Part shown: positions 1 to 64,000 of the stretch, piece by piece | Layout of the letters: every line of letters starts with the position of its first letter | Numbering within the stretch: position 1 is the first letter of the stretch | Assembly (NCBI GenBank): GCA_907165135.1 | Contig: OU015567.1 | Location: 7,998,001-8,062,000 of the forward strand | Reading direction: 5' to 3' | Length of the DNA: 64,000 nt | From: Oikopleura dioica | Lineage: Eukaryota > Animalia > Chordata | The notes under the pieces: model-generated | What the model was told of the DNA's origin: nothing | Databases searched by the model: none | The model's input: only the letters and a program-made list of their open reading frames with translations | Translations under genes and position numbers: made by a program

Positions 1-841
1 GTTTTGATATCGAGCGTGCTCATTCTTATTGTTGTCCCAGTAGGTCACGAACTTTTGGCGAATAAGTTTGTTGGAGAACATTGATAGAGAGCTGGCGAAA
101 ACGATTCGAGCGTTGTTTCGGAGCTGAATTCCGGCGAGGAGGGAGATGTCACGACCGACAGCCATTGGGTACTCGCTAATAGGCTCGTTGGGGAACCAGG
201 AGTAGCAGTAGCTGTTGCATTTGACGATTGGAAAAGCGAGTGTATTTTTCTTGTCAATCTTCATTGCGACGGCGTTGTCAATTAGAAGACTAGCGTAGCC
301 AGGAGGGCCGACAATGGGCTCACTTCCGCCGAGGAATGAATCCGAAGCTTTGAGGCTGAATCGGCTGTGGTCGTGCTGAAGCTGATCCCTTTCATAGTCG
401 TAGTTCATATGGGACATCACTTTGGTGCCAGTCTCGTCGTATTCGATTCCAAACTCGGCTCCAAGCTCACGAATAGCATCACCAATGTTGGAAGAGGCAA
501 AAACCATCAAGTTACCGCCGTTTTGAGTGAATTCAACAAAGGTTTTCGTTGTGACATCGCCGCCGAATTGCTCAGTCGATGGAGCCATGATAACCGCGTT
601 TTGGTAAATATTCTTGCCGTATTTTACAAGATGAAGATCTGAAAGAATACGAGTGAATAGCAGAAAAAGAGCATTTGAAATTACCCGCATCATCAGCAAG
701 TTTGTAATGAGTCTCAAACTTTCCATTGAGCTGGTTGAGAACGGAAGAGTACTGCTCCTTCATTCGGTCGTTTTCAAGGACGACGAGCATTTTCGCCCTG
801 GCAGCAAATGCCGCCCCTAGCAGCAGCGCGTGAAGTATCAT
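1..841 (-). CDS. DDOST: Oligosaccharyltransferase 48 kDa subunit (OST48/WBP1), 5' part; gene runs off the left edge
   Basis: ATG at 841 gives a signal peptide (MILHALLLGAAFAARA). After a GT-AG intron at 684-639 the frame continues DLHLVKYGKNIYQNAVIMAPSTEQFGG...GGNLMVFASS...GIQLRNNARIVFASSLSMFSN, which matches OST48 motifs. Confidence 0.9.
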
Positions 842-971
842 TCTAAAATTTTATATTTGATATTTGCTTTCAAAAATGATCTATGAATCGAGTTGATAAA
901 TGCGGCAGTGGATTTCTAAATGGTAAATTTTCCTAGTGTCTCTTTCTCGGAAACTATTTCCTTTGAATCAT

Positions 972-2193
972 CTATTTCTTCGCCTTCTCGCAGATGAGGA
1001 TCAACTTGGAGACGAGCCCGATGAGCTGAGTGAGCGAGGTGGTGCCTTCTATAATTCGCATATGGGAGAGCCCGATTTGTTTGATCCACTCAAGTTTGAT
1101 CAGTTCTGGACTTTTGTGGGTTTTGGAGACCCTGAAAGAATTGAAAATCAAGTTGATTCCGAGGCAAACCTGAATACTGTGGTGATGATATCTTCTGGCG
1201 CATAGCCGTAATTATAGAGCTGTCTGATGATGCCTGTCGCTTCATTGGTTTTTCTTTCCAGGCAAAAATCGAGCATTTTCGAAACCATCAGAGGATGTGG
1301 CTCGTCGCAGACTTTGAAAACATTTTCTGAGTTGACGACGCCCATGCCGGAGTGAGTCGCTAGAAATGAGTTTACTTTAGATTTATTTTTACTAAAAAGG
1401 AATTACCTTGAAGATTGTTGAGTGCTTGACGCATGTCGCCCTGTGCTGTGAATAAAATTGCTTCGAGCCCCTTTTGATCATGATCGACATTCTCGTCTTA
1501 AAATTTTTCGTGAAAAAAACGGAACCAACGAAGGAAGTTCTTACGTTTGATGACTTCAGTGATTCTTGTAAGCACTTGCACATCTGAAAGCTTCGAGTAG
1601 CGGAGCACAGCGCATCGCGATTGAATCGGCTCAATTATCTTTTCCGAATTGTTGCAGGCGAGGGCGAATCTCGTCGTCTTCGAGTAAATCTCCATTGTTC
1701 GCCGAAGAGCTTGCTGAGCTCCTTCTGTCATTGAGTCAGCCTCATCCAGGATGATGATTTTATGCTTTCCCGGCGGAAGAGTGCATTTTTTCTGCGCGAA
1801 CATTTTAATTCTAAAAATATTTTATACAAAACACATAAATCGTAGATCCTGACTTACTTGTTTCTTACAACGTCGATTCCTCGATCATTTGAAGCGTTCA
1901 ACTCGAGAACAGCATCATTAAAATTGTCGCCAAGCATTGTCCGAGCAAGGCACAATATTGACGTTGTTTTTCCACATCCAGGAGGTCCTTGAAAACAAAA
2001 CAGTAAACCTGGAAATTGTTTTCTATCTGATTTTACCTGCAATGATAATATTTGGCAAATTTCCTTCTTTCGCAAAAACGGCGAGTCTCTCTACGGTTTC
2101 TTTATTTCCAGCAATATCGGACATAAACGTCGGGCGGTACTTTTCAACCCATGGCAGGTTGTAGCCCTGGTTTCTTTCCATATCAACTTCCAT
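972..2193 (-). CDS. RFC2: Replication factor C subunit 2
   Basis: Spliced product has LPWVEKYRP, Walker [58 protein letters not shown] and the SRC motif. All five introns read are GT-AG; stop at 972-974. Confidence 0.95.
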
Positions 2194-2479
2194 TCTACAA
2201 ACAACGAAAAATTCATTTTTAAGACTGAATAATGGGCAATCTCGGGGACAGAAAAACGCTGGAAAAGTGCCACGAAGATAGCCCTAGGGCGAATTCGCCC
2301 GCTTCGCCAGTAAGAAGCTCTGGTGCAGGAAATAAATTATTTTAACCTTTATTCCAAGAGCTTTAATCAAATGAGGTGAACAGGGTTGTAGATCATTCAG
2401 TAAGACATTATTTACAGTACGTCTAATCCATAAGGCAAGGAACTATTAATGGGCATTGAGGACAGTACGGAAGATTCAA

Positions 2480-5432
2480 TCACAAATTCGAAAATTTTTG
2501 ACTGAGAAGATGGAAGATAAGTGAGCTTAGTCCAACGCAAGCAGCCGCATAAAACAACGCCTAAAATTATCATTAGTAGTAGGAAATTCATCAAGGAATA
2601 CCTGTGAGAAGAGAATTTCCTGGAGATAGGTGTAGAGAGCCGGCCCGACCATAAAAGACGAGTCGATTAAAAATGCGTAGATCATGAAAGCGGTCGGAAG
2701 TCGTTCATATCCAGCCAAATCCACAATGATACCTAGTTTGAAAAGTTATCAAAGGTTATTAAGGAATTCTCTTACATGTTGGTAGCCCACCAACGAAAGC
2801 AAAAGAAAATCCTTGAGCAACGGCAATAGCAAGCAATACTCTTGTAGTACTCGCAAGCGGCGTGAGGCCCAAGGAAACGGCAGTGATGATTGTAGCGAAA
2901 GTCATGAGTTCGAATTTGAGGCCGCTCTTCTTGTTCAGAGCGGTCGAAAGGATTGGGCGGAAGATCACTTCTGAGATTGATTGAACGAGGGCTACTTCGG
3001 CGGCAAAAGAGTATGAATATCCCTTCTCCGTTAAGTACGGATACAAAAGAGTAGTTGACGAGTAACATGTCCAAAAGAGCAGTTGGGCGAGGCCGAATAA
3101 AATAACCGCTGGCGATTTCAAAAGACTCCAGGAAAATGGAGCTTTTTTTGTGTTGACTGGACAGGAAGGACATTCGATGAGCATCAACGAAATCCACAGA
3201 AGATTGAGACTAATTCCTGCTTGAATAAGACACGTACTTCTCCAGGTATAAGTTTCAAAGAGATAGGTCCACAAAGGGTTGAGAATGAAGCCGCCTAGTG
3301 GGACGCCACAGTAAACGATTCCGTTGCCGAAGACGCGCTTTTTATTCATCCAGCCCTAAATTTAATTAGAATGGTTCGTTTCCAAAATCAGGTCATTCCC
3401 GTAGCGGGACTTCTTCAGCTATTATTTAAGGGTGTCCCCAACGATTTTTTTAAAACGGGCCATAGTTTGAGCTAAAATTTATAGCACTTCCTAAAGACTT
3501 TTTGGTCAAAAAAATTATACCAATTATTATTCAGACCCATTTCTCTGCATTAAATTTAGCAGAATTTCGAAATTGTAATCTTTTAATCCATTACTAGGGA
3601 GGGGACACAAAAAAATGAGCTTTCTCAGCAAACGTCGTAGAGACTTTATTTTTGGTGACAAGATGGAATCAGCCCCAGAAAATTTTTTGGCAAAAAAAAT
3701 TTTTTTGAAATTTTTTCAGGTCACGTGGGAAAGCACTAAATGTATGCTAAAATCGCCGAATGAACATCGATTTTTTTTATTCCTGCATATGTGATAGAGA
3801 ATTCAATTCTGAATCTGGTGGTACCAAAATCTTTTTGGAATCGGCCTCCTAAAGATCCATAATGACTATTTATATGCCTAATTACGTAATAATTATTACG
3901 TAATATAGCAGTTTTTTGTAGATTAAAGTACCTTCTCGATGCAATTCCAAAAAGATTTTGGTACCATTAGATTCAGAATCAAATTCTCTATCACATATCC
4001 GAGAATAAAAAAAATCCATGTTCATTCGGCTATTTTGGCATTTTTGGCACTTTTAATGGCGATTTTCATCACGTGACAATCAAAATTCAAAATTTTTTTT
4101 TCAAGAATTTTTTTTGGTTGGCAATAAAATAACTTATCCCAAAAAAGTTTTTATCGTTGCTGCTACGAGTAAAAAGTCCATTTTTTGTATCCCCACCCTA
4201 TCCATTACCGCTTCTTCAAAGAAGTCTGACTTTTCTATTCTGACCAATCTTTGAGATCGTTTTTCTCGAGTTCAACAAATTCAATTTTCAAATTTCGGGC
4301 AGATCCGGATTCCTTGAACACTCCTCTCTGCATTAAATTTGGCGGATTTTGAAAATTCAACTGCATGCATCTGAGACGATGCATTATCTAAAGCAACGAT
4401 TTTGCTAAAGTTTGTGCTCGATTCTAGCGTAGTTTCTGAAATTGAATTTTCCTAATTTTTACAGGGAAAATAGTTTCATCTATTGACAATCTCCCGGTAC
4501 GCTCAGATTGCGCGCTGATAAATCCCTTAATCCCCTTTCTCGGCGCCAAAGTGCACGTGTTTGCGACTTTTGGCGCACTGTTCGAAAGTGAAAAAATGGT
4601 GTTATCGTGTCGATATGGGCATCATTGGATAGAGAATTTTTCAAGCTTTCAGAAAATATACAGGTTGATATATAAAATCGAAAGTTTGAAAATGACACAT
4701 TTTACAGTGCATTTCTATCGAGCCGTAATGCATTAGCGCGGTCATAGAAACAGTCATATCTCGAGAACCAGATGAGATATTTCAAATCTGAAAGAAGCTT
4801 TAGAATCAGCTTCCCATAATTAACACTAAATAGTTTGTTCACCCGACTAAGAAAACTCGGGCCCGATCGTTGGGGACACCCTCAAGATTCTGTTCCAAGG
4901 AAAAGCATAATGAAAAAACACGTTTTTATAAAAATGAAGCATAAAGTGGAATACTCATCTGATTTCTATTCAGTCGCTTTTTGACTTAATAAATCATCTA
5001 GTCAAATGTCTTTTGAATCAATATTATTTGTAAATTGATAATGATTACCTGGAAAACAATATTCGAAGTATAAACGAACATATTAAAGAAAAAGCCTCCA
5101 GCGACGCCCAACAGAATATGCGCCTCCAGAAGATTCCTCGAAAAAGCAACAGCAGCTTGTGATAAAGAAAGGCCAATCGCACCGAGGAGCATCATTCTTC
5201 GCGTTCCCAAGATGACCAAAATTATCGGAGCAAGCAAACTGTTGATACAGGATCCGATCGTGCTGAAGAAGAAGATGTAGGCAGCAGTGTTCATCGAAAC
5301 ACCAAAGTAGGGCATCCAGGCACTGACGAAGACTCCGTAGCCTCGCATAAGGCCGATCGTAAAGGACCATGCGAAAGAAACGAGAATAAGAACGACGTAA
5401 AAATATCCCTCATCTTCAAAAAGCCTCGACAA
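2480..5432 (-). CDS. MFS monocarboxylate-transporter-like protein (SLC16 family); true start not resolved
   Basis: Multiple hydrophobic TM segments with MCT-like motifs (YGVFVSAWMPYFGVS, WMNKKRVFGNGIVYCGVPLGGFILNPL, IIVDLAGYERLPTAF). A 1.7 kb intron (5048-3356) holds nested MITEs. Stop TGA at 2480-2482. Confidence 0.8.
3430..4881. mobile_element. Non-autonomous DNA transposon (MITE), Kolobok-like ends, in the SLC16 intron
   Basis: 16-bp TIR gggtgtccccaacgat (3430-3445) / atcgttggggacaccc (4866-4881), flanked by ttaa (3426-3429) and tcaa (4882-4885). A TTAA target with GG termini is the Kolobok pattern. Confidence 0.75.
3595..4200. mobile_element. hAT-type foldback MITE nested inside the 3430-4881 element
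   Basis: Exact 8-bp TSD tccattac (3587-3594 and 4201-4208) and imperfect TIRs tagggaggggacacaaaaaaatg / cattttttgtatccccacccta. Long internal inverted arms surround a perfect 24-bp palindrome at 3881-3904. Confidence 0.85.
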
Positions 5433-5717
5433 AGATGAGATTTTTTAATAAAAAAAGATTTGTACTGTTAATGGCGTTCCTGGGAGAACAGAAAGTCCAA
5501 ATCTCCTTCTCTCCGTCTTCATTTCTCTCGGCCGAAATTTCAAGAATTTCTCCCCCCTTGTAGATTTTCACATGGCGCGCCTATTGGTCGAGATTCATCG
5601 CGACTTTCTTACAAATTGTGTTGTAAGAGCGTTCTTCTCTTCCGAATCGATTGTTGAAATCTCTATCGACCATTTGCATATTTGTCGTCGATTTCGCCGA
5701 CTTCAGGGGGTTATAAC

Positions 5718-6239
5718 CTGGCCTCGGAATTCTGACCTGTCTAAAAACCTGAAACAGGTCCTGTTTCCTGTTTTTTGGACCCTGTCTTGCATTTCGAGAC
5801 CAAAATAAACCTGTAAACAGGCCTGTTAACAGGAAATACAGGAAATACAGGAAAACACGCCTGTTTACAGGGACAGCCCTGTAAAATTGAAACAGGCCTG
5901 TAAAAAAATTGCAGGAAAACAGGCGAGAAATGGGGAAGATAAGGTATTTTTCGTAAAAAATTTCTTGGAATTTCTTTCAAATATGTTATAAAGGACCTTT
6001 TATAGTTGAAACTGTCTATAGACATGATAATATCGAGAAAAAAATTCTTAATTTTGATTCTTCAAGGAAGAATTAAAGCCCTGAAATTTGAGTTTACAGG
6101 CCTGCAAAACCTGTAAAACCTGTAAAACAGGACCTGTTCCTGTGTATTTTATCCTGTCCTGTTTCCTGTCTTGCAAATGGGCCAAAAAATAAAATCCCTG
6201 TTCCTGTCCCTGTTCCTGTTTACAGGATTCCGAGGCCAG
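5718..6239. mobile_element. hAT-type MITE upstream of the SLC16 gene
   Basis: TIR ctggcctcggaat / attccgaggccag with exact 8-bp TSD gttataac (5710-5717, 6240-6247). The interior is packed with cctgt/acagg subterminal motifs. Confidence 0.85.
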
Positions 6240-6247
6240 GTTATAAC

Positions 6248-7328
6248 TCGGGACTTGGAATATGTGGGAGGCTCTAAAATAGGTTATATAAAAGATCTAT
6301 CCTAGATTTCACTTTTGTCACAGCCTTTTACGAAATTTCCAAGGAAATCATGGTTTGCGGATCGCTCAAAGTTGAGCTCTCGGCCAAAAAACGCGAAAAT
6401 AGCCTCTATTCAAGGCGTTATAAGTCCAAAGTTTCTAAATAAACCTATTGATTTTATGTTTTTTTTCTCAAAATATAGACCCTTATCTTAAAAATGACAC
6501 AGCATTATACTGTAATCATAAAATTTTCTTGGAAAAATTTTTAAAAGAACCAAGGTACCAAATTTTGACCTTTCACTTTGATAAAATGCCCTGCGGACAT
6601 AGCCCAAATTTACCCTACGTGGTCCTTAACTTCTCAATACACGTGGTCGGTTCAACCGACCACGGCGACTTTGAGCCGCCGTAATTTCTCTTCTGATAAT
6701 CCATTCGACCTGATTTTTGTAATGTGAGCTGAAATGACTAAAACGAACCACTTTGTCAAATTTTGGATGTTTTCTCAAAAGTGGTGGCGTTTGGCACCGC
6801 ATTTATCTTTCATTCTGCAGCTGAAAATCCAAAAAGTTTTTTTCAAAAGTAATTGTAAATCTTGATAGGTGAGTGTTCAAGCTTTCCAGCGATATGTTTT
6901 GCAAATTTTTTGCTTGCCGGAAACGCAAGTTAGAGCTCAAAATTTTGAGCGCTCTTTATCACACTCCGAATTTTGCGCGCCGCGTGGGGCTGAATAATGC
7001 ATTGTGGTCCCCTCACCCGACCCCGTGTTTTGAGCGTTTAGTTGCGCGCCCGTGTATTGAGAAGTTAATAAATGCCCTGAATATAAGCTTTCTAAAAATG
7101 TATCATATGGCACCCTTACAAAGCCCCTAAAAATGGTCAAAATTTCAAAATATTCGGCTAATGGTCAAAATGCACAAAATTTCGCCACTTTCAAACGCAA
7201 TTTGCGGCCAAATGGGTTAAGATAGCCAAAATTATCACAGGGAGGTTTTTGCTCAGAATTTTATGGGCATTCTAAAAATGTGCTCAGATTAAAAATTGGA
7301 TACCCGACCAAAATCGATGACTATACCC
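6248..7328. mobile_element. Possible degenerate DNA-transposon remnant
   Basis: Non-coding stretch ending in ccc|ttaa (7326-7332), like the other TTAA-type ends in the window. No convincing matching left TIR found. Confidence 0.3.
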
Positions 7329-8251
7329 TTAAAACATCGCGTAACAAGCTTTATTGGAAGATTCTCAATAGTAGTAATATTGAATTAATTTATAAATGGT
7401 TGTGGTAAAAATTTTTAATGAAGGTGCAAGCTGATTCTTCAGCCAACACTATCTGCTCTTGAAGATGAGTCGTTGATTTCCTGAGTTTTGATCCCTTTGA
7501 GTAAACTGATAAAAGTGAGGCTTTTTGATTTTTTCGTGTTTTGTTGAACTCTTAAAAATTGCTTGAGCAACGTATAATATACGTCGTATATCGTTGAAAC
7601 TATATACCCGTACAATTGGAGCATCAAAGACAAAATTCGAGCGTAAGCAAGCAGGCAGGCAGGGAAAATATAGTCGAAGTTTGATATTCTTCTTTGAGAG
7701 TCCTCACTTGGTAGAATAGTGCGAAAATGCACTCTCTATTTATGTTCTTGAAAATATTGTGAAGCACTTTCTCAATAATTCTTCGAAAACAAACCAATTA
7801 TATCGTACTCAATAGATATACTCGTACTTAATGCAGATTAACCATCGAGCAATTAGATCTTTCCCAAAAACAACTCCTCCCAAATCGAACGCGCCGATGA
7901 GTACTTTCGTAAATTGAATATAAACCGTCACGACTTCAACCATTAACTCTAGGAAGCTGAAGTATTCTCTAGAAATCTGTATTCTCCTCGTTGTTTTCAA
8001 CCATGGCGCTCAATAGAGTTGCATAATCTGATGACGGAAGCTGTCAAAGAAGATGCCGATCTGGAAAGCCTCAACAAAAGGCGAAAAGAGAGCCTGATTC
8101 AAGGTGATATTTATACTCAACTCTTCGGCTTGAGTCTTTCAAATTTGTACAAACAGTTCATAAAATAGATTTTTTAATTTGAATATCTATTTTGGAAATC
8201 TATTTAGGAGTGCAGAAGATTCTCAAGTAAAATAATCATTTTTAAATTAAG

Positions 8252-9607
8252 AGCTCGCCACACTGAAAAGATTACGAAAAGATGAGAAGGTTAAGGGAGT
8301 TCCCCCACAGATAAAGGCCCTGGTTTCCTTATGTTTGATTGGCATCGTCTGTGGAGCTATTTATTCTGCGATTCCGGCTGAAGAAGAGCAACGAGTTTCG
8401 GTTACTACTACAATTACAACTGCTACTGCTACTTCTACTTCTACTCTTGCTACTACTAATAAATCCGCAACAGTAGCAGCAGTAGTTGCATCTAATGTTA
8501 CAGGTTGATAAATTATTGATATGTAATTTTAGGACATGAACTTAGACCAGGAGAATTTATGCCCTAGTATTCAACAGACTCCAGAAGCGGTGGAATACGA
8601 ATACCTGGACAGATCGCTTACCCAGTTTGTTCATTTCATATTTTTTTGTTTTGTTAACGTCTTAGGTGGATGCATGTCTCTTACGATGGACAGAGCATGG
8701 AGAGAATTTCAGTTTTCAACAAAGACAGAAATATAACTAAACGCGAGATTCGTAGAGAAGAACGAATCGTCGGGGGAGCAGTGACCAGCATTCAGCAGCA
8801 TCCATTTTATGCCAGTCTTTATCTCAACGGTATCATTTTATTGGATTCTCTTCGAACTGATCACTTCAGGCTACGACTCGCACGTGTGCGGAGGTTCACT
8901 GATTACGAAAGAGTGGGTACTTACAGCAGCGCACTGTATCGATGCCTACCCACAGTTGAATAGCTGGAAGATCCACCTCGGTGCCTCATCTGCGCAAGAG
9001 ATTAAAGACCAAAACTACGAGTTTCATCACGAATCTGACCCTTCCGTGCTCGTCCTTCACCCAGACTGGGATCCGATGACCTTTGTTGGAGACATTGCTT
9101 TGATGAAGCTGGAGACTCCAGTTGAAGCCTACACGAGCTATATCCAGCCTCATTGTGTGCACTTGCCCAGTCATGGTCCGACGCTTTCACCGGGTGATCA
9201 AGTCACGGTCGTTGGCTTTGGCCTGACAGATGAGAATGCCAGTGGCGCCTCTGAAAACTTACGTGAGGTTACCCTTGATATGCTATCAGCACAAACTTGC
9301 AATGATGCGTTTGGAGCAAACTGGGTCCTTGAAGATATGATTTGCGCTGGAAAACTTGAAGGTAAGCAAGGTGATGAAAATTGAGGTAACTCGTTTTTCA
9401 GGCGGAAAAGACGCATGCCAGGGTGACTCGGGTGGTCCCCTTTCTTTACCTGAGTACACAAATGATGGCGACCGATGGTGGCTCGTTGGTACTGTCAGTT
9501 TTGGCGTTGGCTGCGCCCGAGAAGGACTCGGTGGAGTTTACGCAGAAGTCCGACATTATGCTGACTGGATTGTCAATACAATCAATCATTATGACAATTA
9601 TCACTAG
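8252..9607 (+). CDS. Trypsin-family (S1A) serine protease, probably type II membrane-anchored with a Thr-rich stalk; 5' end uncertain
   Basis: Activation site R|IVGG, then [17 protein letters not shown] (His), GDIALMKL (Asp) and [12 protein letters not shown] (Ser) across GT-AG introns. An upstream exon encodes a hydrophobic segment ([19 protein letters not shown]) and a TTT-rich stretch. Confidence 0.88.
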
Positions 9608-12091
9608 AAAACATAAAAATATTCTGTATCGTAAATAAACTTGAATTCAATCTCTTTCTATCTCTCTTTCTGACGATAGTACCCGTCGAGTATGGCCAAA
9701 CAGTTAAAGTGGTTTGTGAAACAGACCTATACGACCTGTGTTTCTTTTCAATTTCAAAAGGCGTATAGTAATCTGAATGTCAAACCGCAACAACAGTGGC
9801 AGGTTATAAGTGGAGAAAAGGTGAGATTTCCTTCCAGACTCCACCAGTAGTTCGAAACAACCCAATCACGCGCTTTTTGAGCACGATCTGGCGTCTACCG
9901 CCATCATTGAGCAGAACCTTGTCTCTCTTTGGCGCACCTATAATTTTAATCATTTATTGTTTAATTGCTTGGGTTAGAAAAAGAATAACTTAAACTTAAT
10001 AATAGTAATATCACGATTCAATTCTTAGTCTATTTCTCTATTGTTACTAAGAATTAGCAAAATAATAAAAGTTTCTATCAGAGCAACAAAAAATTTGGCA
10101 GTTTTATTATGATCAAAAAACATACTCTGTGCGCTTTCTCAGCCTTCAAGCTCGAATCTGTTCCCCAAAGATCAATTATCCGAAATGTTATTTACGCGTC
10201 GGTCCAAATCATTTCATAAAGTCACTACAAATTTTAATAGAATATGATGACAAAATTTATTGATTGGCGAATAGTTTGTTCTACTTTGGTCTTTGGATTT
10301 GTTCCAAGTCTTTGATAATTTATGTTTTCTAGCGTATGTAGGTTCTGTATTGGCAGGGCTTCACCGATTAGATTTATTCTTTTACGCTTGGTCGAAAAAG
10401 AACCCTTTGAAAAAGTCGGCTGCCCTTTTCAATAGAGTCTTTTGGGAAAGTTCCAATCTTTCTGGTTTGACGAGAATTTATATTATAAGGATTGTATTAA
10501 TAAAAAGTCTTCTCATGTGATTAAAAATGCTAGAAGTAGATGGTTGACCACCTGATAAAGGATCCTTTTAACGGGGTCTTATCAAAGTATACGATTTTAG
10601 TCTATTCGAGGGTAATTTAGAGCAATTAAGAAAATTCAATTCAATAGTTTTGCCAACTTTTCGAGAGTCAAAAACATCGGTGAAAAGCGTCGTTTCGGCG
10701 ATAAAACGTATGTAACGGACGCTCCTGATAATTGGAGACCTTTGGTGAGTCGTGTACGTTCCCGTGGGGTCGTATTACAGTATCTTTTCCTGGCGATTAG
10801 GAGTCTCCGAGCCATTTTTAGCTGGAAATGGGGAGATCTAGGAGACTTTTCTTGGTTTAAAAACGCTTACATAACTGAAATCTCTCGTTCTCTTAATTTC
10901 TGAAGCGCTAGCTCTATTTTTATCAAAACTTGGCAGTGCTCTAGAAAAAAACTCGCTGTTTCACGGGCTGCTAACTGTACGCTTTATTCGTAATTTTGAA
11001 AAATCGACGTGACGGAGAGGCTAAGTGAGAGCGAAAAGGCGAACCGGTGCCCCTCGCAATTGTCTCTATAATTGTCCAAAAAGCGTCATTTCAAGCGGCA
11101 AAGCTTGGCTAAAGCCTGGCTTGCCGAGCTGAAGGTCACGGTTTCATCATCATCTTCTTCCTTCCCTATTCTTCTCGTTGTCTCCCTTTCTCAAAATTAT
11201 TTGCTCAAAATAAACATAAAACCTTTTCAATAGATGGTCGAAAAGATTTAATTGTAACTCTTGAATAAGGAAGTCCATTATGACTAGGAAAAAGACGGAC
11301 AAGCTCTACAAATGATCTCTCAAGGGCGAACACATTTTTGTTTTATTCGCTTTGAATGGGATCAATCTGCTTGTAAAACCAAGAATGCTGGATCTGCCAA
11401 AATAAGCAATCTTTTGTCCGGCTCATTTCATTTTCGAAAATTTGAACAAACATGTCGCCACGCTTTTTTCAGAGACTGAGTAATTTTGGGTTCAAAACTG
11501 GGAAAAAATTTTCTGAATTCTCTTTTTTCTCAAGCTACCGGCTTATTTTGAAGCTTCTTTTCTCCGTCATTCAGAAGGCGAATTACCGGTGCTCTTTTGA
11601 ACCTCTCTAATTTGACAACCCTAATCACCGCTCGTGAACGCTTTGCCAAAGAAGTACTCGCTCTCTCGTAAAACACTAGAATTTCAAAAACCCTAGAAGT
11701 CAATCTGAGCCTGCTTCGGATTGCTTAGAGGCAGAGCAATCTGTCATTATCTTGTCGTATGTCACTGACTCTGCAATAAAACGAGACTGACCAGAATCAA
11801 AATTCCTTTCTATCCTTAGTTGAAGTTTTCAAACAAAATGACGATCAAAAAAAACGTTATAAAAATAAGAACAACTGTACCAAAGGCTGAATCGAACATA
11901 TCATGATCACATCAACATTGATATGAAATTATATCGAAGGTAATTGCTACGATTGTAAATGACGACGCTCAAACAAGATATGAATATAATTGCTGATTTA
12001 ATTTGCTCGTCATTTTTTCAAACTAAATATAATCCACTTTCAAGAAAGGAATTCTGTTTATATTGGCACTTCAGCGCTAAGTACAGAAGAT

Positions 12092-14882
12092 TTAATGCTT
12101 GTAACTTTTCAGTTGCTTTTTTAAACTTTCTTGCAGCGCCTTCTTCTTTTGGGTGTACGATCTTCCTGTCTGCTTCTTTGCGACCTTGTGCATCACCATC
12201 TGGAAGGGTTTTTGCTTTCGCTTGTCTTTGTTTGTCGATGAAGCGTATGGATTTAGCTTTTGCCTTGAGAGGGTTTCAAAAATGTTCACAATTATTATGG
12301 CGGATGAAGAAAAATATCTTCATCTATTAAACGATATAGTGTAGGAAACCATTCCTATGTCCACGTCCATACTTTTCTCGCCCTTCTCGTCCAGCCAAGA
12401 CTGTAGCCAGTCTGTCTTCCTTACTGTGCGCTCTTCTACTAGCCACTTGTTCGATCTTCTTTAGCTCTACGAGATTCGAGCTGTTTTCCGCAGACAACAA
12501 GCTCGACGGAGTAACCTTTCGATGAATATCAACAGCCTTTTGCGTCGCCTGCTCAATCTTGATCTTCTGGAACTCGGCATCAGTCAGAACCCGAGTTGTG
12601 AGAACATTCTTCGCCTTTTCTTGCTTCATTTTCAGAAGTTCCTCTCGGCCGACTTTTTCTTCGAGTTTAGCCTCCTGAAAGGTCGATTAAAAATTGGGAG
12701 TTTTTTGAAGTAAATTCAAGGCTGAAATGAGTACGTGCATCATTTGATGATGAAAGAAATTCAAAAAAGTGATCCCGACTATTTAATTAAAATTAAATTA
12801 TAAATTTGACTCAAATTATTTGAGCGGCTGAATCCTCTGAACTGGATCGACTGATCCTGCGAGTCAATCAAATGTTTTACCGTTTCTGTTCGTTTTTCAA
12901 TCTCTTCTTTCTCAATGTCCTGTTCAATATCATGCTCAACATCTTGCCACTCTCCATCAACCCACTCCGTTGGCTTGTCTTCCTCCATTACTTCTTCTTC
13001 CTCCTCCGGTCCACGAAGAGGAAGCGTTTCAGCGCCAGGAATGAAGTCCAACGCCTTCGATTGCCCGTAAGAGTAGGGAACGATTTGTCGCTGATGCTCG
13101 TTCGGTTTGCCTCGATCTTTTTTGGCGAGAAGCATTGGCGCTTCTTGACGGTAGAGAGTGATGAGACCCTTTGCGCCAGCTTTGACTCCTCGGTCGATGT
13201 GTTTTTTGTACTGAAATAGGTTAAATAGATCCATGAGCGACTTTCTTACCTGTGTGAGGTCTTGAAGCAGATCATCACCGATGGCAAGTGGATTTCTCGC
13301 TGCTACTTCTCGAACAGAGTTCAAACCAACCGCCATTACTTCGCCCGAATTTCGCTCGGTAATAAACTGATTGGAAATGCATCGAACCATTTCTTCACAG
13401 ACTTCTGGAGGTACTAGATCGTGAGTAGCATGTGCAGCCGCCTATGAAATACACCGTGATATCAGAGGATAAAAAACTCGATAAAACAAAGAAACAAATT
13501 CTCTTACAAGCACTTTTATCGTAAAATAATGCCGGCTTTAAGTTACGATTGAAAAATTTATCAGATTGATGTTCCTATCATGTACCTGTAGAACGAGAGT
13601 GACATCTCGCTGGCTAGGATTAAGAAATCTTTGCAGATATGGGTAGAAGTTGTAAATAACCAGCTTGTGCACGCCAATAACTCGCGCGATCACCCGAATG
13701 TGAAGTAATTTTAACGCGAAGTCGCCATTTGTCGACTCCAGTTGCTTGAAAAGCTTCTCCGCGAAGCTCTGAGGATCGTGAAGCATGTCAATCGCTGTGA
13801 AGTTGATGGCGTCTCTGTTCTGACCCTTGTTTGACTTCTTGGCAATTCGCGCCATCATCTTCTTCTTCTTTCTCTTGTTCTTGGCTCCTTTCTTGCCAGT
13901 TTGAAATCTGACCATGATGTCACGAGCAGTGGGAAGCTTTAGTTCGTTCTTTTCTCGCTGTCGACGTTCGTCAGGGTCTTCGTCGTCGTCTGAGTCGTGG
14001 TCTTCCGACTTCTGGTCGTTTCCGAGGAAGAAATTGAGGGCGCGCGATTGAATCTTTACGATGAAAATTTATGTAGCTGGTAGAGGGCTCAATTTTACCT
14101 TTTGATGGCCATGGAAACAAGCAGCCGCGATAACATTAACCGTCTTTTCGTCATTCCAAACATTCTTTCTGTACAAATCCTCGGTAACTTGGAGACTTTT
14201 AAACGATGCCGTGACGTCTTGATCCTGCAGCATCGTGTACATGAAGTTTTGCAGTGACTTATTTACAGCATGGTTCTTGCTCTTTAAATTGATTCGCTTG
14301 ACATCGTTGACGATGAATTTGTGAACAGTTTCGCGTATTTTCTTGTCTTTCATTCGGAAGAGCTTGAAAAAGAGCTCGAATAGCACCTTGTCTTCGATCA
14401 TCTGCTTGCCTCTGAGAAGCATCAACGATTTGACGATGTCCTGACGAAGCTTTGAAGAGAACGAGTGACCGGAAGTTTCGATCAGCTGGGCGAGCTCGTT
14501 GCCGTAGTTTTTCATGTCTTCCTTGTAGCAATGAGCAGTAGAAGCCAGGAAGATCATTGTTTCTGATAATGTCTAAAAGGATCATCAGCGAGGCGAAAAA
14601 GAACCGGTAGCTTAAAAAAGGATATATGATTATATTCAGGATAATCGTCCAACTGGCCATGAAAACCGTGATTTAAATTTACGTAAACGGATTAAATGGA
14701 TGAAAGAGCGTAATAATTATTTTATTAATTACCGTATGATCATTTTCAGGGTATAATTGTTGAAGCTCCAGTGAGGTCTTGAATCTGTGGACTTGGGATT
14801 CGTACTCATCGCGGAATCCAGGCGGATCGCGCTTGATTTTGTTCTGGAGCTGAGCCAAGTTCAATGTCAAGTTGTTCGACAT
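12092..14882 (-). CDS. SDAD1: Protein SDA1 homolog (60S ribosome biogenesis)
   Basis: MSNNLTLNLAQLQNKIKRDP, LYRKNVWNDEKTVNVIA, LHDPQSFAEKLFKQL, EVMAVGLNSVREVAARNPLA, and C-terminal STNKDKRKQKPFQM. Seven exons, with a likely GA-AG last intron. Confidence 0.93.
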
Positions 14883-15782
14883 TTTATTCAAATATCTGAA
14901 CTCAATTGCTTTCATTTTATTGTTCTTCGTGAGTTGTTGTGTTACTGTTTGAAATACTATGTAGATCGGGGTTAATAAATTTCTCGTTATCATTTACTTT
15001 CAAGTCGCGATAAAGATTATTAAATCATGACCAGAAACCGATCAGGTTAAGAAATTTCTCATTATCGTCTACTTTCAAGCTACGATTAAGTTTATCAATT
15101 CATCTTGTGTACAAGAAATACCGTAGCTTCTTCTGCTGAAAATGACTATCAACGACAGACTATCGTGTAGACTAATTATGTACGAAGAATGATAAAGATG
15201 CTGCTTGAAATTACGATGCTCATGCAATAAACGAGACGAAGACGAATATTGTTTTTGTTTTAATGATCCAGCAATTTATTGCGAACCTGTTCGTTAAAAA
15301 ACAGAGATAAGTTTCGGGTACAGAATGTAAATAAATAAAACTCTAACCCAGCAAGTTCAAAAGCAGCACCACTGGGTGGCGAATGCGTGCTTTTGCGCTT
15401 TTATCCCGTGTTTGTATGTTTGTTACGCCCCTCTATCTAACAAAGGTTTGGTAAAATTTGGTTTTAACGAAAATAAGGTTGTAAGCGTGTCTCTACACTA
15501 GAAATGGTTAAGATTAGCGTTAGTGACCGGCGAAAATAGTGAAATACCGAGGCGAACTGGCGCTGACTTGTTTTGAACTTGTTGGGTGGATAAAATAAAT
15601 TAACCTATGCCGGACATTAAGACTGGAGGCCATTCAGTGGAGACAACGCTTACGTACGGTTAACGGGGGGACACATATCAAGTTTTAAACTTAGATGTTG
15701 TTCTCAACTTAGAAGAAAACGTGAAGCGAATGATGACAGAAGAGCAGGGCAGAAGATTTTTAAACTACTCGGACGAGAGCAT

Positions 15783-18841
<3,059 letters not shown>

Positions 18842-19731
18842 TTAGAGGATATTCTAGAAAATTTTAACGAATTATCAGATTTCAAAGATTAATCCTAAAT
18901 AAGCAAGTCTTATGTTGCAAAAATAGTTAAACCATCGATTTGTGGAGTAATTATTTACACTTATAAGTTTCATCACAAGTTTTAATAAAAACTTTCATGT
19001 TACGTTGTATACGCTCTTTTAGTGTAATTTCACGGCTGTCTCTCTTTATCAAATTTTCCTCCTGTCTCTGGTTTTCCCTTAGATCGCTCTTGACTGCGAC
19101 GTTTTGCGCCGCGTCGGACGCAAATGGCGAGCTCTTATTGGCCACTGCGCTTGCTCCCGCCCGCGCTGGCTCGGTTCTTTCCCGAGCCCATTGGCCCTGA
19201 CACGAGATTCACACGTGTCGCTCTGGTTCATTTAATCAGTCTCTTATGTAATGAAAGATCATCGAAAGTTCTAGTGTTATTCAGTTTTCCTTCAATATGT
19301 TATCTCTCATTTTCTCATAAAATCTAGCGCAAAAACGTTATGAAAACTGTTGGTTCGTTTGTTTGAGTAGGAGGTGTTCTGTCGCTATCAAATTTGTGGA
19401 CAAGAGCGCTAATCGGAACGCGTGGGTGGGGAGGACTTTTTTTGGCGGATAGGTTTTGGGGAGGTGGGACTTTTTGGTGTTCTGAGTGGGTCGACTCGGT
19501 TCGAGATTTGGCCTTCTGGGTGGGCACTGGAGGATTTTAGGGCGCTGTTGCTCGGAGGATCGTCTGCTGGAAGACTCTGTCACTGGAAAACAATACAAAT
19601 CTTTTTCAATATTCATTTTTATTTTAGAATTTTTAAGTGTTCAAAGAATGATATACCAAATGTACCAAATTATGGAGAGTAATCATATAGAATCAAGATA
19701 ACCATTTAGTAGAGTGATCAAAATCAGGATT

Positions 19732-20572
19732 TTAGTAGTCAGTTTCATCAGAAATCAGTTCAGCCAAGTCGGAAAATTCATCCAGCAAGTTGATCGCAAA
19801 CTTCGTCAGTTCCCGCTCGCAGATTTCATCGTCATTGTTGAAGTCGACAGTTCTGAAGAGTTTTCCGAGTCGCTTCTCGTTGAAGCGTTGTTTGATGATT
19901 CTGTAGATTCGCGGATGTCCGGACATGAATGACTCCATTTCCTCGTTGTTGAGCAAAGTTGGGATTGTCTTAAAAAGATGGTAAGAAATAGGTTGATGTT
20001 TGAGTGAATCTTACCTCGGCGAAAGACGAAAGGATGTGGACAAGGTTTTCTTTCAAATCAGGAGGAGCAAACTGGACAAATTTCGCGGCCATAACTCTGA
20101 TCGCACAGTAGACAGAGTCTTGATACTCTTCCCTGTCCATTCCTCCGTCTCCGTTGACATCAAGAATTTCGTAAACCATCGAGTTCAGTTCTTCAACTTT
20201 TGTCAAAAAAATCCTTCGAAAACCAAGCTTACCTGGGTCATCTTCTTCGACCAATTCAGCTAATTCTGGGAACGCCTTGCTCATGTCCGTTAGCATTCTT
20301 GTTCCACAAGCAAGATCCTCTTCGAAAGACATGAAATAATCGTCTTCTCCGACGCAGTAGTCGAACATTCTCTCGACGAATCTCATCTCGCCGACGTCCT
20401 CGGCTTTTTGGCGATGCATTTTGTCGTGATCCAGATTTGTGAAGGAAGCCTTGAAGATTGGAAAGTAGATTTCCTTGAACATCGTCATCGCTGCATCTGG
20501 ATCGTTACCAGGGGAAAGCGCGTTGAAGTTCTGAGCGAAGGTAGATGTGAGGAGAAACTGTAGGATTTTCAT
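19732..20572 (-). CDS. Predicted secreted EF-hand (calcium-binding-like) protein, paralogue 1
   Basis: Signal-like N-terminus MKILQFLLTSTFAQ and EF-hand loops DVNGDGGMDREE and DFNNDDEICERE. Clear paralogue at 50791-51680. Confidence 0.6.
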
Positions 20573-21074
20573 TTTGATTTTGATGGAAAATGAAAAATCG
20601 AAGCGTATTTATGTGAAAAAAGTGCACCAGCAGGACACCAAGCGGGACGGTGGAACAGCTGAAAAGTAAATAGGATAAGTGCCTCTCCAGCTGACCGAAA
20701 TGCACTGATGCCTCTTTTGATAGCCCGGAATGAACCATTTTTGTCGTCACTTCTAAAATGACGGTTTCCCTTCTTCCGAAGAAAGTTTTTCCTGTTTCGG
20801 CGTTTTAAATTTCCTATTTTGATCTTGCACCACATCCAAACTATTTCCCTTCCAATAAATGAGCTAACTTGATATTAACTGATATCGTCCTATCACTCGT
20901 ACACTGCGAGCTTGTCGACTGCGGTCTGGCGTGTTGCCTTGGCCCGCGCTGTTCGGAATTTCTCGTCTTTCCTGATTGGGCGAGCGGCGCTGATCCCTGC
21001 TCTTCGGCGAAAAGGAACTCGAAATTTTCACTTACTTCTAGAGAAGAAAAAAGTGTCAGTAGAAGTTGAAAACG

Positions 21075-21802
21075 ATGTGTGATGTTAGTTCTCAAGGATC
21101 CGTTAGGTAATTTTTACGGAGAGTTGAAACTGGAATCAATTTTCTTTTTTTCAAGATCATTGAATCTTTATGGAGCAAAGCTGCCGGAAAATCTCGATCA
21201 AATGGACGATGTGGATACCCTAAATCTCTGCTATGCTGGCCTTCAAAACCTCGATAGCATTTTACAACTGCAGAATCTCAGAAGATTGTTTTTGCGATAC
21301 AACGAAATTTCCTCATTTGAAGAAGTGGAGAAACTCAAGAATCTTCCGAATCTGGAGAGCTTAAGCCTCATTGGAAACGAAATTTATAAACATCCGGATT
21401 ACAGGTAGACAGGAAGAAGGAAAGTGATGATGGAGGGGTTTTAGGGAGCAAATTTTGTCGATTCTTCCGCAACTGCAAGTTCTTGATGGGGAAATGCTCA
21501 TGCATCATGAAGAGGATGATGATGACGATGAAAAGTCAGATGTCGAAGAGGATATGGAAGGACATGATGCTGACGGAGAAACTGATGAGCAAGAAGCTGA
21601 TGTTTCCGGTGAGATAATTGATGATTTAGTACAGAAGTTGACGCATATTTTCCCTCAAGTGACCCTTCGAAAACCTAATATCGTCACTGCCATGAGTTTG
21701 CTCATCCAAGAGCTCGATCATTTGGACGATATCGACGAGCTGACGACGCTTCTTTCGATGAGATCCAAGAAGATTCGAGAAAATGAAATCTTCGAAGTCT
21801 GA
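21075..21802 (+). CDS. Leucine-rich-repeat protein with LRRcap and acidic tail, CFAP410/C21orf2-like
   Basis: Spliced product SVRSLNLYGAKL...LRRLFLRYNEISSFEEVEKLKNLPNLESLSLIGN...YREQILSILPQLQVLDG, followed by a D/E-rich stretch. Two GT-AG introns. Confidence 0.6.
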
Positions 21803-22065
21803 AACCATTTTTCCCTCCACTACCATTTTGAATTGTCAAGATTATTTCCACAATCCAGCTTCAATATTTGAAATTTCAATTCCATTCCTAAAGAGTTTTC
21901 TTTATTTTATACTGAATAAACCTTTCGTTTTCTATTTTTTCTCGACTTGTTTTGACAGTTATTATTTTATACGCCCAATGGCCATGTTAGCATTGGTAGC
22001 AGCACTTGAACGCAAACTTTGAGGATGAAAATTTTTAGACGGAAATCTACGGATTTCTCCGGAGA

Positions 22066-22599
22066 ATGGAATTCGCCCACGCGGGGAAACCAGCAGGTTA
22101 TGCGAAGTGGCAGTCGATCTATCCTCTGTACATCAATTCGAAAAGAACAGTCAAGTGCGGACGGAAGCTTCCAAGAGAACAGTCTATTGTTGACCCTACA
22201 ATCGATGAAATTGTCCAAGCACTCGGGCAGCTAGGTTTCAAGAATGAAGAGAACATGCTCAAGGAAGACAAGGTTTGTCTAGACGCGAGTTTCGTTCAAT
22301 TTAATGTTGTTTCTTAAGGTGCATCCTCGCGCTAGAACGACCTGGAATCCAAAGGATCATGTGAGAGGCTTTTCCTGCTACAACGAGTTCGGCCGAGTCA
22401 AGTACAATCTCCACAGCCTGCCAGAAGAAAATAAAATGACCAAGAAGGAGCTTTTGATAAAAGTTTCCGAAATCGTAACAACCCGTCGCTCAACTCCTCA
22501 AACGTAAGCATTCCTGTTTGCATCAGCAACCAAACCTAAGAATTCTTATTTAGAGAGTCTTCTACCAAGCCAAAGAAGAAGAAAAAGGGCAAAAAGTGA
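22066..22599 (+). CDS. SRP19: SRP19-like protein, divergent paralogue A
   Basis: SIYPLYINSKRTVKCGRKLPREQSIVDPTIDEI, VHPR, GRVKY and a basic C-terminus KPKKKKKGKK. Two GT-AG introns. Confidence 0.75.
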
Positions 22600-22835
22600 A
22601 ACAAAAACACCTCAAATCTAAATTCAAATCGCCTCATTTTCAACGTGAAAAAATTTTAATGTCTTCAGTTTTCAAAGTTTACGTAATTTTTTTCTTCAAT
22701 TTCAGTCTTCATCTCTTCTTCTTGTCGAAACTAGCCATATTTGTCCTTCAACTTTCTCCTCAATGTTCCTCATTTTTCAAATTGAAATAAAAATTATACT
22801 CGTTCAATATTTTTAATTACAATTTTCTGTTGAAG

Positions 22836-23545
22836 ATGTCAGATTGTTCGGATCCCGAGGACGAGATTATCGAGAACACCTCGGACTCGTGTGGCCACTC
22901 ACACGCCCCTGGGCATGGACACAGCCATGTTCACAGGCCTGCGCGACCACAAGTGCCTGAAGGAGCCAAAAACTGGCCAGCTATTTATCCGATTTACCTG
23001 AACAAGTTTAGGACAAGAGAACAGGTTCGGATAACTCTTAGTTTTCTGAATTAACAATTCGATCAGGGCCGAAGAATTGCGAAAGAAGAAGCAGTTGAAA
23101 ATCCGACTTTTTACGAAATTAAAGAAATCTTGGAACACGAAGGATTCAAGGTTTTCGTCGAAAATAAGGTAAATTTCATTCAAAGCAAAATAGCCAAGTA
23201 GCAATTTCATTTATAGGTGCATCCACGAGAGCCAGACAGATTCTTTCCCCTTGGCCCGCCGCCGATGGGAAATCCTCACCGCGGACGAGTTAAGTTTCAG
23301 TACAAAAATGCTGATGGAACATTGTGCAATCCTAAATTCAAGAACAAGCATAGCCTCTACTCATACATCGCTCAAATGATTCCGAAGCTAAAGTCTCGAG
23401 TTGAAGGTATTCTTCGCTTATCTAAATATCTTCTTGCTTTATTCTAGCTGTTCGAATGCGCGATCAAGCAGCGAAGCAAAAGCAACAAGCTGCTCAAGCT
23501 CAATCCAGTGGTAAAAACAGTAAAAAGAAAAAGGGCCGAAAATAA
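22836..23545 (+). CDS. SRP19: Signal recognition particle 19 kDa protein, paralogue B with His-rich N-terminal extension
   Basis: AIYPIYLNKFRTREQGRRIAKEEAVENPTFYEI, GRVKFQYKNADGTLC, YIAQMIPKLKSR and a basic tail. Three GT-AG introns. Confidence 0.88.
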
Positions 23546-23723
23546 CAGACGAAAATCAAAACCTCTCTTTCTCTTCTTATCAAAAGTTAGATAACAATTC
23601 CCGTTGTATCAGTCTTCAGTAGTACTAATTTCGAATTCTATTTCAGTCAAGCTGTGCCTTAACGCTTCAGAATACACTAGTAAAGACTACCACTTTATTC
23701 TAATGTATGTTCCTTGCTCTAGA

Positions 23724-26148
23724 ATGGCTCCGACAGTTCGAGTCGGATCGGATTCTGGTTCTCGAACTCCGAGTCGGCGGGCTCAAGACACCCCAAGATC
23801 TGGTCTCATCTGCCGTGTCAAATACACCAACAAATTACCCGACATTCCATTTGATCCGAAGAGCGTCAAAGTTTACCCAAATGGAAGGGATAGATTTGTT
23901 GAATACAAACCGACGACGCTAGAGAAACTCTGCAAAGTGGAGCTTCATACGGATTTCGATCTGGACGTCAATATTGATTTGATTGATCCAGAGACGTATA
24001 CTGTGTAAGTTCTTTTAAGTACTGTTGATGAGAATTTCAATCTTAATTCAGAAAACCCGGTACTGTCCTGCATCCCGAGGACAGTAAGCTACTCCAGGAA
24101 GAAGATTCCAAGAAGAATGATTCAAGGTTTTAAGGGATCCCCCCCTGATTTCGGCAACTTTGACCTCTATCTACTTTTTTTTGAGCTTACGTAGGAAGCT
24201 GGTTTTGGGCGCATTAAAAAGCCCGCTTGGAAAGGAGCAAATTCTGGTAGAATAGTGTGCGAGCAAAACATTCGCTTATGCATTACAGGCCGTCAAAGTG
24301 ATTAACATTTTGAAAAATGGCCATTTTAGGTCATTTTCAAATCGTATCTACTTTTTTTTGGGCTTTAGGATTCAAAATCTTTTTTGTTTATCTAAAAGTA
24401 TAGACGCTAATCTTTATTTTTTGGTAGAATCAGCATGATCGGATAAGTGAATAATAAAATTCTAGTTGTAAAACTTTTTGAAACCATTTTTGGCGTTATT
24501 TGGGTGTTAGAATGCTCTCTAGCGCCAACAATTGGCCGAAAACTCTAGTGCGAAAATTATATTCGTAATCTTCACATTCTAAGCTTTCGAAAGAGCCCTT
24601 GTTTGTGTTATTTCGATGACAATCAAAAATCGAAAAAAATTGCGATTTTCACGCTAAGTACAATTTACATGCATTTTTCCGAACTTTGGGAGCCAAAATT
24701 TCGGGGATGCATTTATGTAAAGGGGTACTATCATATATTAAAATGATCCTCAGAACACGAGGAATCTAATCATAGGCGATAATAACCGGTGCAAAAGTTT
24801 TGAAAAATCGGGGGGTGATCCCTTAAGATAATAAGTGGAAAATGATTGATCATCTATACTTGTAGGCGATCGGGGATCCACAACCGACAACTTACCTTCT
24901 TCCGGCCATCAGAATACATTTCTCAGGACTTCAAACAATACGGAAGCAACGCAAAAGACAAAGTCGAATCAAAGCTTGGCGCCGGCGTCAAAGACCGATT
25001 CAAAGACGAGGAAATCTACAAAGACCGAGACGCGCAGATCAAGGCAATCGAGAAAACCTTCAAAGACGTCCAGCAAGATGTTTCAGAGCATTACTCGAAG
25101 AAGGATGTTCACGCGGTCGAAGTTTTGCCACTTTTGCCCGATTTCGAGACTTGGAAGCATCCCTGCGCGCAGGTACAGACAAGTACTTTAAAGGCGCTTT
25201 TAAAATCCGTATTTAAAAGGTCATTTTCGACACAGATCCCGCTCCAAAAGGCCACTCCAAGGAAGCTCAGTTGGATATCATGTCTCAAGCGATCATCAGA
25301 GGTATGCAAGATGAGGAGAATCAACAGTTCGTCGCCTACTTCCTTCCGGTAAAGTAACTTTTTTATCACGAAAATAATGGCTTTGGAAGACTCAAGAAAC
25401 GATGGAGCAACGGACGAGAGATAAATCTCTTGGACTGGACTTTGACGACGATACGACGTATGATTACAAACTGGCTAAAGAGTACAACTGGAACGTCAAA
25501 AACAAAGGTTCAAAACTCAAGCTTCTCCAGAAGTTTCAGCTGATTATTTTGTCTAGCTTCGAAGGGTTACGAAGAAAACTTCTTCTTCTGCTACCGCCCA
25601 AACGATGGCGTGTACTACAATGAGCTGGAAACCCGTGTTCGTCTTTCCAAGCGCGTCCGCCAAAAGACAACCGAAGGGGTTGATAATTTGACGAACTATT
25701 TCAACACTGTACTTCGAGTTCAACATAGAGAAAACACGGAAGATGAGGATAAAGCACAGAAGATGCGTGAAAATGTAAGCGTTTTTTAACCCCTTCTCCG
25801 ATAAATTTATTCTTCAGGCTCTCATGAATACCAGCGATCACAGTGATGAGGATGATGATGACTCGTCCGATGCCGTAAGAATCCGTTAAATGAGCCGGTT
25901 TATTCATCGATTTTTTTCAGTCATCTGTGGCAGCAAAGGATTCTGATGCAGAAGGAGAACCGGGAGAGTCATCGCCAAAACGCAGAGGCACCAACAGCGA
26001 CTCCGATAGCAATGACGAGGGCGATACAACCGCGCGAGCTGGCGAAACGATCACCAAGTCCGATAGCGATTCGGACTCGGACGATGATGCCGACGCGCAA
26101 AAGAAGGTCTTTGGTGACTCGGACTCGGATTCAAGCATGTCCGAGTAG
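23724..26148 (+). CDS. PAF1: RNA polymerase II-associated factor 1
   Basis: MAPT...[93 protein letters not shown], and an acidic Ser/Asp tail. Confidence 0.95.
24134..24822. mobile_element. TTAA-targeting MITE (Kolobok-like ends) in PAF1 intron 2; copy 1 of a family
   Basis: Exact TTAA TSD (24130-24133, 24823-24826) and gggatc...gatccc TIRs. A near-identical inverted copy lies at 44375-45066. Confidence 0.9.
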
Positions 26149-26309
26149 ACCAACTCAATCTAGACAAAAATTATTCAAACTGCCAAGGATAAATGAAAAA
26201 AAAACATGAAACTGTTTTGACTGTTGAAATAAAAGGAAATGAGCATGTCTTTTTAGAAATCGGTACTGATGATCGAAGATGGAAGAAGAGAGATTCGATT
26301 GAGTTTATT

Positions 26310-27871
26310 ATGGAAGAGGCTTTGAAGTCACTACTGCACCGGTCCAGAAACGAGCTGGCCAAGGTCGACAAAAACCTAAAGATCGAAAATGCTAAACTGC
26401 CGAAAAAGCCTCGAATTGAAAAAAGGTTCATAAACAAGAATCTTTTCATTATTTCATCGTTTCTAGGCCTCCAACGAGTGGAATTCAATTGCATTTGTTC
26501 CAGAATGGCTATCAGCTGGTGCGTGGAGACTCAAAACAATCATCATCCCTCATTCCATACTCCAATAAAGACATATTAGGTCAGTTGACAGTGACTTTTA
26601 TTTTTCATTATCAATTTTTTTTAGACGAGGTCAGCGCGGGTCGAATTCCGCTGAGCATCACTAGTTGGTTAGAATCCGATAAGCTGCTAATGAAAAACGG
26701 GGAGCTTGAACTCACTATCGTCGAAAGAGGCTCCTCCGGAAACGTTCTTTCAACCGAAACGTTGACGCTTTACCATTGTAACACTGCGCTAGAATCGCAA
26801 CAGATCCTCAACGAAACCCGTCAGATCTATCGCTGGTCTGACAAGGACCGTCTTATTTTAGGTAAATTTGGATCAACAATTCACAATAAATATATAATTC
26901 TGAACCAGCAACTGTTGAAAGGAAAATCGATACAATTATTTTTTAAGATTCGTGCCTATCGCTAGCAACAAGCGATCCGCTATGCTTAGAGCCAGATCCA
27001 ATCGTCCATCTCATCCAAAATCGTGCCAGTAGAAATCCGTTTCAAGCCGAAAACTCTTCTTTTAACTGTCGTCGCCCGTCGTTATCAGCAACGTCCACCA
27101 GTGTACCTCCAATTGACCGTTCTTCCATTCACCCCGGTGTCAAAACAAATCACGACAGGCAAAACAACAAGCAACATCAAGTAGCAAAAGCTTCTCCAGA
27201 GACTTCTACTCAACCAACTCCTCCTCTTCCAGGTTTGCGAAGAATCTTATCTACTTTTTGTCTAATTAATTACTTCTTGAAGATGTCCCTATTGTCAAAA
27301 TGCCCGCCATAGTACCCTCCTCAAATGTGTCTATTCGCCGAGAGATTCAAATCAAGTCCCAGCTCGGACGGAGCAGTCAACTTGTCACTATCGAGATCAT
27401 CCGAGATTCAATTCTGTCTGGTTACACTGGCAAAGGTATCTTTTGTACAATAAGCAACGGGTTGAGCCGAAGCGACAGTCTTTCAGTTTGAAAATTCGTT
27501 CATTTTACCATCAATTTTTTAAATTACAGTATCTGCTTACAGTATAATCTCATCCCCTTGAGATTACAGCTACTCGCGGGCGGGTAGCAGCTCTAATTTA
27601 TACTCATTCAGCACTTTGTCAGCAGCTAACGCCGACAGGATGCCTCTCCCCAGGCTCAGTCGTATCTCACGAGTTCGAAGCCGCCTCGCCCAGAGAAGCT
27701 GAACTTCTGGCTCAACAGTACGTGATGCTGTACTGTAACAACAGCCCGAAAAATGCGACGATTACTGTCACGGAAGGTGAAATTGTAGAAGATCACGAAA
27801 ACCCCGATTCTTTTCCGGAACGGATTTTCAATTTTATTTTTTGCTTCATCAGCTGGATTGATGCCGGTTAA
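26310..27871 (+). CDS. SUPT20H: SAGA complex subunit Spt20-like; 3' end approximate
   Basis: MEEALKSLLHRS N-terminus, IQLHLFQNGYQL, IPYSNKDILDEVSAGRIP and WSDKDRLILDSCLSLATSDPLCLEP resemble Spt20 family motifs as recalled. Confidence 0.7.
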
Positions 27872-29324
27872 AATAGTAGATAGTTGCTGTTATGAGTGTC
27901 AATATTGATGAGGGAAAGAGAAATTAGTCATCAGTCTCTCCAATAATCGTAAAACAGGATTCACCGTCAGCTAGTGTTGCTGCCGGTGGCCGTTTTATCC
28001 GACAAAAGGAGATGTAAAATACATTTTCAGTGGTTTGTGCGGCTGTTAATAAAGAATGAGAGCGTAAAGAGAATCGATAATAACTAAAAAAGACAGTCTT
28101 TTTAAAAACAACAGAAAGAAAAAAAAAGAGACAACAAAGAAAGCCACTTATCGCATGATTCTGAAAGCCTATTCTGATTTTGAATAAACAAGAGAGGCTC
28201 TGAGCTGAATTTTGAAATGTCAAAAATCCGAATTGAAAGTTTCCCCTGTTCCGTTCTCTCTGGGAAAATCGCTTCGAGCCCGTTCTTGCGTCTTCCAAAG
28301 CGAAGAACACTAAGAAGAGGAAAAAACCAGGCGGGAATTCAAGCACGCGGGAAATCAAGCCATCTACGATCAAAGATTTCCTAGATCTCATCACGTGATC
28401 TCTTATTTATTCATTTTAACTATTGTATCTATTCTATTTTTGGTTTCTTATTTCTATTCTCACCTGTTCAAACGAAAAAATACCTTGGTTATACAAACTT
28501 AATTATTATCATCATTTTGTGGCTTCGTGGGTTCGATTCTGGCTTCTTTAAAAATTATTTATATTCGATTCATTCGTTAGAACGCCAGATTCATTTTCGA
28601 CCCACTTTCAAATTTAAAATTTGTTCACATTCAATTTCTGTATCGATCAATTCATTTTCGCCGACTGTATTTCTTTTTTTCTTGCTCAAGATAACAGTCA
28701 AATCCCTTTGTTAATGCAAGGGTTCTTTTCGCTGCTGCAATATTACAATTAGCGTCCTTTTTTTGGTGCCCGATTTTCGTGAAATTTTCAATATTTGTTA
28801 TCAATAATTCTAGCTATTGAATCATGAAAGAAATAAATTAATTAAACCTCAAAAATAGCAAATTTCAATAAAAACCTTTCTACGGGAAAATTGGTAATAA
28901 TACTTCTTATTTCAAAATGCGCAATCAAAATCATAACTTTATTGAGCAAAATTTTTGCAACCAAATATTTTTTATATTATTTAAAAGAAACTTTTTTAGG
29001 GGGCTAAAGTCTGGCCTTCTCGATTTCATTTTTTCTGTTACTACCTTACCGGTTGAATGCTACTTTACTCTTTTCTCAAACAACTTTTTAAAAACAAAAC
29101 GACTCGTCGACTAACTGTAATAACCTCTACTTTAGTTTAAAAGTAAAATGTTCTCGGGCTATCAATGGCTAGTGTGTTCATGCATTTTTCAGAGCAGCTT
29201 TGCTTATTCTACTATCCCACTCAGCTCGAGTCCGTTGTTCACTGAATGACTAAATATTGTTCTTGGTGAATCCGGTCTTTCCTAGTTCGCTTTTTAAAGT
29301 CTCATGTATCGCCTATTAGATAGT

Positions 29325-30051
29325 ATGGCCGACGAAAGCGTTCCAGTTCCAGAGACCGAGCCACTCAACCTCGAAGAGGACTTGAAAAAGCTCGAGGACG
29401 AAATCAACACCCTCAAGCAGGTGAAACCTCACTGAAATCAAGGAAGAGAACCGTGAATTTTAGGTCCTTTCATCGAAAGAGCAACAAGCTTCTGAGCTGA
29501 GGAAAAAGCTCGGAATCACGCCTCTTCAGCAGCTTCAAGCGAAGATGGACGCCTTTGGAAAGTCCGAAACGTATGTAAAGGCTCAAGAAATGTATGTTCA
29601 TCAGTTTTGCAAAACGATGATTTGAGGAAAAATTGAGAAAAAGTGAAACGGTCACTTTTTTCGATCCTTGATAAAGTTAAATTGGTGTAATGTCTGTAAT
29701 TACCTTGCATCTCATTGCATGAGTCAAGCAAAATTTGACAACTGGTATATGATATACCGTATATCTTTTCCCTTCAGAGTGCAGAAGACTTCAGCTAAAC
29801 TCAACGAAGTTGGCGATGTTACTGGCAAGGCCTTGACCGACTTTGGTCAATCGGTTTCCAGCAAATTCTCCGAAATGAAGTATCCAACGCTTGTTTTTTT
29901 CTCAGTCTCAAAAACTGCTTTATTCAGATCGTCTCCTTCCTTCCAGTCCTTTGAGCAGAAGGTTGGTGGCTTCTTCGGTCGCAGCTCTACCACCACGTCT
30001 CCGCCTGCTGCCACTCCAACTGAGCCAGCAAAGGAATTGTTTCAGCCATAA
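29325..30051 (+). CDS. TPD52: Tumor protein D52 family coiled-coil protein
   Basis: LKKLEDEINTLKQVLSSKEQQASELRKKLGITPLQQL and SSPSFQSFEQKVG are D52-family motifs. Four exons. Confidence 0.85.
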
Positions 30052-30588
30052 CTTCTTTCTTCACTCCATTCTTGAATAAATCACAATTGTACTTCAACAA
30101 ATCGCTCTATTTTAATTATTCAAGAATCTAAATCTATCATTTGCTGAAACCAGTGCCAAGCAAGACGCGCCACTCTAGCCATACTATATCTGCGGACCTG
30201 ACTACCGACAATTGACAGAAAAATCGCTTTCTACGACGAATCCTTCGTAAATTGTCCATTTTTAGAATCGACACATGTTCATCCCTTTCTTATTCATTCG
30301 CCAACTTGTTTTCCTTCATTTTTATTTGCATATTAGTGGCAATATAATTAAAATAACACACATCTGTAGTCTTCAGTGACCACCCAAATAAGACCCAAGA
30401 AATAAATCTATACAGTATATTTTATAGTTTACCTTTTTTGTTACAACTAATTCTATTAATTAGCCAACCCATCTTATTCAGTTTCCCATTTGCTTCATTC
30501 TTGATTTTGAAAAAGACCAACACAATTTTTCAAAAAGAAAATTGGTGAAAATAGATACCTGTCGTTCCCAAAGAACTATTGATTCAGA

Positions 30589-31558
30589 ATGCAAGCTGAG
30601 TTACTGGAAGAAGCTACCAGTAGCAGTGACAGAGGAAGCGCTAACCAGCAAAAGGCACTTATTTGTTGTATTCCTGGCGCGTTTTCACGGGCACTTGAAG
30701 GGCGACTTAGAGAATGTGAAGTGAAAATAGCGGGAGAGCAAGAAGTTATCGAGCATCTATCAAGGTAGCTTTCGCTCATGGAATTTCGTAGCTAACTTCT
30801 ACTCCAGTGAATGGTCGTGTTTGATGGAGTGCGAAAGAGATTCAGAGCTACGAGCTGAATTATTGAAAAACGCGTTCAATAGATTCGAGTCACTCAAGTA
30901 TACAGTGCTTTCTTCCGTTCCTGGAATCCACACACTCTCCGATTTTATCAGAAGTAATCAACGATTCAATTAACGACCTTCGTCTCCTATTTCCTTTTTT
31001 AAGAATACCCGGACTGCAAAGTTGTCTTCATCAAACAAAGCTTCAAGCTGCAAGACTTCTGTAGCACCTTCAGGAGGACGGACTGGTTCGAAACTAATTT
31101 CGGCATCCGAGGTCCTGAATTGCGATCGTTTTACTGGATCATTTTGCCGCTCTTTATGCAGAGTTTCTTCAATATTGATCCACCGCGCAATCTTTTCAAC
31201 AGTCCTGCCAAGGGATCAGATTGTAATTCTACTTCAGGGAAAGTAATTGATCATTTTCCTGATCCTCTACAAAGCTGCCACACTCTATCAAATAAACCGC
31301 CATGAACTAATCGAGGCCGCGGCCGGATCACAAGATGCCATAGAAGTCTTTCTCAGCCATAAAGTGAATCCACAGAATCTTATGAAACTATCACTCGATG
31401 ACGATATTGATGATGCGGTTCGGTTTTTAGGAGGAAAGATTAACCCTGTTGGGCATCAGGATTACGACAAGGCCTTTACGTCAGAGTACTGGAATCGAAT
31501 GAAGATTAGAGACACCTTGCTCGTCATAGGAAAAGTTCGCCACCAGCTAAAAGCTTAA
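30589..31558 (+). CDS. Hypothetical multi-exon protein; internal exon structure only partly resolved
   Basis: ATG preceded by tcag-a, open exons joined by GT-AG introns, and a last exon ending ...VIGKVRHQLKA*. No family recognised. Confidence 0.5.
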
Positions 31559-31977
31559 ATAAAGCCTCTAATCCGAACTTTCCAAAGCTAAATGCTGCGT
31601 TGCCATCCTTATCGTCGCTCTTCTTGCGGAGATTCTTCTACTGTAATTAAGATTAATACGTTTCTTTCTAGTCGTAGTTTTGGACAGTTCTTCAAAAAAC
31701 AAAAACATATCCCTATTTCTTTGCCACAGAAAAATGCCTCCATTCATCAATCATGACTTTCTTCAAACCAAATCCAGTCCTTTCCAGTTACAATTGTAAA
31801 TCAATGCGATTTCTTACGAAAATACGAGCCTTTCTTACTTGATTTTTTTAATAAATCAATTATATATTCAATTCAGATTTCGTAATTTATTTTATCGAGT
31901 AAATTACGTCCCGTCTTAAATATTTTCTGCAGTTTTTTTTTAATGAAGCAGCTTGGATTTCAGAAGGCATTTCCGAA

Positions 31978-32834
31978 ATGCGCCGTGCTTCGAATTTTTT
32001 CAAATCGTACCATCTTTATGAAAATCGTTTTCCCGAGAAAAATAGCAAAGAGCTTGCAAAGAAAACTCTTCATCACATGAAGCTGGCGGAGTATTCTGAA
32101 ATCAAGCCGGTTGAAATCCCCTTCAAGCCTGATGGCAGATTCGGTTGGAACTTTGGCGAGTTCAAAGACAATCCAAATAACCCCTGGAAAGAAAGCTTGC
32201 ACAATTTTTATAACTCGAAAGAAGGTTGGGCAATATCTGAAGGGGATCATGTTTGTTTTATTTCTGGAAGATTGGTGGAGACGTTTCTAAGTGAGCAAGC
32301 CTTTGCGATTGTCTATATGGGTAAATTAATGTCCGTAAATAATATTCCTTATCTTAATAAGGTTCGAATTTCTCCCGATATTTATCATTACCATCGAAAG
32401 AAGATGCAGAGCAGAATGCAAAATACGCGACTTTGTACGCTTTAGATTTGGCACTGAAAGTTGCAATCGCGGAAAAATGGAATTCTATTCAAGTTCGAAC
32501 AGATAACCTGGCCGTTGCTAATTTGTTCACATATTCGCTCCCCAAAGTCCAAGAAGCAGAAGAAGCAGATGAAATAGAATTATCTAACAGCGAGTCTGCA
32601 AACAACCCAAAACGCAAACAACTGCTAGATGGGATACTCAAGCACCGAGCAAATATCTCCTTCAACGTGGCATATATAGACCCCAGAACGCGCATTTCGA
32701 AGCAGAAGAAGCGCAACGTTGACGAGGGCATTGTCAAGCTCAATCGTCTCGCGGCCGAAGCTCAGAGAAAACTCGTCGAAAGTGAAAATCTATATCTTTC
32801 TAAATTTCAGCTAGAACGAGAGCCTAACAATTAA
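31978..32834 (+). CDS. RNase H-fold-like protein with degenerate active site
   Basis: Two exons. AFAIVYMGS...AKYATLYALDLALKVAIAEKWNSIQVRTDNLAV...KLNRLAAEA follows the RNase H1 pattern GIGVYWG...RAEIHA...LYTDS...ADRLA. Confidence 0.55.
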
Positions 32835-32942
32835 AATCAAGGTCTTCAGAGTCTTCAGGAAAGGGGACTTCTCGAATGAATATTTCTGATCGTTTTTTAT
32901 TGATAGGAAGAGAATAATCCTCCAAAGATAGAAAGTTGTAGA

Positions 32943-34658
32943 ATGTTGAAAAGAGCCGCCTCGATTCAAAAAGTTGTTAGACTATCGTCTGGACTCACTC
33001 CGCAGTATACTGCCGAAAAGTACTCCGTTCAACGCGGCGACTATGGAAAACTCAGCTCCGATGATCAGAACTATCTCCTCTCCCTCGTAAACGGAAAAGG
33101 CAAGTCGTAACACGATTTGTGAAACAACAACTTCGAACAAATTGAAGGTCTCGTCGGTGAAAAAGAGCTAGAAGGCTACAACGTCGACTGGATGCGAATC
33201 GTTCGTGGGAAAAGCGAGCTGATGTTGAAGCCAGAAACAACGCAACAAGTCTCCTCTATCCTAAAATTCTGCCACTCAAGAAACATCGCAGTCGTTCCTC
33301 AAGGTGGAAACACCGGTCTCGTCGGCGGCTCTGTTCCTGTCTTCGATGAAGTCATCCTGAACACGTCATTGATGAACAAAGTCGAGGAAATTGACCCCGT
33401 CTCTGGCGTTGTCGTTGCACAAGCAGGATGCATCCTCGACCAGCTAAATGCGGAATTGGCCCCGCACAAGCTCATGATGCCGCTGGATCTCGGCGCAAAG
33501 GGAAGTTGCCAGCTTGGAGGAAATATTGCTACGAATGCGGGTGGATTAAGACTTTTGAGATATGGAAGTTTGCGCGGGAATGTTCTTGGAATGGAGGTAA
33601 AGTGAAAAGTTAGCGATATAATTTCTTATACGACTCTAGGCAGTGTTAGCTGATGGAACAGTTGTCGATTGCATGCAAACTCTGCGAAAAGACAACACTG
33701 GTTACGATATCAAACAACACTTCATCGGCTCCGAAGGAACCCTTGGAATCATCACAAAAGCATCAGTTCTATGCGCTCCTCTTCCATCTTCCGTGAACCT
33801 GGCCTACCTATCCGTCAATGCATTCGAGGATGTTCGAAAGTTATTTTCCCGTGCTCGAGAAGATCTTGGCGAAATTCTCTCTGCCTTTGAATTCATCGAC
33901 AATTCCTGCCTCGTCTGCCTTGAAGACAATTTGAAGTTAACGCCTCCTGTTGACCCAAGTCCCTTCGCAGTCGTTATTGAAACTCATGGCTCGAACTCGT
34001 CTCACGATTATGATAAACTTGAAGCTTTTCTCGAAAGCGTCATGTCAGATGGAACAGTTTTAGATGGCTGTGTAGCCGAAGATTCCATGAAAGCTACAAA
34101 TCTGTGGGGCCTGAGGGAGAGAATGGCAGAATCTCTCATGCATGATGGCTATGTCTACAAGGTAAATTGATTATTGAGAGCCGAAAGATAGTTAAATTCT
34201 CATCTAGTACGATGTTTCTATCCCTCTTCAAAAGTTCTATGAGCTTGTTACAGTAATGCGTGAACGTCTCGGAGAAAAAGTATTGAGATGCGTTGGATAT
34301 GGTCATGTTGGAGATTCAAATCTTCATATTGTGAGCATTTTTATTTAGAGAGACAGGGTTATGAATATCTTTAGAATATAACTACGCCAGCGTATTCAAA
34401 AGAAGTTGACCAGCTTATTGAACCGTTTATCTTTGAATGGGTGAGGTACGTCTAGTGATGCCATGTTATCCGAAATAAATTGACCCTTTTAGCCAAGTTA
34501 ATGGATCGGTATCCGCTGAGCATGGAATCGGATTCAAGAAAACGCAGTTCCTTCACCTCTCAAAGTCGCCAGAAGCCATCGCACAAATGAAACTCCTGAA
34601 AAATGCAATGGATCCCAAAAATATTCTCAATCCCTACAAAGTTCTTCCACTTATTTGA
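32943..34658 (+). CDS. D2HGDH: D-2-hydroxyglutarate dehydrogenase, mitochondrial
   Basis: FAD-binding [90 protein letters not shown] and [14 protein letters not shown]. First intron is GC-AG. Confidence 0.95.
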
Positions 34659-34756
34659 AATAAAAGAGCAAGAAAATTAGAGAAACATGAAGACAAAGAA
34701 CAAATCGTTCTTTGCCTTACCAAGACTCATCGTTTGTAGATCAATTTATTCCAATT

Positions 34757-35131
34757 TTAATGCCCAAATGACTTCGGAGCTCTCATTTTCAAAAGGGCAG
34801 ATTCAGCCATATCCGCGCGCTCTTCAACAGCATCAAGCTCGTGCTGCAATTGACGATACTTATTCATATATTGGTTTGCTGCTTCTTCTTGCTCTTGTGC
34901 AACCTTTTGATACTTCTTTGCTTGTGACTGGAGCCTCTGAGCTTGTTCTAAGAGCCGTGCGATTTGTTCTTTTTCGTCAGAGGAGATAAGCTTAGTTTCT
35001 TTGAGCTTCCGTTCCATCCTTCTCGCTGATTTTTGTGAGTCCGCATTTCTCCGACGCTCATCCTCAAGATCACATTCAAGCTCACGCAGTCGTGCCTCGA
35101 GCTCCTTCGCCTTTTTTCTGTCGGGATTCAT
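34757..35131 (-). CDS. Stand-alone 124-aa mini-protein homologous to the C-terminal tip of the sarcomeric myosin rod
   Basis: Intronless ORF aligning without gaps to the last ~120 aa of the myosin at 36804-42699. In-frame TGA three codons upstream of the ATG; AATAAA on the minus strand at 34745-34750 just after the stop. Confidence 0.8.
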   Translation of the reverse strand: MNPDRKKAKELEARLRELECDLEDERRRNADSQKSARRMERKLKETKLISSDEKEQIARLLEQAQRLQSQAKKYQKVAQEQEEAANQYMNKYRQLQHELDAVEERADMAESALLKMRAPKSFGH

Positions 35132-35644
35132 CAGTTTTCAAGAAACTTTCCTCTGTTATTCTTACTAAAGGTGCTAAACCATCAATGAACTTTGGGAACA
35201 GCTTATGTAACACCTACTAAACTAGTCGTTCCCGATCATACGTTGCCAAAAAGAAACCTCGAAAGCTGAACTCAAAAACAGGCCACTAAACACTTCATCA
35301 TTTTCGGTCATATATTTCGCAGGATTTCCTGCAATTCACACCTTCCTTTTCTGGTGAATATTTTCAAGAACCATACCGCTTTTGCAAAGTCTCCAGCAAT
35401 AAAATAAACACCCGGCCAGGAAACACCCAGTGTTATTTTACTTTCTAAATCAAGGAAAAGTTATGTTGTTGTCTATTGCTCATCGCACATACAGTATCCG
35501 CACTATTTTGGCAAGAAATACAAGTTATCAAATAATAGGCTGTATTTTAATACTCAGTATTTATGCATTCTAGATAAGCATTCTTGTTGTTTTTTCGATT
35601 AATCCTGCCTTTACAGTTTCAATTTACGAAGGAGCCCTTTGGCC

Positions 35645-36415
35645 ATGAAAAGACATGGCCAAGAGAAAGAAAAGTCGAGCTGTTTCAACTTTTGCTTTGG
35701 AGTAAAAGAGCCCATCTCCCGAATCTCGATAAAAGTCAAAGCAAAAGTTAAAGGAGCCAGCAGGAGAGTCACTTCTTTTCGACATAAAAGACAGAGAGTT
35801 AACTCTATCAGTGAAAAACCCGACTTAGAATTAGCATCAGTTCGATCAGGTTCAAAACATTTGCACAAATGAAAGACCATCAGTTTTTTAGGCTATGAGT
35901 TGTACCAGCAGGGCGACGCAGTTCGACAGGCGAAAGCAGTCAAATACCTCAAGCAGCAAAAGCCCAAGCTTTTCGAAGAAAAGGAGAACAACGAGCCAAG
36001 CGATCTACACGAAAGTTATCTTCAACATACCGACTTGAAAAGGAGAATGAGCGCGGCGAGCATGCGTTCAAGAAATTCGCAACTTTCCAACGTTTCTTCA
36101 AGATCTCAGACTCACATTGAGAAACCGGTGAATCTTTTCCAGGAGATTTTGAATATCAGAGATGAAACAGAAGCCAAAAGGAGACGGTCTGTCAATATAT
36201 TATCAGTTTTTTAGAAGCATCGAATACATCTTCTTTTCAAAAATATCAGCCCATTGACAAGATTGAGTCTTTCTAAGGACATACGAAAAAAATCTGCAGT
36301 AAGCCTCAATAGCTTCAGATCTTCTAGCAATCACAATCTGGCACCCAGCGCATTGGAAATACGAAAATCAAACCTGAGCCTCTCTCCCAGCTCATGTCAC
36401 AATCTCGCTCCTTGA
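35645..36415 (+). CDS. Hypothetical basic/Ser-rich protein
   Basis: Three open exons joinable by GT-AG introns; no recognisable domain. Confidence 0.45.
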
Positions 36416-36647
36416 TGTCACATCATGTGATACCCTTATAATATTCTGTACACATGAACACATGAAAAATAAATGAAGCTCTTATATCAGTAAATGATAT
36501 CACAGCACTTTTGATTTATCTATTGGAGAGTGGTCAAGTTGTCGATTGAATACAGTACTCAAAGTTCATCTGCCCACTTTTGGAAAATCGACAAAAATAG
36601 GTGATTAGGTGATGACAAAATGTGTCAAGAATCTCCTCCACTGGGTG

Positions 36648-36801
36648 CATTTAAACTCAAGTCGCACGGCTGCCACTTCAGTTCTGCAAGCACCAGACAA
36701 CTCTTAGGTAAGGTGTTGAAAGTAAAGTCTTGCTAGTGATAGATTACATTTAAAATATTGTGTGAGATAACTTATAGAAAAAATGTAACAATAGATTCTA
36801 G
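36648..36801 (+). promoter_or_regulatory. Probable myosin core promoter, short non-coding first exon and 5' UTR intron
   Basis: TATA-like catttaaa at 36648-36655, strong donor ag|gtaag at 36708, and acceptor ttctag ending at 36801, two bases before the ATG. Confidence 0.55.
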
Positions 36802-36803
36802 TC

Positions 36804-39800
36804 ATGGCGCTTTGGGATCCCGAGGCTGCCGGCAATGCCGCCGTTTATCTTCGACTCGACAACATGAAGTTGATCGATATCCGAAACGCTCCATTCGAGG
36901 GTAAAACCGCCGTTTGGGTCCCTTATTCCGAAACCGGTTACACTAAGGTAGGCTCATCTTTTAGAACCATTTATAAACTCGTTTTTAAGGGTAAAAAGCT
37001 TGGCGAAAAGGACGGCAAGATCGAGGTTGAGCGACTTGTCGATGGAAAAGTCAAGCAGTACAAGCCCGATCAGGTTGAGCCCCAGAACCCTCCAAAGTAC
37101 GAACTTTTGGAGGATATGGCTAACATGACATACCTGTCTGAGGCTTCTGTTGTCCATAACTTGAACAGCCGATACACTCTCTTCCTTATCTACACCTACT
37201 CCGGTAACGTTATTCAAAGAGATACTCTTCGTTGATTTTTATCTCCAAGGTCTTTTCTGTGTCACCGTCAACCCCTACAAGTGGCTCCCCGTGTACGATA
37301 ACCACGTCGTCCTCTGCTACTACAACAAGCGTCGAACTGAAATGCCTCCCCACGTTTATTCTGTCGCTGATAATGCGTACCAAGATATGCTTCGAAACTC
37401 CGAGAACCAGTCTATGCTTATTACTGGTGAGTCCGGAGCTGGTAAAACCGTCAACACGAAGCGAGTCATCCAGTTCTTTGCTGTCGTCTGTGCTCTCGGC
37501 GACAAGACTTCTTCTAAGAAGGATGATGCTCCCTCTCTCAAGGGTGGCGGAACCCTTGAAGATCAGATCGTCGCTGCTAATCCTGCTATGGAGGCCTTCG
37601 GTAACGCCAAAACCATCCGTAACGATAACTCCTCCCGATTCGGTAAATTCATCCGAATTCACTTCCAGGTCACTGGTAAACTCGCCTCCGGTGATATCGA
37701 TACCTACCTTTTGGAGAAATCTCGAGTCACCTTCCAGCTCAAGGCCGAACGATGCTTCCATATTTTCTACCAGATGCTTACTGGCCACAAGCCCGACATC
37801 AACGAAATGTGTATGATCTCTACCGATCCCTACGAGTACAAATGGTGCTCTCTTGGTGAAGTCAAGGTCAAGTCTATCGATGATAACGAAGAACTCGACG
37901 CCACCGACGAGTCTTTTGATATTCTTGGCTTCACTGCTGAGGAGAAGGCTGGTATCTACAAGATCTCTGCTTCTTTGATGCACTCCGGTAACGCGTTGTT
38001 CAAGGAAAAGCCCCGAGAAGAACAGGCCGAGCCCGATGGATCCGAAGCTGCTGATAAGATTGCTTATCTTTTGGGTATCAACTCCCAAGAGTGGCAGAAG
38101 GCTGTCTGCACCCCGAAAGTCAAGGTCGGCACCGAATGGGTTGTCAAGGGTCAGACTGTCGCCCAAGTCTACTACGCTATTGGTGCCATTACCAAGGCCA
38201 CCTACAAGCGACTTTTCGAATGGCTCGTCGATGTTGTCAATCGAGCCCTTTCAACTGATCTTCCTCGAAACAACTTCATTGGTATCCTCGATATCGCTGG
38301 TTTCGAAATTTTCGAATTCAACACCTTCGAGCAGCTTTGCATCAACTACACCAACGAACGACTTCAGCAGTTCTTCAATCACCACATGTTCATCCTCGAA
38401 CAGGAAGAATACAAGCGAGAAGGTATCGACTGGGAGTTTATTGATTTCGGTATGGATCTCCAGGCAACTATCGAACTTATTGAGAAGCCTCTCGGTATTA
38501 TGTCCCTCCTTGAAGAAGAGTGCATTGTTCCCAAGGCTACTGATATGACTTACCGAGACAAGCTCTTCCAGCAGCATTTGGGTAAATCCGCCTCCATTGG
38601 TAAGGTCAAGAAGCAGGGCAAGTTTGAAGCTCACTTCGAAATCTACCACTATGCCGGTACAGTCGCATACAACGTTATTGATTGGCTCTTGAAGAACAAG
38701 GATCCTCTCAACGGCTCCCTTGTCACCCTTTTCAAGAACGCGTCCGTTCCTGTCTTCAAGAAGATTTGGGAAACCTACGTTTCTGCTGATGACGCGCCAA
38801 AAGGTGGCGGAAAGAAGGGCGGTAAACGACAGAAGGGTGGTTCCTTCCAGACTGTCTCTGCCCTTCACAGAGAGTCCCTTCTCCGATTGATGACCAATCT
38901 CCACGCCACTCAGCCTCATTTCGTCAGATGTATCATTCCTAATGAACAGAAACGACCCGGTTACATGGATAACAACCTTGTCCTCCATCAGCTTCGATGT
39001 AACGGTGTCTTGGAAGGTATTCGTATTTGTCGAAAGGGTTTCCCATCTCGAGTCGAGTACGGCGACTGGAAGCAGAGATACGCTATCCTCAACCCCAATG
39101 CTGTTCCAAAATCTGGCTTTATTGACCCCAAAAAGGCTTGTGAAAAGATTCTTGCCACTCTTCCATTCGATTCCGCTGTCTACCGATTCGGTCACACCAA
39201 GCTTTTCTTCAAGGCTGGTATTATTGGTGCTTTGGAAGATCTTCGAGATGACAAGATTGCTGAAATTCTCACCAAGCTCCAGACTCGAATGCGATTCAAT
39301 CTTTCTCGAGCTGCTTTCTTGAAAACTATCAAGGAACGAGATGGCGCTGTTGTCATCCAGTCCAACTGGAGAGCATACATCACCTTGAAGGATTGGGAAT
39401 GGCAGAAGCTCCTTTTCAAGATCCGACCACTCCTCAACACTGCTGAAAAGAAGGCTGAGTTCGACGAACTCCTCAAGGAATACGAAGAGATGAAGAAGGA
39501 ACTCGAAGTTGAGACCAAGCGACGAAAGCAACTTGAACAAGAGTACTCCAAGTTTATCCAGCTCAAGAACAAACTCATCTCCGAGTTTGCCGGTGAAACT
39601 GACGCTCTCCAGGATGCTGAGGACCGAGCTGAGTCTCTTATGAAGTCCAAGATCGATCTCGATGGAAAGATCAAGGAACTCAACGAGCGACTTGAAGACG
39701 AAGAGGAAATCAATGTCGACCTTCAGAACAAGCGACGAAAGCTTGAGACTGAGTGCAAGGAACTCCGAAAGGACATTGATGACCTTGAAGGAACACTTTC

Positions 39801-42699
39801 TAAGGTCGAAAAGGAGAAATCCACCGTCGAAGCTGATGTTCGAGCGAAAACCGATGAGCTCTCTGCTCTTGAAGATACCATCGCCAAGCTTCAGAAGGAA
39901 AAGAAGGCCCTCCAAGAAGCTCACCAGCAGGCTCTTGATGATCTTCAGGCTGAAGAAGATAAGGTTAACTCCCTCTCCAAGGCCAAGAATAAGCTCGAAC
40001 AACAAGTTGATGACCTCGAACAGTCTGTTGAGACTGAGAAGCGATCTCGACTGGATCTTGAACGACTGAAGCGAAAGCTTGAAGGTGATCTCCGACTCGC
40101 CCAAGAAACCATCATGGATCTTGAAAACGATAAGCAACGACTTGAAGAGAAACTCAAGAAGGCTGAATTCGAGTACAACCAGCTCTCCACTCGATATGAG
40201 GACGAGCAGGCTCTTGTCGCTCAACTTCAGAAGAAGATCAAAGAGCTCATGGCCCGAATCGAAGAACTCGAGGAAGAACTCGAAGCCGAGCGAGCTGCCA
40301 AGGCCAAGTCCGAGAAGTCTCGATCCGATCTTTCTCGAGAACTTGAAGAGCTTTCCGAGCGACTTGAAGAAGCCAACGCCCAGACTCAGGCTCAAATTGA
40401 GATCAACAAGCGACGAGAAGCTGAGCTTGCCAAGCTTCAGCGAGATCTTGAAGAGCACAACATCGCTCACGAATCAACCCTCTCTGGTCTCCGAAAGAAG
40501 CACGCCGACTCTTCGTCTGAGCTCACTGAAACCATCGACAACCTTCAGCGAGTCAAGACTAAGCTCGAAAAGGAGAAGTCTGAGCTCAAGATGGAAGCCG
40601 ACGATCTTGTCTCCAATGTTGAGTCCCTTACCAAATCTAAGACTACATACGAAAAATCTTGCCGACACCTTGAAGATCAGTACGCTGAGCTCAAGATGAA
40701 ATTCGAAGAGCAGGAGAAAGCACTATCTGATTCTGCTGCTAATAAGGCTCGACTTTCAACTGAGATGAACGAGCTTCGACGAACCTTAGAAGAAAAAGAG
40801 CAGATAAACAATCAGCTCACTCGACAGAAGAACTCTGTTTCTCAGGCTAACGATGAGCTCCGACGATCCCTTGATGAAGAAGTCAAGGGCAAGAACGCCC
40901 TCGTCCACCAGGTCCAGGCTGCCAAGCACGATCACGAACTCCTTCGAGAACAGTATGATGAAGAAGTTGAAGCCAAGAACGAACTTCAGCGACAGCTCTC
41001 CAAGTCTAACTCTGAGTCTTCTCAGTGGCGAACCAAGTATGAGACCGATGCCATTCAGCGAACTGAAGAACTTGAGGATGCTAAGAAAAAGCTTTCTGGT
41101 CGACTTGGGGAAGCCGAAGAATCAGTTGAAGCCGCTCTTGCTAAGTGCTCTTCTCTTGAAAAATCCAAGGGTCGACTTCAGTCTGAGATCGAAGATTTGA
41201 CTGTTGAACTTGAGCGAGCTAATGCCGCTGCTTCGGCTCTCGAGAAGAAACAGCGATCATTCGACAAGATTCTTGAGGAAAACAAGGCGAAACAGGACGA
41301 AATCAACGCGGAGCTTGAGAAGGCCCAGAAGGAATCCCGAGAGGCTTCCAACGAAGTCTTCAAGATGCGAAACGCCTACGAGGAAGCTGTTGACTCTCTT
41401 GAGTCTGCTAAGCGAGAGAACAAACAGGTCCAGGAAGAAATTGCTGATCTTACTGATCAGGTCGCTGAGGGAGCCAAATCCATCTCTGAACTTGAAAAGG
41501 CCAAACGAACAATTGAAGTCGAACGAAACGAGCTTGCCGCTTCTCTTGAAGAAACCGAAGCTGCTGTCGAATCTGAAGAAGCTAAAACTCTCCGAATCAC
41601 CGTTGAACTCCAGCAAATCAAGAGTGAATCCGACCGACGACTCCAGGAGAAGGACGAAGAAATGGACAACAACCGACGAAATGCTAGCCGAACTGTTGAG
41701 GCCATCCAGTCTCAGCTTGACTCTGAAATCCGATCCCGATCTGAAGCCGTCCGAATCAAGAAGAAGCTTGAGGGAGATATCTCTGACATTGAGATTCAGC
41801 TGGCTCATGCCAACCGACAGCTCAACGATGCCCAGCGACAGAACAAGGACATCATGGGCCAGATCAAGGATGCCCAGATGGCCCTTGACGAGTCCGAACG
41901 AATCTTCGACGAAGTTAAGGAACAATCCGCTGTTACCGACCGACGAGTTAACCTTCTCCAGGCTGAAATTGACGAACTCCGATCCGCTGTTGAGCAGGCC
42001 GAGAAAGGCCGAAAGGCTGCCGAACAGGAACTCATGGAAGCCAACGAACGAGCCAACCTTCTCCATACCCAGAACACCGCCCTCGCCAACCAGAAGCGAA
42101 AACTCGAGCAGGAACTCATCGCTGTCGCTAATGAAGTCGAAGAAGCCATCCAGGAGGCCAAGAACGCTGAGGACAAGGCCAAAAAGTCCATCCTCGATGC
42201 TTCCATCATGGCTGAAGATCTCAAGAAGGAACAGGATGCCTCTGCGCATCTTGAGCGCATGAAGAAGAACCAGGAAGTCCAGCTCAAGGAACTCCAGGCT
42301 CGATTGGACGACGCTGAACAGGTTGCCCTCAAGGGCGGCAAGAAGCACGTCCAGAAGCTCGAAGGCCGACTTCGAGAACTCGAATCTGAGCTCGATAACG
42401 AGCGACGACGCGGTGTTGACTCCCAGAAGGCTGTCCGAAAGATGGAGCGCAAGGTCAAGGAAACCGTCTACGCCGGTGAAGAAGACAAGAAGAACCTTGG
42501 CCGACTCCAGGACCAGGCTGACAAGCTCCAGCTCAAGGTCAAGCAGTTCAAGCGAATGGCTGAGGAACAGGAGGAAGCTGCTACCCAGAACATGTCTCGA
42601 TACCGAAAGCTCCAGCACGAGCTCGATGAGGCTGAAGAGCGAGCTGACATGGCTGAATCTACTCTTTCCAAGATGCGATCCAAGTCCAGCGCTTTTTAA
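36804..42699 (+). CDS. Sarcomeric (striated-muscle-type) myosin II heavy chain
   Basis: P-loop GESGAGKT, switch [16 protein letters not shown], switch [12 protein letters not shown]1 helix [19 protein letters not shown] neck and full coiled-coil rod. Coding introns only at 36948-36989 and 37204-37249. Confidence 0.98.
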
Positions 42700-42770
42700 A
42701 TGTTTTCTTACTGTAATTTAAATTCAATAAATTGTTTTTACCCGTATTCAAGACGAGTTTATTGATTGGT

Positions 42771-42786
42771 AGCCCTTAAAAGGGCT
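42771..42786 (-). terminator. Histone 3' stem-loop (variant) of the H2A gene
   Basis: Minus strand reads aaaacc-AGCCCTTTTAAGGGCT-accaa about 25 nt after the H2A stop, then AATAAA (42758-42763). Confidence 0.8.
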
Positions 42787-42811
42787 GGTTTTGATCATGA
42801 TCAAGTCATGA

Positions 42812-43294
42812 TTAGTTCTTCCAGTCGGAAGTAGATGGCTTCGTTCGTGGAAGAAGATTCGGATGGATGTAAGGGGTCACTCCACCTTGAGAGAAGGTCA
42901 CATCGCCAAGGAGCTTGCAGAACTCTTCGTCTGTGCTCATGGCGAGCTGGATGAATCGAGGCTTGATCGTCTTCTTCTTGTTATCCTGCGCGGCGTTGCC
43001 AGAAAGCTCAAGAACTTCCGCGCAGAGATACTCGAGAACACCGGTGACGTAGATGCACGCGCCGATGTTCACCTTGTTGTTGACGTTCATTGCCCGGAAC
43101 TGACGCTTGATTCGGTGGACAGGAAAGGTCGTCCCACATCGCACGTCGATGGGTTTCTTCTTTCGCTTGCCTCCGGTTTGCATCGCTCGCATCTTGGCCA
43201 TCTTCTCCTTCGCTTCGGCTGAGCCTTTGACGAAGGATAGGTCGACGCTGCCATCGGCGGATTCAAGCGAGGCGCGCTTCTTGGTTTTGGCCAT
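42812..43294 (-). CDS. Divergent histone H2A variant with long N-terminal tail
   Basis: Histone fold [54 protein letters not shown]. Intronless, TATA-like tataaaa upstream, 3' stem-loop. Confidence 0.92.
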
Positions 43295-44004
43295 CTTCGA
43301 TCAGCTTTAGTTGAGTTGCTTCTTTTCGGAAAAAAAGTCCAAGTGAGGAAAACCAAATATGTAGCCCGTTTTATACTCAATCAGCCACCAAGTGGCCGAT
43401 GGTTCTGGATCGAAAAGTTTTCGCCACCGTGTTTTTTGAATTCTGGAAATGAAGATTGCGAAATTCGCGACTGATTTCGGCGGGAAATGGAGAAAAACTG
43501 CAGCTGTCGAATGTAAAAGTTCATTCCGAGCGAATCATTTGATTTCCCATTAATAATTGACATGAAAGTTCGTTATCGCTGATAACAGTTCGCCCATTTT
43601 CATCAAAAACATGACTAATCTGGGCTCATCAGCAATCGCTTGGTTGTCTCCCACACGTGTTGCCCAAGTTTTTACCGAATCGACCAATAGTTTCTTCCCT
43701 TGCCGCCCAGTCCCCATTTCGTCATTGCCAGCAACACCGGAATTCATATTCTCGAAAAATACAGAGAAGAAATTCTTCTTTCAAAAACAGAGGAAAACGG
43801 AATTACAAATCAAGAAGGACGAGGATTTTACGTGTTTTACTGTAAAAAGTACAACTAAGACGAGCTTCAGGTAATAAATGGATCTTTTTTAATTGCAAAT
43901 TTCTAATTGTGAATTAATGATATGTCTACGAGACACCGCCGGTTTCGAAATCGACATCATTGACTCCATCTCGGAACACTTTTAACAAGAAATTCAGGAA
44001 AACA

Positions 44005-46192
44005 ATGACGAAGACAATGGGTTGGCGACTTGCTTCTTCTGCTGCCGCAGAGCAGGGTGATCGTGATTACATGGAGGACGTCACTTCGGTCCAGTTCGAG
44101 CGAGTAAGCTCCTCGAAAGGTTCTACTGAAGACGCGAGCTTCGCCGTTTACGACGGGCATGGTGGCTCAGAAGCTTCGCTCTTTGCTAAGGTAGCTTTCA
44201 GAGTGTCCGTTATTGAAGGTTAGTCACTGCTTCAGGATCATCTTATGGAATTCATCAAAGAAGAAGAGGGCTTCTACTCGAGGGACGTCGAAACTGTCAT
44301 GCGGGCGATTCGATCTGGATTTCTTTCTTGCCACGAGGCTATGCTTGAAAAGCGACGTAAGTTTTGAGTTTTAAGGGATCACCCCCCGATTTTTCAAACC
44401 TTTGGCACCGGTCATTATCGCCTATGATTAGATTCCTTGTTTTCTGAGGATCATTTTGATATATGATAGTACCCCTTTACATAAATGCATCCCCGAAATT
44501 TTGGTTCCCAAAGTTCGGGAAAATGCATGTAAATTGTACTTAGCGTGAAAATCGCAATTTTTTTCGATTTTTCATTGTCATCGAAATAACACAAACAAGG
44601 GCTCTTTCGAAAGCTTAGAATGTGAAGATTACGAATTTAATAACCGCACTAGAATTTTCGGCCAATTGTTGGCGCTAGAGAGCATTCTAACACCCAAATA
44701 ACGCCAAAAATGGTTTCAAAAAGTTTTACAACTAGAATTTTTTTATTCACTAATCCGATCATGCTGATTCTACCAAAAAATAAAGATTAGCGTCTATACT
44801 TTTAGATAAACCAAAAGGATTTTGAATCCCAAAGCCCAAAAAAAAGTAGATACGATTTGAAAATGACCTAAAATGGCCATTTTTCAAGATGTTAATCACT
44901 TTGACGGCCTGTAATGCATAAGCGAATGTTATGCTGGCAAGCTGATTCTACCAGAATTTGCTCCTTTCGAAGCGGGCTTTCTAATGCGCCCAAAACCAGC
45001 TTCCTACGTAAGCTAAAAAAAAAAGTAGATAGAGGTCAAAGTTGGCGAAATTGGGGGGGGGATCCCTTAAGCGACGTTAACTTATAAATTATAAGTTATA
45101 ATTTATAAGTCTATTAGGCTAAATTCTCAATTTCATTTGAAATTATTTAGCCAAGTGGCCATATCGACACAACCACCTCAGCAATGCTGGAACGACCGTT
45201 GCGCTAGTGATTATCCGTGGCGACCTAATGTACGTTGCTCACGCTGGGGATTCTGCAGTGATCATGGCAACTCAAAAGGATAAAAAGACTCCTCTGCAAG
45301 CGATGTTGTTGACAGAGGACCACAAGCCCGAAAGTCCGAAAGAGAAGAGTCGAATTGAAAGAAACGGTGGCCGCGTGCTCAAAAGCAAGAGTAGCTACCG
45401 AGTGTGCTGGGAAAGAGTGAATCACCCGGGAACAAAGTTCGAATGGACAGATCACATGCCTTACTTGGGCATCGCCAGAAGCTTAGGGGACTTTTGGTCC
45501 TGGAACGAGCGATCCAAAACGTACTTGGTAAGATTCTACTTCCGAATGATCTCAGCTGATAACAACAAGGACAAAATTTACTCTTGTAGGTTTCGCCTGT
45601 TCCCGACATCAAAGTCTACGACTTGGAGAAAACCGGCGCTCGCTACATCATCCTCGTTTCTGACGGAATCACCAACACGATGAGAGCTCGCGATATGGTG
45701 GGCATCGTCGCCGACTTTGAAGAGCGAAAGAAACGGGGCGAAGTCAAAGGAGTAACAGCCGCCAGCGTGCTTGTCAAAAAAGCTCTCTCCTTGTGGTCGG
45801 ATCATCACAAGCGCGCGGATAACAGCTCTGCAATCGTCGTCAAGATCGAAAAGGCACTGATTGAGGCCAAGAACGCGAAAGGAAGTTTCTTGGAAAGCTG
45901 GGTGAGCACGGAAAACAACCGTTTGGTTAGGACTCCCGTCTCGGAAAATCGCGCGAAGAAAATCCTTGAGCTTCGATTCCAGGAAGTCGATCAGCAGCTC
46001 AAGACGCCAAGAAAGAGAATGATCCACGAATGCAACAACTTGCTTTCTCCAGAGGAATCAGTGGATTCTCCGCCATCGAAGAAAGCAAAAACAGCAGTGA
46101 AATTGAAGCCGAGACGTTCGCTCCGACTGGCCGTGAAAAGCTGCGATCCCCTTCTGACTCGCTCTGCTGCACGAAAACGCTCGTCCCTCTGA
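44005..46192 (+). CDS. PPM1D: PP2C-family phosphatase, PPM1D/Wip1-like
   Basis: QGDRDYMED, FAVYDGHGG, AGTT, YVAHAGDS, LTEDHKPE, RVCWER, PYLGIARSLGDFWS, ILVSDG and ADNSSAIVV, then a basic C-terminal tail. A MITE sits in intron 2. Confidence 0.85.
44375..45066. mobile_element. TTAA-targeting MITE in PPM1D intron 2; inverted copy 2 of the PAF1-intron family
   Basis: TTAA TSD (44371-44374, 45067-45070); the sequence is the reverse complement of 24134-24822 with scattered substitutions. Confidence 0.9.
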
Positions 46193-46829
46193 AAAACTTC
46201 CCCTTCAGCGATTCCAAGCACATTTGAACTACTGTAAAAGATAACTGCCTTCTCACATGATCTTGCTTTTACTGTAATAAGAATGTCTTTTGGAATATAC
46301 GGTAACGATATTGAACCGAAATTGAAGTTATAAATACGCAGGATAAAGGATAATCCTTACTCATAAATATCATGCAGAAAATAATAACAAAGGTAATACT
46401 TACATCCATATGATTTATGTGACATAAAGTAGTTGCTCATAATTACGTTATGAAAGATACGGTATGAAGAAAGAATGTCTGTATGCATGAACTGGCTTGT
46501 GATGCAAAGATGAGCGAATTCGAATTCCTGAAGGGAAAATCCGTTGTGATTTTGAAAACGCGCGCATTTTCGGTCGAAAACTTGATGAGTCGGCTTTCTG
46601 CTGCGTCGATTTCGCAACTTTTTGGTTGTCTCCAGCACTGGTTGCCTAATTTTCAAGCGAGTCGACTCAGTCGAGGAATGATTTCTTGCGGCGGGCCGCT
46701 CGTGGCGCCAATGAGCCTTTTCCTCTCGTGCTTCTCAGCCGACGCTATAAAAAGGCCTGCAAACCCAGAATTTCATCATTCCATAAGTTTTCAAAAATCT
46801 AACTTTTTGATTACAAGTCAACTCAAAAG

Positions 46830-47219
46830 ATGGCAAAGACAGTTCAGAAGCGAGGCCGAGGACGCCCAAAGACAAAAAACACCAGCTCGGTGAAAACTCC
46901 AGAAGAGTTGAAGAAAGCCCAGCGCGAGCTTCGATTCAAGAAGGTCAACTTCAGTCACTACATCTACAAGGTGCTGAAGCAAGTTCACCCCGACACCGGC
47001 ATGTCCAGCAAGGCGATGAGCATCATGGATTCCTTCGTCCACGACCTCTTTGACCGCCTGGCCGCTGAAGCTTCCAGTCTCGCCAAGAAGAACAAGCAGT
47101 CAACGATCTTGGCTCGAGACATCCAATCAGCTGTTCGGCTCATCATTCCTGGCGAACTCGCGAAACATGCTATTTCCGAGGGAACCAAAGCCGTCACCAA
47201 GTACAATGGCTCTCGTTAA
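46830..47219 (+). CDS. Divergent histone H2B variant with N-terminal AT-hook-like motif
   Basis: [42 protein letters not shown]...[29 protein letters not shown], with KRGRGRPK in the tail. CCAAT and tataaaa upstream. Confidence 0.95.
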
Positions 47220-47285
47220 CTCTTCGAGTTATCACTACAGGCATTAGCTCGATCTGGACTTGTTCAGAAAGAGTTACGGTCTCAA

Positions 47286-47301
47286 GGCCCTTTTCAGGGC
47301 C
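47286..47301 (+). terminator. Canonical histone 3' stem-loop of the H2B gene
   Basis: GGCCCTTTTCAGGGCC about 65 nt after the stop. Confidence 0.9.
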
Positions 47302-47951
47302 AAAAATAATCTAAAAAAACTTCATCTTCTTTCTGAAAACAGTGTCCTATCCGGACTTTCTTAGTCAGAATTTCTGACTGACTTTTTCGGAAAAAGTTTT
47401 TCCAAACAAATACTACAGTGACTAAACATGAGACTAAAAGATAATCACTGATTATTAATCAGTCAGAAAATCAATGAAAAGATCGTGACCGAAGCTTTGA
47501 TATTTCATGTTCTACCGTTCTTGAATTCCGAAGGGATTATCAGCGTTCATAAACTCCCGCAGATTTTCAATCGTGATGAGTCGGCTTTTTAATCCATGTA
47601 AATTTCGTTTATTTCGCAATCGGGTTGTCTCCCGCACGACATGGCCGACTTTCAAGTTTCATCCGAATCGAGGAATGTGTTTTCGAGTTCGCGCCAAAGA
47701 CGGAGAGCAAATTCATTTCGAGAATCGGCCTACTGCCGGACGGGGAGATCTCGTGTCGAAGTATCAGTTCACTCAATTGGTCGGACATCCACCTCCGCAG
47801 ATTTATTTACGAAAATTTAATTTTATACACAAGCTTTTGCAGATTTAGAGAACCACTCTTCACAAGAGAAAACTTTAAGAAGACATCCTTATCTGTCGGT
47901 ACTCTTCCTTGCTATCAGCGATTTATATCACAGCTTTCAGAATCGGCAAAG

Positions 47952-50552
47952 ATGAGAACAAGACAAGCTAACAGAGGCAAATTCAACGGAGGACCAAGGT
48001 CGTTTGACGGAGCTCCACCACGAGGGAGAGGACGAGGTCGAGGACGTGGCTATTTCAGCGGAAGACCACGCCAGCCCCTGACCCACGTACGTCTCGGATC
48101 ATGTCTCTTTCTTCAACTTTTATTTCAGGCTGGATATGTGACTCCCTACCGAAACATTCCACCGTCGCAGAGAGATCTCCTGTGGGGCCCACAAACGCAC
48201 TACAGTGATGGAATTCGTCGGTTCTACACGAGCTTCAAGACGAATCGCAACGACGCGAAGCTCCTCTGCGGCGAGATCAACATGGATATGAAAAGGAGGG
48301 AAGATACCAAAGCGGAGAAACAAGTGCTTTGGTTCACCGAGGTCGGAAGAGAAGATGATGCCGAGAAGCCCGATGAAGAGCGAGAACTTATCATTATCTG
48401 TGAAGAAACCAGCGCCGGGCCGACAAGAATCTTCAACTTCCTATCAAAGAAGTACCCGACACTCGGCTTGGTAGAAGTTCCAGTGGATCAGAAAGCGCTG
48501 GCAGGACGGAAAGCAGCCCTTCGTGCGGAGAAGAGTGGAGCAGGCCTTCAAGCAGGCACAAGCCGCTTTTTAAATCGAGAGAGGAAGGACGAGAGGAATG
48601 AAAGATACACAGAAGCGTTCAAGGAAAGGTGCATGAAACAATATCACGAACGAAAGCAGCGTATCCGGTCTGAGCGAACAAATGACTCTGGAATGGAGAC
48701 TGAGACGTCATCGAGCGACGGAAAAGCGGCAAATGAATCTGAACGAAGGGAAAGCACTGATGTATTCTCGGCATTCGGAAGTTCTGGATCAGCTGTTCAC
48801 GATACCGAGATGGAGACTGAAGACGACCTGGACGGCTACACGACGTTTTGACTAAACCGACGTTCTCGCTAACCGACGTTTTCGCTAAACCGACGTTCTC
48901 ACCAAAAGTCAAAACGTCGGTTTAGTCAAAACCTCGGTTTAGTCAAAACGTCGGTTTTCCCTAAAAATGCGGGGGCAATCAGAGCGAATGAGAACATGCT
49001 CTTCCTGGATTAAAAATTCTGTCTGAAGCCCGCCGTCTTTTTCAAACCGAAATTTTCCTTAAATTGTTAACTTGGAAAAACAAAATATATATTTTTTAAT
49101 TTATTATTTTAAAATTATTATTTGAATAACAAAATCAATAAGTTTAAAAAATATTAAGTCTGCATAATTTACTTATCTTTTTACATTTTATCGGTCTTGA
49201 GATCATTTTTAAAAGATTTATTTTAGTTATATTAGTTAATTTAATGAAGATATTCATTATTCTTATACTTTTACTCTTCACAAAGATCTTTCAAAAGATA
49301 ATGAAAACGTCGGTTTGACGAGAACAACGGTTTCCAAACTGAGTCTTAACCAAATTCAAGGCGCCCACGCATTTTTAAGGAAAACCGACGTTTTGACTAA
49401 ACCGATGTTTTGACTAAACCGACGTTTTGACTTTTGGTGAGAACGTCGGTTTAGCGAAAACGTCGGTTAGCGAGAACGTCGGTTTAGTCAAAACGTCGTG
49501 TAGCCGACCTGGACTTCACTGAGGAAGTGGGAAGTTCAATCATTACAAAGGTGAAGCCCCAGCCAGCTCATGGCGTCAGTCGTCGTCTTCCAACGCCTCC
49601 AGCTGCCGATGATGGATCCTCAGTCAAATCTCGCGTAAGTTCAGAAGAGAATTTATCTTCTTTTTTCATTTAAATTTACTGGTCATTCCTTTGTAGTTTC
49701 TCTGCTACGCGATCAAGAGAGAATGGGATCTGTGCAAACGCGGCGATGCTCTCCTCAACGAGTTCTTCGACGATGCAGAGCGAATTTGCGATGAAGATGA
49801 AGAATTGATGGACGATTTGCCGAAGAAAATTTGCGAATGGCTTGATGAACCACCATGCCAGCTGCCAAAGATAGAAGAAATCTGGCTTAGATTCGGCCAG
49901 AGGATTCTTCTGAAGACGTATTTCATGACCTACGTGGTCGAGCTTTACGGCGGTTTGATGACGAATGAAGACGAGCGAACTGGCATCTTTAGACGGAGAA
50001 CTCCCGGTGGAACGTTTTACACCATGTTCAAATGCGTCAACATGAAAGAGGATCACTGGATCAGCCGATTCGAGTACTTGAAGAAGCACAGATTCGCCTA
50101 CAAGCACGAACGTGCACGTAAGTACACATTCTTTGAAAGAAAGGTTAATTTTTTATTTTCAGGACTTGGCGAGGATGCCGTTCGAGAACGCACTCAAATG
50201 GCGAAGATCAACGTCGCGAATCTGAAGCGCGAGGGAATGAGCGATTGTCTCTGTGAGTTCGATTACATCTCCATAAAAGATCTGGACCTCGATCACAAAG
50301 ACGATATTCAAGAAATGATCGTCAAAAGGTATTTGTTTCTTCTTAGAAAGTGGCTTCAATCAGTATTCTAGTATGAATAGAATGGAGCTGGATGACGAAC
50401 AAGACGTTCCTCGACCTGCACAGCCTGAAAAGCAATACGACAGTAGCGCCTCAGAATGGTCCGACGAAGAGTGTTACGATGACCCCTTCGGCTACGCCCG
50501 TGAAGCACAGCGACAGCGTGAAGCACAGCGACAGCTGTACCAGGATAACTGA
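47952..50552 (+). CDS. Hypothetical RG-rich/acidic protein whose coding exon is interrupted by a MITE; start uncertain
   Basis: Frame ...ETEDDLD (48833) resumes in frame after the element as FTEEVGSSIITK...VKSR. GT-AG introns then join further open exons ending ...REAQRQREAQRQLYQDN* at 50552. Confidence 0.65.
48834..49505. mobile_element. Mutator-like (MULE/foldback) MITE inserted in a coding exon
   Basis: Exact 9-bp TSD gacctggac (48825-48833, 49506-49514). TIRs of about 140 bp start ggctacacgacgttttgactaaaccgacg and are built from ~17-bp aaaccgacgttttgact subrepeats around an AT-rich core. Confidence 0.92.
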
Positions 50553-50790
50553 CGCGTTTCTGTTTTCCCCTTACACTGCACTTATCTTCACCAACTTCCT
50601 TACCTAGAAATTATCAAAGATTCTTTGATATGTCTGACCCATTTTCCCATCCCTTTTTTACACTTACTGTACATTCATTTTTTATTAATATTAATATTTT
50701 TTATCGGAATCTTGATGTAATTTTCTTGTTTTTATTTCGTGGTTGAAAATGGCAATAGAGTGCAGGGCAGTTCTGAGAAGTTTCAATTTT

Positions 50791-51680
50791 TTAGCGACCG
50801 TCGTAGTCGCTTCCGATGTAGACTGCTTCGGCAAATTCGGAGAATTCATCCATCAAGTTGATTGACAGCTTTGTGATGCCTCTGGAGGTAGGTTCAACTT
50901 CCTGGAAAAGATTGGTCAGCCGTTCTTGATTGAAGTGTTGCTGGAACTTTTGGTAGAGTCGCTGATGTTCTTGAAAGTAAACCCTGGCTTCATCAGTGTT
51001 CATTGCTTCCGGAATAACCTGAATAGACAGTTAAAGTAGTTGATTAATATTGAGATTTACCGTTGAAAGAGTAGAAAGCTGAGCAATGGCGTCTGCGGGA
51101 ATCCCGTACATTCCGATGATCTTGGACCAAATGATTCGCATGTAGCAGTAGAGTACGTTCTTTGATTCTTGGCGAGAGAATTTTCCATCTTTGTCGACAT
51201 CAAAAAGCTTGTAGAGCATCGTTCGCAATTCTTTTAAAATATAGTTACACAAGTCCTGGAAGTTGTGGTAGTTTTACCTTCATCTTCTGGTTGATTTGCA
51301 AACGTCTCGGTCGGGATCATATCTGGAACTTCGTTCTTAATCATTGCCACGATCCTTTGAGAGCATTCCTTATCTTCATCGAAGGAGATGTCCTTTCTGT
51401 CCTCTCCAACGCAAAAATCGAAGGCCCGGTCAACGAATCGCATGTCAAGGTTGTCTGCCTCCATTTCTCTGTGCATTTGCTCGTGGTCCAAACTAAAATG
51501 TAAGCCGTTTTTTTTCTGCATATACTCTCGAAAGTCTTACCTGTCGAACTCAGCCTTGGCCATTGGTATGACGATTGTTTTCATGAAGTTGATGGCAACA
51601 TCGGGATTGTTTGGGAAATCAGCCATTCCTTCGGGAAGGAAAGCATTGGCGAAAGTGAGACAGAAAGCAAAAACTCTCAT
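50791..51680 (-). CDS. Predicted secreted EF-hand protein, paralogue 2
   Basis: MRVFAFCLTFANA signal-like start, LDHEQMHR...MRFVDRAFDFCVGED and LFDVDKDGKFSRQE. Aligns along its length with 19732-20572. Confidence 0.6.
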
Positions 51681-52204
51681 GGTTTGATGAATTCATCCTT
51701 CTGCACAACGCTTTATACTAAGAAATCGCCTGACCGCCATCTGCCGGAGAATTACGAAGTGGTTTATTTTGAAAATAAAGCATATTTGCGATGAACTTTG
51801 AGGAGTTCTCAGCGGGATGTCGTCAGCTGGTTCGATCTATTCAAGTAAATATGAACAGTGCTTTTGAAATGGAATGACCCCTTTTTTCCCAATGAAAATT
51901 TCGGCGGGAGATCCAAAACTCTTTGTCTTGGAAGAACTTTATCCTTTTCAGCAGAATCGAACCGTAACGACGAATCGAAGAAACGATCTCTGACGGTTAG
52001 CTCGACAATTTTTCTTTGAAACATCTTCGTTGGCTCTGAAGTCGTGAAAATAACTGCGAAATAAACATGTATCTTGTCATTTATATCGTCAGTTATTCTA
52101 AACATTTACCATATTGAGCATTATTTATGATCAATATCTAAATTTAACGACTCATTTTACGATATTCCTCTAGTCTGAAGATTCCCAAAAGGTCATTGTG
52201 AAAA

Positions 52205-52620
52205 ATGACATCGCAAGAATACTACAACGCGAAAAGCATCAACATAAAATCTTTGGTGATCGAGATTCCAAAGAGCAGAGATAAATCGGTGATCAATAAG
52301 AAGCTAATTTGGACTCCAATCGACGAGTTTTTCGGAAAACTGACAACAGAAAATGGCGAAGTCGTCCATAACGATATCGGAAAAATAACAACTAACCCGA
52401 AATTCGAAAACCGAGATGTATTTGCTATCACAAAGGTACACCAATTAGCATTCAAGTAATTTATAGAGAAATCCAGAGAGGAGATTCCTTCGGGATCATA
52501 AGCGTCGGCGACAACGAGGAAGACCTTCGATTCATGACCAACCATTGCGGGCTAGTGCATTTCCAATCATTCGAAGACGCTAATCCCCAGAAGCAAGACT
52601 TCAAGTTGAAATTTCAATAA
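52205..52620 (+). CDS. Small hypothetical protein (two exons)
   Basis: ATG ORF joined in frame by a GT-AG intron to a second exon ending in TAA at 52618-52620; no family recognised. Confidence 0.45.
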
Positions 52621-52728
52621 AGATTTTGATAGAGGATATTTGTTTTATTAGCCTTTTATACAAATAAATTAGACTGGAACTGTTTGTCTGGGCATTGTCA
52701 GTAGTAAAAGAAGCAAATGTGAATGATA

Positions 52729-55356
52729 TTAAGGTTGAGGCAGCGGGTAAGCAGCATTGATGTATTTCGCGGGATTGTTGCCTTGTTGGACGTTGATGTT
52801 TAGATTGAGGAATGGGTTCGGCGAGTTTGCGACCCGTCGGAGAGTGAAAACCACGGGCCTAGCGTATCGCCTCCAAAGCTGAGATTCGGGCACTTCTTGG
52901 CATTGAGTCATCATTGTCAATTGCCAGTCGTGGGTTGCTGGCTCAAGTCGAACTTTAAGCCCTACAAATGCATAAAACAGAGAAAAATCATATTTCGGCT
53001 TACCTGCTGACATTTTCGCCACGCAAAAGACTTCAGCCGGGCAAAGCGGCTTCGATCTGTTATCACGCTCATCCCTGTCGATCATGTCATACGTTGCTGG
53101 CAGCTGATCACTTACACGAATGCGAATTTGCACTTCGTTTCCAGACAGATCAACTTCTCTCCCGTAGACCAAAACGTAGACAGCTTTATGAGATGCGAAT
53201 CCGCGGCTGTTTGGTGAGATCTTTGGGGTGCCAACAATCGACCAGCTTCCAGTCTCTTTAAGGAGCAAGGTTGCAACACTTTGGTATTGACTCTTGACTC
53301 GTTCGACCTAAAATTTGGAATTAGACCTGCTAAGTCTTCCTTGATTTCAATCTATAAAAAATTACCTTCAAAGCTGCACCGATCGGCTTAACTTCTAGAT
53401 CCCAGCCGTAGTAATCACCAGGAGAAATTCTTTCGTGATTGTTTCTCCTTGTCTCTTGTGAAGAATAAATTTCATTTCCTGGATGAACACAATGCGGAAT
53501 CATCAGCTTCAACGTCTTTCTTATTTTCAATCCTGGAGGCCCGACGATAACCACCGGAGAAAGAAGAACTTGATGCTGAGGAAGCAAGGGCCCATCAGAT
53601 CCACAAACTCGAAGTGAAATCATTTGATCTTTACTCAACGCATCCGGGGGAATACTCAGCGTAACTCCGGCAAAGTTCTAAATTGGCCGGGTTATTGAAA
53701 ACCAAGTGTGTATTGTCGTGGTCTGAGCGAAAGAAAGCGCCCCATACATTGTGACTTTTCGCATGTCAGAGCGTTATTTCACTAATGATGATCGATGGCT
53801 GGGTTGACTTACCATATCCCCACCGTGCGCGGCGGTGATGAATTTCTCGATTTGATTGTCGCCGACGTTGTTGCTCAGTTGTGTACTCATCATTTGCGGT
53901 TGGCGGTTGTCGCGCTGCTGTGCCGACTCGGAAGAGGATGAAGTGGACGGGGCCATGTAGCCAGGAATGTAACGGTCATAGAGATCGCTACAGCGAGATG
54001 TTTGGCAGCGTTCCATCCTCATTGAGCGCTAGAATGAATAATCAACTGACGAGTTCAAATTGAGATGTGTTGCTCAAAAATAACTTGATGTATTTGCACT
54101 AGATTACCTTTGTATTATTTGCACGCATGCGCTGGATAACACAAATGCCAATGCCGATGGCTGTCAAAAACATCACCGTCACGACGGCGAGTCCGACCGC
54201 CAAGGCTGGCTGATCCACCAAGCTTGAAAAGAGCGTTTCTTTACAAGCGCCTCCTTGACAAGGGATTTCTTCGAGACCGATTCCGGAACACTCGTCGCCG
54301 CCGTTTTTAGGAGCGGGGCGATTGCAACGCCTTTCATGAGTTTGAACACAACGCTGACTACACTCTGTCCATTGAGACCAGTTCGACCAGCCTCCGTCAA
54401 TCGGGCACTCGTTTTCGCAGTCACGCTCTTCACGTTCATTTCCAACGCATTCTTTTCCGTCATTATGCGGGGCCGGAGCATTACATGCGCGAGTTCGAAA
54501 GGCTCGAATCTTTGCGCAAGAATTTAGAGGGCAATGCGACCATTCCGACCAGTGCGACCACATCCCATCAGTCACAACTTTTATCGTAGCTGCTGGAGAT
54601 TCACGACTCCCGACAATGTTTTCGGCACGGCAGACGTAATCGCCAGAGTCGCTGTATCTACAAAAGCGCTAGTATTCCGAGATTTCTAAGCGAAGTTTAC
54701 CTTGCAGCTTTGACAATTAAATCGTTGTCGTAGTTGATGATTAGATTTTTGTCACGATTTGGGTCAAGAGGCTCTCCATTCTTGATCCAAGTGATTGTCG
54801 GCGCAGGAAGACCTTTAGGAGGCACACAGTGTAGTTGAATGTTCTCGCCAACAGAAAAGTCTGGTTTTGTCGGAAACGGTTTCGCCTGAAACTCTTTGTG
54901 GAGAAAAGCGAGCTCGACATTCGCAGAAGCGGATTGCGCGATGATCTCCTCGCCATTTTCGTTATTCCAGGCGACGCAGTGGCAATTAAACTTTTCCTCT
55001 CCAAAAACACTGACCACATCCGACTTCTTGACGTCAATAGAAGCAGCTAAAAACGGAACGCCATTCGAGTCCTTCCAACTTGCATAATGAGGTTTGTAGC
55101 TGTCGAACCACTTCTCATTGCACTGGAATTCGAGGTTTTTGGCGTTTTTGGCTTGACATTTTAGCGTGGCGACTTGATTCTTGACGATGTACTCGGTTTT
55201 CGGGTGGAGAGTGAACTCGGGCTTGATGGCTTTTTCGAGGATCAGAAAGAAAGTCTCACTTCTGCAAGATTTTGTGTATGAAAATTGATGATCCTTTCCT
55301 TGAGAAACATAAAGAAGGTTCCAAAATACCAAAAGTGCCATAAAGTTCGTTAGCAT
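52729..55356 (-). CDS. UNC5: UNC5-type netrin receptor (Ig-Ig-TSP1-TSP1-TM-ZU5-UPA) with no death domain
   Basis: Signal peptide, two Ig domains (LHCVPPKGLPAPTITWIKNG), two WSxWS TSP1 repeats, TM AVGLAVVTVMFLTAIGIGICVI, ZU5 GVTLSIPPDAL...LLSPVVIVGPPGL, a UPA-like region, then the stop at 52729. Confidence 0.88.
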
Positions 55357-58300
55357 TGGCTGCTATTCACCACCGTTGAAGCCTCGTTAATGACATATCT
55401 GACATTTTTTCTTCGTATCTGAAATAGTTTTTAGTCGGTAAGTATCGCCACCTCAAAATTTACGCTGCGCAAAGTTTGGGAGGAAACTTTGCGGAGTGAT
55501 AAGAAAAAATTCTCGATTCGGAACAATTCGTAAAGCATTTTAATTTCTGAAAAAGTAAGTTTTGTGATAAGAGTGTCTCGTATCGCTGATAGGTTAAGCT
55601 AGATAGTGTCGGCCGGATCAGACTGACGATAAGCTCTGATAATATTTGATTTGATTAAATGAAATCCACGACATGAGTTTGCTCAAGAATTAGGAAGGAA
55701 AATACTGCGGGGATCCGGCGCGATTTGACGTTCCTCAAATTAACCACTAATTAATCCGCCCTTGTTTAGGTTAATTTATGAGCTCATAAATTATTCCTTC
55801 TTTGAACTTCGTCATAACTGTTTCTATTATCACACAAAAGGCACTCGTAATAATGGTAAAGGCGTCACTCGAAATTCAAGAGTTGGATTCGCCTAATTGG
55901 ACGCAAATTGTTTGACAAATTTGAGTGGTGATGAATTAGGCGATGCACAGGCGGGCTCATTCCAAAATATCAAACGGCGCCGCCATAATCCCGCTTTAAA
56001 AAATTACGCTTCGCTGTTGAAATTTTGGCTGGGTCGGTCACGGGGTGGCCCGCCATTCTGTCGGCGCCAGTCCGTCGCCGCGGCGGGGCAGAAAAACGCG
56101 CAGCGCGCTCCACCTCCACCAGAAAGAGCAGTCAAGCGTGCACGCAAGCGAGCGGATCAATTCGAAAGCTCAACCCTTAAGTGAGATTTATACACAAGCG
56201 GATTACTGCGCGGCTTAGTACGCCGACAACATGTCGGTTTCCCGGATTGCCTTGTGTGTGCGGAAGGATTACAAAATGCACAGAGCCTTCTGGGAGATTC
56301 AATTTCACTTCCGCGATTTTCTCAATTAGAAAATGGTAGATTTGAGACGGAAATCAAATCCTAGCGCTGGTCAAGCTGCTTGACTCGAGCCTAAAGCAAA
56401 ATTGATTGCTCAAAATTGAATGGGATAAAAAGGAAGAATCAAATAATCATAGACCGCAAATAAAGCCAAATCAGAACTTTATAACCATCAAGGGGCCACA
56501 ACTCAAAATGAGCTGGCTCAAGGCCGCTCAAAGTCGAACGGAAGCAGTTTTGACGAAGAGGCGCCGTCAGGACGGCGAGGGATCTTCAAGAAACCAACAA
56601 AATTCATCAGCTCTTTCCAAATGAGCGCTAACCCCAACACGGCATTTACGATGGGAGAGCTTTCATCTCAATTATAGCTTGGTCTCCTATCGTCGTATTC
56701 CGTTGCCGGCCTATTCTTTTGACTATCAGAGTCTTCTGACCGTTAAAAATCGGCATGAGAAAGTTCTTTTGCATAACCCCACGAAAGATAAAGTAATTGA
56801 CCTGTAGAATCTGATGATCGATAAGAAAAAACGGGAATCTCAAGTCCCCAATTTTTATGGGTCAAGAGATTTGAATCCTCCCGTCACGGGCCATTGAAAA
56901 TTTTCTCTTCGACGTTCATCTTTTGAAAATAAATAGGCTAATTTGAAACACAATTATTATTTCAAAAATACCTTTCTCTCAAATCCGGTTACTACGAAAT
57001 GCTGTTTACCAAGTGCTTTCTGTAAAGCCATTGTAGGGGGTCGATTTGGATTTCGATAGGAAGATCCTCGGAAAATGTACCGATAGGAACTCGACAAAAT
57101 TGTTGTATGTGATGGTAAGATTATTTTGTATGACGAAAAAATGAACAACTCAAGAATATAAAATGTTCTCATGAAAATTACCTGAGGAGAGTCTTCCTTA
57201 TTCTTATCTTCGTTCGGCTAAAATCTCTCAATTCAAGAACGCCTTCATCTCGGCGAATATCTCTATCTCCGTCGTAAAGGTATATTTTTTATCTTTCGTT
57301 TGGCGAAATAATGGTGCAACAGGTGCGCGCCCAGCTCAGTTCAAATAGAAAAGCGAAAAATACGAAAAAGCGAGTTAGTTGCTTCAGCACGGCGGCCGAG
57401 GCGCCCCCGCTAAGGCGCTAGTTTTACTACACCACCGAGAGCGCGCGCTTTCTTGGCGGCGCGGTGTAGTAACGTTGGTGCAGCAGGGCATGCACCAAGA
57501 CAGCCGGAAGCTCCAGGACTGGCCTCACGAACGGTACAAAAGACAGAAACTTCAAAGGGTATCGAAGCCTTTGTTGAAACTGAAATCAACAAGGACATCT
57601 CGTTTTTGTTGACTTAGCAGTGTTGATAATTGACAAAGCGTAATCAAATAATGATCACATTATGTAACAACAATTCAGACGCAAGATAAAATCATAACCA
57701 ACTGATAAGTCTCATACTAAATTAGCCCTGCATCTTTCCTTCCCGGAACCCGTATTACTGTTACCACACCGTGACTGAATGGAGCCATTGGACACACAGA
57801 GGACGCGCTCAACCGGACGACAAATGGTCACTCGACAGCCATTGTCCACCAAACACCAAAACACTAAATCAACTCAAGGAGATTCCGGCGTGACCCTCCG
57901 ATTTTACTTTTTCGATACTTTGCCCTGCTAAAGTTTGTTGTAAATCTAATTGCCAACAAATTATGGCTAAGCGTCCAGTTATTTTATAAAAGATTATTTC
58001 TCGAAGGGCTTTTCAATAAGGTCTAACAAAAGATCTAAAAGAACATGAAACCCTAAGGCAGCTGCGTTTTCCTAACCTGCCCTTTTGTCCAGAAATAATG
58101 AGCAAATAGGACATTATATGACATCAAATAAATGCCACATTAGACAGGTCTTTAATTATCATTTATTAAGAATAAGAACAAAAAGCTTGGTCTGAAGTGA
58201 GAAGTAACAAACGAAAAACATGTATTTTAGAAGGAGATAAGGGAACAGAAAAACAGAAGCTAAGAAAACATGCGGAAGGGCCTTCCGTCAAACAGAAATA

Positions 58301-58935
58301 TTATTATTTGTCGGAGATACACCAACTAAAATTATTGGCCGGAAAGGGCGATAAACAAATAGTAGACGTCGAAAATAGAAGGGATTGATGCTGAGTAAGT
58401 TGGACTACTTTGAATACTTTTTGATGGAGGTAGGTCAGCCAGATTTTTAATTTGAATAAATATAAATAAAGTTAAACAGTTTTCGATAAATTACTCTTTT
58501 TTGGGATGGGTTAATGAGCTAAAGAAGATCACGAGCTTTTGATGAGCAAAAAGCGCGTGAAAATCTTTTTAAATTTTTAATATAAACAGCTTTGACAAGT
58601 TTTAAATAGAAGTAGAAACCCACAACCGGCAGTTTTCTTTCCAAGTAATACTGGGAGGTAAGTAAGGAACAGTAGTAACGATTTCGATGAAGTATTTTTC
58701 CTTTATTGATTCCATGAAGTTGGCGGGATGACGGTTGATTTTTGATTTTTTTAAATATTGATAGTATTGCACCTTCGTTAATTAAAGTTCATCTTGGCGG
58801 GGTGTCCTAAAATAAAATTATCTTTTCCGATTCTTTATTGTCGGATACAGTGTACGATACACTGTGTATCTTCGCACGAAAATTTATTGTTTCATAACCA
58901 TTCAACGCGCATAAAGTACAAATGTTATTAAGGAA

Positions 58936-59182
58936 CTGTGCCATCCGCTACTAGTTGCCGGTCCGTTTCACTGCTACTAGTTGTCGCGTGGGTCGCATTT
59001 TCATCCTTCGCGCTCACCGCTAATAGTTGCCGCTTAGGCCCCCGCCAAGGGGAATCTAGGGCGCATACCCCGCCGAGAAAGGGCAACCTTCGCTTGAGCG
59101 CCGAAGAGAAAGCGCCCGTTTTCACTGCTACTAGTTGTCGCGAGGTTCGCATTTAGGCGGCAACTAGTAGCGGATGGCACAG
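58936..59182. mobile_element. Short MITE-like element with perfect 25-bp TIRs
   Basis: ctgtgccatccgctactagttgccg (58936-58960) / cggcaactagtagcggatggcacag (59158-59182), repeated internal gctactagttg motifs, and aa on both flanks. Confidence 0.75.
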
Positions 59183-59786
59183 AATTTGAAATAAACGAAA
59201 TAAGATAAACGGAATGTACAATTATATTGACGATATGGGCAGACGTCTTCACTCCAAAATAATCTCATATTGACGCACTCATGTTTTATTAATTTAAATT
59301 TACAGTATTTCTCAGCTGTTGTCATTTGCCACGCAAATTGATGAAAATATCGATATTGAAATTTGCTTGGCAAACAAAGACAATTCCCAACGTTCATTTT
59401 ACTGCCAAAATTTAAACGAAATGTTCTTCGACATTTTGACGTTTCCGACAGCTTCAAAATTGCCTCGTACGACAAGTTCAAATTTGCGAAGAACTTATGA
59501 AAAGGCAATCGTTTGTGCACTAATCTTGGCGGTCAGAAACATTCAATAGAGCGCTAATGTTGTGGCCAGGGGAAAACAGCCGACGTAAAAAGTTCAATTT
59601 GGATCTTCTTGAGAAATAAGATAAAAATATCTGAAATTATTTTGGAATAGATACGTTTTCAAAAGATGTGACAAGTTTTTTGAGCGAGATAAATAAGAAC
59701 ATAGGCAGAAGGTTTTTTATTGTATAAAAAGTAAGGATGAAGAAATATTGCGTGAGCCGGAGAAGAAAAAGCCATTGAAGGGATAT

Positions 59787-62700
59787 TCAGCTCCTCAGAT
59801 ATCCGGACATGATGTCTTTCACTTTTTCAGATTTGCGATTTGAGCTCGTCGAAATCGTCGAGTCTCCACTTCGTTGTCGAGTCTTACGAGAGCCTAAAAT
59901 CAAGATGGTTAATACTTGACCTTCGCAGAAGCAATCATGGGGTACGCGCTAATAATTACGTCGATTCACAAAGTGGCAATCACGTTTTTACGAGTGTCTA
60001 ACCGATGATTACAATAAACGATGGCAGATAACCTTATAAAAACTAGCACTTTCCCAAGGCCAACTCTGACAAAGAAATCCTCCTTTGGAAAGTTCAACCG
60101 AATGATTAGAAGACAAAATTTGAATTCTTGAAATACCTGAAATCGGCGTAGCAGTTTCACATCGAACTCCGAATCTTGCCAGCGATACATCATCTCCATC
60201 GGGATCCAGGGTGAAGTTAGATTGACCAGAAGGAGCTCGGTTTCGTTCTTTGCGGCTTTTCGAACTTATCGGCTCAGTGAAAGAAACGCGACTGCTTGCT
60301 CGATTCGAGGAACCTTCAGAGCTTTGTCGACTTGTTCTTCCCTTTATGTAGTCCTCAGCTATTTTCCTAGAAGTCGATTTTATTTCTGAAGTGCGTAATC
60401 TGTTTACCTTTGATCAGGTTTTTCGGTGATGCTTCCACGGACTTTGTCGAGAAAACGCGAGCGGAACTTTGGAGTACTGTCGTTGCTATCTTTTGATTGT
60501 CTTTTTGGAGGAACATCGAATTCATCGTCGCCTTCTGATAGATCTTCGTCATCAGATTCAGGAGTAGTGGACTTTTTCTTTTCCAGGACGTCATTGTAAA
60601 CTCGGTCAAACTAGAAGAGAAAGATTCTTATAGAATCATCGACTAGAGATACTTACCTTGGCGTTATCTATGGGCTCCGCATCTAGAGCACTAAGTTCAG
60701 CGCTCATTTTTGCCGCTCTGGCTGCCATCTCCAACCAGTCCTCTCCTGTTCTCGATGCTTTGGATGAAGTGGAAACTGTGGACTCTCTATCATCGTCTGA
60801 TTCACCTGCTTCCGATGCTCGTCTTGCTTTCATCCTTGCTTCAAGCATTTTTTCGATATTTGCAGGATCAAGGGGATCATTCGGATCGGGCATCAACAGC
60901 CGATGTCGAGTTTTAGTGAGATCTAATGGGTCTTCTTTCTGACGCTCCTCGAGTGTCTTCCCGCCAAGCTTTCGCGGAGCTCGCTTCGGTTTAAATTCAT
61001 CGTCATCATTTTCGTCGGAAAGTACAATTTTATTTGTTTTTTTCTTTCCACGCGCAGCTTGAAGCTTTTCTTCTTCGTCCGAGATGTCATTGTCGTCATA
61101 GCCGACGGATTTATTGAACTTTTTAGAGTTGGTCGAGTATTGAGCCATCGTCTGTCTGACAATATCATCAGCGATATCGTTTGCATCATCCTCGTCATCA
61201 TCGTCATCCTCGAAGTCATATTTTCTATCTTTCAATCGGCCAGCGTTAGAGATAGAATCATATGGCGAAATTTCGTCATCAAGGTCAACAGAAGTTCGTC
61301 CCTTCGGTTTGCGCAGGATTGATTTCCTCCTTGCCTCCTGTGGCGACTTCTTGATCGAATCATTCGAGCATGAATCACTCAGCGATTCGGCTTCATGTCT
61401 CGCAAATATTTTGCTCCTGATGTGATCAGTTTTCATGTTGTCAATTTGCCTAGTGACATCTGCGAACGCTCCAACCTTAGCTCTGCGTGATTCTTTTTCC
61501 TCCATGTCGGACGCTCGCGAGCGAGATCCGTTTCTTGATCCCATTCGCGATTCCGTTCGGATGATTTCGATCTCTTCGTTGATATCACCGACGTCTTTAG
61601 TTCGCCGCATGCCAAGTTCTTTGGCCAGTTGTTCGGGCGTTGAGTGAAGAAGCAAATATGGATCAATATCTTCTAGTTTTCTCAAGATAGGGTCATTTTC
61701 TTTTCTTGCTGGCGGAAGAGTCATCGGTCGTTCAGGAGAACCAGCTCTGGAACCTGCTCGAGAACCGACACGTGAACCTGGTCGGAGAGTCGACGCCCGA
61801 GACATTCGAGACTGAGCTCGGTTAGCGCCGAAATCATCGACAAGATTTACAAGCTCCTGTCGGCTTTCGGAAATCATAGATCCAGTTGGAGATCCAGCAC
61901 GGCTCAGGCTATCATCAATCTGCGAGACGGCCCCTGAAAAGAAAGATTAATTGATTAACAGCGATGATTATTCTACCGGAAAGCTTTTTGGTAAGCTCAT
62001 CCATCGTAAAATCAGCACCGGCTTGTTTGGAATTATACTCCGTATCAGCAAGAATATTTCTGTTCGCTCTGGAAACTGAGCCGCTTCGTGAACCAGGTCT
62101 AGAGCCAGCCCTTGACGCACAGCGTGATTCAGATCGCTCCTGATATGCATCCATTTCCTTCACAAGCTTCTTTCGGGCCTTTTGGGCGGCTTTCTTGCGC
62201 TCAGCACCTGTCATTCGCTTCTTTGCTCTGCCAACAGTAGATAGACCAGTGATCGCGGAATGAAGAGTTCCAATAGTTAGAGAAGATTCTGGCCTTTCTG
62301 AGGCACCACAAGAGATGCAGCTATAGCAATACAAATAGAGCAAGGGCAATAAGAAAATGGCTCACACGATGTTTCTGTTTTGTTGCTGTTTTTAGTACAC
62401 ACACAGTTTTTTTTTGTATTAGACAGGTTTAGCTTAAACACTCGGATGGAAGGATGGCAGTGAGATTGTTTGAAGAAGTTGAATGGTTATGAATTAAAAA
62501 ACGCTTTTTTTGGTATATAATCTTTTATAAATGAAAACTGTTCTGCAAACTTCGATATCTCGGGCGACTGTTACGATACCTTTGATCGTCGCGATCAAGT
62601 CTGGAAATTGAACCACCGAGGCGGGATACAGGAGGTAAAGCGGAAGAATAAAGCCTGAAAAGTCATCAGTACTGGAAAGTTTTCATTTTAATTTACGTCA

Positions 62701-64000
62701 TATTATCGGGATCGTCGTCAGACGAAACATCAGACAAGTCGACATCTGAATCTTCAAGAGCCTCGAATGCCTGCTGTAGATCTATAATAATGAGTAGTTG
62801 AAACATTCGGAAATTTAACAAATGTTCAAAATTATGTAGAAGTACCTGATATTCTTTTGAACGCGAGTTTGAGGTCTTGCTGGAGAGCTTCGTTGGTCGA
62901 ACTGAGGCGGGTAATCTCGAGCTCAAGCTCTTCAACCTTGGACTTGGATTCGTGATACTTGCGCTCGGCAATAGTAAGATCCTCGCGAGCTTCCTGCAAA
63001 GCTTTCTTTGATTTTCTCGACGCATCCTAAAATTATTATAGCCTCAAAGTTCGCTTCAAAATAAGTCACCTTCTCACGATCCTTGTCGGAGAGATCTTGC
63101 GTTCTCTGATTTTGATATTTTTCAGCGTTGTCCTTCAGCCTATTGATCTGCGTTTCAAGCCTCTTGGTGGTGGATTTTTCAAATTCAAGTTTGGTTTCTG
63201 CTTCTCTAGCTCTTGCCTCAGCTCTGAGAACATGAGATTTGTCGACATAGTTGGTCTCGTATTGTTGATTCGACATTTGAAGGTTTCTAACACGCTCTTC
63301 AAGAAGATATTTTTCTGATTTGAGCGCTTCGAATTCCGTGTTGACACCGACGAGTTCAGACTGAGATCTGTTGTAGTTATCGACCGCGGATTTGTACTTT
63401 TGCATCGTTTCTTCGAGATCTTCTTCTTGCTCTTCTATTCGATTGCAGAGGTCATTTCTAAAGACAAAACATCCGCAAGTTGTCTTAGACAGTGGCTTAA
63501 ATTTACGGAAAGAAGAGTATAATCCTCTACAAATATTCATCGCTTTTTCAAAATATTTTTGTTGTCAAAAAATAAACCGCAAAGCTCTACTTTATATATA
63601 AAATATCTAGATCTTACCGTTCTCTATGTGAGTCCGCAAGCTGTCTTTCAACTTCCTGCTTTGCCCTGGTGAGTTCCTCAATCTGGCTCACAAGATCCTC
63701 ATTTTCAAACTCGATCGATTTCTTGCTCTTCGACACCTTGTTCTGATTCATCGAGGCCTCTTCAAGTTGAGTCTGAAGTTGCTTGAGCTGTGCTCGTGAA
63801 ACAGAGTCGTTTCGTAGAACTTCAATTTGGAGCTGGGCATCCTTCAGAAGGGCACGGTATCGCTATAAAGATGATGCCAATTTTTATGAAATCCCGAATT
63901 TTTCTCGCACTTGACGGAAAATATAAATTGCTCACCTGGATATCTCGACGAAGTTTCCTCTCGCTCTCCTCGTTTTTGGCGGGAACGGTAGTGCGCAATT
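59787..64000 (-). CDS. MYO18: Unconventional myosin XVIII, 3' portion (end of coiled coil plus long low-complexity tail); gene runs off the right edge
   Basis: ERKLRRDIQRYRALLKDAQ, VDKSHVLRAEARAREAETKLEFEK and LQQDLKLAFKRISDLQQA match the myosin-18 tail. GT-AG introns link it to downstream Ser/Arg/Asp-rich exons; the 3' end is approximate. Confidence 0.85.

What the first reader, a model, noticed from the sequence alone, without database searches (positions are those of the whole stretch)
34757..35131. Stand-alone headless mini-myosin gene encoding only the filament-assembly tip of the rod
Seen: an intronless 124-aa ORF (KELEARLRELECDLEDERRRNADSQKSARRMERKLKE...[22 protein letters not shown]) aligns gap-free to the last ~120 aa of the myosin 1.7 kb away ([36 protein letters not shown]...[22 protein letters not shown]). 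Residues are largely conserved while third codon positions are heavily changed, which looks like purifying selection rather than decay. It has its own ATG behind an in-frame stop and an AATAAA just after the stop. Known: in sarcomeric myosins the fourth skip residue lies in the KGGKK hinge and the ~29-residue assembly competence domain lies C-terminal to it. The mini-ORF starts right at that hinge and contains the assembly-domain equivalent (QRLQSQAKKYQKVAQEQEEAANQYMNKYR). Inference: a dedicated small regulator that caps, nucleates or sets the length of thick filaments. It is much shorter than known headless rods (Drosophila myosin rod protein, molluscan catchin, miniparamyosin) and, unlike those isoforms, would be a separate locus.
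Basis: partly seen in the sequence, partly recalled or inferred. Interest (0 to 1): 0.8.

Follow-up and report, generated by a model that had tools for sequence, protein, structure and literature searches.

The report
Conserved headless mini-myosin tail gene
A tiny stand-alone gene in the tunicate Oikopleura dioica encodes only the last ~120 residues of a muscle myosin tail; at least four diverged lineages keep it intact under purifying selection, so it is a real protein that may tune how myosin filaments are built, though that role is untested.

Summary
Window 34757-35131 (minus strand) is an intact 124-codon ORF. It aligns without gaps to the last 121 residues of the neighbouring sarcomeric myosin heavy chain (54% identity, E 3e-38), and no other myosin fragment lies nearby.

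It is not a relic. Orthologous 123-codon ORFs with the same start and end exist in the Norwegian O. dioica reference (annotated but uncharacterised, CBY10790.1 / E4XL29) and in marine metagenome contigs of at least two further lineages. Between these lineages dN/dS is 0.11-0.13 at dS 0.7-0.8. A 33-nt block just upstream of the ATG is conserved with the ORF, although the neighbouring genes differ.

The protein is one continuous heptad helix, residues 3-117. It runs from skip residue 4 to the tailpiece (human MYH7 1805-1928) and includes the assembly-competence-domain equivalent.

A tree places it beside the neighbouring Myh (support 96/94; AU test p 0.06) on a very long stem branch.

Expression is only weakly supported: poly-A metatranscriptomes hold a few words of the orthologue, and no RNA run matches this lineage.

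A role in thick-filament assembly is plausible but inferred. This is a new, much smaller, separate-locus variant of headless myosin rod proteins. The scan had not noted it before on other DNA.

The parts
34757..35131 (-). Mini-myosin coding sequence: 124 codons, single exon. Predicted as one helix over residues 3-117 plus a 7-residue tailpiece.
   Evidence: ORF list; 54% gap-free match to Myh residues 1680-1800; MYH7 1809-1923, E 5e-20; orthologues and dN/dS 0.11-0.13; AF2 helix 3-117, pLDDT 88; single heptad register.
34745..34750 (-). AATAAA poly-A signal candidate, 7 nt after the stop codon.
   Evidence: Read from the sequence. L002 also has AATAAA 3 nt after its stop, but L001 and L004 have none, so it is not a conserved feature.
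35138..35140 (-). In-frame TGA 9 nt upstream of the ATG. It closes the frame, so no upstream coding exon can read through.
   Evidence: Sequence and translation. L002 also has an upstream in-frame stop, whereas L001 and L004 are open for about 10-30 codons.
35159..35191 (-). Conserved 33-nt upstream block ending in a conserved AG, 22-35 nt before the ATG in all lineages. Candidate promoter element or trans-splice acceptor region.
   Evidence: 76-82% identical between the window and L001/L002/L004, against 38-40% for the rest of the upstream DNA. Unique in the window, with 0 expected by chance.
36804..42699 (+). Neighbouring full-length sarcomeric myosin heavy chain gene, the probable parent. 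The homologous tail lies at 42328-42696.
   Evidence: ORFs; tail 98% identical to NCBI O. dioica Myh proteins; sister to the mini clade at 96/94 support.
33192..34658 (+). Convergent neighbour: a FAD-linked oxidase (D-lactate / D-2-hydroxyglutarate dehydrogenase-like). Its stop is 98 nt from the mini stop. Context only.
   Evidence: Pfam FAD_binding_4 at 1e-35 and FAD-oxidase_C at 1.4e-14; sequence.

Best explanation
This is a genuine, independently encoded 14.7-kDa protein of the Oikopleura dioica species complex. It consists of the last uninterrupted coiled-coil module of a sarcomeric myosin rod, from skip residue 4 to the short tailpiece.

It most likely arose before the cryptic lineages split, by partial duplication of the 3' end of the Myh gene that still lies next to it in this lineage. 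It then diverged fast and has since been held under purifying selection.

Inferred mechanism: it forms a parallel two-chain coiled coil about 17 nm long. Through the retained assembly-competence-domain-like charge pattern and the near-unchanged C-terminal helix, it docks on the sites that normally receive the tip of a myosin tail. That would make it a small accessory of the thick-filament backbone, modulating assembly, stability or length.

Shown: the ORF, its homology, its conservation and selection, the helix and heptad pattern, and the conserved 5' block. Inferred: dimerisation, muscle expression, and binding to thick filaments.

My odds: real coding gene about 0.9; derived from the neighbouring Myh about 0.65; thick-filament accessory about 0.4-0.45.
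For: Four or more lineages keep a 123-124-codon ORF with the same start and end.

dN/dS is 0.11-0.13 at dS 0.72-0.81. The bootstrap upper bounds are at most 0.22, and none of 2000 resamples reached 1.

The 33-nt 5' block is conserved with the ORF while the flanking genes differ.

The match to MYH7 1809-1923 is gap-free. This places skip 4 (G1807, PMC5958240) at residue 3, and R1845 and H1901 at the conserved residues R41 and H97.

The ACD charge fingerprint, described as positive block / 4 acidic residues / positive block (PMC11708916), is recognisable at residues 67-95. This segment is also the best conserved within the family, with 69% of positions invariant.

One heptad register runs through residues 8-118, and AF2 predicts a single helix over residues 3-117.

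In the tree the mini clade has 100/100 support and is sister to the window Myh plus the O. dioica Myh orthologues at 96/94.

Six runs on record as RNA (poly-A or oligo-dT selected in five, unspecified in one; four studies) hold 9-17% of the 31-mers of the Norway-type orthologue.
Against: There is no transcript evidence for this lineage. RNA runs carrying the same species label belong to another cryptic lineage and do not map.

The stem branch is very long (0.91 changes per site, against 0.055 for the Myh tail). The pan-MHC motif in residues 46-66 is lost (23-29% identity). The original partner surface may therefore have changed.

E1883 of the ACD is Q in this lineage.

The Pfam Myosin_tail_1 score is 32.4 bits, below the 38.1 cut-off.

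The AU test does not quite reject a placement away from the neighbouring Myh (p 0.064). The other O. dioica Myh paralogues were not knowingly sampled.

A 124-residue fragment may be too short to co-assemble.
Confidence: 0.5

Rival explanations
1. A neofunctionalised coiled-coil protein. It is a real gene, but after its burst of divergence it no longer acts on thick filaments. It serves instead as a small coiled-coil adaptor with another partner, or in another tissue.
For: The stem branch is long (0.91) compared with a near-frozen parent tail, which is 98% identical between lineages while the mini is only 62-67% identical. The mid segment, residues 46-66, has been rebuilt into a family-specific sequence. 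Net charge is +3 and pI 9.0. There are no tissue data.
Against: The segments that mediate tail-tail contacts in myosin (ACD equivalent 67-95 and helix 96-117) are the best preserved, at 82% identity to the Myh over residues 96-117. The residues equivalent to R1845 and H1901 are kept.
Confidence: 0.3
2. A coding exon, or a downstream cistron, of a larger transcription unit rather than a gene with its own promoter. Examples are the last exon of an unannotated gene, or the second gene of an SL-trans-spliced operon.
For: A conserved AG lies 22-35 nt before the ATG. In L002, L004/L005 and L006 a same-strand ORF ends about 150 nt upstream. In L001 and L004 the frame stays open for 10-30 codons upstream of the ATG.
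Against: In-frame stops between the AG and the ATG in the window, and upstream in L002, bar an upstream coding exon. The ATG position is invariant. Upstream genes are not shared between lineages. The reference annotation models it as a single-exon gene. Being an operon member would not change what the protein is.
Confidence: 0.1
3. A decaying relic of a partial myosin duplication whose ORF is open by chance.
For: It is only a fragment of the parent. Pfam is below its cut-off. No RNA evidence exists for this lineage. One metagenome contig (L007) loses the last third of the ORF.
Against: The ORF is intact with the same limits in four or more lineages, although synonymous sites are saturated against the window and dS among the others is 0.7-0.8. 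dN/dS is 0.11-0.13, with the upper bound at 0.22. The 5' block is conserved. L007 looks like an assembly chimera, because homology stops abruptly rather than through a point lesion.
Confidence: 0.03
4. A myosin fragment captured and carried by a DNA transposon.
For: Gene order around the mini gene differs between lineages.
Against: No terminal inverted or direct repeats beyond chance-level 14-28-nt matches flank the ORF in 34300-36800. The locus is single-copy in the window. Loose synteny with the Norwegian scaffold is kept (L001:3-383 matches window 51189-50813). Selection acts on the protein.
Confidence: 0.02

Closest known systems
O. dioica (Norway reference) gene model CBY10790.1 / UniProt E4XL29, 'Myosin tail domain-containing protein'
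   Same: Orthologue: 123 aa, same start and end, 62% identical, with the same conserved 5' block. It is annotated as a single-exon stand-alone gene.
   Different: It is only an automatic, unnamed model. No paper in the searched library cites it. In that lineage it is not next to the Myh gene; the two are on different scaffolds.
Drosophila myosin rod protein (Standiford et al. 1997, as summarised in PMC3912159)
   Same: A headless product made of myosin rod sequence, described as a thick-filament component.
   Different: [quoted passage not shown] The mini protein is a separate locus and carries only the last ~120 residues.
Molluscan catchin, and Lottia Mhc8 (PMC3912159)
   Same: Catchin is a tail-only Mhc isoform. 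Lottia Mhc8 is a separate gene that codes only for coiled-coil tail and has EST support, which is a precedent for a stand-alone headless locus.
   Different: Both carry a long stretch of rod. Per PMC3912159 catchin is about 260 residues shorter than the Drosophila rod protein, and Mhc8 starts at the catchin position. [quoted passage not shown] The mini protein is several-fold shorter and starts at skip 4.
Miniparamyosin (short paramyosin isoform of insects)
   Same: A short coiled-coil thick-filament protein that shares the C-terminal part of a longer rod protein. This is from my own knowledge; the term also occurs in PMC2173770, which is retracted.
   Different: It derives from paramyosin, not myosin, and from an internal promoter of the same gene. 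It is also much longer than 124 aa.
[quoted passage not shown] 1997, via PMC5268365 and PMC11708916)
   Same: It covers the same region of the rod: MYH7 1805-1928 by alignment, with a similar charge fingerprint.
   Different: Those fragments are laboratory constructs, whereas this is a natural gene. E1883 is Q here, and the segment N-terminal to the ACD is rebuilt.

Membership tests
Class II (sarcomeric) myosin heavy chain | N-terminal motor domain (Pfam Myosin_head) with IQ light-chain sites | tested here: not met
   The ORF is 124 aa and closed by a TGA 9 nt upstream. No motor-like sequence lies within 35132-36800 on either strand. It is therefore a derivative of a myosin, not a myosin.
Myosin tail (Pfam PF01576 Myosin_tail_1) | Score above Pfam's gathering cut-off | tested here: not met
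   32.4 bits against a cut-off of 38.1; E 3.1e-8, aligned to profile positions 970-1077 of 1081. The query is a short fragment of a 1081-position model. Homology itself is beyond doubt: blastp E 3e-38 to the neighbouring Myh and phmmer E 5e-20 to MYH7.
Myosin rod C-terminal module | Continuous heptad (a/d hydrophobic) coiled-coil pattern between skip 4 and the tailpiece | tested here: met
   One register holds 78% hydrophobic or Ala residues at a/d positions over residues 6-118, while the other registers reach at most 50%. AF2 predicts a single helix over residues 3-117. The alignment to the Myh and to MYH7 is gap-free.
Myosin rod C-terminal module | Assembly competence domain charge fingerprint (basic block, four central acidic residues, basic block; PMC11708916) | tested here: inconclusive
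   By alignment the fingerprint falls at residues 67-95. The window has K72 K73 K76, then Q-E-Q-E-E (three acidic residues), then K91 R93. L004 and P0025 have four or three acidic residues and a K-K-x-R-K block. The pattern is recognisable but weakened in this lineage, and function was not tested. The MYH7 coordinates 1871-1899 are from memory.
Headless rod isoforms (myosin rod protein, catchin) | Produced from an internal promoter or alternative exon of a full Mhc gene | tested here: not met
   The mini ORF is on the opposite strand, upstream of the Myh gene in the window. In the Norwegian assembly it is on a different scaffold from the Myh.
Headless rod isoforms / thick-filament accessory proteins | Expressed in muscle and located in the thick filament | not testable with these tools
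   The RNA runs available for the species label belong to another lineage. Only small word shares were found in metatranscriptomes for the orthologue.
Protein-coding gene under selection | Orthologous intact ORFs and dN/dS well below 1 | tested here: met
   dN/dS is 0.11-0.13, with 95% bootstrap intervals of 0.06-0.22. The ORF limits are the same in all lineages.

The most novel reading that the evidence does not exclude
A chordate has evolved a natural 'assembly-domain-only' micro-myosin. This would be a 124-residue protein made solely of the rod tip, which competes for or fills the tail-tip docking sites of thick filaments. It would thereby set filament length, bare-zone geometry or turnover in the ten-cell tail musculature of Oikopleura. 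That would be an in-vivo counterpart of the laboratory ACD fragments.
Probability: 0.3. Interest if true: 0.8.

Novelty: new variant of a known kind. Interest (0 to 1): 0.6.

Why it matters
Which parts of the myosin rod drive and limit thick-filament assembly is still worked out with engineered fragments and disease mutations.

Here evolution has cut out exactly the module from skip 4 to the C-terminus and kept it as its own gene for the whole history of the O. dioica complex. Its conserved and rebuilt segments mark which surfaces matter. The ACD equivalent and the last helix are kept, while the EED-K/R-KN segment is replaced.

[quoted passage not shown] Expression, localisation and knockdown tests are therefore directly feasible.

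The locus is also a clean example of a new small gene born from a partial duplicate. The parent is still adjacent in one lineage but has been scattered by genome scrambling in another.

Tried and rejected
1. More myosin pieces around the ORF (hidden exons, decayed rod): none, even at tblastn E 50.

2. Laying RNA reads. The four runs with the same species label gave no depth anywhere except two conserved Myh islands at 90-95% identity, and even the housekeeping FAD-oxidase neighbour had zero depth. The runs therefore belong to another cryptic lineage and say nothing about expression here. The stretch sent was 3651 letters.

3. First run search on the window: no RNA holder was listed.

4. Bacterial-type promoter/terminator scan: irrelevant to a eukaryote and at chance level.

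5. Transposon capture: no flanking terminal repeats.

6. Synteny of the immediate neighbours between lineages: none. Only a looser match was found, 10-16 kb away.

7. Exhaustive profile search of 1.84 billion representatives. Only the mini cluster itself scored as family. P0150 (201 bits) turned out to be a scrambled vertebrate-like MYH tail with repeated segments. Everything else is ordinary MHC tail or fragments of it. No second mini family was found, but short MHC fragments in that library cannot be told from distant mini genes.

8. Literature: no paper holds the accessions. The 2025 O. dioica Myh catalogue does not use the words headless, truncated or pseudogene, and for the other species it kept only loci with head-domain sequence.

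9. Exon-boundary origin: I could not show that the ORF start coincides with an ancestral intron position, so the idea was dropped.

10. PMC4517226 (the skip-residue paper) is not held. G1807 was taken from PMC5958240 instead.

Full report
**What is there.** On the minus strand, 34757-35131 is a 124-codon ORF with an ATG start and a TAA stop. An in-frame TGA lies 9 nt upstream and an AATAAA 7 nt downstream. Against the 1802-codon myosin ORF at 37291-42699 (+), residues 1-121 align without a gap to residues 1680-1800: 54% identity, 76% positives, E 3e-38. This is the only extra myosin-like piece in the 64-kb window at E 1e-3. A search relaxed to E 50 finds nothing myosin-like between the ORF and the myosin gene on either strand. 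The myosin's first coding exon starts at 36804, so the two genes lie head to head, 1.7 kb apart. The other neighbour is a convergent FAD-linked oxidase gene ending at 34658.

**Which organism.** The tail of the neighbouring myosin is 98% identical to several NCBI proteins of Oikopleura dioica. RNA runs carrying the same species label do not map to the window at 90% or better, not even on the housekeeping neighbour. The exceptions are two conserved myosin islands. The window is therefore from a cryptic lineage of the O. dioica complex other than the one those runs come from. In the family tree the window's copy is the basal one. That would fit the Okinawa-type lineage described as basal in bioRxiv 10.64898/2025.12.09.693291, but I did not prove this.

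**Is it a gene or a relic?** A word search with the 124-aa protein found three clusters at 64-67% identity, all about the same length.
- P0003 is an annotated single-exon gene of the Norwegian reference: GCA_000209535.1, scaffold FN653067.1, CBY10790.1, UniProt E4XL29 'Myosin tail domain-containing protein'.
- P0001 and P0002 come from marine metagenome contigs.

Read in their DNA, all copies start at the same ATG (the P0002 ORF starts 30 nt earlier than the caller put it) and stop within one codon of each other. They are 123 codons against 124 in the window.

Nei-Gojobori estimates between the three non-window lineages give dS 0.72-0.81, dN 0.08-0.10 and dN/dS 0.11-0.13. Codon bootstrap gives 95% intervals of 0.06-0.22, and none of 2000 resamples reached 1. 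Against the window, synonymous sites are saturated and dN is 0.23-0.25.

An ORF that stays open with identical limits through that much neutral change is under purifying selection. The relic reading is all but excluded. One metagenome contig (L007) follows the ORF for about 80 codons and then turns abruptly into unrelated DNA. That looks like an assembly chimera rather than a lesion.

**A unit that moves together.** Immediately 5' of the ATG, a 33-nt block (window 35159-35191) is 76-82% identical between the window and the other lineages. The remaining upstream DNA is at 38-40%. The block is unique in the window. It ends in a conserved AG that lies 22-35 nt before the ATG.

The immediate neighbour genes are not shared between lineages. 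Only a looser link remains: a gene 10 kb away in the Norwegian scaffold matches window 50813-51189. In the Norwegian assembly the mini gene and the Myh orthologue are on different scaffolds. This fits the genome scrambling reported for these lineages.

So block and ORF behave as one functional unit. Whether the block is a promoter element or a trans-splice acceptor region is open. In three lineages a same-strand ORF ends about 150 nt upstream, which could mean an operon.

**What the protein is.** It matches human MYH7 1809-1923 without a gap, E 5e-20. Residue i therefore corresponds to MYH7 residue i+1804.
- Skip residue 4 (G1807), reported as needed for antiparallel assembly in the filament centre (PMC5958240), falls at residue 3. 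The protein begins exactly where the last uninterrupted heptad run of the rod begins.
- One heptad register carries hydrophobic or Ala residues at 78% of a/d positions through residues 6-118.
- AlphaFold2 predicts a single helix over residues 3-117, mean pLDDT 88, with a dip at residues 41-50 and a loose 7-residue tail.
- The protein is 14.7 kDa, with pI 9.0.

[quoted passage not shown] It maps to about residues 67-95; the coordinates 1871-1899 are from my memory. That segment is the best conserved within the mini family, with 69% of positions invariant, and it keeps a recognisable version of the fingerprint. The window has three rather than four acidic residues.

The last helix, residues 96-117, is 82% identical to the Myh. 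Residues 46-66 have instead lost the pan-MHC motif around EED-K/R-KN (23-29% identity, against 62% among myosins) and been replaced by a family-specific sequence. R1845 and H1901, sites of myosin storage myopathy mutations, correspond to the conserved residues R41 and H97.

**Origin.** I built a maximum-likelihood tree of tail ends with 27 rows and 128 columns. The rows left out were the other O. dioica Myh paralogues, which I could not fetch by name. The tree gives the mini clade 100/100 support and places it beside the window Myh plus its O. dioica orthologues at 96/94. The mini stem measures 0.91 changes per site, against 0.055 for the Myh branch.

An AU test does not quite reject moving the mini clade elsewhere within the surrounding clade (p 0.064). 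So the neighbouring Myh is the favoured parent, not a proven one. Adjacency of parent and daughter in this lineage is most simply a remnant of a local inverted partial duplication.

**Expression.** For this lineage there is no information. To test an orthologue I fetched a JGI metagenome contig of the Norway type (L006, 97% identical in DNA to the reference) and searched its 491-nt gene stretch.
- Six runs on record as RNA hold 9-17% of the sampled 31-mers. These are metatranscriptomes from four studies, poly-A or oligo-dT selected in five of the six.
- Several runs of the species itself, of unstated library type, hold 24-61%.

Exact 31-mers cannot come from the myosin paralogues, so this suggests transcripts exist. 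I could not lay the runs. Strand, transcript ends and splicing therefore remain unknown.

**How it probably works.** The steps from here are inference. A 115-residue heptad helix of rod origin should form a parallel dimer about 17 nm long. The retained ACD-like segment and terminal helix are the parts of the rod that make tail-tail contacts. The simplest function is docking on thick-filament backbone sites that normally take a tail tip, either as a filler or stabiliser or as a competitor that limits addition.

The main rival (about 0.3) is that the rebuilt mid segment and the long stem mark a change of partner.

**What is known.** Headless rod products exist. The Drosophila myosin rod protein and molluscan catchin are both made from within the Mhc gene. 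The limpet Lottia has a separate tail-only gene, Mhc8, with EST support (PMC3912159). All of these carry long stretches of rod.

The 2025 catalogue of O. dioica Myh genes describes eleven paralogy groups and their expression. It does not mention a headless locus, and for other species it kept only loci with head-domain sequence. No paper in the library holds the accession numbers.

An exhaustive profile search of 1.84 billion representative proteins found no second family of this kind.

**Verdict.** The object is a real, conserved gene that already exists as an unnamed model in one reference genome. As a biological entity it is an undescribed, far smaller, separate-locus variant of headless myosin rod proteins. 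The proposed role in filament assembly is plausible and directly testable, but it is not shown.

Noticed in passing
window 35159-35191 (-): A 33-nt block upstream of the mini gene is conserved across lineages whose other non-coding DNA is unalignable. It ends in a conserved AG 22-35 nt before the ATG. It could be a promoter element or a spliced-leader acceptor.
   Followed up: partly
window 35639-36415 (+): Three ORFs in one frame, separated by two stops, encode a Ser/Lys/Arg-rich sequence with no Pfam hit. This is an unidentified gene, or a decayed one, between the mini gene and the Myh gene.
   Followed up: no
window 36804-36853 and 37170-37205 (+): RNA reads of another O. dioica lineage match only these islands of Myh exon 1, at 90-95% identity. 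Their loose ends after 37205 continue with exon-2 sequence. The roughly 50-nt intron is therefore spliced at the same place in that lineage, and the Myh orthologue is expressed there.
   Followed up: partly
L007:496-744: This metagenome contig follows the mini ORF of the L004 lineage for about 80 codons, then switches to unrelated DNA. It is an assembly chimera or a truncated allele.
   Followed up: partly
L006:1587-2081, L002:2-490, L005:582-947: In three lineages a same-strand ORF ends about 150 nt before the mini ATG, which suggests a possible operon. It has no counterpart in the window.
   Followed up: partly
P0150 (representatives library): A 481-aa entry made of repeated, shuffled vertebrate-like MYH tail segments scores 201 bits against the mini profile. 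It is an assembly artefact and could mislead automated family counts.
   Followed up: yes
L001 vs L006, mini CDS: Within the Norway-type lineage the two alleles differ by about 6.5 non-synonymous and 5.5 synonymous changes (dN/dS 0.29, interval 0.08-1.1). This hints at slightly relaxed constraint or segregating mildly deleterious variants.
   Followed up: partly
window 48825-49514: An earlier first-reader note on this window reports a Mutator-like MITE in a coding exon. I did not examine it.
   Followed up: no

What the first reader, a model, noticed from the sequence alone, without database searches (positions are those of the whole stretch)
48825..49514. Mutator-like MITE in a coding exon with termini positioned for in-frame splicing (candidate introner)
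Seen: the 672-bp element with a 9-bp TSD sits inside an open exon and introduces TGA at 48849-48851. Its termini read G|GCTACAC...GTGTAG|CC, placing a GC at positions 2-3 and an AG ending three bases from the end. Removing 48835-49503 (669 nt) as a GC-AG intron leaves G+CC plus the 9-bp TSD, 12 nt in total, giving ...EDDLD-A-DLD-FTEEVGSSII..., in frame with the downstream exons. Because the TIR is symmetric, the same donor/acceptor pair and 12-nt scar would arise in either orientation and any codon phase. Known: TE-derived introns (introners) co-opt terminal splice sites, and Oikopleura tolerates non-GT donors. Inference: either an intron caught at birth from a frame-preserving MITE family, or simply a truncating allele. 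The acceptor lacks a good polypyrimidine tract, so splicing is unproven.
Basis: partly seen in the sequence, partly recalled or inferred. Interest (0 to 1): 0.75.

Follow-up and report, generated by a model that had tools for sequence, protein, structure and literature searches.

The report
Transposon splitting a PHAX-like exon
A small cut-and-paste transposon sits inside a protein-coding exon of a conserved gene in the tunicate Oikopleura dioica; it could in principle be spliced out like a newborn intron, but nothing here shows that it is, and a gene-breaking variant carried by one animal is at least as likely.

Summary
A 672-bp non-autonomous transposon (48834-49505) has 143-nt inverted ends, a perfect 9-bp target duplication (GACCTGGAC), and six sister copies elsewhere in the genome. 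It interrupts exon 2 of a four-exon, 590-codon gene with a PHAX RNA-binding domain and puts a TGA five codons into the element. Three relatives from environmental sequence read straight across the site, so this is an insertion into conserved coding DNA.

A second copy, in another single-copy gene, shows the same result in the opposite orientation and a different codon phase.

The "introner" reading is not supported beyond that:
- The GC donor and AG acceptor are weak.
- 76 other in-frame G*-AG pairs lie within about 60 nt upstream of the element start to 60 nt past its end.
- Sister subfamilies end GTGTATCC or GTGTAACC and have no AG.
- No RNA could be examined.
- The assembly is a haploid mosaic of one male with about 3.6% heterozygosity.
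- The superfamily moved recently.
- A second, canonical-looking PHAX gene exists.

This scan has flagged similar transposon-in-exon cases elsewhere in this genome. Transposon-derived introns are already reported in larvaceans. Verdict: a real insertion, splicing unproven, modest interest.

The parts
48825..48833 (.). Target-site duplication, copy 1 (GACCTGGAC)
48834..49505 (.). 672-bp non-autonomous DNA transposon (MITE), GGC-end subfamily. AT-rich core with no ORF longer than 57 aa.
48834..48976 (.). Left terminal inverted repeat, 143 nt. Built of 17-nt sub-repeats (AAACCGACGTTTTGACT-like) and itself a foldback (-60.9 kcal/mol).
49363..49505 (.). Right terminal inverted repeat, 143 nt, 97.9% complementary to the left one. 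Itself a foldback (-70.1 kcal/mol).
49506..49514 (.). Target-site duplication, copy 2 (GACCTGGAC)
48849..48851 (+). In-frame TGA brought in by the element, five codons past the insertion point
48835..49503 (+). Arithmetic verified, use not shown.
47952..48086 (+). Exon 1 of the host gene (ATG at 47952; RG-rich N-terminus, similar in L072)
48087..48128 (+). Intron 1, 42 nt, GT-AG
48129..48833 (+). Exon 2, part upstream of the element (235 codons). 36-40% identical to P0001 and L072. The last ~40 codons are a poorly conserved acidic linker.
49506..49634 (+). Exon 2, part downstream of the element (includes TSD copy 2). The motif DFTEE..IITKVKPQPAHGVSRRLPTPPAADDG is 67-81% identical in relatives.
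49635..49696 (+). Intron 2, 62 nt, GTAAGT...TAG. The junction is confirmed by the continuous ORF of L072.
49697..50328 (+). Exon 3, PHAX RNA-binding domain (PF10258, 30.1 bits, cut-off 25). 50% identical to L072 and 98% to the environmental protein P0003.
50329..50371 (+). Intron 3, 43 nt, GT-AG (inferred from frame)
50372..50552 (+). Exon 4, acidic tail and TGA stop

Best explanation
Shown: a 672-bp non-autonomous cut-and-paste transposon inserted into exon 2 of a conserved, single-copy PHAX-domain gene. The genome matches Oikopleura dioica OKI2018_I69. The element has 143-nt foldback TIRs, a 9-bp TSD and no coding capacity. It landed at the border between a variable acidic linker and a strongly conserved motif. 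As the DNA stands, the reading frame ends five codons into the element, upstream of the RNA-binding domain.

Inferred: this is most likely a disruptive or at best leaky insertion allele, probably still polymorphic. It would have been captured because the assembly is a haploid mosaic of one very heterozygous male. It is probably not an intron produced by a transposon family built for frame-preserving splicing. Unspliced transcripts would carry a premature stop.
For: - Insertion anatomy and family.
- Coding context and collinear relatives without the element.
- Weak signals: the donor cg|GCTACA matches 3 of 8 consensus positions. It lacks the AG|G.A flanks reported for Oikopleura non-GT donors (PMC7072748). 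The acceptor has 6 of 14 pyrimidines. 76 in-frame alternatives exist.
- The pre-mRNA would fold into a ~140-bp stem (-338.8 kcal/mol, z -29) with both proposed sites at its base. Each TIR alone is also a stable hairpin.
- A 669-nt intron would be more than 10 times the 49-nt median intron.
- The terminal AG is absent from the sister subfamilies.
- The superfamily moved recently: a 99.7% identical pair has different TSDs.
- The sequenced animal had about 3.6% heterozygosity, and its haplotypes were merged into one reference (PMC8008620).
- A second, canonical-looking PHAX gene exists at C4:12275673.
Against: - This copy has 10 private substitutions, and no two copies of its subfamily are closer than 2.5%. 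If the insertion were as old as the subfamily, a null allele of a conserved gene should not have survived. Cut-and-paste movement weakens this argument, because it separates sequence age from insertion age.
- All downstream exons and splice sites are intact.
- 2 of 7 GGC-end copies lie in single-copy coding exons, against 0 of 26 elements with AG-less ends (Fisher one-sided p about 0.04). The exon test is insensitive and the numbers are small.
- Intron gain by transposon insertion is on record for Oikopleura (Denoeud 2010, as cited in PMC3443670 and PMC3296678).
- The site precedes a variable linker boundary, where four extra residues would probably be tolerated.
Confidence: 0.5

Rival explanations
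1. Intron at birth, exactly as proposed. The U2 spliceosome uses GC at element positions 2-3 and the AG ending 3 nt before the element's end. It removes 48835-49503 and leaves a 12-nt (A-D-L-D) in-frame scar. The GGC-end subfamily would then be self-neutralising in any orientation and phase.
For: - The arithmetic is verified for two independent exonic copies in opposite orientations and different phases.
- 2 of 7 GGC-end copies are in single-copy exons, against 0 of 26 AG-less relatives.
- O. dioica uses G[ACG]-AG introns.
- The terminal 5-7 nt stay unpaired in the local TIR hairpins.
- The scar falls at a variable linker.
Against: - The donor matches 3 of 8 positions, with no AG|G.A context.
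- There is no pyrimidine tract, and the region where a branch site and tract should be is locked in stems.
- The AG depends on one base of one small subfamily.
- The intron would be more than 10 times the median length.
- There is no RNA evidence.
Confidence: 0.12
2. Imprecise rescue by other cryptic sites. Part of the transcripts lose the element through a different in-frame pair and yield a slightly shortened or lengthened protein. One example is the GGAAGT donor at 48777 or the GA donor at 48778, joined to a TTTAG acceptor of the right TIR at 49487 or an AG in the downstream exon.
For: - The best-scoring in-frame pairs use tc|GGAAGT (5 of 8) and acceptors at 49487 or 49523, with a net change of -30 to -66 nt.
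- The right TIR offers (T)TTAG motifs every ~17 nt.
- The deleted residues would lie in the non-conserved acidic linker.
- From my own knowledge, maize Ds and Mu insertions in exons are spliced imprecisely in this way.
Against: All candidate sites are still poor. Acceptors beyond 49514 would delete part of the conserved DFTEE..IITKV motif. No RNA evidence.
Confidence: 0.2
3. Fixed or common loss of function. The Okinawan lineage tolerates truncation of this PHAX-like paralogue because the canonical PHAX gene on C4 covers the essential role. The gene is starting to decay, or is used as an N-terminal 240-residue product.
For: A second PHAX-domain gene with the classic RRLPGGVF motif exists. The truncated ORF keeps the conserved N-terminal 235 codons of exon 2.
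Against: The paralogue is conserved full-length in at least three other lineages. Exon 3 is 98% identical in environmental DNA of the same lineage. No second lesion is present downstream.
Confidence: 0.13
4. Assembly artefact: the element was misplaced during long-read assembly or haplotype merging.
For: The assembly is a merged haploid mosaic.
Against: A perfect 9-bp TSD flanks complete family termini, and the flanks are collinear with orthologues. That is the signature of real transposition.
Confidence: 0.02

Closest known systems
MITE-derived non-canonical introns of the larvacean Fritillaria borealis (Henriet et al. 2019, as summarised in PMC11282704)
   Same: Both involve a larvacean tunicate and short elements with TIRs at lineage-specific positions in coding sequence. 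In both, non-GT boundaries lie at or near the element ends.
   Different: In F. borealis splicing is shown by RNA data, boundaries are mostly AG-AC or AG-AT, and thousands of introns are involved. Here there is one element (two of seven copies exonic), a proposed GC-AG, and no RNA evidence.
Introners of Micromonas and Aureococcus and other eukaryotes (Huff et al. 2016; Gozashti et al. 2022, PMC9860276)
   Same: Non-autonomous DNA transposons with TIRs and TSDs that can become introns on insertion into exons.
   Different: Classical introners number hundreds to thousands. They carry one strong splice site and create the other from the TSD, leaving no or minimal scar. Here both putative sites lie inside the element, both are weak, a 12-nt scar remains, and the family has 7 copies. 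Gozashti et al. do not mention tunicates in the main text.
[quoted passage not shown] 2010, cited in PMC3443670 Table 1 and PMC3296678)
   Same: Same species complex and the same proposed route.
   Different: I could not read the original paper, so I cannot say whether this family or gene was among its cases.
Maize Ds1, Ds and Mu insertions spliced from exons through cryptic sites in their termini (Wessler and colleagues; from my own knowledge, not checked here)
   Same: Transposon termini supply splice sites fortuitously, giving imprecise, partly in-frame removal and leaky alleles.
   Different: A plant system, shown experimentally. Here it is only predicted.
Mutator-like elements (MULEs) and their MITEs
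   Same: 9-bp TSD, long (143-nt) TIRs with sub-terminal repeats, no target consensus. MULE-domain transposase ORFs are present in the genome.
   Different: No autonomous element shares these TIRs, so superfamily assignment stays open.

Membership tests
MITE (non-autonomous class II transposon) | Terminal inverted repeats | tested here: met
   143 nt, 97.9% complementary
MITE (non-autonomous class II transposon) | Target-site duplication of fixed length at independent copies | tested here: met
   9 bp at nearly all of ~33 elements read. Two have 8-bp repeats and two are truncated.
MITE (non-autonomous class II transposon) | Multiple dispersed copies, small size, no transposase | tested here: met
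   7 copies at 93-100% identity plus ~26 related elements of about 590-770 bp (three compound or nested ones reach 1.3-1.5 kb). The longest ORF in this copy is 57 aa.
Mutator/MULE superfamily | TSD of 9-11 bp and long TIRs | tested here: met
Mutator/MULE superfamily | Autonomous relative with MULE transposase bounded by the same TIRs | tested here: not met
   MULE ORFs of 541-596 aa exist, but their TIRs are unrelated and no GGNTACAC terminus lies near them. No Merlin-type (PF12762) transposase either.
Introner / transposon-derived intron | Removed from mature mRNA by splicing | not testable with these tools
No junction-spanning protein exists in the collections.
Introner / transposon-derived intron | Element carries or creates competent splice sites at its boundaries | tested here: inconclusive
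   GC at positions 2-3 and AG 3 nt from the end exist, but in poor context (3 of 8 donor match, 6 of 14 pyrimidines) and inside stable stems.
Introner / transposon-derived intron | Many copies found as introns of unrelated genes | tested here: not met
   Only 2 of 7 subfamily copies lie in single-copy coding exons. No AG-less relative does.
Introner / transposon-derived intron | Lineage-specific position: orthologues lack an intron at the site | tested here: met
   P0001, L071 (genomic, introns retained) and L072 (continuous 564-aa ORF) read straight across.
PHAX family (host gene) | PHAX RNA-binding domain above Pfam threshold | tested here: met
   PF10258 at 30.1 bits against a cut-off of 25 in exon 3. 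The relatives P0003-P0006 carry the same precomputed domain.

The most novel reading that the evidence does not exclude
The GGC-end subfamily is a self-neutralising transposon of a chordate. Its symmetric termini place a usable GC donor and AG acceptor so that every insertion, in either orientation and any codon phase, is spliced out leaving a 12-nt in-frame scar. On that reading, the PHAX-like and RING-like genes each show an intron caught at birth.
Probability: 0.12. Interest if true: 0.7.

Novelty: new member of a known kind. Interest (0 to 1): 0.35.

Why it matters
If RNA data showed clean removal at the element's own ends, this would be a dated, sequence-resolved case of intron birth in a chordate. 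An orientation-independent, frame-preserving mechanism would help explain the high intron turnover of Oikopleura and its taste for non-GT donors. As it stands, the finding adds three things. It describes a small MITE superfamily (GGNTACACGACG ends, 9-bp TSD, about 33 elements). It gives two exon insertions that are good test loci. It also warns that single-animal haploid assemblies of very heterozygous species carry gene-breaking transposon alleles that can look like new introns.

Tried and rejected
- I tried to build splice-site weight matrices from ORF-bridging short introns in the window plus about 175 kb of fetched loci. The first set was swamped by false pairs, and the stricter sets had only 16 acceptors and 10 donors. 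I dropped them and used simple consensus matches instead.
- The word-based protein search with the upstream exon and with the 55-residue downstream piece found nothing. No public protein for this lineage spans the junction.
- The first metagenome scan found nothing. The second, with an alignment, found L071 and L072.
- The search for an autonomous partner failed. MULE ORFs have unrelated TIRs and there is no Merlin-type transposase.
- I first counted a GGA-end element in a type-IA topoisomerase ORF (L035) as an essential-gene exon hit. I rejected that because the ORF is multicopy and a 99.7% identical paralogue has the empty site. The host of L041 is also multicopy. L034 lies in an intron just after a myotubularin exon.
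- Rfam gave only far sub-threshold miRNA-hairpin matches to the foldback TIRs.
- Dating the insertion from private substitutions is unsafe, because cut-and-paste movement separates sequence age from insertion age.
I therefore could not read the environmental contigs that encode exon 3 at 98% identity (P0003, P0008).
- I did not search or fold the joined spliced gene model. Exons were searched one by one by reference. Only local junction translations, from the start of each exon across the junction, were made in scripts to check the frame.
Full report
WHERE WE ARE. The window is G000:C5:7998001-8062000 of a 64,281,565-base genome in 19 contigs. That matches the published Oikopleura dioica OKI2018_I69 assembly: 64.3 Mbp, 19 scaffolds, one Okinawan male (PMC8008620).

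THE OBSERVATION. All the stated coordinates hold.
- GACCTGGAC lies at 48825-48833 and again at 49506-49514.
- Between them lies a 672-bp element, GGCTACAC...GTGTAGCC (48834-49505).
- Its 143-nt ends are 97.9% complementary. They are built from ~17-nt sub-repeats around CCGACGTT.
- The core is AT-rich, with no ORF over 57 aa.
- Reading on from the upstream frame gives ...EDDLD GYTTF and then TGA at 48849-48851.
- The base before TSD copy 1 and the last base of the element are both C. A 10-bp repeat can therefore be drawn, but the invariant family termini fix the TSD at 9 bp.

THE FAMILY.
- A search of the whole genome finds six more copies at 93-96% identity. All have the same GGCTACAC/GTGTAGCC ends, and each has a different perfect 9-bp TSD. 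One copy (L005) has lost 24 nt of its right end.
- A pattern search for GGNTACACGACGTTTT finds about 80 termini, against 8 for the reversed control.
- These termini pair up into about 33 elements, most of about 590-770 bp, with three compound or nested ones of 1.3-1.5 kb. There are three end types: GGC (7 elements), GGA and GGT. Almost all have 9-bp TSDs and no target consensus.
- Several subfamilies are young. One GGT pair is 99.7% identical with different TSDs, so the superfamily has moved very recently.
- Within the GGC subfamily the tree is star-like. Each copy has 6-13 private substitutions and pairwise distances are 2.5-4.6%. That is the same order as the 3.6% heterozygosity of the sequenced animal.
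- No autonomous partner was found. The genome has MULE-domain ORFs of 541-596 aa, but their TIRs are unrelated. There is no Merlin-type transposase.
- "Mutator-like" is therefore a reasonable label based on TSD length and TIR length. It is not a tested membership.

THE HOST GENE. Reading the sequence gives this model:

| Feature | Coordinates | Notes |
|---|---|---|
| Exon 1 | 47952-48086 | ATG at 47952 |
| Intron 1 | 48087-48128 | GT-AG |
| Exon 2 | 48129-49634 | interrupted by the element |
| Intron 2 | 49635-49696 | GTAAGT...TAG |
| Exon 3 | 49697-50328 | PHAX RNA-binding domain |
| Intron 3 | 50329-50371 | GT-AG |
| Exon 4 | 50372-50552 | ends in TGA |

- Without the element and one TSD copy, the CDS is 1770 nt, or 590 codons.
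- Exon 3 carries a PHAX RNA-binding domain (PF10258, 30.1 bits against a cut-off of 25).
- The gene is single-copy at the DNA level.
- A second PF10258 hit at C4:12275673 has the classic RRLPGGVF motif and looks like the canonical PHAX. The window gene is therefore a divergent paralogue.

RELATIVES READ STRAIGHT ACROSS THE SITE.
- The all-against-all protein search with the upstream exon found one real relative, P0001 (197 aa, from an 814-bp ENA contig). It aligns to the upstream part up to its residue ~154. It aligns to the downstream part from residue 154 at 67% identity.
- An alignment-seeded metagenome scan found two more. L071 is genomic, with introns retained. L072 has one continuous 564-aa ORF, so it is mRNA-like.
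- L072 matches the upstream part of exon 2 at 40%, the downstream part at 76% and exon 3 at 50%. It has no break at the insertion site. It is also continuous where the window has intron 2, which confirms that junction.
- The element therefore entered conserved coding sequence. It sits exactly between a variable acidic linker and the conserved motif DFTEE..IITKVKPQPAHGV.RRLPTPP.ADDG.
- Environmental proteins at 98% identity to exon 3 (P0003, P0008) show that the same lineage is present in ENA contigs.

THE SPLICING PROPOSAL. The arithmetic is correct. Removing 48835-49503 gives ...EDDLD-A-DLD-FTEE.

A second GGC-end copy (L002, C4:12510892-12511563) lies in a 330-codon ORF of a single-copy, cysteine-rich RING-like gene. 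It is in the opposite orientation and at codon phase 2. The same rule there gives ...AAN-EPAN-DPEK, again in frame.

Five points weigh against the proposal.
1. The sites are poor. The donor context cg|GCTACA matches 3 of 8 consensus positions. It lacks the AG|G.A flanks described for Oikopleura's non-GT donors (PMC7072748). The acceptor GTCAAAACGTCGTGTAG has 6 of 14 pyrimidines, whereas the gene's own introns end ttatttcag, cctttgtag and gtattctag.
2. From about 60 nt upstream of the element start to about 60 nt past its end there are 76 in-frame, stop-free G*-AG pairs. Several score at least as well. One example is the GGAAGT donor at 48777 joined to the TTTAG acceptor at 49487, for a net -30 nt in the non-conserved linker.
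3. The transcript would fold into a ~140-bp near-perfect stem (-338.8 kcal/mol, z -29) with both sites at its base. Each TIR alone is also a stable hairpin that buries the place where a branch site and pyrimidine tract would be. Only the terminal 5-7 nt stay free.
4. The intron would be 669 nt in a genome whose median intron is 49 nt.
5. The AG is not a feature of the superfamily. GGA elements end GTGTATCC and GGT elements end GTGTAACC. The "design" therefore rests on one base of a 7-copy subfamily.

WHAT SPEAKS FOR TOLERANCE.
- Two of 7 GGC-end copies lie in single-copy coding exons, against none of 26 AG-less relatives (one-sided Fisher p about 0.04).
- The two AG-less elements found in long ORFs sit in multicopy sequences. 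One of them has a 99.7% identical paralogue with the empty site. Another AG-less element lies in an intron next to a myotubularin exon.
- My exon test relies on long ORFs or Pfam hits, so it misses short exons, and the numbers are small. This is a hint, not a result.
- The copy has 10 private substitutions, and the downstream exons are intact. A very old null allele would be unlikely to look like that. A cut-and-paste element carries its old mutations to a new site, however, so this does not date the insertion.

WHAT SPEAKS FOR A SEGREGATING LESION.
- The reference is one of two merged haploid sub-assemblies from a male with about 3.6% heterozygosity.
- The superfamily is recently active.
- A canonical PHAX paralogue exists.
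I did not check that note.

COMPARISON WITH WHAT IS KNOWN.
- Transposon-derived introns are established for Micromonas-type introners.
- They are also established for the larvacean Fritillaria borealis, where MITE-derived introns with non-canonical ends are removed by a modified U2 spliceosome (PMC11282704).
- Intron gain by transposon insertion is credited to Oikopleura itself through Denoeud et al. 2010 (PMC3443670 Table 1 and PMC3296678). I could not read the original paper.
- This scan has already flagged several MITE-in-exon cases in this genome.
- The idea is therefore not new. What would be new is RNA proof of an orientation-independent, frame-preserving GC-AG pair in the element's own termini.

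VERDICT. The insertion is real and well characterised. The introner reading is possible but unsupported by the splice signals and by the family comparison.

| Reading | Probability |
|---|---|
| Disruptive or leaky, probably polymorphic allele | about 0.5 |
| Rescue by other cryptic sites | about 0.2 |
| Fixed or common loss of function | about 0.13 |
| The exact GC-AG intron | about 0.12 |
| Assembly artefact | about 0.02 |

LIMITS.
- No RNA or read-level data were available.
- The joined spliced model was not searched or folded. Exons were handled separately by reference. Only local junction translations, from the start of each exon across the junction, were made in scripts to check frames.

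Noticed in passing
L035 (G000:C2:3741801-3742512), L055 (C5:11365104-11365504), L056 (C1:6526995-6527393): A type-IA topoisomerase-like ORF (PF01131) is multicopy. One copy carries a GGA-end MITE in the conserved GIGTDATH motif, while a 99.7% identical paralogue has the empty site. 81-nt fragments of this ORF lie about 1.3 kb from MULE-domain hits at four loci. That suggests Mutator elements carrying a captured gene fragment.
   Followed up: partly
L031 (G000:C4:12274173-12277298), minus strand: A second PHAX-domain gene with the classic RRLPGGVFIHFL motif, probably the canonical PHAX. The window's gene is a longer, divergent paralogue conserved in several Oikopleura lineages.
   Followed up: partly
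L045 (C1:7776874-7777579) and L047 (C1:16824712-16825417): Two GGT-end elements are 99.7% identical with different 9-bp TSDs. This is evidence of very recent transposition, although no autonomous element with these TIRs is in the assembly.
   Followed up: partly
G000:C5:840184-840275 and G000:C4:5151939-5152019: Mini-elements of 81-92 nt that consist of little more than two facing termini, which is intron-sized.
   Followed up: no
L034 (G000:C1:4829959-4830683): A 725-bp GGA-end element sits about 20 nt inside the intron that follows a myotubularin-phosphatase exon (PF06602, E 1.6e-38). It turns what was probably a tiny intron into a ~770-nt one.
   Followed up: partly
L002 (G000:C4:12510892-12511563): The second exonic copy of the same subfamily lies in a single-copy, cysteine-rich RING/TRAF-like gene, with Pfam hits only below threshold. 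It is also exactly 672 bp, and it shares two derived substitutions with the window copy.
   Followed up: partly
window 46803-47216 (+): An ORF with a histone H2B-like core (…[23 protein letters not shown]…) and a long basic N-terminal extension. Recognised by eye only.
   Followed up: no
window 48834-48976 and 49363-49505: Each TIR is itself a foldback hairpin (-61 and -70 kcal/mol). Both draw far sub-threshold matches to plant and animal miRNA precursor models in Rfam, so they are not credible miRNA genes.
   Followed up: yes
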